This document shows, in pieces, positions 1-64,000 of a stretch of 64,000 nucleotides of DNA. This DNA comes from Myxococcota bacterium. GTDB taxonomy: Bacteria; Myxococcota_A; UBA9042; PHBI01; JAWLBL01. A program made the translations under genes and the position numbers. Within the stretch, counting starts at the first letter, position 1; every line of letters begins with the position of its first letter. A model generated the notes under the pieces. The model was given only the letters and a program-made list of their open reading frames with translations, did no database searches and was not told the origin of the DNA. The stretch is from positions 192,001 to 256,000 of the forward strand of contig JAWLBL010000008.1 in assembly GCA_041687695.1 (NCBI GenBank). Direction: 5' to 3'.

Positions 1-99
1 ACTCACGCCCTGCGCGCGCGCGGCGCCCGAAGGGGCCTCGCGACCTTGTGCGTCGGCGTCGGCCAGGGCGTCGCGACCCTCGTCGAGGCGCTCGACTGA
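1..99 (+). CDS. Thiolase (acetyl-CoA C-acyltransferase), C-terminal fragment cut by the window edge
   Basis: Frame 1 reads [32 protein letters not shown], containing the thiolase C-terminal active-site motif LC(V/I)GxGQG. Confidence 0.85.
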
Positions 100-141
100 A
101 GCCACCCGTCCGCCGGGGCCGACGTCGCGGGCGCTTGACCG

Positions 142-170
142 TTGACGCCGGACCGGGCGGCTGTTACAAG
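142..170 (+). promoter_or_regulatory. Putative sigma70-type promoter of rpsT
   Basis: TTGACG (142-147), 17-bp spacer, then TACAAG (165-170) preceded by TGn (extended -10). Confidence 0.45.
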
Positions 171-280
171 CTGCGCCCTTCCGCTCGCCGTCTCTGACCG
201 AGACGGGGCGCGGGGACCGCGACGAGGGATTCGCAGGACCTCGCGACGCGCGGAACGCAGGACACGAAAAGGAGCCCGAC

Positions 281-541
281 GTGGCCAACCACAAGCAGGC
301 GATCAAGCGCCACCGCCAGAGCCTCAAGCGCAACGCGCGCAACAACTTCTTCAAGGCGACCGCGCGCACGTACCTCAAGCGCGCCCGCACCGCCCTCGAG
401 GGGGGCGACAAGGGCGCCGCCGCCGAGGCCGTCCGGCTCGCTGCCTCGTACCTCGATCACGTCGCCTCCAAGGGGATCATCCCCAAGGAGCGCGCGAGCC
501 GGCTCAAGAGCCGCCTCGACACGCAGCTCTCGTCGCTCTGA
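281..541 (+). CDS. rpsT: 30S ribosomal protein S20
   Basis: MANHKQAIKRHRQSLKRNARN...KGIIPKERASRLKSRL; 86 aa; GTG start after an AAGGAG RBS. Confidence 0.97.
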   Translation: MANHKQAIKRHRQSLKRNARNNFFKATARTYLKRARTALEGGDKGAAAEAVRLAASYLDHVASKGIIPKERASRLKSRLDTQLSSL

Positions 542-742
542 GCCGCCGCGGCCGCCCGGCCGCGCGCTCGGTCCAGACTGCCGGCCATCCCGCGGACGCT
601 CGCGCCCCGACGGATGACGCCGGCAGTCGGCGTTTCGAACGCGCCGTTCCGGCGCCGCGCGCGGGCCGGAATGGCTCGTGATCTCAGGTGGTTGCCTGTC
701 CGACGTGACCTGCGGTGACCAGGGGCTCCACGGGGCCTCGAC

Positions 743-3142
743 ATGGTCTCGAGCCCGCGGGCCGACATAGGATGCGACCGCGTGAGACGTCTCTTCGCCA
801 GCCTGCTGCCGACCCGCACCGCCCGCATTTCCGCGGGCGTGCTGGCGGCCATGTCCGTCGCGCTCTGCTTCGTGCCGGGCTTCGGGTCCCTCGGCTATTA
901 CTCGAGCCTGGCGCTCGCGCTGGTCGGCGGCGTCCTGACGGGCCTGGTGGGCGCCAGCGTCGCGCGTCGGACGGCCGAGTCCCAGACCGGCACGCCTGGC
1001 GGCCCGCGTGTCTCGACGGCGTTCTGGGCCGCGGCCCGCACGACGCTGGCCCTGTTGGCCGTTCCGCCGCTGGTGCTGCTGTTCAACAGCCTGTGGGTCA
1101 AGAACTGCGACCCCATCGGCAGCGTCGGCTTCTATGTCGCCGGCGCGGGGCTGTCGATGCTGTTCGCCTCGCAGGTGGGCGCCTTCGCGGGCCTGTGGCG
1201 CCGCCGGACGGGGCAGGGGCTCTTGCTCTTCGTCGCCTTCTGGTTGGCGTTCGTCCTGCGCGATCTGGCGCACCTGTACCTCGAGCCGCCGATCTTCGCC
1301 TACAACGCCTTCGCCGGCTTCTTCTCCGGGGCCGTCTACGACGACCTCATCGAGCTGGACGGGCGCCTGGCGGCCTTCCGGCTGAGCAACCTGGCCCAGC
1401 TGGCCGTGCTCTGGGGCGCGGCGGCCCTGCTGTGGGACCCGGCCGAGCGGCGCTTCCGGCTGGCCCGGCTGAGCGAGGGCCGCGTCCGCACCTGGGCGGC
1501 GCTGGTCGCGGCGGTCGTGGTCGCCGCGGGGCTACACGGGGCGCGCGGCCACCTCGGCTTCGAGATCGACCGCGCCCACATCGAGCGCGTCCTGGGGGGC
1601 CGCCTCGAGAACGACCGCATCGTCCTGGTCTACGACCGCGACGTCATCCCGCCCGACGAGGCGCGGCGCCTGCTCGAGGACCACACCTACCGCCTGGAGC
1701 AGCTCGACCTGGCCCTCGGCGAGCGCTTCCCCGAGCGCATCACCAGCTACGTCTACGGCTCGTCGCGCCAAAAGCGCCGCATGATGGGCGCCGACCGCGT
1801 CTACATCGCCAAGCCCTGGGTGCGCGAGATCCACATCAACCGCGTGCCCTACGGCGCGGCCGTCATCCACCACGAGCTGGCGCACGTCGTGCTGGGCGCG
1901 TGGGCGCCCGGGCCGCTGCACGTCCCGGCGCGGATGTGGCTGTTCCCGCACATGGCCATCGTCGAGGGGGCCGCCGAGGCGATGGAGTGGTACGGCGGAA
2001 GCATGACCCTTCACCAGTGGAGCGCCGCCATGCGCCGCGAGGGGCTGGCGCCCGATCTGGCGAGCATCATGGGCCCGGACGGGTTCTGGTCGCAGGCCGC
2101 CGGCAAGGCCTACACGCTCAGCGGCTCGTTCATCCGCTACCTGCTGGACACCCACGGCCCGGCGCCCTTCCGCGCGCTATACGGCGACGGCGACTTCGAG
2201 GCGGCCTACGGCCGTCCGCTGCCGGCGCTCATCGCCGAGTGGGAGGCCTTCATCGACGGCGTGCCGCTGCCGGACGACGCGCTGGCGCTGGCGCGCGAGC
2301 GCTTCGACGTCAAGGGCATCTTCCACCGCACCTGCCCGCTGGAGATCGCGCGCCTCGAGGCGCAGGCCTCGGCGCTGGCCGACGCCGGCGAGTACGACGG
2401 GGCCATCGCGCTGCACCGCCAGATCGTCCGCTTCGTCCCCAAGGACGCGCGAAAGCGCGTGCCCATCGTCGAGCTGCTGGCCCGCCGGGGCGACGCCGAC
2501 GGCACGCAGCGCGAGGTGGCCGAGCTGTTGGCCCTGGGCAACGTCGACCCCGTCACGCGGGCCTACGTCCGAGAGCTGTCCGGCGACGCGCTGTGGCGCG
2601 CGGGCAAGTACCTGGACGCGCTGAAGCTGTACCAGACCCTGGCCGCCGAGCCGCAGAGCGAGGACCGCCTGCGCAACGTGCTGGTCAAGGCGGCCGTCCT
2701 GGCGAGCGGCCAGCGCGAGCCCATCCTGGGGCCCTACCTGCTGGGGCGCGGCAGCCGGGACGCCGTCGAGTACCTGGTCGCGGCGGTGGCCGACCTGCCC
2801 GGCGACACGCTGGCGCTGTACCTGCTGGGCCGGCGCCTGTCGAGCGAGGACGTCCACGCCGAGGCCGTCCGCGTCCTGCGCGCCGTCATCGCCGCGCTCG
2901 ATGGCGCGGACGGCGGCCCCGACCGGGGACGTGACCCGCTCGACGACGCGCTGCGCCGCGAGTCGCTGCGGCTGATGGCCCGCAGCCTGTTCTACGTGGG
3001 CGAGCTGGAGGAGGCCGAGCGCGCCTTCCTGGAGGCGGCCCAGCTGTCGCCCAAGGACGGCCAGCGCCTGTGGTACCAGGACTGGGCCAGCCGCGCGCAG
3101 TGGCTGAAGAAGCGCCTGCGCACGGCGGGCAACTTCATGTGA
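743..3142 (+). CDS. Multi-TM membrane protein with gluzincin-type (peptidase MA-like) domain and C-terminal TPR-like helices; true start may be a little downstream
   Basis: Several hydrophobic segments in the first ~270 aa, HHELAH (HExxH) followed by EGAAE, then helical TPR-like repeats (AGEYDGAIALH, AGKYLDALKLY, VGELEEAERAF). Confidence 0.7.
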   Translation: MVSSPRADIGCDRVRRLFASLLPTRTARISAGVLAAMSVALCFVPGFGSLGYYSSLALALVGGVLTGLVGASVARRTAESQTGTPGGPRVSTAFWAAARTTLALLAVPPLVLLFNSLWVKNCDPIGSVGFYVAGAGLSMLFASQVGAFAGLWRRRTGQGLLLFVAFWLAFVLRDLAHLYLEPPIFAYNAFAGFFSGAVYDDLIELDGRLAAFRLSNLAQLAVLWGAAALLWDPAERRFRLARLSEGRVRTWAALVAAVVVAAGLHGARGHLGFEIDRAHIERVLGGRLENDRIVLVYDRDVIPPDEARRLLEDHTYRLEQLDLALGERFPERITSYVYGSSRQKRRMMGADRVYIAKPWVREIHINRVPYGAAVIHHELAHVVLGAWAPGPLHVPARMWLFPHMAIVEGAAEAMEWYGGSMTLHQWSAAMRREGLAPDLASIMGPDGFWSQAAGKAYTLSGSFIRYLLDTHGPAPFRALYGDGDFEAAYGRPLPALIAEWEAFIDGVPLPDDALALARERFDVKGIFHRTCPLEIARLEAQASALADAGEYDGAIALHRQIVRFVPKDARKRVPIVELLARRGDADGTQREVAELLALGNVDPVTRAYVRELSGDALWRAGKYLDALKLYQTLAAEPQSEDRLRNVLVKAAVLASGQREPILGPYLLGRGSRDAVEYLVAAVADLPGDTLALYLLGRRLSSEDVHAEAVRVLRAVIAALDGADGGPDRGRDPLDDALRRESLRLMARSLFYVGELEEAERAFLEAAQLSPKDGQRLWYQDWASRAQWLKKRLRTAGNFM

Positions 3143-3203
3143 CGCGGCTTTTTTTGACGGCCGGCGCGCCCCCCGCGACAGTGCGTCGCGGAGGGATACG
3201 ACC

Positions 3204-3413
3204 ATGGACGTCAATCCGGAGATCGCGCGTCACCTCGACCGGGCGCTCGCGGAGGCGGGGCTGCCGGGCCTGTCGCTGCGGCAGGTCGGGGACGTGTTCA
3301 CCCTGAGCGCCGGGCTGCCGATGACCCCCGAGACGCTGCGCGCCTTGATGCGGGCCTGGGAGGCCTTCGAGGAGGCCGGCCTGCCACGCGAGACGCAGGG
3401 ACAGGCCGGCTGA
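3204..3413 (+). CDS. Small hypothetical protein (69 aa)
   Basis: ATG with GGAGGG RBS, GC-rich third codon positions, fills the gap between neighbours. Confidence 0.6.
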   Translation: MDVNPEIARHLDRALAEAGLPGLSLRQVGDVFTLSAGLPMTPETLRALMRAWEAFEEAGLPRETQGQAG

Positions 3414-3419
3414 GGCTCG

Positions 3420-3752
3420 TCAGGCCGGCTCTTCGCTGAGGAGCTCGCGCTTGCGCTCGACGTCCTTGAACTCGTCGGCCGTGTCGAGGGGCTCCTTCTG
3501 CTCGGTGATGTTGGGCCAGGAGCCCGCGAGCCGCTCGTTGAGCTCGACGTACTCCTTCCACTTGTCGGGGAGGTCGTCCTCTTCGAAGATGGCGTTGACC
3601 GGGCACTCGGGTTCACAGGCCCCGCAGTCGATGCACTCGTCGGGGTTGATGACGAGCATGTTCTCGCCTTCGTAGAAGCAGTCGACCGGGCAGACGGTCA
3701 CGCAGTCGGTGTACTTGCACTTGATGCAAGGCTCCGCAACGATGTAGGCCAT
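3420..3752 (-). CDS. fdxA: 7Fe-type ferredoxin (FdxA family)
   Basis: [29 protein letters not shown]...[12 protein letters not shown]; start placed at ATG 3752. Confidence 0.93.
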
Positions 3753-3884
3753 TGAGTTCTCCGTAGTCGGCCATGGGTCGGGCGCGATGACGCGCGGTGG
3801 AGTCGAAGGCGCCGGCGACAATGCCACTTGCGGCCGGCGTGGGCAACAGCGGACATGGCCCGCGCGGGGCCCGGTCCGAGCGGG

Positions 3885-4385
3885 TCAGGGCTGCGAGTCC
3901 CTGAGCTCGGGCTCGACGAGCTGCAGGGCGGGGCCGAGGTGGCGGCGCAGGCGCGTGAAGTCGCGCTCGCCGAACAGGCGTGACAGCGGGCCGATGCGGC
4001 CGCGGCTGACGAAGACGCGGTCGGCGCCGAGGTCGGTCGCGAGGCGCAGGATGCTGTCGGCGAAGCGGCCCGAGGCCATGCGCGTGACGCACGGCACCCC
4101 CGCTTCCTGGGCGGCGGCGCTGACCTCGGCCAGGCGCTCGGCGCCCGCGCTCTGGGCGCACGCGTGGGCGAGGTCGCCGATGGCGCGCGTCTGGCCGGCG
4201 CCGACGAAGCCGCGTGTGGTCAGGCACTCTCGCAGGTGTTCCTGGCGGTCCTGGTCCTCGAGGTAGACCACGGTCAGGCGGGCCCCGGTGGCGCGGGCTT
4301 CGGCGAGGGCGGCGTGGAGGAGCGTGTCGCCGATGCGCGCGGGCGTGAGGATGGCGAGGATGTGACGGTCGGACCGAGCGGTCAT
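3885..4385 (-). CDS. Universal stress protein (USP) family
   Basis: HILAIL...AEARATGARLTVVYL...SGRFADSILRLATDLGADRVFVSRG matches the USP fold pattern. Confidence 0.75.
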   Translation of the reverse strand: MTARSDRHILAILTPARIGDTLLHAALAEARATGARLTVVYLEDQDRQEHLRECLTTRGFVGAGQTRAIGDLAHACAQSAGAERLAEVSAAAQEAGVPCVTRMASGRFADSILRLATDLGADRVFVSRGRIGPLSRLFGERDFTRLRRHLGPALQLVEPELRDSQP

Positions 4386-4404
4386 GGCGAGACCCTCCGA
4401 GCCT

Positions 4405-5901
4405 TCACGGCGCCCACAGGACGCCGAGCAGGGGCCACCAGAACTTCATGAGCAGAAAGACGCAGCCGAAGCCGATGAGGTTGAGCCACAGGCCGCTCTG
4501 CGCGACCTGGCGCGGGGTGTAGTAGCCGGCCGACCAGGCGATGGCGGTCACCGGGGTCGAGATGGGGAACATGAACGCGAAGCCGGACGGTAGCACGATG
4601 CACATCGTCATGGCGCGCGGGTCGAGGCCGTAGTGCTCGGCGAGGGTGAGCGCGGGCGGCATGAGCATGGCGACGACGGCCGAGTTGCTCATCAGCTCGG
4701 TGAGGGTGCCGCTGAGCAAGGCGATGACCATCATCAGGACGAGGGGGGACAGCTCGCGGCCGCCGAGGACGGCCTCGGTCAGCCACAGGGCGGCGCCCGA
4801 GCGGTCCATCGCGCTGCCCAGGGCGATGGCGCCGCCGTACATGACGATGACCCCCCAGTTCACGTTCTCCTCGACCTCGGGCCAGGTGACGGCGCCGAGG
4901 GCGAAGAGGGCGGCCATGGCCAGGATGGCGATGTTGGCGATGCCCAGGGTGTCGCCGAGCGCGGCCCAGGCGGCGATGGTGACGACCAGGACCAGGGCGA
5001 CGGCGCGCTCGCGGCCGCTCATCTTGCCCATGTCGCGCAGGCGCCCCTCGAGGACGGCGATGGCGTCGGCCGTCGAGGCGACCTCGGGCGGGAAGCGCCA
5101 GGCGAGCATGACGGCGCCGACGGCCAGCATCAGCACGACCAGCGGCGCGCCGAAGGCGATGAACTCCATGAAGGTGATGGTCCAGGCGTGGCCGGTCGCC
5201 TCCTCGAGCAGGCCGATGGCGAGCGGGCCGCGGCCGCCGCCCAGGACGGTCAGGCTCGAGCCGATGATGCAGCCCCAGGCGAGCGCGAAGAACAGCGCCG
5301 CGCCCATGCGGCTGCGCAGCGCCTTGAGCTTCATGGCGCGCGCGATGTCGAGGACGATGGGGAAGACCATCGCGGCGACGGCGTGGCCGCTCATCACGGT
5401 CGAGGCGACGGCGCACAGGCCGAAGACGGCCAGGACCAGGCGGCGCGGCGTCCCGCCGAAGGCGCGCACGGTCAGGGTGGCCAGGCGCTTGGACAGCCCC
5501 GATCCGATGAGGGCCGCCGAGAGCATGAAGGCGCCGAGGACGAAGAAGACGACCTTGGAGCCGAAGAACTGGTAGGCCTCCTCGGCGCGCATGACGCCGA
5601 AGAGCGGCAGCGAGGCGATGGCGACCAGGCTGGTGATGGCCAGCGGCAGGAGCGAGGTCACCCACAGCGTGCCGCAGAGCGCGAAGATGCAGAGCGTGTT
5701 CCAGCCGGCCTGGGCGAGGCCGTCGGGGGGCGGGACGCGCAGGAGCAGGGCGAAGCAGGTGACGACGAAGGCCAGCCAGAGCTGGCGCTTCAAGCGGCTG
5801 AGCAGGACGATCGCGATGGGGCGGCGATCGATCTCGAACTGGCGGGCCGCCGGCGGCGCTGGGGGTGAAACGGAGGGCGGGCTGGGCTGCGGCTGGGCCA
5901 A
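4405..5901 (-). CDS. SLC13/DASS family anion:sodium symporter (sulfate/dicarboxylate)
   Basis: LWVTSLLPLAITSL, VFFVLGAFMLSAALIGSGLSKRLA, VNWGVIVMYGGAIALG, LTELMSNSA, FAFMFPISTP. Start placed at TTG 5901 just after the radical SAM stop (uncertain). Confidence 0.88.
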   Translation of the reverse strand: MAQPQPSPPSVSPPAPPAARQFEIDRRPIAIVLLSRLKRQLWLAFVVTCFALLLRVPPPDGLAQAGWNTLCIFALCGTLWVTSLLPLAITSLVAIASLPLFGVMRAEEAYQFFGSKVVFFVLGAFMLSAALIGSGLSKRLATLTVRAFGGTPRRLVLAVFGLCAVASTVMSGHAVAAMVFPIVLDIARAMKLKALRSRMGAALFFALAWGCIIGSSLTVLGGGRGPLAIGLLEEATGHAWTITFMEFIAFGAPLVVLMLAVGAVMLAWRFPPEVASTADAIAVLEGRLRDMGKMSGRERAVALVLVVTIAAWAALGDTLGIANIAILAMAALFALGAVTWPEVEENVNWGVIVMYGGAIALGSAMDRSGAALWLTEAVLGGRELSPLVLMMVIALLSGTLTELMSNSAVVAMLMPPALTLAEHYGLDPRAMTMCIVLPSGFAFMFPISTPVTAIAWSAGYYTPRQVAQSGLWLNLIGFGCVFLLMKFWWPLLGVLWAP

Positions 5902-5906
5902 GCGGG

Positions 5907-7169
5907 CTAACCGTTGTCGACGACGCCGACCTCCCGCACGCGCAGGGCGCGGCGGAGATCGCTGAGGCGCGCGGAGGTGCGGCGGGCGAGGCGCGTGCCC
6001 ATGACGCGGTGGCGCAGCGACGACCAGAAGCCGTTGTCCTCGCTGAAAAAGCGCGCGTCGAGGGGCGTGGTGACGATGGCGATGTCGCGGACGAGGTTGC
6101 AGCTCAGGCGGCGCCTGCGGACGGCCTGGTAGAGGTGGCCGTACAGGCCGGCGAGCTCCTCGAGGGAGGGCTGGAAGCGCTCGATGTCGCTGTCCTTGCG
6201 CATGTCGCGGCCCTTGAAGGGGCGGTAGATGGGCAGGACGGGCAGGACGCCCAGGGAGGTCAGGGTCTCGATGCCCTCGTGGGTCGAGGCGAGGGGCTCC
6301 AAGCCGACGATGAGGTGGCAGGCGACGCCGCCGGCCGGGAAGACGGTGGTGGCGTAGGCGAGGGCGTCGAGGAAGCGCTGGCGGCCGATGGCGCGGGCGG
6401 GGCCGGGGCAGATGCGGTCGAAGCGCTCGGGGTCGAAGATCTCGAGGTTGTAGCTGACCGCGTCGACGCCCATCGCGTAGGTGCGGTCGATCCAGTCGTC
6501 GGTCTCGGGCGGCAGGGCGTCGACGGCGACCAGGACGTCGAAGTGCTTCTTGATGGCGGCGACGTAAGGCTCGAGGAAGGCGACGCCGCCGTCGCGGGTG
6601 CCGAGGTGGCCTACCGACAGGTAGACCATGTCGATGGGGTTGCCGTCGCGGGCGACGCGGATGGCCTCGAGGACGTCGTCGACCGGCAGGCCGCCGTGGG
6701 TCGGGGCGTCCTGGCCGACGCTGCAGAAGCGGCAGCGGTCGGCGTCGGTCAGGAAGGCGCAGCGGTTGGTGGGCGACAGGGCCAGGTAGGGGCCGTGGAC
6801 GGTGCCGACGCGGCCGAAGGGCAGGCCGGTCGAGGTCCGGTGGCCGTAGAAGTGGGGGTGGTGCGAGACGCGGACGGGCGTCCGGGGCGCGGTGGGGCCG
6901 GCGACGGTCAGGGCGTACCCGTCGCCGTGGCGCACCAGCTCGTAAGGAGAAGCGTGGGTGACGTCGCGCTGGATGGGGGCGGAGACCCACGTCTCCTGCG
7001 GCAGCACGAGGTCGAGGTCCTCGGCGCTGCCGAACAGGGCGTGGCCGGTCGCGCCGAAGCCGTCCTGCTCGAGGGCGGCGCGCACGTCGGGTGGCAGCCG
7101 CAGGCCGCGCATCATCAGCTCGAGCTTGAGCAGGCCCGGGTTGGAGAGGATCTGGGCGGGCGTGTTCAT
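5907..7169 (-). CDS. Radical SAM protein with CX8CX2C motif (MSMEG_0568-like spacing)
   Basis: NRCAFLTDADRCRFCS, MGVDAVSYNLEIFD, CHLIVGL; ATGA overlap with the JAMM gene. Confidence 0.85.
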   Translation of the reverse strand: MNTPAQILSNPGLLKLELMMRGLRLPPDVRAALEQDGFGATGHALFGSAEDLDLVLPQETWVSAPIQRDVTHASPYELVRHGDGYALTVAGPTAPRTPVRVSHHPHFYGHRTSTGLPFGRVGTVHGPYLALSPTNRCAFLTDADRCRFCSVGQDAPTHGGLPVDDVLEAIRVARDGNPIDMVYLSVGHLGTRDGGVAFLEPYVAAIKKHFDVLVAVDALPPETDDWIDRTYAMGVDAVSYNLEIFDPERFDRICPGPARAIGRQRFLDALAYATTVFPAGGVACHLIVGLEPLASTHEGIETLTSLGVLPVLPIYRPFKGRDMRKDSDIERFQPSLEELAGLYGHLYQAVRRRRLSCNLVRDIAIVTTPLDARFFSEDNGFWSSLRHRVMGTRLARRTSARLSDLRRALRVREVGVVDNG

Positions 7170-7621
7170 GACGGCACGAACCCCCCGGCCTCGTCGCTCC
7201 AGGCGAAGGTCGCGAATCCGCGCACGCCGTCGTCCTGGGCGTCGAAGACCACGTGGGCGACGCCCGGGTAGAGCGGCCCGTCGCCGAAGGGTGACAGGGC
7301 CTGCTGGACGTCCTCTTCGGAGAAGTAGGCGCCCACCCGGACGTGGCTGTGGAAGATGGCGACGACGGTCTTGCCGTCGGCTTCGGCCCGCTCGATGAGC
7401 AGCGGGTTGAGCAGGTAGGCGCGCTCGGCCGTGCGCGGGTAGGTGTCGGGGTCGAGCGCGTGGTACTTGTCGGCGAGGTTGTCGGCCAGGACGAGCTCGG
7501 GGCCGTCGGGGCCGGCGAGGAGCAGGCCGCAGGCCTCGCGCGGGAACCAGGCCATGATGTGGCGGTCGATGGCGGCGCGGAGTTTGGGCTGCGCCAGGAT
7601 GGACTGTGGCGTCGGCGTCAT
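7166..7621 (-). CDS. JAMM/Mov34 (M67) metalloisopeptidase
   Basis: FPREACG glutamate plus HSHVRVGAYFSEED (H-S-H-x7-S-x2-D). Confidence 0.92.
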   Translation of the reverse strand: MTPTPQSILAQPKLRAAIDRHIMAWFPREACGLLLAGPDGPELVLADNLADKYHALDPDTYPRTAERAYLLNPLLIERAEADGKTVVAIFHSHVRVGAYFSEEDVQQALSPFGDGPLYPGVAHVVFDAQDDGVRGFATFAWSDEAGGFVPS

Positions 7622-8007
7622 GGGCGGGCCTCGTCGGGCGCGGCCCAGGCGTGGCCGGGCGCGGCGCCCGAGAGGTGGGCCAGCGCGCTGAGGGCGGCCA
7701 TGGCGCCGGCGAGGCGATCGTCGGCCGGGGCCGGGGCGACGACGTGGGCGTCGGCGGCGGGCGGGGCCAGGGAGACGTCCGGGTTGAGGTCGGCCAGACG
7801 CGGGCCCAGGCGGTCGGCGAGGGCGGGGGACAGGGACAGGCGTCCGACGCCGGCGGCGGCCAGGTACAGCGCCGCCTCCTCGGCCGCGCGGCCGTCGCCC
7901 TGGACGTGGGCGGCCGCCGCGAGCAGGCGCGTCTGGCCGGCGCCGCCCACCTCGGCGAGCAGGACGTGGCGCGCGTAGCGCTGGATCTGGGTCTCGGTCA
8001 GGGACAT
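7618..8007 (-). CDS. Short degenerate ThiF/MoeB-like protein (N-terminal Arg-finger helix kept, nucleotide loop degenerate)
   Basis: MSLTETQIQRYARHVLLAEVGGAGQTRLLAA is a MoeB-type N-terminus; QGDGRAA replaces GxGGLG, followed by AALYLAAAGVG and LNPDV; no Cys. Confidence 0.8.
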   Translation of the reverse strand: MSLTETQIQRYARHVLLAEVGGAGQTRLLAAAAHVQGDGRAAEEAALYLAAAGVGRLSLSPALADRLGPRLADLNPDVSLAPPAADAHVVAPAPADDRLAGAMAALSALAHLSGAAPGHAWAAPDEARP

Positions 8008-8011
8008 CGGT

Positions 8012-8290
8012 TCAGCGGCCGCCCGCGATGGCGGGGACGATCTGCAGCTCGGCGCCGTCGGCCAGGGGCGTGTCGAGGTTGTCGAGGAAGCGGATGTCTT
8101 CCTGGTTGGCGTAGATGTTGATGAAGCGGCGGACGTTGCCCTGCTCGTCGCACAGCTTGCTCTTGATGCCCGGGTGGGCGCCCTCGAGGTTGTCGAGGGC
8201 GGCGCGGACGCTGTCGCCGTCGACGCTGACGGCGTCCTGGCCGGCGGCGAACTTGCGGAGCGAGGCGGGGATCTTGATGGTCACGGGCAT
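8012..8290 (-). CDS. MoaD/ThiS/CysO-type ubiquitin-like sulfur carrier
   Basis: MPVTIKIPASLRK...RRFINIYANQEDIRFLDNLDTPLADGAELQIVPAIAGGR; 92 aa; Gly-Gly followed by one extra Arg. Confidence 0.93.
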   Translation of the reverse strand: MPVTIKIPASLRKFAAGQDAVSVDGDSVRAALDNLEGAHPGIKSKLCDEQGNVRRFINIYANQEDIRFLDNLDTPLADGAELQIVPAIAGGR

Positions 8291-8301
8291 CGGCGGGTTC
8301 C

Positions 8302-9207
8302 TCAGAGCGCGGAAGGGGCGGGGGCGGGCGCGCGGCGGACCAGCACGCGGAAGCGGTCGCGGGCGATCTCGCCGGCGGCCAGGATCTGGTGGCCGTCCTC
8401 GCGCAGGCTGCGCGGGACGTTGCGGGCCGGCTCGCCGCGGCGCATGACGACCTCGACGAGGGCGCCGGGGGCGAGGGGCTCCAGGGCGAGCTTGGTGCGG
8501 ACGTAGGTCATGGGGCAGAGGTCGGCGGTCACGTCGACGCGGCGCGCGAGGCCGCCGCAGGTGGGGCAGTCGGCGCCTTCGGGGAGCGGGACGTGGCGCA
8601 CGCGGCCGCGCAGGCCGTCCACGGTGGTGACGAAGCCGGTGGCGGCCGCGACGTCGCCCGACAGGAGCGAGATCGCACGGAGGGCCTGCAGGTGGCCGAC
8701 CACGCCGGCCATGGCGCCGAGCACGCCCGAGCGGGCGCAGGTCAGGACCTCGTCGGGGGCGGGCGGCGTCTCGAACAGGCAGCGAAAGCACGGGCCGTGG
8801 CCGCCCGCGACCGCGACGACCAGCCCCTCGAAGCGGATGACGCCCGCGATGACCGCGGGCAGGCCGCGTGCGACGGCGAGGTCGTTGACTAGGAAGCGCG
8901 CCGCCGGGTCGTCGGTGCAGTCGAGGACCAGGTCGACCCCGTCCAGGAGCTCCGCGGCCGTGTCGTCGTCGAAGCGGCCGAACACGGGCTCGACCTGGAC
9001 GCCGGGGACCACCTGGGTCAGGCGCTCGGCCGCGCAGGCGACCTTGGGCCGGTCGAGGTCGGCCGTGCCGAACAGGACCTGGCGCTGCAGGTTCGACAGC
9101 TCGACCCGATCGGGGTCCACCAGACGCAGGGCGTGGCCTGCCTCTGCCAGACTGAGGGCGGCCGGCGCGCCGAGGCCGCCGACGCCGATGATCAGGACCG
9201 AACCCAT
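8302..9207 (-). CDS. ThiF/MoeB (E1-like) adenylyltransferase fused to a C-terminal TusA/SirA domain
   Basis: GVGGLG, DPDRVELSNLQRQ, DCTD, CFRC/CPTC zinc pairs, TCARSGVLG; the tail VDVTADLCPMTYVRTKLALEPL...EPARNVP is TusA-like. Confidence 0.9.
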   Translation of the reverse strand: MGSVLIIGVGGLGAPAALSLAEAGHALRLVDPDRVELSNLQRQVLFGTADLDRPKVACAAERLTQVVPGVQVEPVFGRFDDDTAAELLDGVDLVLDCTDDPAARFLVNDLAVARGLPAVIAGVIRFEGLVVAVAGGHGPCFRCLFETPPAPDEVLTCARSGVLGAMAGVVGHLQALRAISLLSGDVAAATGFVTTVDGLRGRVRHVPLPEGADCPTCGGLARRVDVTADLCPMTYVRTKLALEPLAPGALVEVVMRRGEPARNVPRSLREDGHQILAAGEIARDRFRVLVRRAPAPAPSAL

Positions 9208-9231
9208 CGCGGTGTCACCTCACCGGGCCAG

Positions 9232-9265
9232 TTTGTAATAATGGTGACCTACTAAGTCAACAATA
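9232..9265 (-). promoter_or_regulatory. Putative promoter of the E1/Ubl operon overlapped by an Rrf2/IscR-like palindrome
   Basis: AT-rich island; minus strand TTGACT-N17-TACAAA; imperfect palindrome TAATGGTGAC-N7-GTCAACAATA (9239-9265). Confidence 0.6.
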
Positions 9266-9302
9266 GCCCCGGGCCACGCTCCAAGCTGCTGGAACGGCGT
9301 CG

Positions 9303-9332
9303 AAAACGCAAACGGCGACCCGAGGGTCGCCG
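9303..9332 (-). terminator. Rho-independent terminator downstream of ahcY
   Basis: Stem CGGCGACC/GGTCGCCG with a 4-nt loop, followed on the minus strand by TTTGCGTTTT. Confidence 0.7.
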
Positions 9333-9371
9333 CCTGGTGGCCGTCTTCGGGCCGGGGCCTGAGCCAGGCGC

Positions 9372-10631
9372 TCAGGTGCCCGCCGAGTAGTCCGTGGCGT
9401 ACGTGATCTGCTCCTCGGTCAGGGCGTCGATGGCGATGCCCTGGGTCTGCAGCTTGATGGTCGCGATTCGCTGGTCGTTCTCGGCCGGCAGCGTGTAGAC
9501 CTTGCGGCCTAGATCCTGGTGGGTCGAGGCGACCATGCACAGGGCCTGCGCCTGGTTGGCGAAGGACATGTCCATGACCTCGGAGGGGTGCCCCTCGGCC
9601 GCGGCCAGGTTCACCAGGCGCCCCTGGCCGATGACGTAGACGCGGCGGCCGTCCTCGAGGGTGTACTCCTCGTTGTTCGGGCGGACGGTGCGCTTGCGCG
9701 ACGCCAGCGTCTCGAGGTCGCCCAGGTTCAGCTCGCAGTCGTAGTGGCCGGTGTTGCAGACCACCGCGCCGTCCTTCATCGAGGCGAAGTGGCGCTTGAC
9801 GATGACGTCCTTCATGCCCGTCGCGGTGATGAAGATGTCGCCGATCTTGGCGGCCTCGTCCATCGGCATGACCCGGTAGCCCTCGAGCGTCGCCTTGAGG
9901 GCCGCGGTCGGCTTGATCTCGGTCACGACGACGTTGGCCCCCATGCCCTTGGCGCGCTGCGCGACGCCGCGGCCGCAGTGGCCGTAGCCGGCGACGACGA
10001 AGGTCTTGCCGGCCAGCAGGATGCTGGTCGCGCGCAGGATGCCGTCGAGGCTGGACTGGCCGGTGCCGTAGACGTTGTCGAAGTCCCACTTGGTCTCGGA
10101 GTCGTTGACCGCGATGACCGGGTACTTGAGCGCCCCGTCATCGGCCATCGCGCGCAGGCGGTGGACGCCGGTGGTCGTCTCCTCGGTGCCGCCCTTGATG
10201 CTCTCGCACAGCTCCGGGAACTTGGAGTGCACGCGGAAGATGAGGTCCGCGCCGTCGTCGAGCGTCAGGGTCGGCTTGAAGTCCAGGGTGCGGTCGATGC
10301 ACCAGTAGAACTCCTCGGTGTTCATGCCGTGCCAGGCGTAGATGCTGAACCCGTCGGCCGCCAGGGCCGCGGCGATGTCGTCCTGGGTCGACAGCGGGTT
10401 GCAGCCCGACCAGCTGATCTCGGCGCCCGCCGCGCGGAGCGTGCGGATGAGGACCGCCGTCTCCTTCGTGACGTGCAGGCAGCCGGCGATGCGCTCGCCG
10501 GCGAGCGGCTTGGTCCGCTCGAACTCCTCGCGCAGCGCCATCAGCACCGGCATGCGGCTCTCGGCCCACTCGATCTTCAGACGCCCGCGGTCCGCGAGGC
10601 CGATGTCCGCCACCTTGTAGTTCGTCGTCAT
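9372..10631 (-). CDS. ahcY: Adenosylhomocysteinase
   Basis: GCLHVTKET, SGCNPLSTQD, LDDGAD, EETTTG, VAGYGHCGRG, GRLVNLAAAEGHP; ATG 10631 follows GGAG. Confidence 0.97.
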   Translation of the reverse strand: MTTNYKVADIGLADRGRLKIEWAESRMPVLMALREEFERTKPLAGERIAGCLHVTKETAVLIRTLRAAGAEISWSGCNPLSTQDDIAAALAADGFSIYAWHGMNTEEFYWCIDRTLDFKPTLTLDDGADLIFRVHSKFPELCESIKGGTEETTTGVHRLRAMADDGALKYPVIAVNDSETKWDFDNVYGTGQSSLDGILRATSILLAGKTFVVAGYGHCGRGVAQRAKGMGANVVVTEIKPTAALKATLEGYRVMPMDEAAKIGDIFITATGMKDVIVKRHFASMKDGAVVCNTGHYDCELNLGDLETLASRKRTVRPNNEEYTLEDGRRVYVIGQGRLVNLAAAEGHPSEVMDMSFANQAQALCMVASTHQDLGRKVYTLPAENDQRIATIKLQTQGIAIDALTEEQITYATDYSAGT

Positions 10632-10659
10632 CGTCTTGGTCTCCAATGTTACCTGCCCG

Positions 10660-11607
10660 CTACTCGGCGAGCTTGTCCTCGAGCTCGGGCAGCTCGACCA
10701 TCGTGCCGTTCAGGAAGAAGGTCGGCGTCCCATCGACCTTGAATCGGTTGGCCTCGTCGAGGTCGCGCGCGAGGACCGCCACGAGCTGCGGGTCCTTCAT
10801 GTCGGCCTCGAAGCGCGCCATGTCGAGGCCCGCCTGCTGGGCGAGCTCTCGGATGACCTGGGAGGTCAGGCGCTTTTGGTTCTCGTACAGGAGATCGTTG
10901 AGCGCCCAGAACTTGTCCTGGCGCGCGGCGGCGAGCGAGGCGACGGCGGCCTCGCGGGCCATCGGGTGGATGTCGAGCGGCAGGTGCTTGACGTACAGCA
11001 CCGCGTCGCTACCCGCCACCAGCTCCTTGAGCGGCCCGGACGCCGCCCGGCAGTAGGGGCACTGGTAGTCGGTGAACTCGACGACGACGTGCTTGGCCTT
11101 GGGGTCGCCGAGGCGCGGTGAGCCCGTGAAGTCGAACTCGGCCTTGACCGCCGTGCGCTGCAGCTCCTTGAGCAGCTCGCGCACCACCTGCTTTTTGCTC
11201 AGGCCCTGACCGACCAGCGCGACCGTCTGGTTCGCCAGCGTCGTCGCCCGCTCGCAACGCTTGGGGTCGTGCAGGCTCTCGAGGAAGCTGCGAGGCGCGC
11301 CGCAGGGGTCGAACTGCTCGGAGAAGACCTGCAGCAGGATCTCCCGCTCGGCCGCGTCCAGGTCCTTGACGTCCAGCCAGGCCGGCAGGGCCGGACCGGT
11401 CGCCGGGCGGGCCGCCTGCGCGTCGGCGCCCGCGGTCGTCGGGCTGGTCGCCACGGGCCGCGACTCGCCGGCCGCGGCGGGCCGGTCCTCCCGGGTGTTT
11501 TGACAGACGCACTGCGTCAGCGTACAAAACGCCAGGATCACGAGCGAAATCGGGCGAGGCAGCGCGCCGCGCGTCCGGGCCCCCGCGATGGGTCTCGAGC
11601 TCGTCAT
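10660..11607 (-). CDS. DsbA-family thioredoxin-fold protein
   Basis: VVVEFTDYQCPYC, KHLPL, cis-Pro motif GTPTFFLNG; N-terminal hydrophobic segment. Confidence 0.88.
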   Translation of the reverse strand: MTSSRPIAGARTRGALPRPISLVILAFCTLTQCVCQNTREDRPAAAGESRPVATSPTTAGADAQAARPATGPALPAWLDVKDLDAAEREILLQVFSEQFDPCGAPRSFLESLHDPKRCERATTLANQTVALVGQGLSKKQVVRELLKELQRTAVKAEFDFTGSPRLGDPKAKHVVVEFTDYQCPYCRAASGPLKELVAGSDAVLYVKHLPLDIHPMAREAAVASLAAARQDKFWALNDLLYENQKRLTSQVIRELAQQAGLDMARFEADMKDPQLVAVLARDLDEANRFKVDGTPTFFLNGTMVELPELEDKLAE

Positions 11608-11677
11608 GTCGGGGTGGTCCTCTGGGTGCGGGTCTAGGGTCGGCCCCCCTAAGGGACGTGCCTCGTAGCACAGGACG

Positions 11678-12187
11678 ATGCCCAAAGCTACATCGAGACA
11701 TGGGCCGCGCCGCGCCTGGATCGGCCTGGGCGCCAACCTCGGCGACGCCCGCGCCGCCGTCGCCCGGGCGCTCCACTGGCTGGACGCCTGCCCGGACCTC
11801 CACCTCGAGGCCGCCTCGCGCCTGCACCGCACGGCGCCGATCGGCCCGCCCCAGCCGGACTACGTCAACGCCGTCGCGCGCGTCCGCACCACCCTCGCCC
11901 CCGAGGCCCTGCTGCTGTCCCTGCAATCCATGGAGCGCGCCGCCGCCCGCCGCCGCACGGTCCGCTGGGGCCCCCGCACCCTCGACCTCGACCTCCTCCT
12001 CTATGACGACGGCCACGGCCAGGTCCGCCTCGCCTCGCCCACCCTGACCCTGCCGCACCCGGAGCTCGCCCGCCGCCGCTTCGTCCTGGGCCCGCTGGCC
12101 GAGCTCGATCCCGATTTGCGGCATCCCGTCCTTGACCGCAGTGTTACCGACCTCCTAGAAACGCTCGCCTCCCTGGAGTCGGCCTGA
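11678..12187 (+). CDS. folK: 2-amino-4-hydroxy-6-hydroxymethyldihydropteridine diphosphokinase
   Basis: IGLGANLG, QPDYVNAV, WGPRTLDLDLL, LTLPHP, RRFVLGPL. Confidence 0.95.
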   Translation: MPKATSRHGPRRAWIGLGANLGDARAAVARALHWLDACPDLHLEAASRLHRTAPIGPPQPDYVNAVARVRTTLAPEALLLSLQSMERAAARRRTVRWGPRTLDLDLLLYDDGHGQVRLASPTLTLPHPELARRRFVLGPLAELDPDLRHPVLDRSVTDLLETLASLESA

Positions 12188-12188
12188 C

Positions 12189-13196
12189 ATGCCCATTCGC
12201 AGCACAGCCATCGCCCTGGCCCTCGCGACCGCGCTCGCGGCCTGCGCCGACGGCCGGGCCGGTGACCCTCGGCTGACCCCCTCGGTCGAGCGCCGCCTCG
12301 ACCGGGCCCCCGACGCCCCGGCCCCGACCCTGCCGCTCGCGCCGGTCGCCCTCGCCACGCAGGCCGACTTCGACGCCTTCGAGCGCGACGCCCTGGCCCG
12401 CTCGACCCCGGAGACGGTCCTCGGCGTCTACGAGGCGCTCGCCGACGGCGCCCAACCGGGCGCCCGCGAGGCCGACGCCATCCTGCTGCAGCGACTCGCC
12501 CTGCTCAGCTTCTCGGCCAGCGCCGACCAGGCGCGCCTCGAGCGCACCTTCGCCCTGGCCGACCGCCTCCACCGCGAGGCGCCCGCCAGCCCGCACACCC
12601 TGTATCTGCTGGCCTACGTCAAGCGCCTGCTGCTGGTGTCGGCCCGCGCCGGCCGCGCCGGCGAGATCCCGGCCGAGCACCGCGACGTCGCCGACAAGCT
12701 CCGCGACGACTGGACCCGCCTGCTCGCCGCCGCGCCCGACTACGTCGGCCCCTACGAGCAGTCCGCCGCCGGCATCCGCCGCGATCTGGCCGAGCTGACC
12801 GCCGCGTTGGCCCGCCCGGCCGCCGATCCCGGCGCCACGCCGCCGCCCCCCTCGGTCGCGGGCGCCGACGCGACCGAGGCCCGCAGCACCCTGTGGCGCC
12901 ACGAGCACGCCAACCCCGGCGAGCGCAAGACCCTGTGCGAGACCTGGCTGGCCCGCGACGCCGACCTCACGCCCCGCGGTGAGCAGACCCGCTACGCGGA
13001 GCTCGTCTGCGCGGCCGAGGTCGGCGCCCCCGAGGCCGGCTACGCCGCCCTGACGGCGCTGGTCGGGACGCCGTCGCTGGCCGACCCGTGCGCCTGGGCC
13101 GCGCGCCTGGGCACGCCGCCCGCGGGCGCCGCCGACGCGCTGAGCGCCGCCCTGGCCCGCGCGGGGCTGCCCGCCTGCCCGGCGGCGGGGCCCTGA
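12189..13196 (+). CDS. Hypothetical helical lipoprotein
   Basis: Signal peptide ending ALAAC; 1-bp gaps to both neighbours. Confidence 0.7.
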   Translation: MPIRSTAIALALATALAACADGRAGDPRLTPSVERRLDRAPDAPAPTLPLAPVALATQADFDAFERDALARSTPETVLGVYEALADGAQPGAREADAILLQRLALLSFSASADQARLERTFALADRLHREAPASPHTLYLLAYVKRLLLVSARAGRAGEIPAEHRDVADKLRDDWTRLLAAAPDYVGPYEQSAAGIRRDLAELTAALARPAADPGATPPPPSVAGADATEARSTLWRHEHANPGERKTLCETWLARDADLTPRGEQTRYAELVCAAEVGAPEAGYAALTALVGTPSLADPCAWAARLGTPPAGAADALSAALARAGLPACPAAGP

Positions 13197-13197
13197 C

Positions 13198-14178
13198 ATG
13201 ACGGCGCTGGGCCGACGCGTCGGCGTCGGGGTCGTCTTCGGCGTGCTCGTGGGGGTCGGCCTCATGGTCTACTCCGACGCCTCGCAGCTCGCCCAGGGCA
13301 TCGCCTCGTTCGATCTGACGGCGCTCGGGCCGGTGCTGGCGCTGTCGCTGGTCGGCTACGCGCTGCGCGTCGCGAAGTGGGAGGTCTACCTGGCCGCCCT
13401 CGACGTGCGCCTGCCGCGCGTCGACAGCGCGCTGGCGTTCCTCGCCGGCATGGTCATGTCCATCACGCCGGGCAAGGTGGGCGAGGTCCTCAAGAGCTTC
13501 CTGGTCCGCCAGCGCTGGGGGACGCCCGTCGCCACGACCGCGCCCATCGTGGTGGCCGAGCGGCTGACCGACTTCCTCGCGCTGCTGGTGCTGGCCGCCC
13601 TCGGCGCCGCCTCGGCCAGCGGCTACGGCGTCGGCGTCCTGGCCCTCGCAGGTGGGCTGACCGCCGCCCTCCTCGCGGTCGTCGCCTGGCCCCCGGCCAG
13701 CCGCCTGGCCCTGGCCGTCCTCGGGCGCATGCCGGTGCTGAGCCGCGTCACGCCCAAGCTCGAGGAGGCCCACCAGGCGATGCTGCGGCTCATCGGCACG
13801 CGCACCCTCCTGTGGACCACGGCCTTGTCGGTCGTCGCCTGGGGCTGCGAGGCCGTCGGCACCTGGCTCATCCTCAACGCCTTCCCCGGCGTCGAGGCCA
13901 CGCTCGCCGAGGCCACCTTCGTCTACGCCTTCGCGACCATCGCCGGCGCGCTGTCGATGCTGCCCGGCGGCCTGCTCGCCACCGAGGGCTCCATGATCGC
14001 GCTGCTCACCAAGGCGCTGGCCCTCACCGACTCGCGCGCCGTCGCCACCGCCGCGACCCTGCTCGTCCGCTTCTGCACCCTGTGGTTCGGCGTCGCCCTG
14101 GGCCTGGTCGCCCTCGCCGCCTTCCGCCACCGCGCCGCGGCCCACCCGTCCGCGCCCGCCGAGAGCCTGCAGCCCTGA
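13198..14178 (+). CDS. Lysylphosphatidylglycerol synthase TM / flippase-like (UPF0104) membrane protein
   Basis: ITPGKVGEVLK, VVAERLTD, LPGGLLATEG; multiple TM helices. Confidence 0.85.
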   Translation: MTALGRRVGVGVVFGVLVGVGLMVYSDASQLAQGIASFDLTALGPVLALSLVGYALRVAKWEVYLAALDVRLPRVDSALAFLAGMVMSITPGKVGEVLKSFLVRQRWGTPVATTAPIVVAERLTDFLALLVLAALGAASASGYGVGVLALAGGLTAALLAVVAWPPASRLALAVLGRMPVLSRVTPKLEEAHQAMLRLIGTRTLLWTTALSVVAWGCEAVGTWLILNAFPGVEATLAEATFVYAFATIAGALSMLPGGLLATEGSMIALLTKALALTDSRAVATAATLLVRFCTLWFGVALGLVALAAFRHRAAAHPSAPAESLQP

Positions 14179-16235
14179 TGGTCGTCCGCCCGCCACCGGC
14201 CTCCGACAGCGCCTTCGACGTCCTGGCGCGCCTGGTCCGCCTGTCGACCGGCACGGGCGGCGCCTCGTCCGTCGTCAGCGCCGCCTTCGACGCCTGCGAG
14301 CAGCTCACCGGCGCCCAGGGCGTGATGCTGTTCTGCCCGGTGCCCGGCCGCGAGCGCATCGCCCTGGTCTCGCACCGGCACGTGCCCGACGAGGTCACCC
14401 AGCACATCCAGCGCCTCGACGCCGAGGTCGGCGCCGCGGGCCAGGCCGCGCGCGGCGCCCCGGTCGCCGTCATCTCGGTGGACGCCTACCCCGAAGGCCC
14501 CGCCCGCGAGGCCGCCATCCAACTAGGCTACCGCACCACCGTCGGCGTGCGCGTCCACGCCTCGGGGCAGATGACCGGGGTCCTCGGGCTGCTCTTCCGC
14601 GACGCCCAGCCCAAGCTCGACTTCGCCCTGCTCGAGACCCTGGGCGGCGTCATCGGCATGGCCATGGCGCGCGACGCCCTCGAGCGCTCGGCCCAGTTCA
14701 GCGAGCACCGCTACCGCACCCTGGTCGAGCACGTCCCGGTCGCCGTCACCGTCATCCGCAACGAGCGTTTCGAGTACGTCAACCCGGCCATGAGCCTGGT
14801 CCTGCGCCGCCCCGCCGAGGACTTCATCGGCCGCCCGCTGCTGGACCCGGCCGTCTTCCACCCCGACGACCACCCCATCGTCGCCGAGCGCTACGCCGCC
14901 AGCATGCGCGGCGAGGTCTCGCGAGACCTGTTCGACGTGCGCTGCGTCCGCGCCGACGGCGTCCTGCGCGAGGTCGCCTGCCACGGCGTCCGGGTCGACG
15001 ACGAGCGTGGCCCCGCCATGATCGCCATCGGGGTCGACCGCACCGAGCACAACCAGCTGCTCCGCAACGCCGCGCGCGCCCAGAAGCTGCACGCGCTCGG
15101 CACGCTCTCGGGCGGCATCGCCCACGACTTCAACAACCTCCTCGGCACCATCGAGGGCTACGCCTCGCTGCTGCTCGAGGAGGTCGATCTCGGGCCGCGC
15201 GCCAGCTCGCGGCTGTCGATGATCGCCGACTCGGCGCGCCGCGGCAGCCAGCTGACCGCGCGCCTGCTCAACTTCGCGCAGGCGCGTCACCCCGAGCGCG
15301 GGCCGCTGGCCATCGACGCCCTGCTCGCGACGGCGCTGGATCTCGCGCGCCCGCACTTCCACGGCGCCTTCCGCGTCGAGGTCGACCCGCCGCCCGGCGC
15401 CTGGGTCCTGGGCGACGAGTCGCAGCTGCAGCAGGTCCTGCTGAACCTGTTCATCAACGCCCGCGACGCCATGCCCGGCGGCGGGCTGCTACGCGTCGGG
15501 GCGCGCCCGGTCAAGGTCCGCGCCGCCGCCCCGCTCGAGGACCTCGCCCCCGGGCGCTACGTCGCCGTCGACGTGTCCGACACCGGCGGTGGCATTCCCC
15601 ACGAGCACCAACGCACCATCTTCGAGCCCTTCTGGACGACCAAGCCGATGGGCAACGGCACGGGCCTCGGCCTCGCGATGGCCCACGCCATCGTGACGGC
15701 GCACGGCGGCCACCTCGGCGTGCGCTCGCAGCCGGGGCGCGGCGCGACCTTCAGCGTCGTCCTGCCCGCCTGCGACCCGCCCGAGCGCGCCGAGGCGCCC
15801 CCGCCCGACGAGCCTCCACGCGTCGCTGCGCCCCGCGGCGACCGGGCGCGCCCGCGTGTGCTCGCCTTCGACGACGAGGCCGGCATCCGCGCCTTCCTGG
15901 GCGAGGCCCTGAGCGCCATCGGCTTCGACACGCGGCTGTTCGAGACCGGCCGCGCCGCCTTGGCGTTCCTGGACGGCGGGGCGGGCGAGGGCGAGGGCGC
16001 CGGCTGGCCGGACGTCGTGATGATGGACATCTCGATCCCGGGCGAGGACGCGGTGGCGACGCTGGCGGCGCTGCGTGAGCGGCTGCCCGACACGCCCATC
16101 CTCATCTCGTCGGGCTTCGCGCAGCCCCAGGTCGCCGAGCAGCTGACCGCCACGCGGGGCACGGCCTTTCTGCCCAAGCCGTACCGCATCGGGGCGCTGC
16201 GCAAGATGCTGCGCGATCTGCTCGGCGGCGCCTGA
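14178..16235 (+). CDS. Hybrid sensor histidine kinase (GAF-PAS-HisKA-HATPase-receiver)
   Basis: GIAHDFNNLL H-box, NLFINARDAM, DTGGGI, FEPFWTTK, GTGLGL; receiver AFDDE...MMD...LPKP; ATG overlaps the upstream TGA. Confidence 0.92.
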   Translation: MVVRPPPASDSAFDVLARLVRLSTGTGGASSVVSAAFDACEQLTGAQGVMLFCPVPGRERIALVSHRHVPDEVTQHIQRLDAEVGAAGQAARGAPVAVISVDAYPEGPAREAAIQLGYRTTVGVRVHASGQMTGVLGLLFRDAQPKLDFALLETLGGVIGMAMARDALERSAQFSEHRYRTLVEHVPVAVTVIRNERFEYVNPAMSLVLRRPAEDFIGRPLLDPAVFHPDDHPIVAERYAASMRGEVSRDLFDVRCVRADGVLREVACHGVRVDDERGPAMIAIGVDRTEHNQLLRNAARAQKLHALGTLSGGIAHDFNNLLGTIEGYASLLLEEVDLGPRASSRLSMIADSARRGSQLTARLLNFAQARHPERGPLAIDALLATALDLARPHFHGAFRVEVDPPPGAWVLGDESQLQQVLLNLFINARDAMPGGGLLRVGARPVKVRAAAPLEDLAPGRYVAVDVSDTGGGIPHEHQRTIFEPFWTTKPMGNGTGLGLAMAHAIVTAHGGHLGVRSQPGRGATFSVVLPACDPPERAEAPPPDEPPRVAAPRGDRARPRVLAFDDEAGIRAFLGEALSAIGFDTRLFETGRAALAFLDGGAGEGEGAGWPDVVMMDISIPGEDAVATLAALRERLPDTPILISSGFAQPQVAEQLTATRGTAFLPKPYRIGALRKMLRDLLGGA

Positions 16236-16301
16236 ACGGCGACGGCCGGCGCCCCTCGCGAAGAGGAGGCCGGCCGGCGGGGAGGAGCGGGCCCGCGTCG
16301 C

Positions 16302-17000
16302 TCAGTAGGCGGCGCAGTAGCCCCAGGCGTCGCAGTAGCTGCCGACCGGGCAGTCCCAGTCGCTGTAGCAGGTCAGGACCTCGGCGCACATCCCGTCGAT
16401 GCACACGTCCGCGCCGCCGCAGTCCCAGTCGTCGTAGCACTCGGCGTCGGGGTAGCACATCCCGTCGGCCGCGCAGAAGGTGCCCCAGGGGCACTCGCTG
16501 TCCGACAGGCAGCCGGGGAAGGGCTCGCACAGGCCGACGTCCGAGCAGTAGTCGGTCGGCGCGCAGTCCTGATCCTCCCAGCACAGCTCGCCCACCCAGC
16601 ACTGGCCGTCGACCGCGCAGTAGGTCCCGGCGGGGCACTGGTCGTGGTCGACGCAGCCGGGCAGGGCGTAGCAGAAGCCGTCGGACTCGCAGTACTCGCC
16701 GGTGGGGCAGTGGTAGTCCGACGTGCACTCGACCTCCTGGTAGCACACGCCATCGGAGCCGCAGAAATAGCCCGGGGCGCAGTCGCTGTTGCGGTAGCAG
16801 CCCGACGCCGGGGGCGGCGGCGGCGCGGGCGTCGCGTCGTAGCAGACGCCGTCGGCCGCGCAGTAGAAGCCGGCTGGGCAATCCCAATCGTCGTAGCAGC
16901 CATGGGTGCCGCCTTCGATGTAGCATCCGGTGGCGGTCGCCGACAGAACCATGACCGACAGGGCGAGCAGCGGAGCGGAGGGGCGGAGGGTGCGGGACAT
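16302..17000 (-). CDS. Cys-rich repeat lipoprotein
   Basis: Signal ending ATGC, then 8 repeats of C-x5-C-x5-C-x4/5-C (e.g. CYDDWDCPAGFYCAADGVC). Confidence 0.85.
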   Translation of the reverse strand: MSRTLRPSAPLLALSVMVLSATATGCYIEGGTHGCYDDWDCPAGFYCAADGVCYDATPAPPPPPASGCYRNSDCAPGYFCGSDGVCYQEVECTSDYHCPTGEYCESDGFCYALPGCVDHDQCPAGTYCAVDGQCWVGELCWEDQDCAPTDYCSDVGLCEPFPGCLSDSECPWGTFCAADGMCYPDAECYDDWDCGGADVCIDGMCAEVLTCYSDWDCPVGSYCDAWGYCAAY

Positions 17001-17127
17001 GGCTGACTCCATCAGGTGCGGGCCGAACGGGGCGTCGTGGTCGGCGTCGTTGGCAGCGGCAGAGACGGGACGGGCGAGGGAATCTTCAAAGCTCGTTTCA
17101 CTTTGGCGGAATCGTCGCGCGCGTCGC

Positions 17128-17787
17128 GTGTTCGCGCCGCTCGCCGTGGCGCTGACGCTATCGCTCGGGGCCTGCCTCGAGGCCCCCCCCGCGTCGCCCG
17201 GCCCCGAGGCCACCGTCCAGGCCATCCACGCGGCCTGGGTGTCGGGCGACCTCGCGAGCATGCACCAGCACGTCGATTACCGACAGCGCCTGGCCGACGA
17301 GCTGGGGCCCATCTGGGACGAGGCGCCCGAGGCCGACCGCGCGGACGCCGTCGCGCGGATGCAGGCGCTGTTCGAGCTGTCGACCGAAAAGTACTGGAAC
17401 GATCGCGTCGCCGGCCGCGCGCAGAGGTTGACTGTACGGTACGAGGCGCCGGATATAGCCTGGGTCCGGGTCGAGGCGGTCCCCGTCGCAGGGGTGGCCG
17501 CGGCCGAGGACGCCGGGGCGCCACCGCGGTTCTCCTGGCAGTACCGCGTGCACGCTCGGGAGGGTCGATGGACGGTGACGCAACGGGAGCTCGCGCTCGG
17601 GTTCGCGCGAAGCGACACGAGCGACTTCTTCCGTCAGGTCGTCCGGAGGGTCGAGGCGGAGTTCGGCCGGCGCCCGACGCTGGCGGAGCTGAACGCGAAC
17701 TTGCCCTCGTGGGTGGGCCGGCTGAACCGGAAGGTCTACCGGGTGGAGGCGCTGCCCCCGGCGAAGCCGCGCCCTCGGTCACCCTAG
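17128..17787 (+). CDS. Lipoprotein, possibly MlaC/Ttg2D-like
   Basis: Lipobox LGAC; VDY...LGPIW...R and YRVHAREGRWTV patterns resemble MlaC; GTG start uncertain. Confidence 0.5.
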   Translation: MFAPLAVALTLSLGACLEAPPASPGPEATVQAIHAAWVSGDLASMHQHVDYRQRLADELGPIWDEAPEADRADAVARMQALFELSTEKYWNDRVAGRAQRLTVRYEAPDIAWVRVEAVPVAGVAAAEDAGAPPRFSWQYRVHAREGRWTVTQRELALGFARSDTSDFFRQVVRRVEAEFGRRPTLAELNANLPSWVGRLNRKVYRVEALPPAKPRPRSP

Positions 17788-17831
17788 CGGCGGCCGCGAG
17801 GTCGGGAGCCGTCCCCGACGCCTCCGCACCG

Positions 17832-19016
17832 GTGGCCGCTCCTGGCCGCGCTCCGCGGAGCGCGGGCAACGGCTGGTTCGGGCTACAGTCGCAGCTGCAG
17901 GTCGGCGTCCAGGACTCGCCCATCGCGCTCCTGGTGCGCAACGACCGCACCAACCGGCTGCTGGCCGGGCTGGCGCAGCAGCTGGACGCGCTGCAGCTGG
18001 CGTCGACCAAGGGCGACGAGCTGCCGGTCCTCGAGATGAGCGTGCGCGAGGTCGCCTACGCGCGCGCCCAGTGGCAGGCGGCCGTGCTCGCGGGTGAGCA
18101 CCGCCTGTACGACCTGGCGACGCTGCTGACCTGGAAGCTGGCGCGGACGCGGCGCATCCAGCTGGTCGCGCGCGTCCTCGTGGGCCCCAGCGAGGAGGCC
18201 GAGAAGGACGGCGCACGCATCGTCATCGAGGAGACCATCACCAGGCAGCGGCTCAAGCGGACCACCGACCACACGCTGGCCGCCCGCATCGCGCGCCGGT
18301 ACAAGTATCGGACCGCGGTCAACGAGCCGTTCGGCAAGCTCTACGCGCGCGCCAGCTACCTCGAGCTGCGTCCCCTCGAGACCAGCGAGGACATCGCGGC
18401 GACGCGTGTCCTGACGCGGGTCAAGGCCAACGATCAGATCTGGAACAAGGTCTGCGACGCGCTCTTCGACGTCGACGCCGTGGTGCAGCGCGACAAGATG
18501 CTCAACGCCGGCTCGAAGTACATCAAGGACGTCTTCGGCATCAAGATCCTGACGGCGCGGCGCGAGGACAGCTACCGGGTCGACGCGCTGATGAGCCAGA
18601 TGGCCTTCGAGCCCGAGCTGGTCGCCGAGCTGGCGCTGAGCGCGGGCGAGCGCATCGAGCATCTGCCGCCGCTCGAGCTGGTCGAGCGCAAGGACTACCT
18701 GTCGCTGCCGCCCGAGCAGAAAAAGCGCACGGGCTGGGAGGCCATCAAGAACGTCTACCGCTGGGGCGGGCAGCTGTTCGAGGTGCAGATCCAGACGGAG
18801 GCGAACTACTACGCCGAGGCGTGGGACCTGTCGAACACGTCGCACCGCACCTTCGAGATGCAGCGGCGCAACATGCGGCGGCAGCTCGAGGAGCGCGTGC
18901 CGCACTACCGCGAGTTCCGGCGCATCCTGAAGGCCATCTTCGGGCGCACCGCCAGCGGCAAGAGCGAGATCGCGACCGACTCGGGCCTGCCGAGCTGGCT
19001 GAAGCTGGTGCCGTGA
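17832..19016 (+). CDS. RelA/SpoT-type (small alarmone synthetase-like) nucleotidyltransferase, divergent
   Basis: TRVKANDQIWNK, KDVFGIKI, RKDYL, TGWEAIK, FEVQIQT in synthetase motif order; start uncertain. Confidence 0.7.
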   Translation: MAAPGRAPRSAGNGWFGLQSQLQVGVQDSPIALLVRNDRTNRLLAGLAQQLDALQLASTKGDELPVLEMSVREVAYARAQWQAAVLAGEHRLYDLATLLTWKLARTRRIQLVARVLVGPSEEAEKDGARIVIEETITRQRLKRTTDHTLAARIARRYKYRTAVNEPFGKLYARASYLELRPLETSEDIAATRVLTRVKANDQIWNKVCDALFDVDAVVQRDKMLNAGSKYIKDVFGIKILTARREDSYRVDALMSQMAFEPELVAELALSAGERIEHLPPLELVERKDYLSLPPEQKKRTGWEAIKNVYRWGGQLFEVQIQTEANYYAEAWDLSNTSHRTFEMQRRNMRRQLEERVPHYREFRRILKAIFGRTASGKSEIATDSGLPSWLKLVP

Positions 19017-19486
19017 ACGCGCGCTTCGTCGCGATCGCCGTCGTGGCCGTGGGGATGGCCGCATGGCTGGGCCTGCGGGGCTGCGAGAGCGAGGCCGAGG
19101 CGCGCGTCACGGCGACGCTCGAGGCGCTGGCGCTCGCGGCCGAGGCGGGTGACGGCGACGCCATCCACGACCACCTGGCGGCCGACTACCGGGACCGCCT
19201 GGGGCACGACGCCGAGGGGCTGACGCGGCGCATCCTGGCGGAGCGCGAGCTCTGGGACCGCTGGGACGTCCAGCTCGACGGCCTGCGCGTCGAGGTCGAC
19301 GAGGACGCCGGCTTCGCCAAGGCGAGCTTCCGGCCCGTCTTCGAGGGCGAGCCGGCCGAGGGCACGCGGCGCAAGCCCTACCGGTTCCGCGACGGGCAGC
19401 GCGTCACGGTCGAGCTGCGGCGGCACGGCGATCGGTGGCTGGTGCACCGCGCCGGCATGGGGCTGTCGCTGCGCGACGCGCTCTGA
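19013..19486 (+). CDS. Membrane-anchored or secreted NTF2/SnoaL-like protein
   Basis: GTGA overlap; hydrophobic N-terminus; AAEAGDGDAIHDHLAADYRD...LRRHGDRWLV is an NTF2-like pattern. Confidence 0.6.
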   Translation: MNARFVAIAVVAVGMAAWLGLRGCESEAEARVTATLEALALAAEAGDGDAIHDHLAADYRDRLGHDAEGLTRRILAERELWDRWDVQLDGLRVEVDEDAGFAKASFRPVFEGEPAEGTRRKPYRFRDGQRVTVELRRHGDRWLVHRAGMGLSLRDAL

Positions 19487-19507
19487 GCCCGCTCAGGGGC
19501 GTGGCGA

Positions 19508-21223
19508 TCAGGGGACGAGCGCCTGCTGGATCTCGAAGGCGAGCCCGGTCGGCGTCGGGGCGCCCGACACGGTCAGCTCACCGTACTGCGAGGCCACGGC
19601 CTCTCCGAAGGCGCGCAGGGCGGCGATGAGCTCGGCCACGGCCGGGTCGTCGCCCTCGCCGGCCATGAGGGCGATGCCGGCGATGGTCTCCTCGGTGTCG
19701 AGGCGCTCGAAGGCGGCGCGGTCGAGGCGCGCGAAGATCATCGGGGCGGTGGGGGCCGGCGGCGCCGTCAGGACGCGCGTCAGCGACTCGGGCGTGGCGC
19801 CCCCGAAGGCGGCGCCCAGGGCGGACTGGGTCAGCGCGACCCACAGGTCGCCCAGGTCGGGGACGCCGAAGTCGGCGAGCGGCAGCCGCACCGGACGGGC
19901 GTCGGGGCGCAGGCCGAGCTCGGCGACCGCGGGCAGGAGCGTCGCGGCGATGTCGACGAGCTGGGCGGCCTGAGGGCTGGCGACGACGACGGTGCCCTGG
20001 ACGACCTGGGGGACGCCGTCGTCCATGCGCAGGGTCGAGATGGCGAGATCGAAGCCGTGCAGGGCGGGGTAGGCGGCCAGGGTCTCGCGGAAGGCGACGG
20101 CGTTTTCGGCCAGCGGGTTGAGGGCCTGCAGGGACTCGCAGGTGTAGGGCTGGGTGCGCAGCTCGCCGAGGCGCTCGAGCAGGTCGAAGGCGAGCTTCTG
20201 GAGATCGATGGCGACGCCGAAGGTGGCGAAGCTGCCGCGGTGGAGGTCCGCGCCGAGCCCGGGGACGGTGGCGCGCGCGTTCGCCAGCATGGCGGCGACG
20301 TCCGAGGCGAGCTCGAGCTGCGCCACCCAGTGGCTGCGGCGGGCGTCGACGGCGCGGGCGCCGAAGGCGAGGCGGGGCGCGGCCTCGACGAGGCGGCGCA
20401 CCTCGGGGAGGCAGCCGGGAGGCAGCTCGGGGGCGCCGAGGGCGGCCGCCACACGCCCGTTGAGGCCGGTGGCCGCGGGCGTGAGGGCCTCGAGCAGGCG
20501 CAGGTGATCGAGGTAACCCAGGCCCCAGGCGCGCACGTCGTAGGCGCGGGCGAGGCGCTCGAGGGCGCCGGTGGTCGCGAGGCTGGGGCCGCCCAGGCGG
20601 CCGAGCAGGACGGCGTCCAGGACCAGGTCACGCGTGCCGGGCGTGAAGAGGGCGGTCGCGAGCTCGTCGCCCTGGACGGCCACGACCAGCTGCAGCTCGC
20701 CGCCGAGGAGGTCGACGACCTGGGCGCGGACGCCGTGGTGGTCGAGCGTCTGCGGGGTCAGGCGCAGGTGGGCGAAGACCCGGTCGAGGGTCGCCCGGAA
20801 GCGCTCGCCGCTCGCGAGGCGGCCGCGGATGGCCGGCATCAGCCCGACCCCGTAGATCAGCATGGGCGCTTCGAGATCGATGCCGAGCTGCGTCAGGCCC
20901 TGCGGGCTCATGCGGCCGCGCAGCTCGCCCAGCAGCCCGAGCACGGCCTGGAGTTCGAACCCCAGCGCCTCGGGGCCGAGCTGGCCGGCCACGGCGTCGA
21001 CCGCGTTCAGCAGGCGCTCGGTCGCGGGGGCGATGCGCGTCAGCTCGCGCGACCAGGTGCCCTCGGGGGCGCGCTCGACGGCGCCGAAGACGTACGGCGA
21101 GTCGGCGGGGACCCACGCGGCCAGCGGATCGCCGGCGCGCGGCAGGTCGTCGGGGCGGGGCTTGGCGCCGCCGCAGCCGACCAGGAGGCTGACGAGCGCC
21201 ACAGCGCACAGCTTGGAGGACAT
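19508..21223 (-). CDS. Hypothetical lipoprotein (571 aa)
   Basis: MSSKLCAVALVSLLVGC lipobox; GAGG RBS; typical codon bias. Confidence 0.75.
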   Translation of the reverse strand: MSSKLCAVALVSLLVGCGGAKPRPDDLPRAGDPLAAWVPADSPYVFGAVERAPEGTWSRELTRIAPATERLLNAVDAVAGQLGPEALGFELQAVLGLLGELRGRMSPQGLTQLGIDLEAPMLIYGVGLMPAIRGRLASGERFRATLDRVFAHLRLTPQTLDHHGVRAQVVDLLGGELQLVVAVQGDELATALFTPGTRDLVLDAVLLGRLGGPSLATTGALERLARAYDVRAWGLGYLDHLRLLEALTPAATGLNGRVAAALGAPELPPGCLPEVRRLVEAAPRLAFGARAVDARRSHWVAQLELASDVAAMLANARATVPGLGADLHRGSFATFGVAIDLQKLAFDLLERLGELRTQPYTCESLQALNPLAENAVAFRETLAAYPALHGFDLAISTLRMDDGVPQVVQGTVVVASPQAAQLVDIAATLLPAVAELGLRPDARPVRLPLADFGVPDLGDLWVALTQSALGAAFGGATPESLTRVLTAPPAPTAPMIFARLDRAAFERLDTEETIAGIALMAGEGDDPAVAELIAALRAFGEAVASQYGELTVSGAPTPTGLAFEIQQALVP

Positions 21224-21298
21224 CGGCGCACCTCGAGCTTCTTTGGGTGAGGGTGGGAGCCCGCTGCATACCCGACCCGGCCGGCGAGGGCCAATGAT

Positions 21299-23185
21299 TC
21301 AGCCGGCGCGTTTCTTGAGATGGATGAGCAGCGCGCTGACGGCGGCCGGCGGCACGCCCATCATGCGGCTGACCTGGCCGATGTTGCGCGGGCGCGCGCG
21401 GAGCAGGCGCTCTTTGACCTCGGTGGTGATGCCCGCGACGGCCGCGTAGTCGAGGTCCCCCGGGAGGGCGACGTCCTCGAGCTTGCGGAAGCGCTCGACC
21501 TGCCTGTCCTGCCGCGCGATGTAGCCGGCGTACTTCACCCGGACCTCGATCTTCTCGGTCACCTCGGGCGGCAGCGCCGCGACCCACTCGGCGCCCAGGG
21601 CGGGCAGGTGCGCGGCCTCGACCTCGGGGCGGCGCAGCACCTCCTCAAGCGTGGCCGGCTTCACCAGCGGCGCCGACCCCAGCGCCGCCAGGCGATCGTT
21701 GGTCGCGTCGCAGGGGGTGATCTGGGTCGCCCGGAGCCGCTCGAGCCCGGCCTCGACCGTCGCTAGGCGCGCCTCGAAGGCCGCCCAGGTCGCGTCGTCG
21801 ACCAGCCCCAGCGCCCGCCCGCGCGGCATCAGCCGCTCGTCGGCGTTGTCCTCGCGCAACATCAGCCGGTACTCGGCCCGCGACGTGAACATCCGATACG
21901 GCTCGTCCACCCCGCGCGTCACCAGGTCGTCGACCAGCACGCCCGCGTACCCCTCGGCGCGGTCGACCACAAAGGGCGCCTCGCCGCGCACCCGCAGCGC
22001 GGCGTTGACCCCGGCGAGCAGCCCCTGGATGGCGGCCTCCTCGTAGCCGGTCGTGCCGTTGATCTGGCCGGCCAGATACAGGCCGTCGACCCGGCGCACG
22101 GCCAGCGCGTGGTCCAGCTCGGTCGGCGGCACGAAGTCGTACTCGACGGCGTAGCCGGGGCGGCTGATCTCGGCGCGCTCGAGCCCCGGGATGGACCGCA
22201 CCATCGCGATCTGAACGTCGATGGGAAGGCTGGTCGAGATGCCGTTGGGGTAGATCTCGCGCGTCGTGAGCCCCTCGGGCTCGAGGAAGATCTGGTGGCG
22301 CTCCTTGTCGGCGAAGCGGACGATCTTGTCCTCGATGGACGGGCAGTAGCGCGGCCCCGTGCCGACGATGTCGCCCGAGTACATCGGCGAGCGGTGCAGG
22401 CTCTGCCGGATGAGGTCGTGGGTGCGCGGCGTCGTCCAGGTGATGTGGCACGGGACCTGCGGCATCACCACGCGGCTGCCGTACATCGCGAAGGGGCGCG
22501 GCGGGTCGTCGCCCGGCTGCACCTCGAGCCCCTCCCAGTCGATGGTGCGCGCGTCCAGGCGCGGCACGGTGCCCGTCTTCAGCCGCCCGAGCGGCAGCCC
22601 CAGCCGCTCGAGCGTCGCGCTGAGCCCATAGGCGGCCCGGTCGCCGGCGCGCCCGGCCTTGACCTTGGTCTCGCCGTAGTGGCACAGGCCGCGCATGAAC
22701 GTCCCGCTGGTCACCACCACCGCGCCCGCCAGGTAGCGCACCCCCAGGTCGGTGTCGACCCCGCGCACGACCGGCCGGCCGTCGACCTCCTCCCAGGCCA
22801 GATCCAGCACGTCGGCCTGCTTGACCACCACCCCGGGCTGGCTCTCGACCACCAGCCGCATCTCGGCCGCGTACGCCACCTTGTCGGCCTGCGCCCGGCT
22901 GGCCCGCACGGCCGGCCCCTTGCTGGTGTTCAGCCGCCGGAACTGGATGCCCGTCCGGTCGGTCACCCGCGCCATGGCGCCGCCCAGGGCGTCCACCTCC
23001 TTGACCAGGTGCCCCTTGCCGAGCCCCCCGATGGCCGGGTTGCAGCTCATCCAGCCGACGCGGTCGATGTTCTGCGTCACCAGCAGCACCGACGCGCCCA
23101 TGCGCGCGGCCGCCAGCGCCGCCTCACACCCCGCGTGGCCCGCCCCGATGACGGCCACGTCGAACGCGCGGTCGTAGACCAGCAC
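21299..23185 (-). CDS. mnmG: tRNA uridine-5-carboxymethylaminomethyl modification enzyme MnmG/GidA
   Basis: [63 protein letters not shown]. Confidence 0.98.
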
Positions 23186-23188
23186 GCG

Positions 23189-23980
23189 CTACCTCTCCTT
23201 GCAGTCTTTCCCGAGCGTCTCGAGGCGCTTGGCCGCCTGGGCCGCCTCGGGCGCGCTCTTGTACTGCTTGCGCAGGTAGTCGTAGATGTCCTTGGCCCGC
23301 TTGCACGCGCCCTGGACCGTCATCAGCTCGCCGATGCGCAGCACGGCCTTGGGCGCCTGATCCCCTTGCGGGTAGCGGCCCTCGACCGCCCCGTAGGTCT
23401 TGATGGCCGCCGTCAGATCGTTCTCCTGCTCCTGGACGCCGCCGATCGCCATCAGGGCGTCGTCGGCCCGCGGGTCGCTCGGGAAGCTGGCCTCGAAGGT
23501 CTGGTAGATGGCCTTGGCCTCGAGCAGTTGCCCGGCCTTGCGGCGGTCCTCGGCGGCCTTCCACATCCCGTCGGCGTCCTTGGGGAGATCCGCCGGCAGG
23601 AACAGCCGCGTCGAGCCGAGCTTGTCGGCCAGCTCGCGCTTGATGACCTCGACGTCGCGCAGCGCCCGCTCGAGCCGCACCTGCAGCGCCTCGAGGTCGC
23701 CCTTGAGCTTGGGCATGTCGGCCTCGAGCCGCTCGACCCGGATGCCCAGGTTCGCGCCCTGGTTCCGCAGCGTCTCCTCGGCCTGCGTCAGCAGCGCGTG
23801 GAGGTTCTCCATGCGCTTGACGTCCTGCTCCATGGTCGCCTTGACGCGCTCGCGCTCGAGCTCGAGCTCCTTGACGCGCGCCGTGAGCTTCTCGTGCTCG
23901 CCCAGCGTGGCGCACCCCGGCGTCGCCACGGCCAGCGCGGCGAGGACCAGACCAACGAAAACGCCCGAGCGGTTCGACAC
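23189..23980 (-). CDS. cpoB: Tol-Pal system TPR protein CpoB/YbgF-like
   Basis: Lipobox-like TPGC, coiled coil, TPRs (FPSDPRADDALMAIG, YPQGDQAPKAVLRIG); directly downstream of the Pal-like gene. Confidence 0.75.
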   Translation of the reverse strand: MSNRSGVFVGLVLAALAVATPGCATLGEHEKLTARVKELELERERVKATMEQDVKRMENLHALLTQAEETLRNQGANLGIRVERLEADMPKLKGDLEALQVRLERALRDVEVIKRELADKLGSTRLFLPADLPKDADGMWKAAEDRRKAGQLLEAKAIYQTFEASFPSDPRADDALMAIGGVQEQENDLTAAIKTYGAVEGRYPQGDQAPKAVLRIGELMTVQGACKRAKDIYDYLRKQYKSAPEAAQAAKRLETLGKDCKER

Positions 23981-24023
23981 GCTCGGGCGTTTAGCTTGGC
24001 GGAGGGGGCCCGTCAAGGGAGGG

Positions 24024-24797
24024 CTACCGGCGCTCGGTCTCGACGCGGCGGTTCTGCTGCCAGCACTCCTCGTTGCTCTGGTTGCAGACGGGCCGCTCCT
24101 CACCGTAGCTGATGGTGCTGATGAGGTCGTCCGTCACGCCGAGCTGGCGGTACTGGCGGGCGACGGCGTTGGCGCGGCGCTGGCCCAGGGCCAGGTTGTA
24201 CTCGTCCGAGCCGCGCTCGTCGGCGTGCCCCGACACCTGGTGCGCGGCGGCGCGCTCGCGGATGCAGGTCGCGTTGTCGCGCACCTTCTGCTCCTCGCTC
24301 AGGCGGATGGTGTACTCGTTGAAGTCGAAGTAGACCGCCTCGGTGTCGCAGGCCGCCACGCACTCGTTGTTCACGCAGCGCTGGCCCGCCGGGCACTGGG
24401 CGTCACCGGTGCAGGCCACGTCGGGCACGCACGAGCCGCCCGCGCAGCGCTGGCCGGCCGGGCAGTGCTCGTTGGTGCGGCACAGGCCGCCGCAGGTGCC
24501 GGTGACCGCGTCCGGGGTGTCCTTCCAGCAGCGGCCGCCGGGGCAGTCCAGGTCGCTCTTGCAGCAGCCGGCGCGGCGGACGCAGGCGTTGTTCGCGCCG
24601 CACTCCTGGCACGGGTCGATCTGCGCGCACTGCGCGTCGTCGCGGCACTGGCGGCAGAAGCCGTTGACGCAGACCTCGTTCTGCTTGGCGCAGTGCTTGT
24701 CGGCCTCGCACTTCGGGTACTCGGGGCCGCACGCGGTCATCAGCGCCAACAGGGCGGCGGCGAACAGGAACGGCACGAGGCGAATCGACCGGGTCAT
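24024..24797 (-). CDS. pal: Pal/OmpA-domain lipoprotein with Cys-rich N-terminal repeats
   Basis: Lipobox MTAC; VYFDFNEY, GHADERGSDEYNLALGQRRA, SYGEERP, NRR; GGAGAGG RBS. Confidence 0.85.
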   Translation of the reverse strand: MTRSIRLVPFLFAAALLALMTACGPEYPKCEADKHCAKQNEVCVNGFCRQCRDDAQCAQIDPCQECGANNACVRRAGCCKSDLDCPGGRCWKDTPDAVTGTCGGLCRTNEHCPAGQRCAGGSCVPDVACTGDAQCPAGQRCVNNECVAACDTEAVYFDFNEYTIRLSEEQKVRDNATCIRERAAAHQVSGHADERGSDEYNLALGQRRANAVARQYRQLGVTDDLISTISYGEERPVCNQSNEECWQQNRRVETERR

Positions 24798-25220
24798 GGC
24801 GGGGTCCTCTCCAAGGCGAAGCGAGGTCAAGGGCGCGTGCGGCGACGCCCGTCTGGGCGACAGCAGGATGCGATGGCAATGGAACGGGAAATGATGGTGT
24901 CGGGTCGACGTGGCCTGTCCCGCGCGTGCGGGGCCACGTCGAGCGCGAACATGGAGTCAAGCCCGTCGACTGTCAAGACAAAGCAGTCCATGCGAAAGCG
25001 CCTGTCATGGCGCGCCGCAGGGGGCCCGCCGGTGTGCGCCTCCGACTTGGTCGACGCGGCGCCCACCCGGGCTCCGCCGACGGCCCGATGCGCGTCCCTC
25101 GCCCGGTCGCCGCGCCCGCTCCCGCCGCGGGTTCGGCTCGCGCGGCCCGCGTAACCCTTGCGCGGCTGGCCGGCGTCTGTTTCATTGTCGCGGCTTTCGC
25201 CCCCGCGGCGCGTGAGGAGC

Positions 25221-26777
25221 ATGAGCCTGGAGAGCCCCCCCTACGTCGAACCGGCGCCGACCGCGCCCCCGCCGAGCCCGCCGGGCGACCGCGCCTTCTG
25301 GCGCCTCGACCGGGAGCTGACGGGGCGGCTGCTCCGGCTCGCGTACCCGGTCGTGCTCGCGATGCTCACGCAGACGGCCATCAACCTGCTCGACACGATC
25401 ATGGTCGGGCGGCTGCCCAAGCAGTACAGCATCGCCGGGCAGTCGGCCATCGGCTACTCCCTCATCATGATGTGGGCGGTCGGCGGCTTCCTGTCCGCCA
25501 TGCAGGTCGGCACGCAGGCCATCGTCGCCCGCCGCTTCGGCGAGGCCTCCTGGCTCGGCTCGGGCCGCGCGCTCGCGAACTCGCTGGTGCTGACGGTGAC
25601 CAGCGGCCTCATCGCGGCCATCTGCGGCTACCTGTTCGTCGCCGACGTCTTCCCCTTCTTCAACTCGGACCCCGACGTCCTGCGGGTCGGCATCCCCTAC
25701 GCCGAGTGGCGCATGCTCGGCGTCTTCTCCATGGTCGCCACCGTCTCGTACAAGGCGTTCTTCGACGGCGTCGGCTTCACCAAGGCCCACATGATGGCCG
25801 CCATCGTGATGAACGTGGCGAACGTCATCCTCAACTACGTCCTCATCTTCGGCGCCGGCCCCATCGAGCCCATGTACGTCGAGGGCGCCGGCATCGCCTC
25901 GGCCATCGCCAGCATGCTCGGCTTCGTCGTCATGTTCGGCTTCTCCCTGTGGCCCAAGTTCATCAAGCGCTACCGCTACTACCGCCTGGGCAACGTCAGC
26001 CGCGAGCTCATCTGGGAGATCGTCCGCCTGTCCGTCCCGAGCGGCCTCGCGACCGTCTTCGTCATGAGCGGCTTCGGCCTGTTCCTCAAGATCGTCGGCA
26101 TGCTCGACCAGCAGGCCGTGGTCAAGAGCGTCGAAGCGGCCGGCTTCTGGGCGGCCGAGGCCGTCCCGTGGCTGACCGCCGCCGAGGGCGTCCCCGCCGT
26201 GGGCGATCTCGGCCTGCACGCCATCCAGGCGCGCCCTCCCATCTACGTCGCCGCGACCAAGGTCATCATCGACATCCTGTCCATCACCTTCATGACCTCC
26301 ATCGCCTTCGGCACCGCTACGGCCACGCTCGTCGGGCAATCCCTGGGCGCCGGCCGCCCCGACCTCGCCGAGCGCTACGGCTGGGAGTCGGTCCGCATCG
26401 GCGGCTACGTCATGGGCGTCGTCGGCCTGGCCGCCATCCTCTTCCCGGACGCGCTCTTCAGCCTCTTCTCGAAGGATCTCGAGGTCATCGAGGCCGGGCG
26501 CGGCGCCCTGCGGATGCTGGGAGGCTGCGAGGCCCTGCTGGCCATCGCGCTCATCCTGGCGCAGGCCCTGTACGGCGCGGGCAACACCAAGTACGTGATG
26601 AAGGTCGAGCTCGTCCTGCACATGACGTGCCTCGTCCCGCTCGCCTACCTGTTGGGCATCGTCTGGGACTTCGGCCTCATCGGGATCTGGCTGGCGGCCT
26701 TCATCTACGCCGTCCTGATGTGCTGGGCCATGGTCTGGAAGTTCAAGAGCGGCGACTGGAAGCACATCGAGCTCTGA
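25221..26777 (+). CDS. MATE family efflux transporter
   Basis: LAYPVVLAML...DTIMVGRL, NVILNYVLIFG, GAGIAS, ATLVGQSLGAG, GAGNTK; GAGGAG RBS. Confidence 0.93.
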   Translation: MSLESPPYVEPAPTAPPPSPPGDRAFWRLDRELTGRLLRLAYPVVLAMLTQTAINLLDTIMVGRLPKQYSIAGQSAIGYSLIMMWAVGGFLSAMQVGTQAIVARRFGEASWLGSGRALANSLVLTVTSGLIAAICGYLFVADVFPFFNSDPDVLRVGIPYAEWRMLGVFSMVATVSYKAFFDGVGFTKAHMMAAIVMNVANVILNYVLIFGAGPIEPMYVEGAGIASAIASMLGFVVMFGFSLWPKFIKRYRYYRLGNVSRELIWEIVRLSVPSGLATVFVMSGFGLFLKIVGMLDQQAVVKSVEAAGFWAAEAVPWLTAAEGVPAVGDLGLHAIQARPPIYVAATKVIIDILSITFMTSIAFGTATATLVGQSLGAGRPDLAERYGWESVRIGGYVMGVVGLAAILFPDALFSLFSKDLEVIEAGRGALRMLGGCEALLAIALILAQALYGAGNTKYVMKVELVLHMTCLVPLAYLLGIVWDFGLIGIWLAAFIYAVLMCWAMVWKFKSGDWKHIEL

Positions 26778-26807
26778 GGCGTTCGGACGCCTGCCGGGGG
26801 GAGCGCC

Positions 26808-28163
<1,356 letters not shown>

Positions 28164-28179
28164 CGGCCAGGGGGACGGC

Positions 28180-28776
28180 ATGCGCAGGGCGACGGTGGTG
28201 GCGTGGGCGGCGGCGGCGCTGCTGGGGTGTGACGCGGGCGGCGGCGAGGCGACGCCCACGGCGCCGGACGCGAGCGGGTCGGCCAAGGGCTCGCCCGCGA
28301 CGGCCTGGCCGGTGACCGACGCTACGGTCAAGACGCCGGCCTACGGGGTCAGCTGCCGGCTGGCGGTCGACGACGTCGTGACGGTGGCGTCCAACGGCGC
28401 GGCCGACGACGCGCTGACGCTCTCGGCGCCGGCTTCGGGGCCGGCGACCCTGTCGCTGACGGTGACCGGCGCGGGCGGGACCTTCGAGGCGCAGGTGACG
28501 GCGGCGCGGGCGCTGCTCGGCAAGAGCTACCGCGAGGCGACCGGGACGGCGTCCCTGGGCGGACAGTCCTGGACCGTGGTCGACGGGACGCTCTGCTTCG
28601 CCGAGAAGCTGGCCACCGGGCAGGCCGTCGAGGGCGAGCTGTCGCTGATTCTGGCGCGGCCGGAGGGCGGGCACCAGTCGGTCGCCGGGACCTTCACCTT
28701 GCCGGGGGCGGCCGTCGACGCCGGCTCGGACCCGACGACGGTCGCGGCGACCGCGCTGGACGTCGATCTGCGCTGA
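28180..28776 (+). CDS. Hypothetical lipoprotein (beta-rich)
   Basis: Signal ending LLGC; Thr/Ala-rich beta-strand pattern. Confidence 0.7.
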   Translation: MRRATVVAWAAAALLGCDAGGGEATPTAPDASGSAKGSPATAWPVTDATVKTPAYGVSCRLAVDDVVTVASNGAADDALTLSAPASGPATLSLTVTGAGGTFEAQVTAARALLGKSYREATGTASLGGQSWTVVDGTLCFAEKLATGQAVEGELSLILARPEGGHQSVAGTFTLPGAAVDAGSDPTTVAATALDVDLR

Positions 28777-28907
28777 CCGGGGCGCGGCTTTCGGCGGGCG
28801 GACGCGGGGAGCGCGCCGCCTTGACGTCGCGAAACCCCGCGTGATACCCGTGGAAACCTCGGCCGGCCGGGCCTGCCTGGCGTCCTCGACGAGCGGAGCG
28901 GAACGTC

Positions 28908-29930
28908 GTGATTGTCTGCCCATCCTGCGGGAAGGATAACGAAGACTTCTTCATGTTCTGCCTCGGGTGCGGGTCCGATCTGACGGCGGCGCAGGCGGCC
29001 TCCTCCGCGGCCGCACCCGACGATCCGGCCGAGCCGCCCGACGCCGCCGAACCCAAGCTGGCGCCACGCGCGCCGGCGGCGCCGCGCCTCGGGGGGACGG
29101 TGCCGTTCCAGCACAGCGCCGCGACGTCGACCACCGACTGGATCGACCAGTCGTCGCTCGGGCAGCCGGAGATCGTCCCGACGCTCGACTACGACCCCGA
29201 CGTGCGGACCGTGGTGCAAAAGCCCGCGCAGCTCGCCGTGGACGACGGGGCGGGCGTGGTCATCGAGACCGCCGACGAGGGCGTCGAGAGCCCGGCGCGC
29301 ATCGTCCTCATCAACGAGGACGGCTCCGACGGGGAGGGGTTCACCCTCACCCGCGCGACGACGGTCATCGGACGCGAGGGCGCCGACATCGACTTCGGCG
29401 ACGACGACTTCCTGGCCGGCCGCCACGCGGTGCTGTTCTACGAGAGCGGACGGCTGTTCGTACAGCCGCTGGCGACGACCAACGGCGTCTACAAGCGCAT
29501 CCTGGACCAGTCCGAGCTCGAGTCGGGCGACGCCTTCCGCATCGGCCAGGAGCTGCTTCGCTTCGAACTGGTGCGCGACATGGTGGGCCCGGTCGAGCGG
29601 GACGCCGACGGGACCATCGGCCTGGCGAGCCCCCTGCCGCCGGACACCTGGGGGCGCCTCGCGCAGCTGGTGTCGCTCGAGGACGTCGGCAGCGCCTTCT
29701 TGCTCAGCGGCGACGAGATCTTCCTCGGACGCGAGCGCGGCGACATCACCTTCCCCGAGGACGGCTACGTCTCGGGCAGCCACGCGGTCATCGTGCGCCG
29801 GGGCGGGCGGTTCTTCCTCAAGGACCTGGGCTCGTCCAACGGCACCTACGTCCGGCTCAAGGCCAAGGCCGGGCTCGACGACGGCGACCTCATCCTGGCC
29901 GGGCAGCAGCTCTTCCGCATCGAAGCCTGA
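28908..29930 (+). CDS. Zinc-ribbon plus tandem FHA domain protein
   Basis: CPSC...FCLGC; two FHA domains (IGR...GRHA...TTNG; LGR...SGSHA...SSNGTY). Confidence 0.9.
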   Translation: MIVCPSCGKDNEDFFMFCLGCGSDLTAAQAASSAAAPDDPAEPPDAAEPKLAPRAPAAPRLGGTVPFQHSAATSTTDWIDQSSLGQPEIVPTLDYDPDVRTVVQKPAQLAVDDGAGVVIETADEGVESPARIVLINEDGSDGEGFTLTRATTVIGREGADIDFGDDDFLAGRHAVLFYESGRLFVQPLATTNGVYKRILDQSELESGDAFRIGQELLRFELVRDMVGPVERDADGTIGLASPLPPDTWGRLAQLVSLEDVGSAFLLSGDEIFLGRERGDITFPEDGYVSGSHAVIVRRGGRFFLKDLGSSNGTYVRLKAKAGLDDGDLILAGQQLFRIEA

Positions 29931-29963
29931 CCGCGTCGGCCGGCGTCGGCCGCTCGGAAGGCG

Positions 29964-30947
29964 TCAGCCGGCGGCTGCAGAGGCGCGGGGCTCGGCGGGT
30001 AGCTCGGGAGCGGGCGCCGTCACCAGGGCGCGCCGCACACGCCAGCGGGCCGCGAGGGTGTCGGGACGCGGCGTCGCGGCCGCGGGGCGCGCCAGGCCGT
30101 GCTCGTCCACGAAGCGGCGGATGCGGGTCTCGAGCACGTCGGGCAGCTCGATGGGAGCCGTGTGGCTGCCGCCGGGCAGGACCTCGAGCTCGCCGTGGGG
30201 CAGGGTCGAGGCCAGGAACTGGCTGGTGTGGGCGGGCGTGAAGCCGTCGCGCTCGCCGGCCAGCACCAGGAAGGGCTGCGACAGCCGATGCAGGAAGGCC
30301 ACGCTGGTGCGCTCGGCCGCGTCCTCGAGCATCGTCACGAACAGATCGAGCGGCATGCGCGAGAAGTGGTCGAGGTACGGCATGAAGTCCTCGCGCCGCA
30401 CCAGGGTCCGATTGATCTCGCCGAGCTTGGCCAGCTCGAAGCTGAAGCGGGTCGGCATGAAGGCCTGGACGACGCGCTGGGCGATGGGCCGATAGCGGGT
30501 CATCAGCTCCTTGATGCGCGGCAGCACGCGGGCGCCGACGTCCGTGTTCTTGAAGGTGTCGAGCGCCCGGCCGTACGAGCCGCAGACCAGCACGCCAGCG
30601 CGCACGCGCTCGGGGTGCCGCCAGGCCATCTCGAGCACCACCTGCACGCCCATCGAGTGGCCGAAGAACACGGCCGGGCCCAGCTCGTGACGCTGCATCA
30701 GCTCGGCCAGGTCGCCGGCGAGGTGGGGCAGGGTGACCGCCTCGGCGTCGCGGGGCAGCCCGGAGCGGCCGTGGCCCCGGTAGTGCATGTGCAGCACCTG
30801 GAAGCGCTCGAGCAGCACCGGGCGCAGGTAGCGCCAGACGTAGCCGTCGCACGAGATGCCGTCGCACAGGACGGCCACCGGCGCATCGGGCGGGCCCTCG
30901 AGCGTGTAGGCGATGCGGGTTCCGTCGGCGACTCGGCAGTGCTTCAC
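29964..30947 (-). CDS. Alpha/beta hydrolase
   Basis: DGTRIAY, YRGHGRS, GHSMG, GERD, GGSH; GTGA overlap with the upstream gene. Confidence 0.92.
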   Translation of the reverse strand: MKHCRVADGTRIAYTLEGPPDAPVAVLCDGISCDGYVWRYLRPVLLERFQVLHMHYRGHGRSGLPRDAEAVTLPHLAGDLAELMQRHELGPAVFFGHSMGVQVVLEMAWRHPERVRAGVLVCGSYGRALDTFKNTDVGARVLPRIKELMTRYRPIAQRVVQAFMPTRFSFELAKLGEINRTLVRREDFMPYLDHFSRMPLDLFVTMLEDAAERTSVAFLHRLSQPFLVLAGERDGFTPAHTSQFLASTLPHGELEVLPGGSHTAPIELPDVLETRIRRFVDEHGLARPAAATPRPDTLAARWRVRRALVTAPAPELPAEPRASAAAG

Positions 30948-31582
30948 GGCAGCTTCCAGGACATCTTCACCTGCGCGGGTGCGCCCGCGACGATCAGGTG
31001 GACCGCCTGCCCGCTCGCGGCGAGGGGCTCGCCGGTCGGCAGGACCCGCGGGAAGCGCACTTCCCACAGAGTGTATTGATCCCCCATGTACGGGTACAGC
31101 TGTCGCCACGTCGGGTTGCTGCTGCGCTTGCGGTCGACCAGCGTCGGCCGGACGAACCGGCCGGCGTCGTCCTCGAGGCGCAGATCCCAGATGCCGTCGC
31201 GCGGGTCGAGCCGGTTCCAGCTGGGCTCGTGGGTGGCCGTGGCGATCATGACCACCCAGGCCTCCTCCAGCTCGGCCAGCTCCGTCGCGAGCAGCTGCTC
31301 GCGCTGCGAGTCGGGCAGCGCGAAGATGCGGGCGTACTCCAGCACCCAGGCGCGGCGGAACGGCTCGGTCTTGAGCGTCGCGTACACGAAGAGGCGGCTC
31401 TCCATGTCCTCGTACGTCTCGACGTGGCGCGTCCAGACCTTGCGCGTCTCGGTGTAGGACTCCACCGGGCCGTCGATCGACTGCAGGGCCACGCCACAGC
31501 CGGCAAGCAGCGCCGCCACGAGCGCCAGCGCCACGCCCACGCCAAAGCGTGGCCGCGCTAGGCCGATCCGCGGCCTCGTCAC
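30944..31582 (-). CDS. Hypothetical lipoprotein
   Basis: Signal ending LLAGC; GTGA overlaps at both ends. Confidence 0.75.
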   Translation of the reverse strand: MTRPRIGLARPRFGVGVALALVAALLAGCGVALQSIDGPVESYTETRKVWTRHVETYEDMESRLFVYATLKTEPFRRAWVLEYARIFALPDSQREQLLATELAELEEAWVVMIATATHEPSWNRLDPRDGIWDLRLEDDAGRFVRPTLVDRKRSSNPTWRQLYPYMGDQYTLWEVRFPRVLPTGEPLAASGQAVHLIVAGAPAQVKMSWKLP

Positions 31583-32160
31583 TCGCCGTCCGTCGCGCCC
31601 GGCCCCATGCCGGGGAAGTCGGCGCGCGTGTACAGGGCGGTCACCGCGACGCCCTCGGCCTCGATGGCCTCGCGGCCGCCCTCGAGGCGGTCGACCAGGC
31701 AGAACAGGCCCTGCACCTGCATGCCGGCCTCGCGCAGGCGGGCGATGGAGCGGATCGACGAGGCGCCCGTGGTGATGACGTCCTCGAGGACCAGCACGCG
31801 GCTGCCGGGGCCGAGCGAGCGGATGCCCTCGATCCACGACATGGTGCCGTGGCCCTTGGGCTCTTTTCGGATGAAGAAGCCAGGGATGGGCTGGCCGCGC
31901 CGCCGCGCCTGCAGCACGAACGCGCAAGTCATCGGGTCCGCGCCCAGCGTGGGGCCGCCGACCGCGTCGATCGGAAAGCCCTGCTGTTGCCACGTGTCGA
32001 CCAGCACCGTCCCGGTCAGCGCCATGCCGTCGGGGTGCAGCAGCGTCTGCTTGCAGTCGACGTAGAAGTCGCTGGTCCGCCCGCTGGACAGCACGATCTG
32101 GCGCCGCTCGAACGACAGCTGGGTGAGCAGCGACAGCAGCTCCTCGCGCGGTTGGCTCAT
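31579..32160 (-). CDS. pyrE: Orotate phosphoribosyltransferase
   Basis: LSSGRTSDFYVDCK, RKEPKGHG, VLVLEDVITTGAS PRPP motif. Confidence 0.95.
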   Translation of the reverse strand: MSQPREELLSLLTQLSFERRQIVLSSGRTSDFYVDCKQTLLHPDGMALTGTVLVDTWQQQGFPIDAVGGPTLGADPMTCAFVLQARRRGQPIPGFFIRKEPKGHGTMSWIEGIRSLGPGSRVLVLEDVITTGASSIRSIARLREAGMQVQGLFCLVDRLEGGREAIEAEGVAVTALYTRADFPGMGPGATDGE

Positions 32161-32216
32161 CGGTCCTCTCAACGTGGTGACGGTTGCCTGGCTGGCCTTC
32201 CCGGCTTGGGGGCCTG

Positions 32217-32777
32217 TCAGCTCGCCTGCCCGCCGCGCGACGGGCGCGTCTCGACGACCTCGCCGGCGCCGGCCGACGGGCCCGTCTCGACGACCTCGCT
32301 GGCCTCGGGCTCGGGCCAGGCGCTTCGGCTGGGCGACGACGCCGCCGCCCACGGGTCGGCCGCCGGCGCGCTGCTCGCGCCATAGCGGGCCGCGCCCCGG
32401 GCCCCAGCGGCCGCCCCGGCCGCCGCGCCGCCGATGGCGACTCGAACCGTGGGCACCTCGACCCCGGTTTCAACGCGCCCCGCGACGCGCCCGCCGGGCG
32501 TCAACTTCAGACGCCGGGCCTTGATGTTGCCCTGCACCTGCCCGGTCGCGGCGATCTCGACGTCCTCGCTGGCGAAGATGTCGCCCACGACGACGCCCTG
32601 CACGACCAGGCGGCGGACGTGCGCGTCGCCCTCGACCACGGCGCCGGCCTCGACCAGGACCGCGTGGTCGCTCTCGATGCGTCCGCGGACGTGTCCGCCC
32701 AGCGCGAGGTCCTCGGCGGCCCTGAGGACGCCCTCGATGCGGTGTCCCGGCGCGATTCGGCTCTGCGGTGCGGCCAT
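32217..32777 (-). CDS. Bactofilin with low-complexity C-terminal tail (BacP-like position)
   Basis: IEG...GHVRGRI...VEGDAH...GVVVGDI...GQVQGNIKA...GRVAGRV, then an Ala/Pro/Glu-rich tail. Confidence 0.88.
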   Translation of the reverse strand: MAAPQSRIAPGHRIEGVLRAAEDLALGGHVRGRIESDHAVLVEAGAVVEGDAHVRRLVVQGVVVGDIFASEDVEIAATGQVQGNIKARRLKLTPGGRVAGRVETGVEVPTVRVAIGGAAAGAAAGARGAARYGASSAPAADPWAAASSPSRSAWPEPEASEVVETGPSAGAGEVVETRPSRGGQAS

Positions 32778-32781
32778 CCTG

Positions 32782-33099
32782 CTAACCCTGCATGTTGATG
32801 TTGCCCTTGAAGGCCGCCCCGTCGGCGATGAGGATGCGCGGCGCCTTGATGTCGCCGACGAGCCGTCCGCCCGACTTGATCTCGACCTTGTCGGTGGCGG
32901 TCACGTTGCCTTGGACGGAGCCGGCGACCTCGACCGACTGGCTCTCGACGTCGGCCTCGACGCGCCCGCCCGGCGGGATCGTGACGGCCTCCTTGACCTG
33001 GATGCGCCCGCGCACGAAGCCCAGGACGGTGATCGCCTCGGTGCCCGTGATCTCGCCGTCGATGGCGATGTTGCTGCCGATGATGGTGTCGGACGCCAT
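32782..33099 (-). CDS. Bactofilin
   Basis: TIIGSNIAIDGEI...GSVQGNVTA...GRLVGDIKAPRILIADGAAFKGNINM. Confidence 0.93.
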   Translation of the reverse strand: MASDTIIGSNIAIDGEITGTEAITVLGFVRGRIQVKEAVTIPPGGRVEADVESQSVEVAGSVQGNVTATDKVEIKSGGRLVGDIKAPRILIADGAAFKGNINMQG

Positions 33100-33231
33100 G
33101 TGTCGTTCCTCGAGCGTGGGGGGGCTGCAGGGGGTCGCCGCGCGGGCGGCCGTGCCGGTTCGGAAGTCAGGGGAGGGCGCGCGTCAACCGGGACCCGGCG
33201 CGAGAGGCGACGGGCCCGCGGGCGCGGTCGG

Positions 33232-33594
33232 CTACCAGCGGGCGCCGCCGCGCGCGCCGCCCAGGCCGCGTGGCAGGTCCAGCTCCATCTTCAGGTGCCC
33301 GACGAAGCGGGCCTGCGGGTCGATGCCGACGCGGGCCGCCGTGATGTCGCCCTCGACGTCGGCGCCCGAGGCCAGGGTGACCGCCTTGGTCGCGGTGACC
33401 GGCCCGCGGACCTTGCCGGCGACGAGCACCTCGGCGCCGTCGACGGTGGCCGCCACCAGGGCCGACGGGGCGACGCGCACGTCACCGCCGACCCTGACGG
33501 CCCCCTCGACGCGCCCGTGGATGGTCAGCGAGCCGGCGCCCGAGACGGTGCCCTTGACCCGGATCCCGGCCCCGATGACGTTTGCGCTTTCCAA
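33232..33594 (-). CDS. Bactofilin
   Basis: NVIGAGIRVKGTV...HGRVEGAV...VEGDITAARVGIDPQARFVGHLKM; TTG start after AGGAG. Confidence 0.9.
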   Translation of the reverse strand: MESANVIGAGIRVKGTVSGAGSLTIHGRVEGAVRVGGDVRVAPSALVAATVDGAEVLVAGKVRGPVTATKAVTLASGADVEGDITAARVGIDPQARFVGHLKMELDLPRGLGGARGGARW

Positions 33595-33660
33595 GGGACG
33601 CTCCTAGCATCTGCGGGTGGTCGTCGCGGGCTGGCCCGCGCCGCGGCCGCTGCAGGCGCC

Positions 33661-33690
33661 GTGCTAGCACCGGCGGCGCTCCGGTGTCAA
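33661..33690 (-). promoter_or_regulatory. Putative sigma70-type promoter of the bactofilin-pyrE operon
   Basis: Minus strand TTGACA (33690-33685), 18-bp spacer, TAGCAC preceded by TGn. Confidence 0.4.
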
Positions 33691-33753
33691 GGACGCCCCG
33701 GCGGCGCGCGGGCGCGGAAGAGCCGCGCGCGGCGCGGGTTGTGAGGAGGACGC

Positions 33754-35331
33754 ATGGACTACGACTACCTCATCGTCGGCTCGGGGTTCGGCGGCAGCGT
33801 CTCGGCGCTGCGCCTGACCGAGAAGGGCTACCGGGTCGGCGTCCTCGAGGCCGGAAAGCGCTGGAACCCCGAGGACTTCCCCCGCACCAACTGGGATCTT
33901 CGGCGCTTCCTCTTCCAGCCGTCCCTCGGGTGCTACGGGATCATGCGGATGGAGGTCTTCCGGGACGTCTTCATCCTGGCCGGGGCGGGGGTCGGCGGCG
34001 GCAGCCTGGTCTACGCCAACACCCTGCTGGTCCCGCCCGACCGCTTCTTCGCCGACGCCCGCTGGGCCCACATGAAGGATTGGAAGGCCGCGCTGGCGCC
34101 GCACTACGACACGGCCAAGCGCATGCTGGGCGTCACGCGCGCCCCCCAGGTCTTCGAGACCGATCGCGCCCTGCAGGCCGTCATGGACGAGATGGGCCGC
34201 GGCCACACCTTCCACCACGCCGACGTCGGCGTACACTTCGGGCAGGGGCCCGGCGTGCGCTCGCCCGACCCCTACTTCGGCGGCCGCGGCCCCGAGCGCA
34301 CCGGCTGCACCCTGTGCGGCGGCTGCATGATCGGCTGCAAGCACGGCTCGAAGAACTCGCTGGACCGCAACTACCTGTACCTCGCCGAGCAGAACGGCGC
34401 CGAGGTGCACCCCGAGACGACCGCCTGGGACGTCCGCCCGCGCGAGGGCGGCGGCTACGAGGTGCGGACCCACCGCTCGGACTCGCCCTACCTCAAGCGC
34501 GGCCAGCGCACGTTCACGGCCCGGCACGTGGTCCTGTCCGCGGGCGCCCTCGGGACCACCAAGCTGCTGCTCGCCTGCAAGGAGCGCGGCAGCCTGCCCC
34601 ACCTGTCGGACCAGGTCGGCAACTACGTGCGCACCAACAGCGAGGCCATCCTGGGCGTCAAGGCGCGCGATCCCAAGGCCGACCTCACCCACGGCATCGC
34701 CATCGCCGCCGGCGCCTACCCGGACGACGACACGCACATCGAGATGTGCCGCTACCCCAAGGGCTCGGACTCGCTGGCCGTCATCACCACCCACATGACC
34801 GACGGCGGCAGCCGCCTCGGCCGCATCGGGCAGGCGCTCAGGCAGTTCGTCACGCACCCCATCGACTCCGCCCGGGCCGCCTGGCCCTTCGGCTTCGCGC
34901 AGCGCGGCGCCATCGTCCTGGTCATGCAGCCGGTCGACAACTACCTGCGCTTCGTCCGCGAGCGCCCCTGGTACGCGCCGTGGCGCCGCCGCATGCAGAC
35001 GCGCAACGACACCGACGCCGCCATCCAGGCGACCATCCCCATCGGCAACGAGGTCACGCGCCGCCTCGCCGAGCGCCTCGACGCCCACCCGCGCAGCGCC
35101 ATCACCGAGCTGCTCCTGAACGTGCCGACCACCGCCCACATCCTGGGCGGCGCCACCATCGCCGACAGCCCCGAGCGCGGCGTCATCGACGCCCGCCACG
35201 AGGCCTTCGGGCACCCGGGCCTGTTCGTGGTCGACGGCTCGGTCATCCCGGCCAACCTGGGCGTCAACCCCAGCCTCACCATCACCGCCCTCGCCGAGCA
35301 CGCGATGAGCCAGGTCCCGTCCCGGGTCTGA
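33754..35331 (+). CDS. GMC oxidoreductase, cholesterol oxidase (ChoD)-like
   Basis: IVGSGFGGSV, GVGGGSLVYAN, CTLCGGCMIGC, TAHILGGA, VVDGSVIPANLGVNPSLTI; GAGGAGG RBS. Confidence 0.9.
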   Translation: MDYDYLIVGSGFGGSVSALRLTEKGYRVGVLEAGKRWNPEDFPRTNWDLRRFLFQPSLGCYGIMRMEVFRDVFILAGAGVGGGSLVYANTLLVPPDRFFADARWAHMKDWKAALAPHYDTAKRMLGVTRAPQVFETDRALQAVMDEMGRGHTFHHADVGVHFGQGPGVRSPDPYFGGRGPERTGCTLCGGCMIGCKHGSKNSLDRNYLYLAEQNGAEVHPETTAWDVRPREGGGYEVRTHRSDSPYLKRGQRTFTARHVVLSAGALGTTKLLLACKERGSLPHLSDQVGNYVRTNSEAILGVKARDPKADLTHGIAIAAGAYPDDDTHIEMCRYPKGSDSLAVITTHMTDGGSRLGRIGQALRQFVTHPIDSARAAWPFGFAQRGAIVLVMQPVDNYLRFVRERPWYAPWRRRMQTRNDTDAAIQATIPIGNEVTRRLAERLDAHPRSAITELLLNVPTTAHILGGATIADSPERGVIDARHEAFGHPGLFVVDGSVIPANLGVNPSLTITALAEHAMSQVPSRV

Positions 35332-35462
35332 CCCGCCCCGCGACCTCGGGGTTCGACCGTTCCCGAACGGCTGTTAGCTTGTAACCAGCACGGGAAGCCA
35401 CGCGCCGTCCCGCCGGTTGGCTGGATGAAGGCATCACGGTTGGCGCTCGCGCTGGAGGTCCG

Positions 35463-36236
35463 ATGAGAGGCGTGCTGAGGTTCGCGGCGGCGTTGCTCGT
35501 CCCAGTCGTGGTGGCCGGCTCGGTGGGGCCGGCCCAGGCCGAGGCGCCGGTCGAGGCGCGGCGCGGGGGGCTGGGGTTCCTCGAGGGCGTCGTGCCCGAG
35601 GCCCTGCTGCCGCCGGTGCTGCACGAGATCGCCGTGCCCCTGATGCGTCAGGTCGGCGACAAGGCCAACTGCGGTCCGACCGCGGCGGCGATGGTGCTGG
35701 GCGCCTACCAGCAGCTGCGCGATGCGACGCAGCTCGAGGCGCTCCGCGATCAGCTGGGCGAGTGGTCGTGGGAGGCGTTCCCGGCGCGTCGCCTGAGCCT
35801 GCCCGGCTACGACCCGGGCCTGAGCACGACCGCGATGCTGCTGGCGATGCTCAACCACTTCGCCAGCGGCGAGGTCGCCTTCGACGAGCTGCCCGAGCAC
35901 CCGTGGCTGCCGCGGACGGCCTGGAACCTGCTCGCGCTCAAGGCCACCGTCGGCGAGGGGCGCCCGGTCGTCACGATGGTGCAGGCCTCGACCCTGTGGG
36001 GCACCCGCGAGCCCGGCCTGCACTGGGTCGTCGTCCGGGCGGTGGGCGACGGCAAGGTCGTCTACAACGACCCGGCCGACTCGACCCGCGTCGAGGTCCC
36101 CATCGACAAGTTCTGGGAGGCCTGGCGCCTGCTGCCCATCTTCCGCGAGCTGTCCCTGACGCGGTCCTTCACCGCCATCGTCGGGTCCAGGCCCGTCCCG
36201 GCGAGGCCCGGCGCGCAGGTGGCGACGGACCTCTGA
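35463..36236 (+). CDS. Secreted C39-like cysteine peptidase
   Basis: Signal peptide (AQA); Q...NCGPTAAAM, HWVVV, YNDP catalytic pattern. Confidence 0.8.
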   Translation: MRGVLRFAAALLVPVVVAGSVGPAQAEAPVEARRGGLGFLEGVVPEALLPPVLHEIAVPLMRQVGDKANCGPTAAAMVLGAYQQLRDATQLEALRDQLGEWSWEAFPARRLSLPGYDPGLSTTAMLLAMLNHFASGEVAFDELPEHPWLPRTAWNLLALKATVGEGRPVVTMVQASTLWGTREPGLHWVVVRAVGDGKVVYNDPADSTRVEVPIDKFWEAWRLLPIFRELSLTRSFTAIVGSRPVPARPGAQVATDL

Positions 36237-36251
36237 CCCGGGCCGTCGAGC

Positions 36252-39200
36252 TCAGAAGTTGGTGTCGGCCGACGCGCCGGCCGCGCCCGGGGTGCCGCTC
36301 TGGCCCAGCGAGGGGCCGCCGGCACCGCCCGGGCCGCCCTGACCACCCGGCAGGAAGGCGTTGGCGCTCTTGTAGGCGCTGGCGTTCAGCGACCCGCCGG
36401 CCTGGTGCAAGAACAGGCCGTAGCTGGCGCCGCCGCAGCCGCCGCCGCCGCCGCCGCCGTGGCCGCCCTGGCCCCCGTCACCGCCGGCCGCGCCGCCGGC
36501 CGCGCACCACATCTGCGCGTTGCCCTCGCCGCTGGCCCCGCCGGGGGCGCCGTCGCCGCCCAGGCCGCCGGCGCCGCCAGGCCCGCCGGTGCCACCCGCG
36601 CCGCCCGCGCCGCGCCGGATGGTGTTGTTCTGCAGGACCGGCAGGCTGCCGGGGGACGCCGTGAAGATGACGAACACCCCGAAGCTGCCGCCACCGGCCG
36701 AGCCACCCGCGCCGCCCGTGCCCGCGCAGCCGCCCGAGCCTCCGCCGCCGCCCTGGCCGCCGATGTCGTCGCCGCCCAGATCGGTGCTCCCCGTGGCGCA
36801 CCCGTTGCCGACCACCTCGACGCCGCCGCCGGCCCCGCCGCCGCCGCCGCCCGAGCCGTGACCGCCCGCGCCGCCCGACTGCCCCGGCTGGCCCTGCCAG
36901 TGCCCGGCCACCACGCTGCCCTGCAGGGCGGCGCAGCCCTGCCCGAGCGCGCCCGTCGCCCCCTTGGCGCCGGCCGTCCCGAAGGCTCCATTGTGGTTCT
37001 TCTCGGAGTTGGTGTAGCAGGTCCCGCAGGAGGAGTTGGGGCCCTGCGTGATGTGGGTGTTGTCCACGCCCCCGGCGCCGCCCTTGCCCGCCGCGCCCGG
37101 CCCCTTGCCGTCCTTGCCCACCTCGGCCGCCAGCGGGTCGGTGTCGTAGACCGGGCACCGCCCGGCGCCACCGTCCCCGCCGGCGACGTCGACGCCGCCG
37201 CAGGTCAGCTTGCCGCCCGCGCCGCCGGCCTTCTCGTGGGTCGAGGTGCAGGTGCGGGTGCCCGCGTCATAGGCGGCGCCGCCGGTGACGCCGCCGCTGC
37301 CGTCGGCGCCGTCGCCGCCCGCCGCGCCCGCCGTGCCGTTGCCGCCGGCGCCGGCGAAGACCCGGTTGTTCCGGACGATCAGCTTGGCGCCGCCGTCGCG
37401 CAGGTACATGGCGTAGCTGTTGGCCCCCGCCTGGTTGGCGGCGTTGGGGCCGAAGACGGTGAAGCCGTCGACGACGGTCGGCTCGGGGGCGTCGGCCGCG
37501 CCCAGGCCGACGGCGGTCACGGCGCCCGGGGCGGCGGCGGTCGGGGCCTGGCCCAGGATGGCCGTCTCGTACAGCAGCGGGTTGCGCGTGGCGAAGTCGC
37601 TCGCGTAGCCGCCGAACACGCCCACGCCCGCGCGCAGGACGACGTTCTCGCCGTAGACGCCCGTCGCCACGTAGACGTCGCGCTTGCCCGCGTCGAAGGC
37701 CCGCTCGACGGCGGCCGAGATGGTCAGCATGGGCGCCTCGAGGGTGCCCGGCGCGTCGTCGTGGCCGTTCTTGGCGACGAACACCCCCTCGGCGACCTCG
37801 CCGTCGATGCCGTCGCAGTTGGTGTCTTGGCCGTCGCCCGCCAGATCGGGCCCGGCGACCGGCTGGCACTCGCAGCCGTCGTCGATGAGGCCGTTGACGT
37901 CGAACCAGCCGGGCTGGCAGGCGAAGGTGCACTGCGGGACCGGCAGGGAGGCGTCGCAGGCCGGCGCCGAGTTGGGGTAGGCGAGGGCGAGGCACGAGAT
38001 GTTGCACCCGCCGCAGTGCTGGACGCCCGCGTACTTGCCGGCCGCGTCCTTGAACGCCTCGTCGGTCTCGCCGTCGCAGTCGTTGTCGACGCCGTCGCAG
38101 CTCTCGCCCGGCAGCTCGCACCCGGCCCAGCCCTCGGCCGTGCACTGCTCGAAGCCCGTGCACGTGTAGGCGGGCTTGCCCGGGTCGGCGGGCGTGTGGG
38201 TCACGCTGCACGCCCGCGAGAGATCGGTGTTGGTGCCGTCGCAGCTGCACGAGTCGGTCACCGGCACGCACATGGGGCTCGCCTTGCCGACCTCCTCGCA
38301 GGCGTAGCCGCCGGGGCAGTCGGCCGCCGTCGCGCAGCCCTTCGAACAGAAGGTTCCCGTCCCGACCGGGATGCAGGCCGCGCCCTCGCCCAGGCAGTTG
38401 GCGTCGACGGTGCACGGCTGGCAGATGCTGGCCACGTTCGGGACGCACTGGAACTCGTTGAGCTTGATGAAGCCCTGCTGGCACGTCTCGACGATGCACT
38501 GGGCGGCGCTGCCGGTGACCTGACACGAGGTCACCGCCGCGTTGGGGAAGCCGCTGTCGCACGACGCGTTGCAGGTCCCGCAGTGCGCGTGGGCCGAGTA
38601 GACGTCGCCGGTCTTGAAGCCCTCGTCGACGTCGCCGTCGCAGTCGTTGTCCTTGAAGTCGCACGTCTCCGGCTCGGGGGTCGCCGCCTGGCACACCCAG
38701 CCCTGCGGGCCGAAGCAGACGTTGACGCCGACGCAGGTCCCGACCCCCTCGACCGTGTTCTCGCAGGCCTCGTCCTGCGGCAGCCCGTCGTCGACCAGGC
38801 CGTTGCAGTCGTTGTCCTTGCCGTCGCACAGCTCGGGCACGGGCGCCGCCGCCGTGCAGCCCGTCCACCCCAGCTCGGGGTCGCACGTCTCGACGCCGTA
38901 GCAGCTGCCGAGCTCGCTCGTCTGCTGGCAGCTCCGCTGCGCCCCGGTGAACTCGGGCGTGCACGTGCAGCTCCCGCTGCGGGGCTGGCACCACTGCCCG
39001 TCGTGGGTGCCGCCCGGCGCGTCGAGGCAGCCGAAGCCCTCGGGGCAGTCCTCGTCGGCCTCGCACGCGTAGCCGCACTGGCCCGACCCGTCGATGGTCA
39101 GGCACGCGCCGCCCTTGCACTGCGTGTCCGTCGCGCAGGGCGTGCACAGCTGCACGTAGCGTGGCAGGCACAGGAACACCACGTCCGCGCCCGCCGCCGA

Positions 39201-39584
39201 CACGCCCTTGCAGTCGAAGTTGGCCGGGCAGCTGATCTCGCACGTCTTGGTGCAGATGAACCCCTGCGGCCCCTCGACGCACCAGCCGCTGTCACACTCG
39301 CCGTTCGAGCTGCACGGCGCCCCGAACGCGCCCTCCTCGGGCGGCACGTCGGGCGCCGCGCCTTCATCCCCGCCGGCGTCGGGCGCGTCCGCCGCGTCGG
39401 CCACGGCGTCCACCTTGCCGGCATCGCCGCCGGTGTCCGGCGCCACGTCCGCCTTCACGTCCACGCCGACGTCGGTCGCGCCGTCGGCGCCCCCGTCGTC
39501 CCCGCACGCGGCCAAAGCCGCCCCCAGCACCAGCGCCAGCCCGAGGCCCGCGCGCCCGCTCCCGAAGTCTCCTGCCACGCGCAT
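36252..39584 (-). CDS. Giant Cys-rich/Gly-rich surface lipoprotein (MopE-like repeats, DUF1565-like domain), paralog B
   Basis: Lipobox LAAC; 4 CDGxDNDCDG-type motifs; GVFVAKNGHDDAPGTLEAPMLTI; Gly-rich C-terminus ending DTNF; GAGGAGG RBS. Confidence 0.88.
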   Translation of the reverse strand: MRVAGDFGSGRAGLGLALVLGAALAACGDDGGADGATDVGVDVKADVAPDTGGDAGKVDAVADAADAPDAGGDEGAAPDVPPEEGAFGAPCSSNGECDSGWCVEGPQGFICTKTCEISCPANFDCKGVSAAGADVVFLCLPRYVQLCTPCATDTQCKGGACLTIDGSGQCGYACEADEDCPEGFGCLDAPGGTHDGQWCQPRSGSCTCTPEFTGAQRSCQQTSELGSCYGVETCDPELGWTGCTAAAPVPELCDGKDNDCNGLVDDGLPQDEACENTVEGVGTCVGVNVCFGPQGWVCQAATPEPETCDFKDNDCDGDVDEGFKTGDVYSAHAHCGTCNASCDSGFPNAAVTSCQVTGSAAQCIVETCQQGFIKLNEFQCVPNVASICQPCTVDANCLGEGAACIPVGTGTFCSKGCATAADCPGGYACEEVGKASPMCVPVTDSCSCDGTNTDLSRACSVTHTPADPGKPAYTCTGFEQCTAEGWAGCELPGESCDGVDNDCDGETDEAFKDAAGKYAGVQHCGGCNISCLALAYPNSAPACDASLPVPQCTFACQPGWFDVNGLIDDGCECQPVAGPDLAGDGQDTNCDGIDGEVAEGVFVAKNGHDDAPGTLEAPMLTISAAVERAFDAGKRDVYVATGVYGENVVLRAGVGVFGGYASDFATRNPLLYETAILGQAPTAAAPGAVTAVGLGAADAPEPTVVDGFTVFGPNAANQAGANSYAMYLRDGGAKLIVRNNRVFAGAGGNGTAGAAGGDGADGSGGVTGGAAYDAGTRTCTSTHEKAGGAGGKLTCGGVDVAGGDGGAGRCPVYDTDPLAAEVGKDGKGPGAAGKGGAGGVDNTHITQGPNSSCGTCYTNSEKNHNGAFGTAGAKGATGALGQGCAALQGSVVAGHWQGQPGQSGGAGGHGSGGGGGGAGGGVEVVGNGCATGSTDLGGDDIGGQGGGGGSGGCAGTGGAGGSAGGGSFGVFVIFTASPGSLPVLQNNTIRRGAGGAGGTGGPGGAGGLGGDGAPGGASGEGNAQMWCAAGGAAGGDGGQGGHGGGGGGGCGGASYGLFLHQAGGSLNASAYKSANAFLPGGQGGPGGAGGPSLGQSGTPGAAGASADTNF

Positions 39585-39595
39585 ACGCCGCCTCC

Positions 39596-42500
39596 TCAGA
39601 AGTTGGTGTCCGCCGCCGCGCCGGTCGCGCCGGCCGTGCCGCTCTGCCCCAGCGACGGCCCGCCCGCCCCGCCGGCGCCGCCCTGGGCGCCCGCGACGAA
39701 GCTGTTGCCGGTCTTGTACGCGCCCAGGTTCGCGCTCCCGCCGGCCTGCCACACGTACAGGCCCCAGGTCGACCCGCCGCAGCCGCCGCCGCCGCCGCCG
39801 CCGTGCCCGCCCTGGCCGCCGTTGCCGCCCGGCTGCCCGCCCGACGCGCAGAACAGGTGGTTGCCGATGACGTCGCCCGGCCCGCCGCCCGGCGCGCCCG
39901 CGCCGCCGACGCCGCCCGCGCCGCCCGGCCCGCCGGCGCCGCCGCTGCCGCCCGCGCCCCGCCGGATGGTGTTGTTCGCGATGACCGGCAGGCTGGCCGG
40001 CGCCGCGTCCCAGGTGACGAACACGCCGAAGCTGCCGCCGCCCGCCTGGCCGCCCTGGCCGCCGGTGCCCGCGCAGCCGCCCGAGCCGCCGCCGCCGCCC
40101 GTGCCGCCGAGATCGTCGCCGCCGATGCCGGCGCAGACCCCGCAGCCGAAGGAGTCGACCTGCGCGACGCACTGGCTGTCCCACGCGGTGTTGCAGCAGT
40201 AGGAGTCGATGGCGCAGACGCAGCTGCGGATCGCGCTGTCGCTGCAGGCGCCCGCCCCGCCCGACGAGCAGCACGAGGCCGGCGCGGTCGGGATGCCCGT
40301 GCACTGGCCGCCCGTCACCTCGACGCCCCCGCCCGAGCCGCCGCCGCCCCCGCCGCCGCCGTGGCCGCCCTTGACGCCGCCGCCGCCGGCCGTGCCGACC
40401 CAGTGCCCGGCCACGATCTGCCCGGCCGTGGCGCTACAGCCCGGCCCGGCCGCGCCCAGGGTGCCCGCCGCGCCCGACTTGCCGATGACGCCCTCGTGCG
40501 AGCCGACCGACGGCGTGTTGCACAGGTAGCAGTCCGAGTTCGACTGGATGCGCGCGTCCACGCCGGCCGCGCCGCCGGTCCCCGCGCCCGGCCCCGCGCC
40601 CGCGGCGCCCGCCTCGGCGGCGCCGGGTGCGCTGTTGTAGACGGGGCAGGTCGAGTCGCCGCCCTTGCCGCCGGAGACCGCCACGCCGTCCGAGCAGGTG
40701 CGGGCGCCGCCGGCCCCGCCCGAGGTGTGGTTCGAGGCCGCGCAGCTGCGCGTCACGATGTCCTTGGCGTCCAGGCCCGGCGCCCCGCCGACCCCGTCCG
40801 TCCCGTCGCCGCCGGCGCCGCCCGGCTGGCCGTTGCCGCCCGCGTTGCCGAAGACGCGGTTGTTGCGCACGAGCAGCTTGGACCCGACGTTGCGCAAGTA
40901 GATGGCGTAGCTGTTGGCGCCCGGGCTGTTGGCGGCGTTCGGCCCGAACACGGTGAAGCCGTCGAGCACGGTCGGCTCGGGCGCGCTGGCGGCGCCCAGG
41001 TTCACGGCGGTGACCGTGCCGGGTTTGCCGGCGCTGGGCTCCTGCCCGATGAGCGCCGTCTCGAACAGCAGCGGGCTGCGCTGGGTGAAGTCGCTGGAGT
41101 AGCCGCCGAACAGGCCCACGCCCGCCTGCAGGGCCACGCTCTCGCTGTACACGCCCGTGGCCACGTAGACGTCGCGCTTGCCGGTCTGGAAGGCCCGCGC
41201 CAGGGCGGCCGAGACGGTCAGCATCGGCGCCTCGAGCGTGCCCGGGGCCGCGTCGTCGCCGTTCTTGGTGACGAAGACGCCCTCGGCGATGTCGCCGTCG
41301 ATGCCGTCGCAGTTCGAGTCGACCCCGTCGCCCGCCAGGTCGTCGCCCGCCACCGGCTTGCACTCGCAGCCGTCGACCGGCGAGCCGTTGACGTCGTACC
41401 AGCCCTGGACGCACTCGTAGTCGCACTGGGGCACGGCGCCGCTGGTCTTGCAGGCCGGGACGGTGTTGGGCGCCTGCAGGGCGAGGCACGAGATGTTGCA
41501 GCCGCCGCAGTGCTGGACGCTCGCGTACTGGCCCTGGGCGTTCTTGAAGCCCTCGTCGATGGCGCCGTCGCAGTCGTTGTCGAGGCCGTCGCAGGCCTCT
41601 ACGGGCAGCTGGCAGCCGCCCCAGCCGTCGGCGGTGCACTGCTCGGAGCCCTTACAGGTGTAGGCGGGCTGGTTCGGGTCGGGCGGGGTCCAGGTCATGC
41701 TGCAGGCGCGCGCGAGGTCGGTGTTGGTGCCGTCGCAGCTGCACGACCCCGAGCTGGGCACGCACTGGTGCGACGCCTTGCCGACGTCCTGGCACCCGTA
41801 GCCGTCCGGGCAGTCGCCCTGGGTCTGGCAGGCCTTGCCGCAGAACCCGCCCTCGGCCAGCGCCACGCAGGCGGCCCCCTCGCCCAGGCAGTTCTCGTCG
41901 GTCGAGCACGGCTGGCAGATGGTCGCCACGTTCGGGATGCACTGGAACTCGTTCAGCTTGGTGTAGCCGGGCTCGCACGTCTCCACCGCGCACTGCGGCT
42001 GGGCGCCGAACACCTTGCACGCCGTCTCGGCCGCGTTCGGAAAACCCGCGCCGCAGCTGAGGTTGCAGGTCCCGCAGTGGTCGAACCCGGCGTACTGACC
42101 GCCCGCCTTGAAGTCCTCGTCGACCTCGCCGTCGCAGTCGTTGTCCTTGAAGTCGCACGTCTCGGCCTCGGGCGTCGGCCCCTGGCACTTCCAGCCCTGC
42201 GGCCCGAAGCACGTCTGCACGCCCGCGCACGCGCCCACCCCCTCGACCGCGTTGGTGCAGGGCGCGCCCTCGTCGGCCAGCTCCTCGTCGATGAGCCCGT
42301 CGCAGTCGTCGTCCACGCCGTTGCACTGCTCGGGCGCCGGCGCGGGCGCGGTGCAGCCGGTCCAGCCGGCCTCGGCGTCGCACGTCTCGACGCCATAGCA
42401 GCTCCCCAGGACGTCGTCGCTCTGGCAGCTGCGCTTCTTGCCGGCCGTCGCCGCGTTGCAGGTGCACGACCCGGTCACCGGCAGGCAGCGCAGCTCTCCG

Positions 42501-43771
42501 TCGGGCGCCGCCCCGCAGATCGCCCCGCTCGGGCAGGGCGCGTCCCCCTCGGCGCACGGCGACACGCAGACGCTCTGCCCGTCGAGCACCACGCAGCTGC
42601 CCCCGAAGCAGTCGGCGTCGCTGCCGCACGGCTGGCAGCCCACGTCCGGTGGCAGCCCGCACTGGAAGTCGTTGTACGGCACGTAGCCTTCGTCGCAGCT
42701 GGCCACCACGCAGCGCGGGTTGGCCGCGTCGCCGTTGCACGCGCCCGCGCCGTTCAAGATCTTCTCGGCGCACGCGTACCCGCACGCGCCGCAGTGCCCG
42801 TCGAGCACGAACGCGCCGTCCACGGTGAAGTCCTCGTCCACGGCCCCGTCGCAGTCGTCGTCGACGCCGTTGCAGACCTCGACCTCGGGCGTCTTCGCGT
42901 CGCACACCCAGCCGCCGCCGCCCGCGCACACCGACACGCCGGCGCAGCTGCCGGCCGCGTTGTCGATGGAGCAGGCCTCGGTCTTGGGCAGCCCGTCGTC
43001 GACCAGGCCGTTGCAGTCGTTGTCCAGGCCGTCGCAGACCTCGGCCGTCGCCGCCGTCGCCGTGCAGCCGACCCAGCCCACCTCGGCGTCGCAGGTCTCG
43101 ACGCCCATGCAAGACCCGACCTCGCTCTCCACGACGCAGGTGCGCTGCCCCCCGTCGAAGTCCGGCGTGCACGAGCAGCTGCCCGTCACGGGCTGACAGA
43201 ACGACCCCTCGCGCAGCCCCTCCGGGTCCGCCCCGCACGTGTACCCGCTCGGGCACTCCTCCTCGGCCTCGCAGACGAACCCGCACTGGCGCTCGCCGTC
43301 GAGCAGCAGGCAGGCGCCGCCGTTGCACTGGAAGTCCTGCTGGCAGGGCGCGCACAGCTTCAGCACCCGCGGCAGGCACAGGAACACGACGTCCGCCCCG
43401 GCGGCCACGCCCTTGCAGTCGAACCCGTCCGGGCAGCTCTCCTGGCACGTCTTGGTGCACACGAAGCCCTGCTTGCCCTCGACGCACCAGCCGCTGAAGC
43501 AGTCGACGTTGCCCTGGCAGGGCGCGCCGAACTCGCCCGCGGCGACCGGCACGTCCTCGTCCCCCTTCGCGTCCGGCGGGTCGCCCACGTCCGGGACCTT
43601 GGTCACGTCGTGACCGCCGCCCTCGACGTCCCCGGCTCCGGCGTCCTTGCCCGTCGCCGTCTCGGCCCCGACGTCGCCGCCCTCGCCCGGCCCGGCGCCC
43701 GTCCCCGAGTCCCCACAAGCCGCGGCGACCAGGGCGACCGCGACGGCCCCCCACCTCAGCGCTCCCAGCAT
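39596..43771 (-). CDS. Giant Cys-rich/Gly-rich surface lipoprotein (MopE-like repeats, DUF1565-like domain), paralog A
   Basis: Lipobox AAAC; 6 CDGxDNDCDG-type motifs; GVFVTKNGDDAAPGTLEAPMLTV; Gly-rich C-terminus ending DTNF. Confidence 0.88.
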   Translation of the reverse strand: MLGALRWGAVAVALVAAACGDSGTGAGPGEGGDVGAETATGKDAGAGDVEGGGHDVTKVPDVGDPPDAKGDEDVPVAAGEFGAPCQGNVDCFSGWCVEGKQGFVCTKTCQESCPDGFDCKGVAAGADVVFLCLPRVLKLCAPCQQDFQCNGGACLLLDGERQCGFVCEAEEECPSGYTCGADPEGLREGSFCQPVTGSCSCTPDFDGGQRTCVVESEVGSCMGVETCDAEVGWVGCTATAATAEVCDGLDNDCNGLVDDGLPKTEACSIDNAAGSCAGVSVCAGGGGWVCDAKTPEVEVCNGVDDDCDGAVDEDFTVDGAFVLDGHCGACGYACAEKILNGAGACNGDAANPRCVVASCDEGYVPYNDFQCGLPPDVGCQPCGSDADCFGGSCVVLDGQSVCVSPCAEGDAPCPSGAICGAAPDGELRCLPVTGSCTCNAATAGKKRSCQSDDVLGSCYGVETCDAEAGWTGCTAPAPAPEQCNGVDDDCDGLIDEELADEGAPCTNAVEGVGACAGVQTCFGPQGWKCQGPTPEAETCDFKDNDCDGEVDEDFKAGGQYAGFDHCGTCNLSCGAGFPNAAETACKVFGAQPQCAVETCEPGYTKLNEFQCIPNVATICQPCSTDENCLGEGAACVALAEGGFCGKACQTQGDCPDGYGCQDVGKASHQCVPSSGSCSCDGTNTDLARACSMTWTPPDPNQPAYTCKGSEQCTADGWGGCQLPVEACDGLDNDCDGAIDEGFKNAQGQYASVQHCGGCNISCLALQAPNTVPACKTSGAVPQCDYECVQGWYDVNGSPVDGCECKPVAGDDLAGDGVDSNCDGIDGDIAEGVFVTKNGDDAAPGTLEAPMLTVSAALARAFQTGKRDVYVATGVYSESVALQAGVGLFGGYSSDFTQRSPLLFETALIGQEPSAGKPGTVTAVNLGAASAPEPTVLDGFTVFGPNAANSPGANSYAIYLRNVGSKLLVRNNRVFGNAGGNGQPGGAGGDGTDGVGGAPGLDAKDIVTRSCAASNHTSGGAGGARTCSDGVAVSGGKGGDSTCPVYNSAPGAAEAGAAGAGPGAGTGGAAGVDARIQSNSDCYLCNTPSVGSHEGVIGKSGAAGTLGAAGPGCSATAGQIVAGHWVGTAGGGGVKGGHGGGGGGGGSGGGVEVTGGQCTGIPTAPASCCSSGGAGACSDSAIRSCVCAIDSYCCNTAWDSQCVAQVDSFGCGVCAGIGGDDLGGTGGGGGSGGCAGTGGQGGQAGGGSFGVFVTWDAAPASLPVIANNTIRRGAGGSGGAGGPGGAGGVGGAGAPGGGPGDVIGNHLFCASGGQPGGNGGQGGHGGGGGGGCGGSTWGLYVWQAGGSANLGAYKTGNSFVAGAQGGAGGAGGPSLGQSGTAGATGAAADTNF

Positions 43772-43892
43772 GGCTCTCTCCCTGCGCGTGCTCCCAAGCC
43801 CACAGGAGTACCACGGCGGCCGGCCGCCGTTCAAACCGGCCGGTCGCCACCGCGCTTGCCGAGCCCCCCCGTCTGGCCTAACTTCCGTGGCC

Positions 43893-44708
43893 ATGTCGAA
43901 TACGCCGTCCAACACCCCCGGCGCCCCGCCGCGCGCCCGCACGCCCCGCTGGCGCTACGTCGTCCCGAACGCCATCACGCTCATCGGGCTGCTCATCGCG
44001 CTGACCTCGATGTTCCGCGCCTTCGAGGGGCACTTCGAGTCGGCCGCCTGGCTCATCGTGCTGGTCGTCCTCCTCGACAAGCTCGACGGCACGGCCGCCC
44101 GCCTGCTCAACGCGACCAGCGACATCGGCGTGCAGCTCGACAGCTTCGCCGACTTCGTCAGCTTCGGCATCGCCCCCGGCGCCCTGGTCTTCTCGATGAT
44201 GTGGCGCGACCCGGTGACCTTCGACCTGTGGTCCGGCGGCACCGCGGCGGGCTGGGCGATGCGCGGCCTCGTCGCCACCTACATCCTGTGCGCCTGCGTC
44301 CGCCTCGCCAAGTTCAACGTCCTGTCCGAAGAGGTCGCCGACGACAGCCCCAAGGTCTTCTACGGCATGCCCACCACGCAGGCGGGCGGCATCGTCGCCG
44401 CGACCGTCATCCTCAGCCTCAAGTACGAGCTGGCCACCTTCGCCGAGCTGCTGCCCTTCGTGCTGGCCGGCCTGGGCGCGCTGATGGTCAGCAACCTGCC
44501 GCTGCCCAAGATCGGCCCCCGCAAGACCAAGGCGCTCAACGTCTTTCAAGGCGTCAATGTCGTCGCCGGCTACGTCTGCGGCATTCTGCGCATTCTTCCA
44601 GAATACCTTTTCGCCGTCCTCGTGCTCTATGCGGTCATCGGCTTCGGCTGGGGCGTCGCCCACCGCGCGGACCTCAAGCCCAAGCGCCTCGACCCGTACC
44701 CGACCTGA
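43893..44708 (+). CDS. pssA: CDP-alcohol phosphatidyltransferase (phosphatidylserine synthase-like)
   Basis: VPNAIT, DKLDGTAARLLNATSDIGVQLDSFADFVSFGIAP, RLAKFN, FYGMPT. Confidence 0.85.
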   Translation: MSNTPSNTPGAPPRARTPRWRYVVPNAITLIGLLIALTSMFRAFEGHFESAAWLIVLVVLLDKLDGTAARLLNATSDIGVQLDSFADFVSFGIAPGALVFSMMWRDPVTFDLWSGGTAAGWAMRGLVATYILCACVRLAKFNVLSEEVADDSPKVFYGMPTTQAGGIVAATVILSLKYELATFAELLPFVLAGLGALMVSNLPLPKIGPRKTKALNVFQGVNVVAGYVCGILRILPEYLFAVLVLYAVIGFGWGVAHRADLKPKRLDPYPT

Positions 44709-44729
44709 CGCCGCCCGGGCTCCGGTCCG

Positions 44730-45796
<1,067 letters not shown>

Positions 45797-45800
<4 letters not shown>

Positions 45801-47068
45801 TTGGCCCCAGGACCACCCGCCGGGCCCGTCGGGGTGGGCGTCGGCGCCACCGTGAGCGACACCGGCAGGGCGTCCACCGGGATCTTCTCGGGGATGGTCA
45901 GCGGCGGCGGAGCGCCCAGGTTCAGCCCGCTCTGGGCGTCGGTCGTGGCGCTGGCCAGCAGCACGCCCACCGAGATGCCCACCACGCCCACCAGGCGCAT
46001 CAGCAGCGCGTCGGCCGCCCCGGGCAGCAGCGGCGGGCTGTCGTGCACCCGCAGGTGCGTGCGCGCGACCGACACCGCCATCAGCCCCAGCACCGCCGCC
46101 ACCGCCGCCACCGCCGTCGGCACGGCCCCGGCCGCGACCCAGCCCGCGACGAGCAGCACGCTGGCCCCGGTCAGCCCCACCCCGATCCACCCGGTCGGGC
46201 GCACCCAGTCGGTGGCCTCCGCCGTCGTCGTCGCCGACGCGCGCAGGGTCGGCGTCTTGGGCCGCACGTTCAGCTGCCGCTCCCACTCGAGCCACTCGTC
46301 CTGCGTCGCCGCCGCCTCGCTGGCGACCGCGCGCACCATGCCGACCTTCACGGTCGCCGCCGCCGCGGCCGCCTGCTCGAGCGCCGCCAGGTTCGCCGCG
46401 TCGCGCACCCAGGGCACGTGCGGCCCGCGCTCCTCGAGCCCTCGCCGCAGCGTCGCCAGCTCGTCGCGCCACGCGCTCAGCCGCTCGCCCAGCCGCCCCC
46501 CGCGCGGGTCGCCCTTGCCCAGCGTCTGCGCCGCCTCGCCCGCCAGCCGCAGGTGCCGCTCGGCGTCGCGCGACGCCCTGAGCGCCCGCGGCCACGCCTC
46601 GCCGGTCTCGCGCGTCGGCCCGACCAGCACCCTCAGCAGCGGCCGCGCGAAGGCGCCCATCGTGGCCTCGAGCCCGCGCCGGTCTCGCGCCTGCAGCGCC
46701 GCCGAGGACGCCAGCGCGCGCAGCCCGAACCCGAGCGCCAGCGCCGTCAGGCCGAACATCCACCAGGCCCCCAGGACCTCCTTGCGGAACGCGCTCGGGC
46801 CCTTGTCGCGCGCCTCCTCGACGGCCGCCCGCCACTGCCGGGTGAAGCCCACCTTCCAGCCGCTCTCGAGCGCCTCGCGCTGCTTGCGCAGCCGCTCCAT
46901 CCGCGCCCGCTCGGCCTCGCGCGCCGCCTCGTCCCCCGGCGACACCAGCGAGCTCGGCTCGCGCGCGCCGGCGCCCGGCTTGGACGCTTTCGTCGGACAG
47001 CCGCTCAACCCGGCCGCCCCCAGCGCCAGCAGCAGCGCCACCCCGAACCCGACGACCGCGCGCCTCAC
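45797..47068 (-). CDS. Hypothetical membrane protein with coiled-coil segments
   Basis: Signal ending LSGC, internal TM, helical middle, 3 C-terminal TM segments; GTGA overlaps. Confidence 0.7.
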
Positions 47069-47829
47069 GCCAGCTCCTCCATGGCCGCGTTCAAGTCGGC
47101 GATGGCGTGCCGCACCTCGTCGTCCAGGGCGTCGCGCTCCTCGGTCGCCAGCCGCTCCTGCCACAGCCCGATCTGCGCGCGCAGCCGCTCGACCCGCCCG
47201 ACCAGCTGGTCCAGCTTGCGGTAGTAGCTCTCGCGCTGCGCCCGCGCCGCCGCGTCCGCCGGCCCCTCACCCTCGGCTTCGGCCTCCTCGAGCGAGCGGC
47301 ACAGCTGGCCGATCTGCCGCGCCTGCCGCTCGGTCTCGGCCAGCGGCCCGCGCACCCGCTCGACCAGCTGCGCCACCATCGGGTCGCCGCTCTTGGCCAG
47401 CGCGCGCACGCGGTCGGCCTCTCGCTCCAGCACCTCCAGCACGTGCGCCGCGTAGCCGGTCGGGCTCCCGCCGCGCCGCCTGGCCGCCCACAGCGCCGCC
47501 AGCAGGCTGCCGGCGATCCACATCCCCACCGCGACCAGCGCCAGGCTGGCGACCTTGCGCAGCTGATAGCCGTCCTCGGTGCGCTGCCGCGCCCACCGCT
47601 CGCCCTGCAGGCGCCCCGCCTCGGCCCCGGCGGCGCGGCCCTTGTCGAAGGCCTGGCACTCCAGCGGGTCCGCCGTCCCCTCGAGGCAGCCCGCGTAGGC
47701 CGCCTCGGCCTCGGCGACCGGGTCGCCCGAGGACTTGCCGCACCCGAGGCCGCCGGCCGCGACGATGATCAGCGCGGCGAAGGCACAAGCGGTCCATCGC
47801 CGGGTTGTAAAGGCAGTGATGTTCAGCAC
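47065..47829 (-). CDS. Hypothetical protein (lipoprotein-like signal, one TM, coiled coil)
   Basis: GLGC lipobox-like motif, TM SLALVAVGMWIAGSLLAALW, E/R-rich helices; GTG start uncertain. Confidence 0.65.
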   Translation of the reverse strand: MLNITAFTTRRWTACAFAALIIVAAGGLGCGKSSGDPVAEAEAAYAGCLEGTADPLECQAFDKGRAAGAEAGRLQGERWARQRTEDGYQLRKVASLALVAVGMWIAGSLLAALWAARRRGGSPTGYAAHVLEVLEREADRVRALAKSGDPMVAQLVERVRGPLAETERQARQIGQLCRSLEEAEAEGEGPADAAARAQRESYYRKLDQLVGRVERLRAQIGLWQERLATEERDALDDEVRHAIADLNAAMEELA

Positions 47830-47989
47830 GCCGCCAACCTTTGCCGCCTTCGCCCCGTTTTGCAACCCGCTCGACCTCTCGCCGCCGGAACGTTGAGGGC
47901 CGGTGGCGCCCGGGAGACAATGACCTCCCCACCTCGCGCATTCCCCCACCGCACCCCGCTCCACCCCGCCCCCACCCCAGGAGCACCCC

Positions 47990-48856
47990 ATGCACCCGCC
48001 CTACGTGCGTCTCGCGCGCGCGCTCGCCCCGTGCGCGCTCGCCCTGATGACGCTCGCGGCCTGCGACCGCGACGGCATCGACGCCCGCCCGCTCGGCCCC
48101 CTCCCGACCCATCCCGGCAGCGGCGTCAGCGATCCCATAGGCCAGCCCGCCTTCGGCCCCATCTCCCCCGTGGTCGACGTCATCGAGGACGCCGACGCCG
48201 CCCCGTCCGACGTGCCGATCGCCGACGTCCCCCTCGCCGACGCCCCGAACGACCTCGGCCCCGGCGTCGAGCCCTTCCCCGGCGACGCGGTCTCGCCCTT
48301 CCCGGGCGACGCCGTCGACCCCTTCCCGGGCGACGCCGCCGGCCCGTTCCCCGGCGACGCCGTCGGCCCCTTCCCCGGCGACGCGGTCTCTCCCTTCCCC
48401 GGCGACGCGGTCGATCCCTTCCCAGGCCCCGACGACGACGAGGTGCCCCCCGCCCAGGGCGCCGCCTTCCTCGACTGGCTGCGCGACGGCTTCTACCTGC
48501 AGTTCCCCTTCGTCACCGACCTCCAGCTCTCGCAGGCCCACGGCCCCATCCGCGTCTTCATGAACGAGACGCTCGCCACCTCGCGCGCCGCCGGCGGCCT
48601 GCCCGGCCCGGCCAACCAGCACCCCGAGGGCGCCGCCGTCGTCGCCGAGCAGTTCGCCCCCGGCACCCTGCAGTTCCTGGGCTGGCTCGCCATCGTCAAG
48701 ACCCAGCCCGACAGCCAGTCCGGCCTCGGCTGGTTCTGGGTCCAGTCCTCTCCGCTCGGCCCGCCCGCGATCGCCCAGCCGGGCGCCGGCTCCTGCCTGG
48801 GCTGCCACAGCGTCGGCGACGACTTCATCCTGTCCACCTTCCCGCCGGCCCCCTGA
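47990..48856 (+). CDS. Lipoprotein with octapeptide repeats and a cytochrome P460/c'-beta-like C-terminal domain
   Basis: Lipobox LAAC; HG..RVFMN, PEGAAVVAE, IVK, GWFW, C-terminal CLGCH then DFIL; CAGGAG RBS. Confidence 0.75.
   Translation: MHPPYVRLARALAPCALALMTLAACDRDGIDARPLGPLPTHPGSGVSDPIGQPAFGPISPVVDVIEDADAAPSDVPIADVPLADAPNDLGPGVEPFPGDAVSPFPGDAVDPFPGDAAGPFPGDAVGPFPGDAVSPFPGDAVDPFPGPDDDEVPPAQGAAFLDWLRDGFYLQFPFVTDLQLSQAHGPIRVFMNETLATSRAAGGLPGPANQHPEGAAVVAEQFAPGTLQFLGWLAIVKTQPDSQSGLGWFWVQSSPLGPPAIAQPGAGSCLGCHSVGDDFILSTFPPAP
48272..48427 (+). repeat. Coding 24-bp tandem repeat, 6.5 copies (PFPGDAxx)
   Basis: Units of the form CCCTTCCCCGGCGACGCNGTCNNN read directly from the sequence. Confidence 0.95.
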
Positions 48857-48896
48857 CCGGCCCCTCCGCCCCCACCCGCCTGCCCTGGAGCGGCCC

Positions 48897-49904
48897 ATGC
48901 GACTCGCCTTGACCCGAGGGGCGGCCCTCGCCGCGCTCGCCCTCGCCGCCGCCACGATCTCGTGCGCCGGCGACCCCTCCCCCACGCCGCGCTACGTGCC
49001 CCTCGGCGGCCCCGACACGCCCGGGACCGGCCGCTGCCCCGACGCCGAGGACATCGGCCTCGTGCTCGCCGTCTGGGACGAGGCCGAGGCCCGCACCCGC
49101 TACGTCCTGCACCAGGCCACGCTCGACCTCGGCACGGTCGGGCTGCCCTTCATCCCCGAGCCGGTCGGCGACGGCGCCCTCCTCGTGCCCATCACGCGCC
49201 AGCAGGCCGACGCGCTCGGCGCCCCGCCGGACGGCGCGCCCGTCTGGGTCTGGGCTGCGCTCGGGCAGGGGCCCTGCCAGATGACCCCGGACCAGTACTT
49301 GCTGGTCCGCGACCGCGACCGCCCGGGCGTCATCGCCCTGACGCGCGAGGTCACCGGCGTCTGCACGGTGCCCTCGACCCCGGGCTTCGCCATCGCCGCC
49401 CGGACCCTCACCGCGCCCCGCGCCTGCGTGCTCGGCTGGCCCTCCGAGGTCGCCTCGTCCACGCGCGCCGACGGCCCGCCGATGGGGATGCCGCCCGAGG
49501 TCGCGACGCGCCTCGCCGGCGGCCGCTGTCCGGACCCGTGCGATCTCCGCTGGCGCGTCATGGGCGTCCCCACGGCCTTCGGCGGCGGCGCCTACGAGGT
49601 GACCGTCGCCGAGGTCACGCCGGGCCCCACCGGCGGCCCCTGCGACGGCCGCATCGACGAGGACCGCTGGGTGGTCTACTCGACGCGTTACGGGGCCGGC
49701 GCCGTGTTGCCCGAGGCCGAGGAGCTCGTCGGGCTGCTGCACGACGACGTCGGCGTGCAGACGGTGGTCGCGCGTGGCGCGGGGCAGCTGCGGGTGTACG
49801 CGACCGACCGCGAGGGCCGCGCCCTCAGCCTCCGCGGCACGGCGCCGCTGTGGATCGGCCCGCTGCGGCCCTCGCTGACGCCCGAGTGCCCGACCACGCT
49901 GTGA
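48897..49904 (+). CDS. Hypothetical lipoprotein
   Basis: Signal ending TISC; several paired Cys; GGAG RBS. Confidence 0.7.
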   Translation: MRLALTRGAALAALALAAATISCAGDPSPTPRYVPLGGPDTPGTGRCPDAEDIGLVLAVWDEAEARTRYVLHQATLDLGTVGLPFIPEPVGDGALLVPITRQQADALGAPPDGAPVWVWAALGQGPCQMTPDQYLLVRDRDRPGVIALTREVTGVCTVPSTPGFAIAARTLTAPRACVLGWPSEVASSTRADGPPMGMPPEVATRLAGGRCPDPCDLRWRVMGVPTAFGGGAYEVTVAEVTPGPTGGPCDGRIDEDRWVVYSTRYGAGAVLPEAEELVGLLHDDVGVQTVVARGAGQLRVYATDREGRALSLRGTAPLWIGPLRPSLTPECPTTL

Positions 49905-49918
49905 CCACAGGGCGGTGA

Positions 49919-50691
49919 CTACAGCGTCAGCGCGCCTTCGGCCGACAGCGGCTGGTCGAGGGCGCGTCGGGTGCGCTCGCGCGCGGTCTCGAAGGCGGCG
50001 CGGCCGCGCTCCAAGTGGAAGGGGTCGACCCGCGGCAGGTCGCGCAGGACCAGCGCGACCAGGCCCTCGCGGCGCGGGACGGCCAGGGCGGGGCTGCCGC
50101 GGCGGCGCCAGGGCGAGCGCGAGGCCAGGTGGTGGAAGAAGACGCGGTGGCCGGCCGGGACGCCCGCGAGGCCGGGGCGGTCCAGGACGCCACCGTCCAG
50201 GTAGGGCCGGCCGCCGATCCAGACCGGGTGGAACATGCCGGGGACGGTGCAGGAGGCCTGGATGGCCGGCGCGAGCGGGCCGGCGTCGAGGACGCGCGTC
50301 TTGCCGGACAGGACGTCGAAGACCGACACGGCGAGCGGGGCGCGGCAGCCGGTGAAGTCGGTGGTCGGCAGCAGCGACTCGAGCTTGCGGCGGAACAGGC
50401 GGCCGCGCAGCAGGCCCGGGCCGGGCCACGGGTCCCAGAAGTGGGCGCGCTCCAAGGCTAGCAGCTCGCGGGCGAGATCGGCGGCGTCCAGGCCCGAGGC
50501 CCAGGTGCCCGCGACCAGGGCGCCGGCGCTGGAGCCGGCGAGGCGCGCGGGGCGCAGGCCGGCCTCTTCCAAGGCCGAGAGCATCCCGCAGTGGGCGAAG
50601 AAGCCGAAGAAGCCCGACGACATGGCCAGGGCGAAGGGCTCGGCGGCCAGCCAGTCGCCGAGGGTGGCGGCGCGGTCCGGGGCGGCGGCGC

Positions 50692-50695
<4 letters not shown>
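49919..50695 (-). CDS. Patatin-like phospholipase
   Basis: [15 protein letters not shown] oxyanion region, [21 protein letters not shown] overlap. Confidence 0.9.
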
Positions 50696-53052
<2,357 letters not shown>

Positions 53053-53104
53053 GGACGAGCTCCTTGGAGGCGGCGCGGCGCCCGAGGGTCCCGGCGGGGG
53101 ACCG

Positions 53105-54019
53105 TCAGGTCGAGGCGGCCTCCGGGACCGCCTCGCGGGCGGCGCGGAAGGTGGCGAGATCGGCGACCGGGCGGCCGGGGCGCATCTTGCGCAGGCCGTA
53201 GGCGCGGCGGACGGCGGCGCGGGCGAGGACGCGCGTGGGGTCGACCAGACGGCGGCCCCAGATGGACGGCTCGGTGAGCGTCATCGCCAGCTCGGTGCAG
53301 CCGGAGACGACGACGTCGGCGCCCAGGGTCTCGATGAGGATCTTGGCGGCGTCCTCGAGGGCCTTTTTGTGCTGCGGCTTGGGCCCCAGCGCCTTGATGC
53401 CGGTCGCGCCGCGGCCGCCCCGGGCCTCGAGGCGGCCGTACAGGGGCTCCATGACGAGGTGCTCCTGCAGCGTCTCGCCGTTGACGAGGTCCTGCAGGCT
53501 GACCGGGCGCAGGCCGAAGGCCTCGAGGGCGTCGTGGTACAGGCGCGCCTCGAGCGTGCCGGTCGTGGCCAACAGACCCACCCGGGCGCCCTCGTGGTAC
53601 TCGTGGATGAAGCGGGCGGTCTCCTCGACCATGTCGAGGATGGGGATGCTCGACGCCTCGCGCAGCCGCGGCAGGTAGTGATGGGCCGTGTTGCAGGCCA
53701 GGATGGCGAAGTCGGCGCCCGGGATCTCGTGCCCGCTGGCCGTCCGGCCGCCCTCGAGCCGCCGCAGGCTGCGCAGCAGCCACGGCATCGGGTCGGGCGC
53801 GCGCCCCTCCATCGCCAGCGTGCGGTCGGGCGTGGCCGGGATCGAGCTGAGCACCCACTCGGGGAAGTCCTGCTCGCTGGTGACGCCCACCAGGTCCCGC
53901 GCCGCCTCCAGCACCTTGCGCTCGACGTCCAGGTGGCTGAACGGCCCCATGCCGCCGACGATGCCGATGACCTGATGCTGCCGCGGCGGATACAGGGACG
54001 TGTCGCTTCGCTCGCTCAT
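53105..54019 (-). CDS. Aspartate/glutamate racemase family amino-acid racemase
   Basis: IGIVGGMGP, PDRT, ACNTAH, GLLATTGT, GCTEL (two catalytic Cys). Confidence 0.92.
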   Translation of the reverse strand: MSERSDTSLYPPRQHQVIGIVGGMGPFSHLDVERKVLEAARDLVGVTSEQDFPEWVLSSIPATPDRTLAMEGRAPDPMPWLLRSLRRLEGGRTASGHEIPGADFAILACNTAHHYLPRLREASSIPILDMVEETARFIHEYHEGARVGLLATTGTLEARLYHDALEAFGLRPVSLQDLVNGETLQEHLVMEPLYGRLEARGGRGATGIKALGPKPQHKKALEDAAKILIETLGADVVVSGCTELAMTLTEPSIWGRRLVDPTRVLARAAVRRAYGLRKMRPGRPVADLATFRAAREAVPEAAST

Positions 54020-54281
54020 CGGGCTCCGGTCCCCCCGAAGGCCTCGGGGGCAAGGGCGTCACCGCCGCGTTCCGCGGGCCCCGACCCATTACCACACCGG
54101 GCCCGCGCACGAAAAATGCAAATGCCCGTTCCCGCATAGAATTCCCCGTCGGGAGGGGAGGGGAGGGGGGCGGCGACGTCTCTGGAGTTCAGGGCCGGTG
54201 GTGGTCGCCGGGACGGAAGGAGAGTAGGTGGTTCGGTAGCCACCGGGGGGCGCAGTCGAAGGCCAATGGTGCTGGTCGGGA

Positions 54282-54370
54282 GGGGCGTCCGGGCCGCTTC
54301 GCGTCCCGCCGCTCGGCCACGGCGCCTGGGGCTGGGATGGTCGGGGCGCTGAGCTTGGGTGGCGTGATAG
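54282..54370. repeat. Left copy of an ~89-bp inverted repeat flanking the HNH gene
   Basis: Its reverse complement aligns to 56339-56427; the outer ~60 bp differ by 2 substitutions and 1 indel. Confidence 0.9.
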
Positions 54371-54565
54371 CTCGTGCCTATGAAACGGCTGCATGTCGGC
54401 CGTCCCGGGACGGTGGCCACGTCCGCGGCCGACGGGCCGCTTTCGGAGGGTGCGGCCCACGGCCGCACTTTCCGGCCTGGCCCCGCCCAGGCCGGGGCGG
54501 CTGAGAGCATGCGCGAGTCACCCGCCCCGGGGCGGAGAACCCGTCGTCCCGGCACGGTCGACGGA

Positions 54566-55747
54566 TCATGGCGCCTCGGTGCCCTGACTTCCGCCCCGGG
54601 GCGGAAGGTCGTCGTGCCGGGGCGGAAGGTCGTGGCGCCGGGGCGGAAGGCCGTCGTCCCGGGACGACGCCTCGGCGATCTTGCGGGCGACGAAGCCGGC
54701 CCCCAGCTCCTGGCGGGCGATGAGCAGGTTGTGGGCCTGGCACAGGACCCGGACGTTGTCGACGCTGTGCTCGCCGCCCCGGGCGAAGGCCTCGTCGTGG
54801 TGAAGCTGTAGCCGCCGCGTCTCCCTGCAACGTCCGCCCGGGCCCTCGAAGGTGCAGCGCAGGCCGTCCCGTTCGACCACGGCGCGCTTGACCTCGACCG
54901 GAATGGCGCGACTCCGGTCCGTCGGGGCCCCGGGTTGCTCGGCGGTCTCGGCCTCGGTCTCCGCAGGCGGCGCCGTCACCGGCGTCTTCTTCGCCCGCGG
55001 CTTCGCGCCCACCCCGAAGCGCTGCTTCTTCCTCGCCGCCAGCAAGCTGTCCAGGGCCATCTCCAACAGCGTCTCGTAGTCGCCCGAGGCGACCTGATGG
55101 CCGACCAGCGCCATGGCCTCCTCCAGCTTGGCCGCCACGCGCGCGCCGACGGTGACCTGGACCTTGAACCGCGCCTCCGACAGCGGTTCGACGACCCGTT
55201 TCGGCCTGGGCGCCTCGAGCTTCAGCCCGCCGCCCACAGGCTCCCCCGCCGGCCTCTCGCGCTCGGCCCGCTTGGGGGCGCCGGCGCTCCGCCCCGCCGG
55301 CGCCGGCAGCCGAACGACCCGCGCCGGCACGTCCGGCCGCGGCGCCCACTTCGCCACCAGCTCGGCCAGCTCGCGCTTGCTCTTCCCGGCCGCCTCGGCC
55401 AGCCGCTCCCTCACGTTCCCTTCACCCAAGTGCGGCCCTATGACCCGCATACCGCTCAGGCTCAGTCGCCCGTCGGCCAGCATCCCCCCCATCTCGGGCC
55501 ACCGCCGCACCCACTCGACGGCCTTGACGTAGTTGTAGGCCTTGTCCTCCCCAAAGCCCCACCGCGTCCGGCACCAGTCGAACAGCGATGGGCTGCCGTC
55601 GCGCAGATGAAGCTCCCTGGCCTCGACCTCGGCCAGATGGACGACCAGGTTGGCCGTCGTCCGCCGCTCCAGATCAACCAGCTCGCCGACCCGCCCCAGC
55701 AGCCTCTCGTCGGACAGATTCTCCAGCATCTTCAGTCCCTTGCTCAT
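54566..55747 (-). CDS. HNH endonuclease with a DUF222-like N-terminal region
   Basis: LVVHLAEVEARELH...SLFDWC N-terminus; RAIPVEVKRAVVERDGLRCTF...C...LQLHH...GG...DNVRVLCQAHN; GGGAGG RBS. Confidence 0.9.
   Translation of the reverse strand: MSKGLKMLENLSDERLLGRVGELVDLERRTTANLVVHLAEVEARELHLRDGSPSLFDWCRTRWGFGEDKAYNYVKAVEWVRRWPEMGGMLADGRLSLSGMRVIGPHLGEGNVRERLAEAAGKSKRELAELVAKWAPRPDVPARVVRLPAPAGRSAGAPKRAERERPAGEPVGGGLKLEAPRPKRVVEPLSEARFKVQVTVGARVAAKLEEAMALVGHQVASGDYETLLEMALDSLLAARKKQRFGVGAKPRAKKTPVTAPPAETEAETAEQPGAPTDRSRAIPVEVKRAVVERDGLRCTFEGPGGRCRETRRLQLHHDEAFARGGEHSVDNVRVLCQAHNLLIARQELGAGFVARKIAEASSRDDGLPPRRHDLPPRHDDLPPRGGSQGTEAP
54586..54652 (-). repeat. Three 21-bp repeats within the HNH 3' end, including the perfect 20-bp palindrome CTTCCGCCCCGGGGCGGAAG
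   Basis: Minus-strand units of the form GACCTTCCGCCCCGGCNCNAC encode DLPPR-like repeats; palindrome at 54588-54607. Confidence 0.85.
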
Positions 55748-56000
55748 CCCGCAGCCCTCCCATCGAGTGACGGCAGCATAGCACAGGGGGGTCGGCCCCC
55801 TCGGAACACCCCCTGGACGGCCGTTCAGGCCTTCCAGACGACTCGCGACGACCCAGGACCCTGATCAGGGCGCTGTAGAGCCTGCCAGGGGCCCTCCTGA
55901 CCTTCCCCGATGTCGACCCCGGATCGGCCGATCTCGGGCCACGAAAACCTGTCAACAACTATTTCGCCCCTCGCCCCCTCCCGATGTCGTTTTCTTGTCC

Positions 56001-56318
56001 GGCTTCCGCCCCGGGGCGGGTCACCGACTTCCGCCCCGGGGCGGGTCACCGACGTCCGCTTCGGCGCGACGGCCTTCCGCACCGGGCCAAGCAACTGGCT
56101 TCCGCCCCGGGGCGGGCCACCGACTTCCGCCCCGGCGCGACGACCTTCCGCACCGGGCCAAGCAACTGGCTTCCGCCCCGGGGCGGGCCACCGACTTCCG
56201 CCCCGGGACGGGCGACTGGCTTCCGTCCGGGACGGGCGACCGACCTCCGCACCGGGCCAAGCAACTGGCTTCCGCCCCGGGGCGGGTCACCGACTTCCGC
56301 CCCGGGCGGGCTCCGCCC
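56001..56318 (+). repeat. Non-coding tandem array of ~13 units (21-25 bp) built on CTTCCGC(C/A)CCGG
   Basis: Units start at 56001, 56026, 56051, 56072, 56097, 56122, 56143, 56168, 56193, 56218, 56242, 56267 and 56292. Confidence 0.93.
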
Positions 56319-56338
56319 AAGTCGATGATAATGTCAGA

Positions 56339-56427
56339 CTATCACCACCCCGGGTCCAGCGTCCCCACCATCCCAGCCCCAGGCGCCAGTGCCCGAGCGG
56401 CGGGACGCGCAGCGGCCCGGACGCCCC
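56339..56427. repeat. Right copy of the ~89-bp inverted repeat
   Basis: ACCATCCCAGCCCCAGGCGCC...GAGCGGCGGGACGCG...AGCGGCCCGGACGCCCC matches the reverse complement of 54282-54370. Confidence 0.9.
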
Positions 56428-56468
56428 CACGGGGGCTGCGCCCCCGCGCCCCGCTTTGAGAGCCCCCC

Positions 56469-56577
56469 AGCCGCAGCGTAGGCCGGGGTCAAGGGCTTTC
56501 TCGTCCGCGAGGAATTGGCCCGCCCGTCAGGGCGGGCCAGGGGGAGAAAGCCCTTGAGGCCGGCCGAAGCGGAGGCT
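56469..56577. other. Long multi-stem hairpin (structured DNA/RNA element)
   Basis: Perfect 14-bp stem 56489-56502/56544-56557, 10-bp inner stem 56516-56525/56530-56539, outer GGCCGG/CCGGCC. Confidence 0.8.
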
Positions 56578-56589
56578 ACCAGCGTCGGG

Positions 56590-56745
56590 CCCCCCTTGCC
56601 CCCCACCCCCCCTTGCCCCCCACCTCCCCTTGCCCCCCACCCCCCTTCACCCCCACCCCTTGACTCCCCCCACCTCCCCTTGACTCCCCACCCCCCTTGT
56701 CCCCCACCCCTTGACGCCCCCACCACCCCCAGCCTAAGCCCCTCC
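56590..56745. repeat. C-run low-complexity tandem repeat (CCCCTTG..CCCCCACC units)
   Basis: About 8 imperfect 15-20-bp units; the plus strand is nearly devoid of G. Confidence 0.85.
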
Positions 56746-56747
56746 AC

Positions 56748-58028
56748 ATGCACCCCGACCGCGTCTCCACCGTCCTCGCCGCCGCGCTGCACCAGGACCT
56801 CCTCACCGACACCCAGCCGCTCGCGCTCTTCTTCGACCTGGACGCCTACCGCGAGCGCTTGAAGTCGCTCACCGCCGCCTTCCCGGCCGGCACGCTGCAC
56901 GCGGTCGCGGTCAAGGCCAACCCGCTCGCCGCCACGCTGCGCGAGGCCAACGCGCGGGGACTGGGCGCCGAGGTCGCGTCGCTGGCCGAGCTGGAGCACG
57001 CGATCCGCCTGGGCTTCCCACCCCACCGGGTCGTCTTCGACTCGCCCGCCAAGACGGCGCCCGAGATCGCCCGCGCGCTGCAGCTCGGCGTCCACCTCAA
57101 CGCCGACAACCTGCACGAGCTGGCCCGCATCGCCGCCCTGGTCGAGACCGGCCGCTTCCCCGCGCCCTCGGTCGGCGTCCGGGTGAACCCGCAGGTCGGC
57201 GCCGGGGCCATCGAGGCGACCAGCACCGCCACCGCCACCAGCAAGTTCGGCGTCGCGCTGGCCGACGAGGGCGACGCGCTGCTCGAGGCGCTGCGCCGCT
57301 GGCCCTGGGTGCGCGGCCTGCACGTCCACACTGGCTCGCAGGGCGGCTCGCTCGACCTGATGGTCCGCGGCGTGCAGGCCGCCGTCGCCTTCGCCGACGC
57401 CGTGGACGCGCTGCCGGGCCGCCCGCCGCTGGCGGTCCTCGACGTCGGCGGCGGCGTCTCGGTCGACTACGCCGCCGACGCCCCCGACGACGCCTTCGCC
57501 ACCTGGGCCGCCGCCCTCCAGGCCGCGGTCCCCGGCCTGGGCCGCTTCCAGCTGGTCACCGAGGTCGGCCGCGCCCTGTCCGCCAAGGCCGGCTGGGTCG
57601 CCAGCCGCGTCGAGGCCACCAAGCGCGCCGGCGGCCGCCCCATCGCGGTCATCCACGCGGGCGCCGACCTCTTCGTCCGCACCGCCTACCAGCCCGACCG
57701 CTGGCCCCACCGCGTCACCGTCCACCACCCCGACGGGCGCCCCAAGGACTTGCCCAAATCGCTCGAACCCTGGGACGTCGCCGGCCCGCTGTGCTTCTCC
57801 GGCGACCTCGTCGCCCGCGCCCGCCCGCTGCCGCCCATCGCGCCGGGCGACCTGCTCGTCGTCCACGACGCCGGCGCCTACACCCTGGCCATGTGGTCGC
57901 GCTACAACAGCCGCCAGGCCCCGGCCGTCTGGGGCCACGAGGACGTCGCGCCCGACGCGCCCCCCCGGCTGACCCTGCTCAAGCCCGCCGAGACCGTCGA
58001 GGACGTCCTGCGATTCTGGGGATCCTGA
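56748..58028 (+). CDS. Group IV PLP-dependent decarboxylase (LysA/diaminopimelate decarboxylase-like)
   Basis: AVKAN, EVAS, SKFG, HVHTGSQ, DVGGG, EVGR, GPLCFSGD, DAGAY. Confidence 0.9.
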   Translation: MHPDRVSTVLAAALHQDLLTDTQPLALFFDLDAYRERLKSLTAAFPAGTLHAVAVKANPLAATLREANARGLGAEVASLAELEHAIRLGFPPHRVVFDSPAKTAPEIARALQLGVHLNADNLHELARIAALVETGRFPAPSVGVRVNPQVGAGAIEATSTATATSKFGVALADEGDALLEALRRWPWVRGLHVHTGSQGGSLDLMVRGVQAAVAFADAVDALPGRPPLAVLDVGGGVSVDYAADAPDDAFATWAAALQAAVPGLGRFQLVTEVGRALSAKAGWVASRVEATKRAGGRPIAVIHAGADLFVRTAYQPDRWPHRVTVHHPDGRPKDLPKSLEPWDVAGPLCFSGDLVARARPLPPIAPGDLLVVHDAGAYTLAMWSRYNSRQAPAVWGHEDVAPDAPPRLTLLKPAETVEDVLRFWGS

Positions 58029-58067
58029 GCCGCCGCCCAGGACCCCCGTCCGCCCGACTCACCGCCC

Positions 58068-58763
58068 TCACCGCCACGTCCGCTCCGACAGCTCGCGCAC
58101 GGCCGCGCTCGCGGCCTCCTCGGCCACCGTCAGCAGCGCGTCCCGCAGGACCGCCGGCGGCATGTCGCTCAGCACCATCAGGTTGTAGGCGCGCTCGGCC
58201 GCCTGGCCCTCGGGCGTGTTCGGGTAGACCGGCCCGCCCCAGCTCGCGAACAGCGGCTCGCCGTGCCAGGTCCACTGCTCGTAGATCTTGCGGCCCTCGG
58301 GGACGAACCAGCCGTGCAGGCTCATCTGCACCGTGACGTCGGCCTGCCCGCGCGCGTCGACCGAGACCTGCATCGAATCGACCACCACCTCGAAGCGCGC
58401 GTCGTGCGGCTGCCCCGCCGGCGCGACGCGCCAGTCCAGGCCCAGCGCCATGTCCTCGGCGGCCACCGCACCCACCGCCGCCCGCAGCGAGCCCTCGCGC
58501 GAGAAGTCGGCCAGGCGCACGGCGAAGCGATCGACGATGAAGCGCTCGGTCACGTCCAGCGCCACGTCGCTGGCGTCCCACTCGGTCTCCGGGCCCAGGG
58601 CGGTCGCCGGCGGCGCCACCTCGAGGTCCACCGGCGCGTCGACCCGCGCCTCGACCCGCACCTGCTCGATGTTGTCCCGGTACTGGTGCATCTCGTCGAT
58701 GCCGCAAGCCCCGGCGAGCCATCCCATCGCGACCATCAACAACGACTTCGTCATGCGCTTCAT
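58068..58763 (-). CDS. Hypothetical lipoprotein
   Basis: MKRMTKSLLMVAMGWLAGAC lipobox. Confidence 0.75.
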   Translation of the reverse strand: MKRMTKSLLMVAMGWLAGACGIDEMHQYRDNIEQVRVEARVDAPVDLEVAPPATALGPETEWDASDVALDVTERFIVDRFAVRLADFSREGSLRAAVGAVAAEDMALGLDWRVAPAGQPHDARFEVVVDSMQVSVDARGQADVTVQMSLHGWFVPEGRKIYEQWTWHGEPLFASWGGPVYPNTPEGQAAERAYNLMVLSDMPPAVLRDALLTVAEEAASAAVRELSERTWR

Positions 58764-58929
58764 GTTGGCATCCCCAATCGTTCCGGCCCTGTCGCCGTGG
58801 CCCTGTGACCGAGGCCGCGCGCCACAAATTCACAGGCGCTGCCGTCGGCCGCGATGAAGGCCGCCGTCGCGCCCGACGGCCGACCGCGCCGGCATTCCCT
58901 CGCCCCCGGGTCTGGACTACCCTTGCCCC

Positions 58930-59511
58930 ATGACCTCGCCCAGCCACCCCGATCCCGTGCCCCGGCGGCGCCTCAAGCGCACCGAGTACGACCGCCTGGC
59001 CGAGCTCGGCGCCTTCGAGGACGAGCGCGTCGAGCTGATCCACGGAGAGCTCCTCACCATGAGCCCCATCGGCGGCCGCCACGTCTGGACCGTGCGCAAG
59101 CTCACCACGCTGCTCGGCGCCGCCATGCTGGGCCGCGCGGACCTCGTCCCGCAGTGCTCCTTTGCCGCCTCCGACGACTCCGAACCCCAGCCGGATCTCG
59201 CGCTCGTGGCCCCCGACGAGGGCGGGTTCGGCGAGCTGGCCGCCTCGGCCCTCCTCCTCATCGAGGTCGCCGAGACCTCGCTCGCCTACGACCTCGGCCT
59301 CAAGGCGGCCCTGTACGCGGCCTCCGACGTCCGCGAGTACTGGGTGGTCGATCTGGCGACCCGGAGCGTCATCGTCCACCGCGACTCCGACGGCACCCGC
59401 TGGGAGCAGATCACCACCGTCCGCCCCGGCGGCACCGTCTCCCCCGTCGCCTTCCCCGACCTCGCGCTGCCGCTCGAGGCGTTCGTCCCGGCCGCCAGTG
59501 ACGCACCCTGA
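58930..59511 (+). CDS. Uma2 family (PD-(D/E)xK) endonuclease
   Basis: RVELIHGEL, EPQPDLA, LLIEVAETSLAYD, K..LYA, EYWVVDL. Confidence 0.92.
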   Translation: MTSPSHPDPVPRRRLKRTEYDRLAELGAFEDERVELIHGELLTMSPIGGRHVWTVRKLTTLLGAAMLGRADLVPQCSFAASDDSEPQPDLALVAPDEGGFGELAASALLLIEVAETSLAYDLGLKAALYAASDVREYWVVDLATRSVIVHRDSDGTRWEQITTVRPGGTVSPVAFPDLALPLEAFVPAASDAP

Positions 59512-60115
59512 CCTCGACGCCCCGCCGCCGCCCGCCGTCGTCGTGCGCGAGATGCGCGCCGAAGACGCCGACGAAGTCGCCGCCCTGGCCGACGTCGTGG
59601 TCGGCCCTGGTTACTACCCGACCCCGACCGTGCTCGAGTACCTGGGCCGCTCGACCCGGGGCGAGACCGTCTGCGCCCACGTCGCGCGCGTGGTGACCGA
59701 CCGGGGCGAGGGCGCGCTGGTGGGCTTCCGCTTCGCCCTGCCGCCCGGCGCCTGGTCGTCCGGCCGCGGCCGAGGCCTGACGCCCGCCCGCTGGCCCGCC
59801 CCGCTCGACCGCTGCGGCTACTTCCAGTCGAGCTACGTCGCCTTCGATCACATGGGGCAGGGCCTCGGCCGCCGCATGGCCCAGCGGGCGCTCACCGCGC
59901 TGCGGAGCCTCGGGGCCGAGGCGGTCGTCACCCACTCGTGGAAGGAGTCGCCGCACGGCTCGTCCTTCCGCTACCTGTCGCGGCTGGGGTTCCGGCCGGT
60001 CGCCGAGCACGCCGACTACTGGGCCGAGGTCGACTACGTGTGCTGGCTGGACGGGCAGCCTTGCCGCTGCACGGCCATCGAGATGGTGTTGGATCTGACC
60101 GACGAGGGCGCATGA
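59498..60115 (+). CDS. GNAT family N-acetyltransferase
   Basis: VREMRAED, acetyl-CoA motif MGQGLGRRM, YLSRLGF; GTG start uncertain. Confidence 0.8.
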   Translation: MTHPDLDAPPPPAVVVREMRAEDADEVAALADVVVGPGYYPTPTVLEYLGRSTRGETVCAHVARVVTDRGEGALVGFRFALPPGAWSSGRGRGLTPARWPAPLDRCGYFQSSYVAFDHMGQGLGRRMAQRALTALRSLGAEAVVTHSWKESPHGSSFRYLSRLGFRPVAEHADYWAEVDYVCWLDGQPCRCTAIEMVLDLTDEGA

Positions 60116-61281
60116 GCGTCGCCTACTGGCAGGACCGTTCGGGGCAGGCGGGCGAGGTCGAGGTCGACGTGCTGGTCGTCGGCGCGGGGATCACCGGCTG
60201 CTCCATCGCCTATTGGCTGCGCGGGCAGGGGCTGCGCGTGGCCATCGTGGACCGGGGGGACGTGTGCGCCGGCGCCAGCGGCCGCAACGCCGGCTTCGTC
60301 ACCTGCGGCTCGGTCGAGCACTTCACGCGGCAGGTCGCCCGGCACGGCCGCGCGCTGGCCCGCGAGCTGTGGCGCCACTCGCAGGACAACCTGGCGCTCA
60401 TCCGGTCCGAGGTGGTCGAGCGCGGCCACGCCTGCCACTTCGTCCAGCGCGGCACCTACTCGCTGGCCGGCTCGGACCACGAGCTGGACGAGCTGCGCCG
60501 CTCGGCGGCCCTCATGGCCGAGGAGGGCATCCCGGTCGAGGTGGTCGACCCCGCGCACATCGCCACCCACCTGAACGCCCGCGGCTTCGCCGGCGGCGTC
60601 CTGTACCTCGAGGACGGCGAGGTGCACCCGGTCGCCCTGGTCCGCGCCATCCTGTCGATGGCCGACGCGGCCCTGTACCCGCACCACGAGGTCTTCGCCC
60701 TGGAGGTGCGCGCCGACGACGAGGTCCTGGTCCGCACCCAGCAGCGCACCTTCCGCGCGGGCAGCGTCGTCCTGGCCACCAACGGCTACTCGCACCTCAT
60801 CGACCGCTGGTTCGCCGACAAGATCTACCCCACCCGCGGCCAGATCCTGGTCACCGAGCCCGTCCCGCCGCTGCTCGCCGCCCCCTGCTACGCCAACTTC
60901 GTCCTCGACTACTTCCGGCAGCTCCCCGACGGCCGCGTCCTCATCGGCGGCTTCCGCCAGCTCGAGAAGGAGCGCGAGGTCGGCACGGCCGACGAGCCCA
61001 ACGAGCGCATCCACGCCGCCCTCGAGGCCTTCCTCGAGCGCCACTTCGCCCCCCTGGTCGGCAAGCGCGTCGACTACCGCTGGGCCGGCATCATGGGGTT
61101 CTCCGCCGACGGCCTGCCCCTCATCGGCGCGCTGCCCGGCCGGCCCAACGTCTACTTCTGCGGCGGCTTCACCGGCCACGGCATCGGCCTCGCCTTCAAG
61201 GCCGCCCAGCTGACCGCCCGCCTGATGCTGCACGGCGAGTCGCCCGGCCCCTACGGCGCCCGCCGCTTCGTCGCCGGCTGA
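60112..61281 (+). CDS. FAD-dependent oxidoreductase (DAO/PuuB-like)
   Basis: VVGAGITG, GASGRNAG, VVLATNGY, WAGIMGFSADGLPLIG, GFTGHG; ATGA overlap. Confidence 0.92.
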   Translation: MSVAYWQDRSGQAGEVEVDVLVVGAGITGCSIAYWLRGQGLRVAIVDRGDVCAGASGRNAGFVTCGSVEHFTRQVARHGRALARELWRHSQDNLALIRSEVVERGHACHFVQRGTYSLAGSDHELDELRRSAALMAEEGIPVEVVDPAHIATHLNARGFAGGVLYLEDGEVHPVALVRAILSMADAALYPHHEVFALEVRADDEVLVRTQQRTFRAGSVVLATNGYSHLIDRWFADKIYPTRGQILVTEPVPPLLAAPCYANFVLDYFRQLPDGRVLIGGFRQLEKEREVGTADEPNERIHAALEAFLERHFAPLVGKRVDYRWAGIMGFSADGLPLIGALPGRPNVYFCGGFTGHGIGLAFKAAQLTARLMLHGESPGPYGARRFVAG

Positions 61282-61294
61282 CCCGGCCCCCGCG

Positions 61295-62536
61295 CTACTT
61301 GCTCAGCAGCGGCTCGAGGTGGGTCATCAGATCGCCATGGCCCGAGTTGGTGCTCCACAGGTAGCGCATGTCGACGCCGCGCAGCAGGGCCTCCCAGGGC
61401 AGCCCGATGGTCCCGCCCTGCGCGCCCTGTGCATATGGGTCGATCTTCGCGAAGGTCTCTTGCCAGCCGCCGGTCAGCTCGCCGTGGTCGATCCACACGA
61501 TGGCCGGGTCGACCCCGTGGGCGTCGGCGTAGGCCTTGCAGTACTGCTGCGTCGGCTTGGCGCCGGCCTGATCCTCGCCCAGCACGATCATCACCTCGAG
61601 CCCGTGGGCCTTGTGGCCCTCGTAGTAGGCGCCGATCTGCGGGACCTTCTCGCTGCACACCTGGCACCAGCCCGCCACCGCCGCGATCCACACGGCCTGC
61701 TTGCTGCCGCACAGCGCGTGCAGGCTGCGCGTGTCGCCCAGGCAGTTGGTCAGCGTGAAGTCGCCGATGCGGTCGCCCACCCGGTCCCCGTCGCCGGCGG
61801 GCTCGCACGCGTCGGTCAGGACCTGCTCATCGGCGGTCAGCTCGAAGGCCAACTCGGGCACGCACCAGCTGTCGCCGCCCGCCAGCGGCACCGACGCGAA
61901 GGTCTTGGGGTCGATGTAGACCTCGCGCAGCCGGGCGCCCTCGACGCGCCCCTTCAGCGCCTGCCCGTCGCCGCCCCCCGCGGCGGGCAGGGCGTCGATG
62001 TGGACCGTGCCGGCGTCGGCCAGGAAGGTGCGCGCGCAGCCCAGCGGGCTACAGCCCTTGTAGGCCAGCAGGCACAGGCCGCAGTCGGCGTAGTTGCTGC
62101 CCGTCAGATCGTAGGCGCCGGGGCCGGTCGGCCCGTCGTGGCCGTCGCCCAGCAAGGCCTCGAGGACCAGCCGGTCCTTCGAGGGCAGCGCCTGGGCCTC
62201 GTAGCGCAGCACGGGCGAGACCGCGCCGCTCTTCAGGGTGGCGGTGCCGCTGGCCGCCGCGAAGCCGGTGAAGTCGCACGAGGCGGCCGCCTCGCAGGCG
62301 CCGGCCACACACACGGCGCCGCCCTCGCAGCTGCCGCAGGGGTTGCCGCAGGGGTCGGTGCCGCAGACCGCCGCGCCGCAGGTGCACCCGTCGGCGCCCT
62401 GGCCCTCGTCGTGGGCGGCGGTGTCGGGCGCGCCTGCTCCGCCCCCCGAGGCCCCGCCGCAGCCGGTAGCCCCGGCCAGGCTCAGCGCCACGAGTGAAGC
62501 GAGGGCGAGGACGACGGCGAGCGGGTGCGAGCGCAT
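61295..62536 (-). CDS. Lipoprotein with a Cys-rich linker and a C-terminal redoxin (thioredoxin-fold) domain
   Basis: Lipobox ATGC; CGTDPCGNPCGSC; GDRIGDFTL, AGWCQVC, GLP; AGGAG RBS. Confidence 0.8.
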   Translation of the reverse strand: MRSHPLAVVLALASLVALSLAGATGCGGASGGGAGAPDTAAHDEGQGADGCTCGAAVCGTDPCGNPCGSCEGGAVCVAGACEAAASCDFTGFAAASGTATLKSGAVSPVLRYEAQALPSKDRLVLEALLGDGHDGPTGPGAYDLTGSNYADCGLCLLAYKGCSPLGCARTFLADAGTVHIDALPAAGGGDGQALKGRVEGARLREVYIDPKTFASVPLAGGDSWCVPELAFELTADEQVLTDACEPAGDGDRVGDRIGDFTLTNCLGDTRSLHALCGSKQAVWIAAVAGWCQVCSEKVPQIGAYYEGHKAHGLEVMIVLGEDQAGAKPTQQYCKAYADAHGVDPAIVWIDHGELTGGWQETFAKIDPYAQGAQGGTIGLPWEALLRGVDMRYLWSTNSGHGDLMTHLEPLLSK

Positions 62537-62674
62537 GGGACGTCTCCTGGGCGGGCGGGCGAGCATAGGCCGTGCCCCCGGCCGGCTCAAGTCGACGCCC
62601 GGCGCCTTTACAGCGGTCACCCCTGGGGGCATCCATGGCTTGGGCCCGCTCCTCGCCCCACCCCCGGAGGTCCC

Positions 62675-64000
62675 GTGACCCGCGCCCCCGCACCCTTGTC
62701 CATCGACGACCTGCTCGGCCTGGTCGACGCGGTCGCCCGCCACCTGGGCGATCTGGGCGGCGAGCGCGGCCCCGACCTGGCGGGCCTCCCCGGCGCCTTC
62801 GTCGGCCGCTTCGCCGACGGCTGCGAGCTGCAGGTGACCTTCGGCGGCGCCAGCGCCGAGCCCGAGGTGGCGCGCCACGCCGCCGGCGAGTCCCTCGAAG
62901 GGCTGGACGCCGTGCTCGAGGTGCCCCTGGCGGCCAGCGGCGGCCCCGAGGGCGTCCTGCGCCTGGGCCGTCAGCGCCCCTTCGCCCCCGAGGAGGTCCG
63001 CCTCGCCCAGACCCTGGGCCGCCGCATCGCCGGCTCGCTCGCCATCCGCCAGCTGGCGATCGACCGCGCCCGCCTGGCCGACGCCCTCGAGGCCGAGCGC
63101 GCCCGCCTCGAGGCCGTCATCCGCCAGATGCCGGGCGGCGTGGTCCTGGTCGGCGCGTCGGGCGAGATCCTGCTCAGCAACGACCGCATCGGTCAGGCGC
63201 TGGGGGTCCCCATCCCCGACCGCCCGCACCTGGCCGACTACGAGGGGCTGCCGCTCGTCCGCCCCGACGGCGCGCCGTTGCCCTTCGACGCCTGGCCGCT
63301 GACCCGCGCCCTGCGCGAGGGCGTCGAGGTGCACGACCAGCTGGGCATCCGCCGCCCCGACGGCACGGTGGGCACCCTCCGCGTCGACGCCGCGCCCGTG
63401 CGCGACCGGCTGGGCGAGGTCATCGCCGCCGTCGCCGTCATGAGCGACGTCAGCGAGACGGCGCGCCTCATCGAGGAGGTGCGCGAGGCCGTGCACACGC
63501 GCGAGAAGACGCTGTCCATCGTCTCGCACGACCTCAAGAACCCGCTGCAGGTCGTGGTCTGGAACGCGCGGCAGCTGCGCCGGCACGCCGACAAGGGCGA
63601 CTCGGTCCCCTCCGACACCGTCCGGCGCATCGCCGAGTGGTTCGAGGGCGCGAGCCGCAAGATGACCACCATCGTCGACGATCTGCTGGACGCGTCGCGG
63701 CTGCAGGCGGGCAAGCGGCTGCAGCTCGAGCTGAACCTGGTCGATCTGGTGCCGCTGGTGCGCCGGGTGGCCGACGAGCTGCAGCAGGACACCAGCCGCC
63801 ACACGCTGACGCTGACCAGCGGGCCGGGCGAGGTGGTGGGCCGCTGGGACGAGCAGCGGCTCGAGCGCGTGCTGGGCAACGTCATCGGCAACGCCATCAA
63901 GTACAGCCCGCAGGGTGGGGCGGTGCGCCTGACGGTCGAGCAGACCCCGGCGACCGCGGCCGACGGGCCCGATCACCCCGGCTGGGCGGTGGTGCGGGTG
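62675..64000 (+). CDS. PAS-containing sensor histidine kinase, truncated by the window end
   Basis: GTG after GGAGG; in-frame LEAVIRQMPGGVVLV (PAS), IVSHDLKNPL (H-box), GNVIGNAIKYSP (N-box). Confidence 0.9.
   Translation, partial: MTRAPAPLSIDDLLGLVDAVARHLGDLGGERGPDLAGLPGAFVGRFADGCELQVTFGGASAEPEVARHAAGESLEGLDAVLEVPLAASGGPEGVLRLGRQRPFAPEEVRLAQTLGRRIAGSLAIRQLAIDRARLADALEAERARLEAVIRQMPGGVVLVGASGEILLSNDRIGQALGVPIPDRPHLADYEGLPLVRPDGAPLPFDAWPLTRALREGVEVHDQLGIRRPDGTVGTLRVDAAPVRDRLGEVIAAVAVMSDVSETARLIEEVREAVHTREKTLSIVSHDLKNPLQVVVWNARQLRRHADKGDSVPSDTVRRIAEWFEGASRKMTTIVDDLLDASRLQAGKRLQLELNLVDLVPLVRRVADELQQDTSRHTLTLTSGPGEVVGRWDEQRLERVLGNVIGNAIKYSPQGGAVRLTVEQTPATAADGPDHPGWAVVRV

Follow-up and report, generated by a model that had tools for sequence, protein, structure and literature searches.

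Gene content and boundaries of the operon

Within the 64,000-nucleotide window analysed here, seven genes lie co-oriented on the minus strand between positions 3885 and 9207 (Table 1), separated by at most 19 bp or overlapping by 4 bp, as the first-pass annotation had described. In order, they encode an E1 fused to a TusA domain, a ubiquitin-like (Ubl) carrier, a degenerate E1, a JAMM protease, a radical SAM protein (rSAM), a DASS/SLC13 transporter and a universal stress protein (USP), with successive intergenic distances of 11, 4, -4, -4, 5 and 19 bp. A distance of 5 bp between rSAM and DASS presupposes a TTG start for DASS at position 5901; no other start codon precedes its conserved EIDRR motif. 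Third-codon-position GC is 0.95-0.98 in all seven genes. The ferredoxin gene previously seen downstream is of the FdxA type; it lies 132 bp beyond the USP gene and is retained at the locus even in relatives lacking rSAM and DASS. In relatives the USP gene stays behind DASS, even at loci to which DASS has been relocated, but is frequently absent. Upstream, ahcY ends 164 bp before the operon and, as proposed earlier, probably has a terminator of its own, a GC hairpin with a T-rich tail at 9334-9313 that a terminator scan left uncalled. We rejected ahcY as a member of the unit; it is adjacent in just one of 20 relative stretches.

Table 1. Features of the operon and its flanks (positions within the window).
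Feature	Position	Strand	Remarks
E1-TusA gene	8302..9207	-	Pfam ThiF 3-215 and TusA 223-292
Ubl carrier gene	8012..8290	-	92 aa; PF02597 (ThiS/SAMP1); NF041918 61.6 bits, cut-off 60
Degenerate (dead) mini-E1 gene	7618..8007	-	129 aa; weak ThiF match, residues 11-59
JAMM gene	7166..7621	-	Prok-JAB
Radical SAM gene	5907..7169	-	Radical_SAM; NF045502 175.9 bits, cut-off 125
DASS/SLC13 transporter gene	4405..5901	-	TIGR00785 244.7 bits, cut-off 198.6; start codon inferred
USP gene	3885..4385	-	PF00582 26.1 bits
FdxA-type ferredoxin gene	3420..3752	-	NF045490 158.8 bits, cut-off 135
Palindromic operator, TGAC-N7-GTCA core	9241..9263	-	conserved in relatives; matrix match 32.5 bits
Probable terminator after ahcY	9313..9334	-	GC-rich hairpin and T-rich tail, from fold of region

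By its content the locus belongs to the Ubl/E1/JAMM sulfur-carrier operons, in which a Ubl with Gly-Gly, an E1 and a JAB protease are co-encoded, and its TusA domain supplies the persulfide carrier (rhodanese or SirA/TusA) of that class. ThiG, MoaE, CysM and an E2 are missing from its genes, as noted before; with no E2 in the operon it falls outside the bacterial ubiquitination systems (Bil/Bub/Cap2), and PADLOC matches span the E1 part only. The ThiS/MoaD-JAB-E1 operons of Iyer, Burroughs and Aravind 2006 (PMC1779556, Table 1, rows 4b, 4c and 4e) likewise combine a Ubl, a JAB protease, a rhodanese-less E1 and SirA/TusA, and are likewise linked to sulfate transport, sulfite reductase and cysteine synthase. 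As far as that table goes, those operons carry ABC transporters and synthases, whereas here DASS accompanies a variant rSAM, the E1 is split and a synthase is absent; the term 'radical SAM' has no occurrence in the main text of that paper.

The radical SAM gene tracks the transporter gene and opposes Sbp

Among 60 relatives (61 genomes with this one), which are kin and mostly incomplete, 18 encode orthologues of both rSAM and DASS, none rSAM alone, one DASS alone and 41 neither; the single DASS-only genome is 62% complete. This co-occurrence holds also where the two genes lie apart, and the two are fused in P0158 (a cluster of four), P0242, P0281 and P0282. The linkage of rSAM, SLC13 and Ubl/JAMM genes on which the first-pass annotation had built does recur in relatives, and JAMM is present in 17 of the 18 that have rSAM. 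DASS has moved away while rSAM still lies behind JAMM in G019, G027, G029, G038 and G046, DASS does not adjoin rSAM at nine of 65 metagenome loci, and a single contig (P0123) carries a JAMM-rSAM fusion. Conversely, in G017 rSAM and DASS have been relocated together with their own operator copy, and in one genus (g3) the pair is kept though the Ubl has no Gly-Gly. As 16 rSAM-less genomes still encode a JAMM orthologue, and rSAM tracks DASS, rSAM is probably not the downstream enzyme of the carrier.

In three relatives (G006, G013 and G016) the E1, Ubl, JAMM and ferredoxin genes stand at the same locus, rSAM and DASS are both gone, and an Sbp sulfate ABC operon is found instead. The binding protein of G016 scores higher as a sulfate Sbp (485.8) than as a thiosulfate CysP (356.9). 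Sbp is encoded in 11 of the 61 genomes and in none of the 19 with rSAM; 31 of the 42 rSAM-less genomes also lack Sbp. All three clean exchanges fall in one family and may represent one or two events. Fisher tests on the counts overstate the associations, the genomes being kin, and carry no weight in our reading. In the long operons of other lineages, rSAM-DASS is placed between carrier, CysM and ThrC-like genes and the sulfate assimilation genes sat, cysC and cysH, which come directly after DASS. From this distribution the rSAM-DASS pair appears to stand in for a standard sulfate uptake system. A pathway built around rSAM as acceptor of the carrier's sulfur, as first suggested, does not agree with a locus that survives the loss of rSAM and DASS, or with an rSAM that follows the transporter and opposes Sbp.

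A palindromic operator shared with sulfite reductase

The operator is present upstream of the operon in 13 of 15 relative stretches, and the copy in the window is this genome's top match to a matrix trained only on relatives. The same palindrome precedes sulfite reductase at 14 of 17 loci, against no more than 4.2 bits in downstream controls, and also the Sbp operons of the three exchange genomes (26.5-29.4 bits). It was found at none of 30 cysM loci and is absent from cysD, cysH, cysK and cysM of this genome. The matrix recognised no box ahead of 15 long operons from other lineages (best 6.7), and none at 13 of 17 JAMM loci in genomes where rSAM is missing or split off, and we therefore consider the operator lineage-limited. 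The third match in the genome (C12, 19.9 bits) overlaps a start codon. The palindrome resembles Rrf2-type (IscR/CymR-like) boxes; an Rrf2 gene lies directly upstream at one metagenome locus, and none of the four Rrf2 genes of this genome carries the box. The sulfur pathway envisaged in the first-pass annotation is upheld, and one palindrome on the operon, sulfite reductase and the Sbp operons, together with the separation of the modules, points to a two-module sulfur regulon.

A probable sulfate importer and its putative radical SAM partner

The first binding motif of DASS is altered to S-E/G-H-A, with the His invariant in 48 of 48 proteins and followed by an invariant Arg, and the protein also has a near-invariant Cys. 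Aligned to VcINDY, it does not show the two SNT-type motifs of VcINDY-type dicarboxylate carriers; the genome's DASS paralogue retains SNT twice. We regard DASS as a probable sulfate importer, and the uptake of a sulfur oxyanion already proposed for it is most likely correct, given its exchange with the Sbp sulfate ABC system.

The rSAM protein has a cluster triad C137-x8-C146-x2-C149 (CX8CX2C), a fourth conserved cysteine, Cys254, and a conserved basic C-terminal helix. All 48 DASS-linked proteins keep the triad and Cys254, and 16 of them have a further Cys at position 284; among distant family members, 10 of 40 have lost Cys254 and a few lack triad cysteines. An aromatic residue before the third Cys and NxE and GxE motifs are present, which we take to be SAM-binding elements that are apparently retained. 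Together with the NF045502 score and a partial TIM barrel in the predicted fold, the triad places the protein in the radical SAM superfamily. A solved-structure profile search with the rSAM alignment gave no matches, and Atlas matches were to unnamed radical SAM clusters only. Like NitD/MSMEG_0568 (TIGR04043, nit1C cluster), the protein has CX8CX2C and is homologous over residues 60-338 (hhalign 99.8%, 26% identity); unlike it, it has an extra conserved C-terminal segment and no nitrilase context, and it falls outside that family, scoring 103.5 bits (cut-off 303.7) where a genuine member next to a nitrilase reached 555.

The thiosulfate uptake system YeeE-YeeD (TsuA-TsuB), as described in PMC11073785, likewise couples a sulfur-oxyanion transporter to an essential cytoplasmic partner, sometimes by fusion, although its transporter and partner folds are unrelated to those here, where the dependence of DASS on rSAM is predicted. 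As a transporter with a decomposing partner, it sets a precedent for a different substrate: DASS would import thiosulfate or another reduced oxyanion and rSAM, with Cys254, would split it, the sulfane sulfur reaching the carrier by way of TusA and the sulfite going to the co-regulated sulfite reductase. Such an rSAM would act upstream of the carrier and join both modules. The invariance of Cys254 in DASS-linked proteins, the nesting of the rSAM distribution inside that of JAMM and the operator on sulfite reductase, not on cysD or cysH, would all suit this route. We nevertheless think it unlikely, since the ABC protein that replaces the pair is of the Sbp type, sat, cysC and cysH directly follow DASS in the long operons, and some distant members have lost Cys254.

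The nearest solved fold to rSAM is lipoyl synthase (Z 18.6, rmsd 3.2, 244 aligned), followed by biotin synthase-type enzymes, and there is a weak match to LipS2 (21.7 bits, cut-off 270). According to the description of LipA and LipS1/LipS2 in PMC9585515, however, those enzymes have CX3CX2C and three auxiliary-cluster cysteines. Auxiliary-cluster ligands of the LipA, LipS1/2 or BioB type were not found in rSAM, which has one further invariant Cys only. With just four conserved cysteines there is no evident second cluster, and a sulfur-inserting rSAM would need an external donor, for which the Ubl-thiocarboxylate, in place of a sacrificial cluster, would be a candidate. The JAMM-rSAM fusion and an operon with no other acceptor would fit such an enzyme. 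We judge it distinctly unlikely, because the carrier kit is retained in rSAM-less genomes, rSAM-DASS is kept in g3 despite the loss of the Ubl Gly-Gly and away from the kit in G017, and the exchange with the sulfate ABC system would go unexplained; further, some family members lack cluster cysteines and the genome encodes a canonical LipA (no match to the LipS2 model exceeded the cut-off genome-wide).

Alternatively, rSAM could be a radical maturase that modifies DASS once and so makes it sulfate-competent. Their one-to-one co-occurrence and fusion, the SAM-binding elements and the unusual His, Arg and Cys of DASS are compatible with this, but the basic C-terminal helix of rSAM equally fits a standing subunit, and we hold a maturase to be very improbable. 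A predicted complex of DASS and rSAM with 4Fe-4S and SAM scored 0.25 (mark, 0.32) and carries no weight either way. More plausible to us, if tentative, is that rSAM enables or tunes DASS uptake according to sulfur status.

Complementary E1 genes and a carrier without an acceptor in the operon

The active E1 (ThiF/MoeB) begins at the first beta strand, its alignment starting at residue 30-33 of ThiF/MoeB, which leaves it without an N-terminal arginine-finger helix. Its glycine loop, NLxRQ, both CxxC motifs and Cys157 are conserved, and its TusA domain (51.6 bits), which only some of the relatives possess, carries the CPM motif. The dead mini-E1 retains the finger: Arg13 aligns with ThiF Arg11, and Arg10 and Arg13 are invariant in 21 of 21. 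Its model (pLDDT 89.9) matches Uba4, ThiF and MoeB over 127-129 residues (Z 12.7-15.0). A fingerless active E1 is paired with a finger-bearing dead E1 at 31 of 114 loci and stands alone at none; a search for long dead-E1 fusions returned ordinary MoeB proteins and was uninformative. By sequence, then, the two genes are complementary, and they probably form a heterodimeric E1 with the mini-E1 as inactive subunit. The 'degenerate E1' of the first-pass annotation is not debris: it is conserved and complements the active E1. Against this reading, the arginine finger has been reported as non-essential in MoeB and ThiF (PMC13139853). In the yeast Tcd1-Tcd2 pair the inactive subunit supplies this finger; as presented in PMC12355090 and PMC13139853, SAE1-SAE2, NAE1-UBA3 and Tcd1-Tcd2 likewise set an inactive subunit alongside an active one. 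In contrast to these, the pair here, predicted from sequence, is bacterial and MoeB-derived, has its inactive copy reduced to 129 aa and has no E2-binding domain.

The carrier ends in Gly-Gly-Arg and so needs trimming. The JAMM protein, with Glu29 and an HxH-x7-S-xx-D motif intact, is the only JAMM/Prok-JAB protease found in the genome, whose ThiS is also blocked. In relatives, a bare Gly-Gly terminates 18 of the 67 Ubls, and JAMM is nevertheless kept.

The operon has no carrier-dependent synthase (CysM type, MetY or operon ThrC-like), and a search of the genome found no carrier-type CysM or ThrC-like acceptor. The possibility that the Ubl merely serves a MoaE, ThiG or CysM encoded elsewhere fails for the first two, which have their own carriers, MoaD and ThiS; as to the third, the genome's CysM is canonical (NF008735 443.6, cut-off 413), sits on a long branch and does not group with the 31 operon CysMs in their clade. 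For ThrC the best values are 28-31%, and none of its Cys/Met PLP enzymes comes up to the OAH sulfhydrylase cut-off. A TtuA-type acceptor was also rejected: the two PF01171 matches are TtcA and, judged from sequence, a TilS-like gene.

Known thiocarboxylate pathways comprise CysO-Mec-MoeZ-CysM in Mycobacterium tuberculosis and HcyS-HcyD-HcyF-MetY in Wolinella succinogenes. These CysO and Hcy pathways likewise employ a carrier with blocked or bare Gly-Gly, a JAMM protease and an E1, and the long operons of relatives add CysM and sulfite reductase; unlike those pathways, this genome has its E1 in two genes, an rSAM-DASS module and no carrier-type CysM or MetY that we could find. The existence of thiocarboxylate pathways in both organisms is documented in PMC6225789 and PMC5764234. 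We read the carrier kit as descending from CysO/Hcy-type operons with the CysM/ThrC-like acceptors lost, and our best guess is that its acceptor is encoded elsewhere and is a cysteine synthase.

With no carrier-type acceptor found, the kit might instead perform E2-independent protein tagging (SAMP/Urm1/TtuB-like), JAMM acting as deconjugase, and so regulate proteins of sulfur metabolism such as the transporter. A Ubl above the SAMP1 cut-off, the bare Gly-Gly Ubls whose JAMM is kept, and an active/inactive E1 pair resembling eukaryotic E1s would be in line with this. The TusA fusion and the descent from CysM/ThrC-like operons, however, indicate sulfur transfer, the blocked ThiS offers JAMM another job, the operon has no E2, and tagging leaves rSAM-DASS unexplained. 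We accord it very little likelihood, and the protein conjugation entertained in the first-pass annotation has no positive support here.

Two separable modules and their implications

Overall, we think it fairly probable that this is a sulfur-assimilation operon of two separable modules, a sulfate-importing rSAM-DASS(-USP) set and a carrier kit, under one operator that also lies on sulfite reductase. In the first module, rSAM and DASS, often with USP, would import sulfate, rSAM being the cytoplasmic partner docked on the transporter, most likely with one [4Fe-4S] cluster and SAM bound. In the second, JAMM would trim the Arg after the carrier's Gly-Gly, and probably matures the blocked ThiS too; adenylation of the carrier would be the joint work of the active E1 and the dead E1, the latter supplying the arginine finger, and the sulfur for turning the carrier into a thiocarboxylate would come from TusA or, as sulfide, from the co-regulated sulfite reductase. 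Of all this, gene content, linkage, co-occurrence, the operator and the complementary residues are observations, whereas the substrate, all binding and all chemistry are deduced. More tentatively still, rSAM may be an obligatory [4Fe-4S]/SAM subunit that gates or chemically matures a DASS with a rebuilt anion site, the two replacing Sbp-CysTWA in several uncultured lineages and being co-regulated with a carrier kit whose heterodimeric E1 is of eukaryotic style.

If this is true, many uncultured bacteria without a sulfate ABC system would import sulfate by an unannotated route, and a radical SAM fold would serve in transport. This reading gives testable roles to two subfamilies, an unassigned radical SAM one as transporter partner and a DASS one whose binding site is changed. 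Through the operator, the sulfur regulon of this bacterial group becomes directly accessible, and the operon offers a small bacterial model for the splitting of a homodimeric E1 into active and inactive subunits.

The radical SAM gene travels with the transporter gene

The seven genes of the first-pass annotation, namely E1-TusA, a ubiquitin-like protein (Ubl), a degenerate or dead E1, JAMM, a radical SAM protein (rSAM), a DASS/SLC13 transporter and USP, were borne out in order, spacing and family label by sequence and family searches, as were the ferredoxin downstream and ahcY upstream, with a hairpin in between. The host genome is 7.97 Mb (99.3% complete), and close rSAM relatives in the genome collection were Myxococcota or Deltaproteobacteria MAGs. 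Features with coordinates are collected below; in most order-level relatives the DsbA/thioredoxin-like gene lies immediately 5' of the operon, with ahcY intervening only in the host and G010, and the membrane-protein region is kept beside rpsT and the ferredoxin.

Coordinates of features in the window, the host genome (G000) and loci of relatives or metagenomes (L numbers)
Location	Feature
Window 743-3413	799-aa membrane protein with TPR repeats and HExxH-like stretch; 69-aa gene
Window 3885-9207, minus strand	Operon
Window 9241-9263	Palindromic box, core TGAC-N7-GTCA
Window 10660-11541	DsbA/thioredoxin-like gene
G000:C3:310805-311854	CysH-like PAPS reductase domain with N-terminal thioredoxin-like CxxC segment (from sequence)
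G000:C27:80533-80751	Host ThiS
L260:7302-8360; L262, L263, L267, L269	Dead E1-JAMM fusion in one gene, 325-390 aa (family f10)
L041:7061-9079; L042, L043, L261, L265	AAA ATPase and VWA_CoxE pair 3' of rSAM or JAMM (family f14)
L100:13754-14845	GAF-GGDEF diguanylate cyclase gene between cysC and cysH of a long sulfur operon
L112, at 7315	Ubl extending beyond Gly-Gly into NIL-like domain
L032:5332-6354 (G010); L257:2568-3554 (G013); L048 (G003)	E1-Ubl fusion, single open frame

The first-pass annotation had named rSAM as the only candidate for an enzyme downstream of the Ubl carrier in the operon. We scored co-occurrence in 60 relatives using our own ortholog cut-offs: identity of at least 45% for rSAM (18 relatives, leaving out two genomes whose matches stayed at 27-38%), at least 41% for DASS (19 relatives; 28-38% paralogues left out) and E < 1e-19 for JAMM (33 relatives; two weak matches left out). 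Both rSAM and DASS were present in 18 relatives and neither in 41; rSAM never occurred alone, and DASS did so once, in a 62% complete genome. With JAMM, rSAM co-occurred in 17 relatives and was alone in one (80% complete), while JAMM was alone in 16 and neither was present in 26. The locus in G006, G013, G016 and G017 consists of E1-Ubl-dead E1-JAMM-ferredoxin, without rSAM or DASS; that of G006 lies on one contig of a 97% complete genome, and G017 keeps rSAM and DASS together at another locus. The reverse holds in G019, G027, G029, G038 and G046, where rSAM still follows JAMM but DASS has a separate genomic locus, accompanied by a USP-like gene in four of the five. Of 209 metagenome loci we took the best 80, in which some organisms recur; 65 extend far enough to show the neighbouring gene, and in 56 of these DASS is directly next to rSAM. 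Several natural rSAM-DASS fusions were found, and one JAMM-rSAM fusion, on a single contig. A 400-genome phylum sample gave 19/401 matches at E 1e-30; every strong match fell within the same class. The AAA ATPase/VWA_CoxE pair of family f14 follows rSAM, or JAMM where rSAM is gone.

Features of the radical SAM protein and the transporter

The rSAM protein has a CX8CX2C cluster motif and, in profile searches, scored above the NF045502 cut-off and below those of TIGR04043 and LipS2. The closest fold to its predicted structure (pLDDT 88) was lipoyl synthase (Foldseek; Z 18.6, rmsd 3.2, 244 aligned). According to PMC9585515, the cluster that donates sulfur in LipA and LipS1/2 depends on three additional cysteines; only four cysteines are conserved in rSAM, the triad and Cys254 (each 48/48 in DASS-linked proteins), and it therefore lacks this auxiliary-cluster feature. 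In the wider family, a few members have lost triad cysteines, while all keep one arginine in the C-terminal helix (40/40); few other stretches of the protein are as amphipathic as this basic helix. More distant NF045502-like proteins (P0241, P0252 and P0264) carry fused ATP-grasp domains. By motif columns, the first DASS motif has an invariant His, with an invariant Arg nearby, a pattern absent from VcINDY and from the host's own DASS paralogue and compatible with a change of anion or coupling.

The carrier genes

By alignment, the active E1 begins at ThiF/MoeB residue 30-33 and lacks the helix bearing ThiF Arg11/MoeB Arg14. The dead E1 retains that arginine (21/21), is without the glycine loop, NLxRQ and zinc sites, and has the predicted fold of a mini-MoeB that covers the whole template. 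Both kinds of E1 were found in 31 of 114 loci, full-length E1s only in 29, the dead copy, by itself or accompanied by a fragment, in 14, fragments in nine, no E1 in 31, and the fingerless active E1 alone in none. The arginine finger acts across the dimer and, in PMC13139853, is reported as non-essential in MoeB and ThiF, so that in the predicted E1 pair the dead subunit may be mainly a dimer scaffold.

The Ubl ends in Gly-Gly-Arg; among 67 Ubls, 18 had a bare Gly-Gly end, 45 an extension and four had lost the motif, three of these adjoining an intact rSAM-DASS pair (one with a possible assembly duplication). In G004, G022 and G048 the E1 pair and JAMM are kept with no Ubl at the locus. The L112 locus encodes two full-length E1s, and its Ubl would be a carrier precursor needing JAMM cleavage. 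The operon JAMM was the only one detected in the host genome, where one residue follows the glycine run of ThiS, which therefore likely needs this JAMM. With 30 of 39 thiG loci read, ThiS was blocked in 9/20 readable JAMM genomes versus 1/9 without JAMM, that one 67% complete.

A reduced sulfur operon and its possible acceptors

In other lineages rSAM-DASS-USP lies inside long sulfur operons with a ThrC-like enzyme, a sulfite-reductase-like protein, TusA, Ubl, NIL, CysM, JAMM, MoeB, cysC, cysH and sat, a type listed in Iyer et al. 2006 (PMC1779556) and present in the window in reduced form. Elsewhere the host carries cysD/cysN, cysH and a sulfite reductase gene, and its CysK gene adjoins a CysE-like one. 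Its CysM is canonical and, in a tree of 38 rows, does not join the clade formed by 31 operon CysMs (support 100/99, long branch); across 61 genomes no match to an operon CysM exceeded 52%. Clear orthologues of the ThrC-like enzyme occurred only in G013, G016 and G017, standing alone (L214, L213 and L215; 59-62%), with no carrier genes or box nearby. In G029, L081 and L091 cysK is the first gene of the operon. MoaE and ThiG are served by their own MoaD and ThiS in the host, which also encodes a rhodanese-MoeB; the possibility raised at first pass, that the Ubl simply serves an enzyme encoded elsewhere, is thus not borne out for MoaE or ThiG, though CysM or CysK may yet be its acceptor.

A shared palindrome and exchange with a sulfate ABC system

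The palindrome before the operon, presumably akin to Rrf2 boxes, has upstream counterparts in 13 of 15 stretches from relatives (one miss had just 47 readable bases). A matrix built from 13 sites in relatives, host genome excluded, gave its highest host score to the operon site (32.5 bits), followed by a site 5' of the sulfite reductase gene (24.8), a label resting on family matches below curated cut-offs and an adjoining DUF934 gene. Three shuffled controls gave no match at 16 bits or more; weak background was higher in the real sequence (44 matches at 10 bits versus 3-10). The box preceded the sulfite reductase gene in 14/17 loci (two of 19 left out, 5' end missing), with a maximum of 4.2 in downstream control regions, and none of 30 cysM loci.

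With 6/11 loci read, the box also preceded the operons for the sulfate-binding protein Sbp in G006, G013 and G016 and was absent from three in family f10; the regulon's uptake slot is therefore filled by rSAM-DASS or by the Sbp ABC system. TIGR00971, the sulfate-binding protein family, was present in 11 of 61 genomes and in 0/19 with rSAM. Three points count against an exchange: Sbp is likewise absent from 31/42 rSAM-less genomes, most genomes in the set are not complete, and related genomes are not independent observations. The carriers include G006, G013 and G016, the three family f3 members without rSAM, and G042 (family f14; Ubl-JAMM present, rSAM absent). The G016 protein is Sbp-type, not CysP-type.

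A proposed pathway

We found no publication on NF045502, on a radical SAM protein with JAMM, ubiquitin-like, thiocarboxylate or SLC13 partners, or on a DASS-radical SAM sulfate-assimilation operon, in a search mainly of freely readable main texts; the gene-neighbourhood supplement of Iyer 2006 could bear on this. Most likely, sulfur shortage would release the putative operator, and DASS, partnered by rSAM, would take up sulfate. CysDN, CysH and sulfite reductase would then yield sulfide, plausibly with electrons from FdxA, and the carrier kit would place sulfur on Ubl for an acceptor encoded outside the operon. At the transporter, we infer that rSAM would most probably act as a sensor or gate; less probable roles are thiosulfate cleavage and, less probable again, maturation of the transporter.
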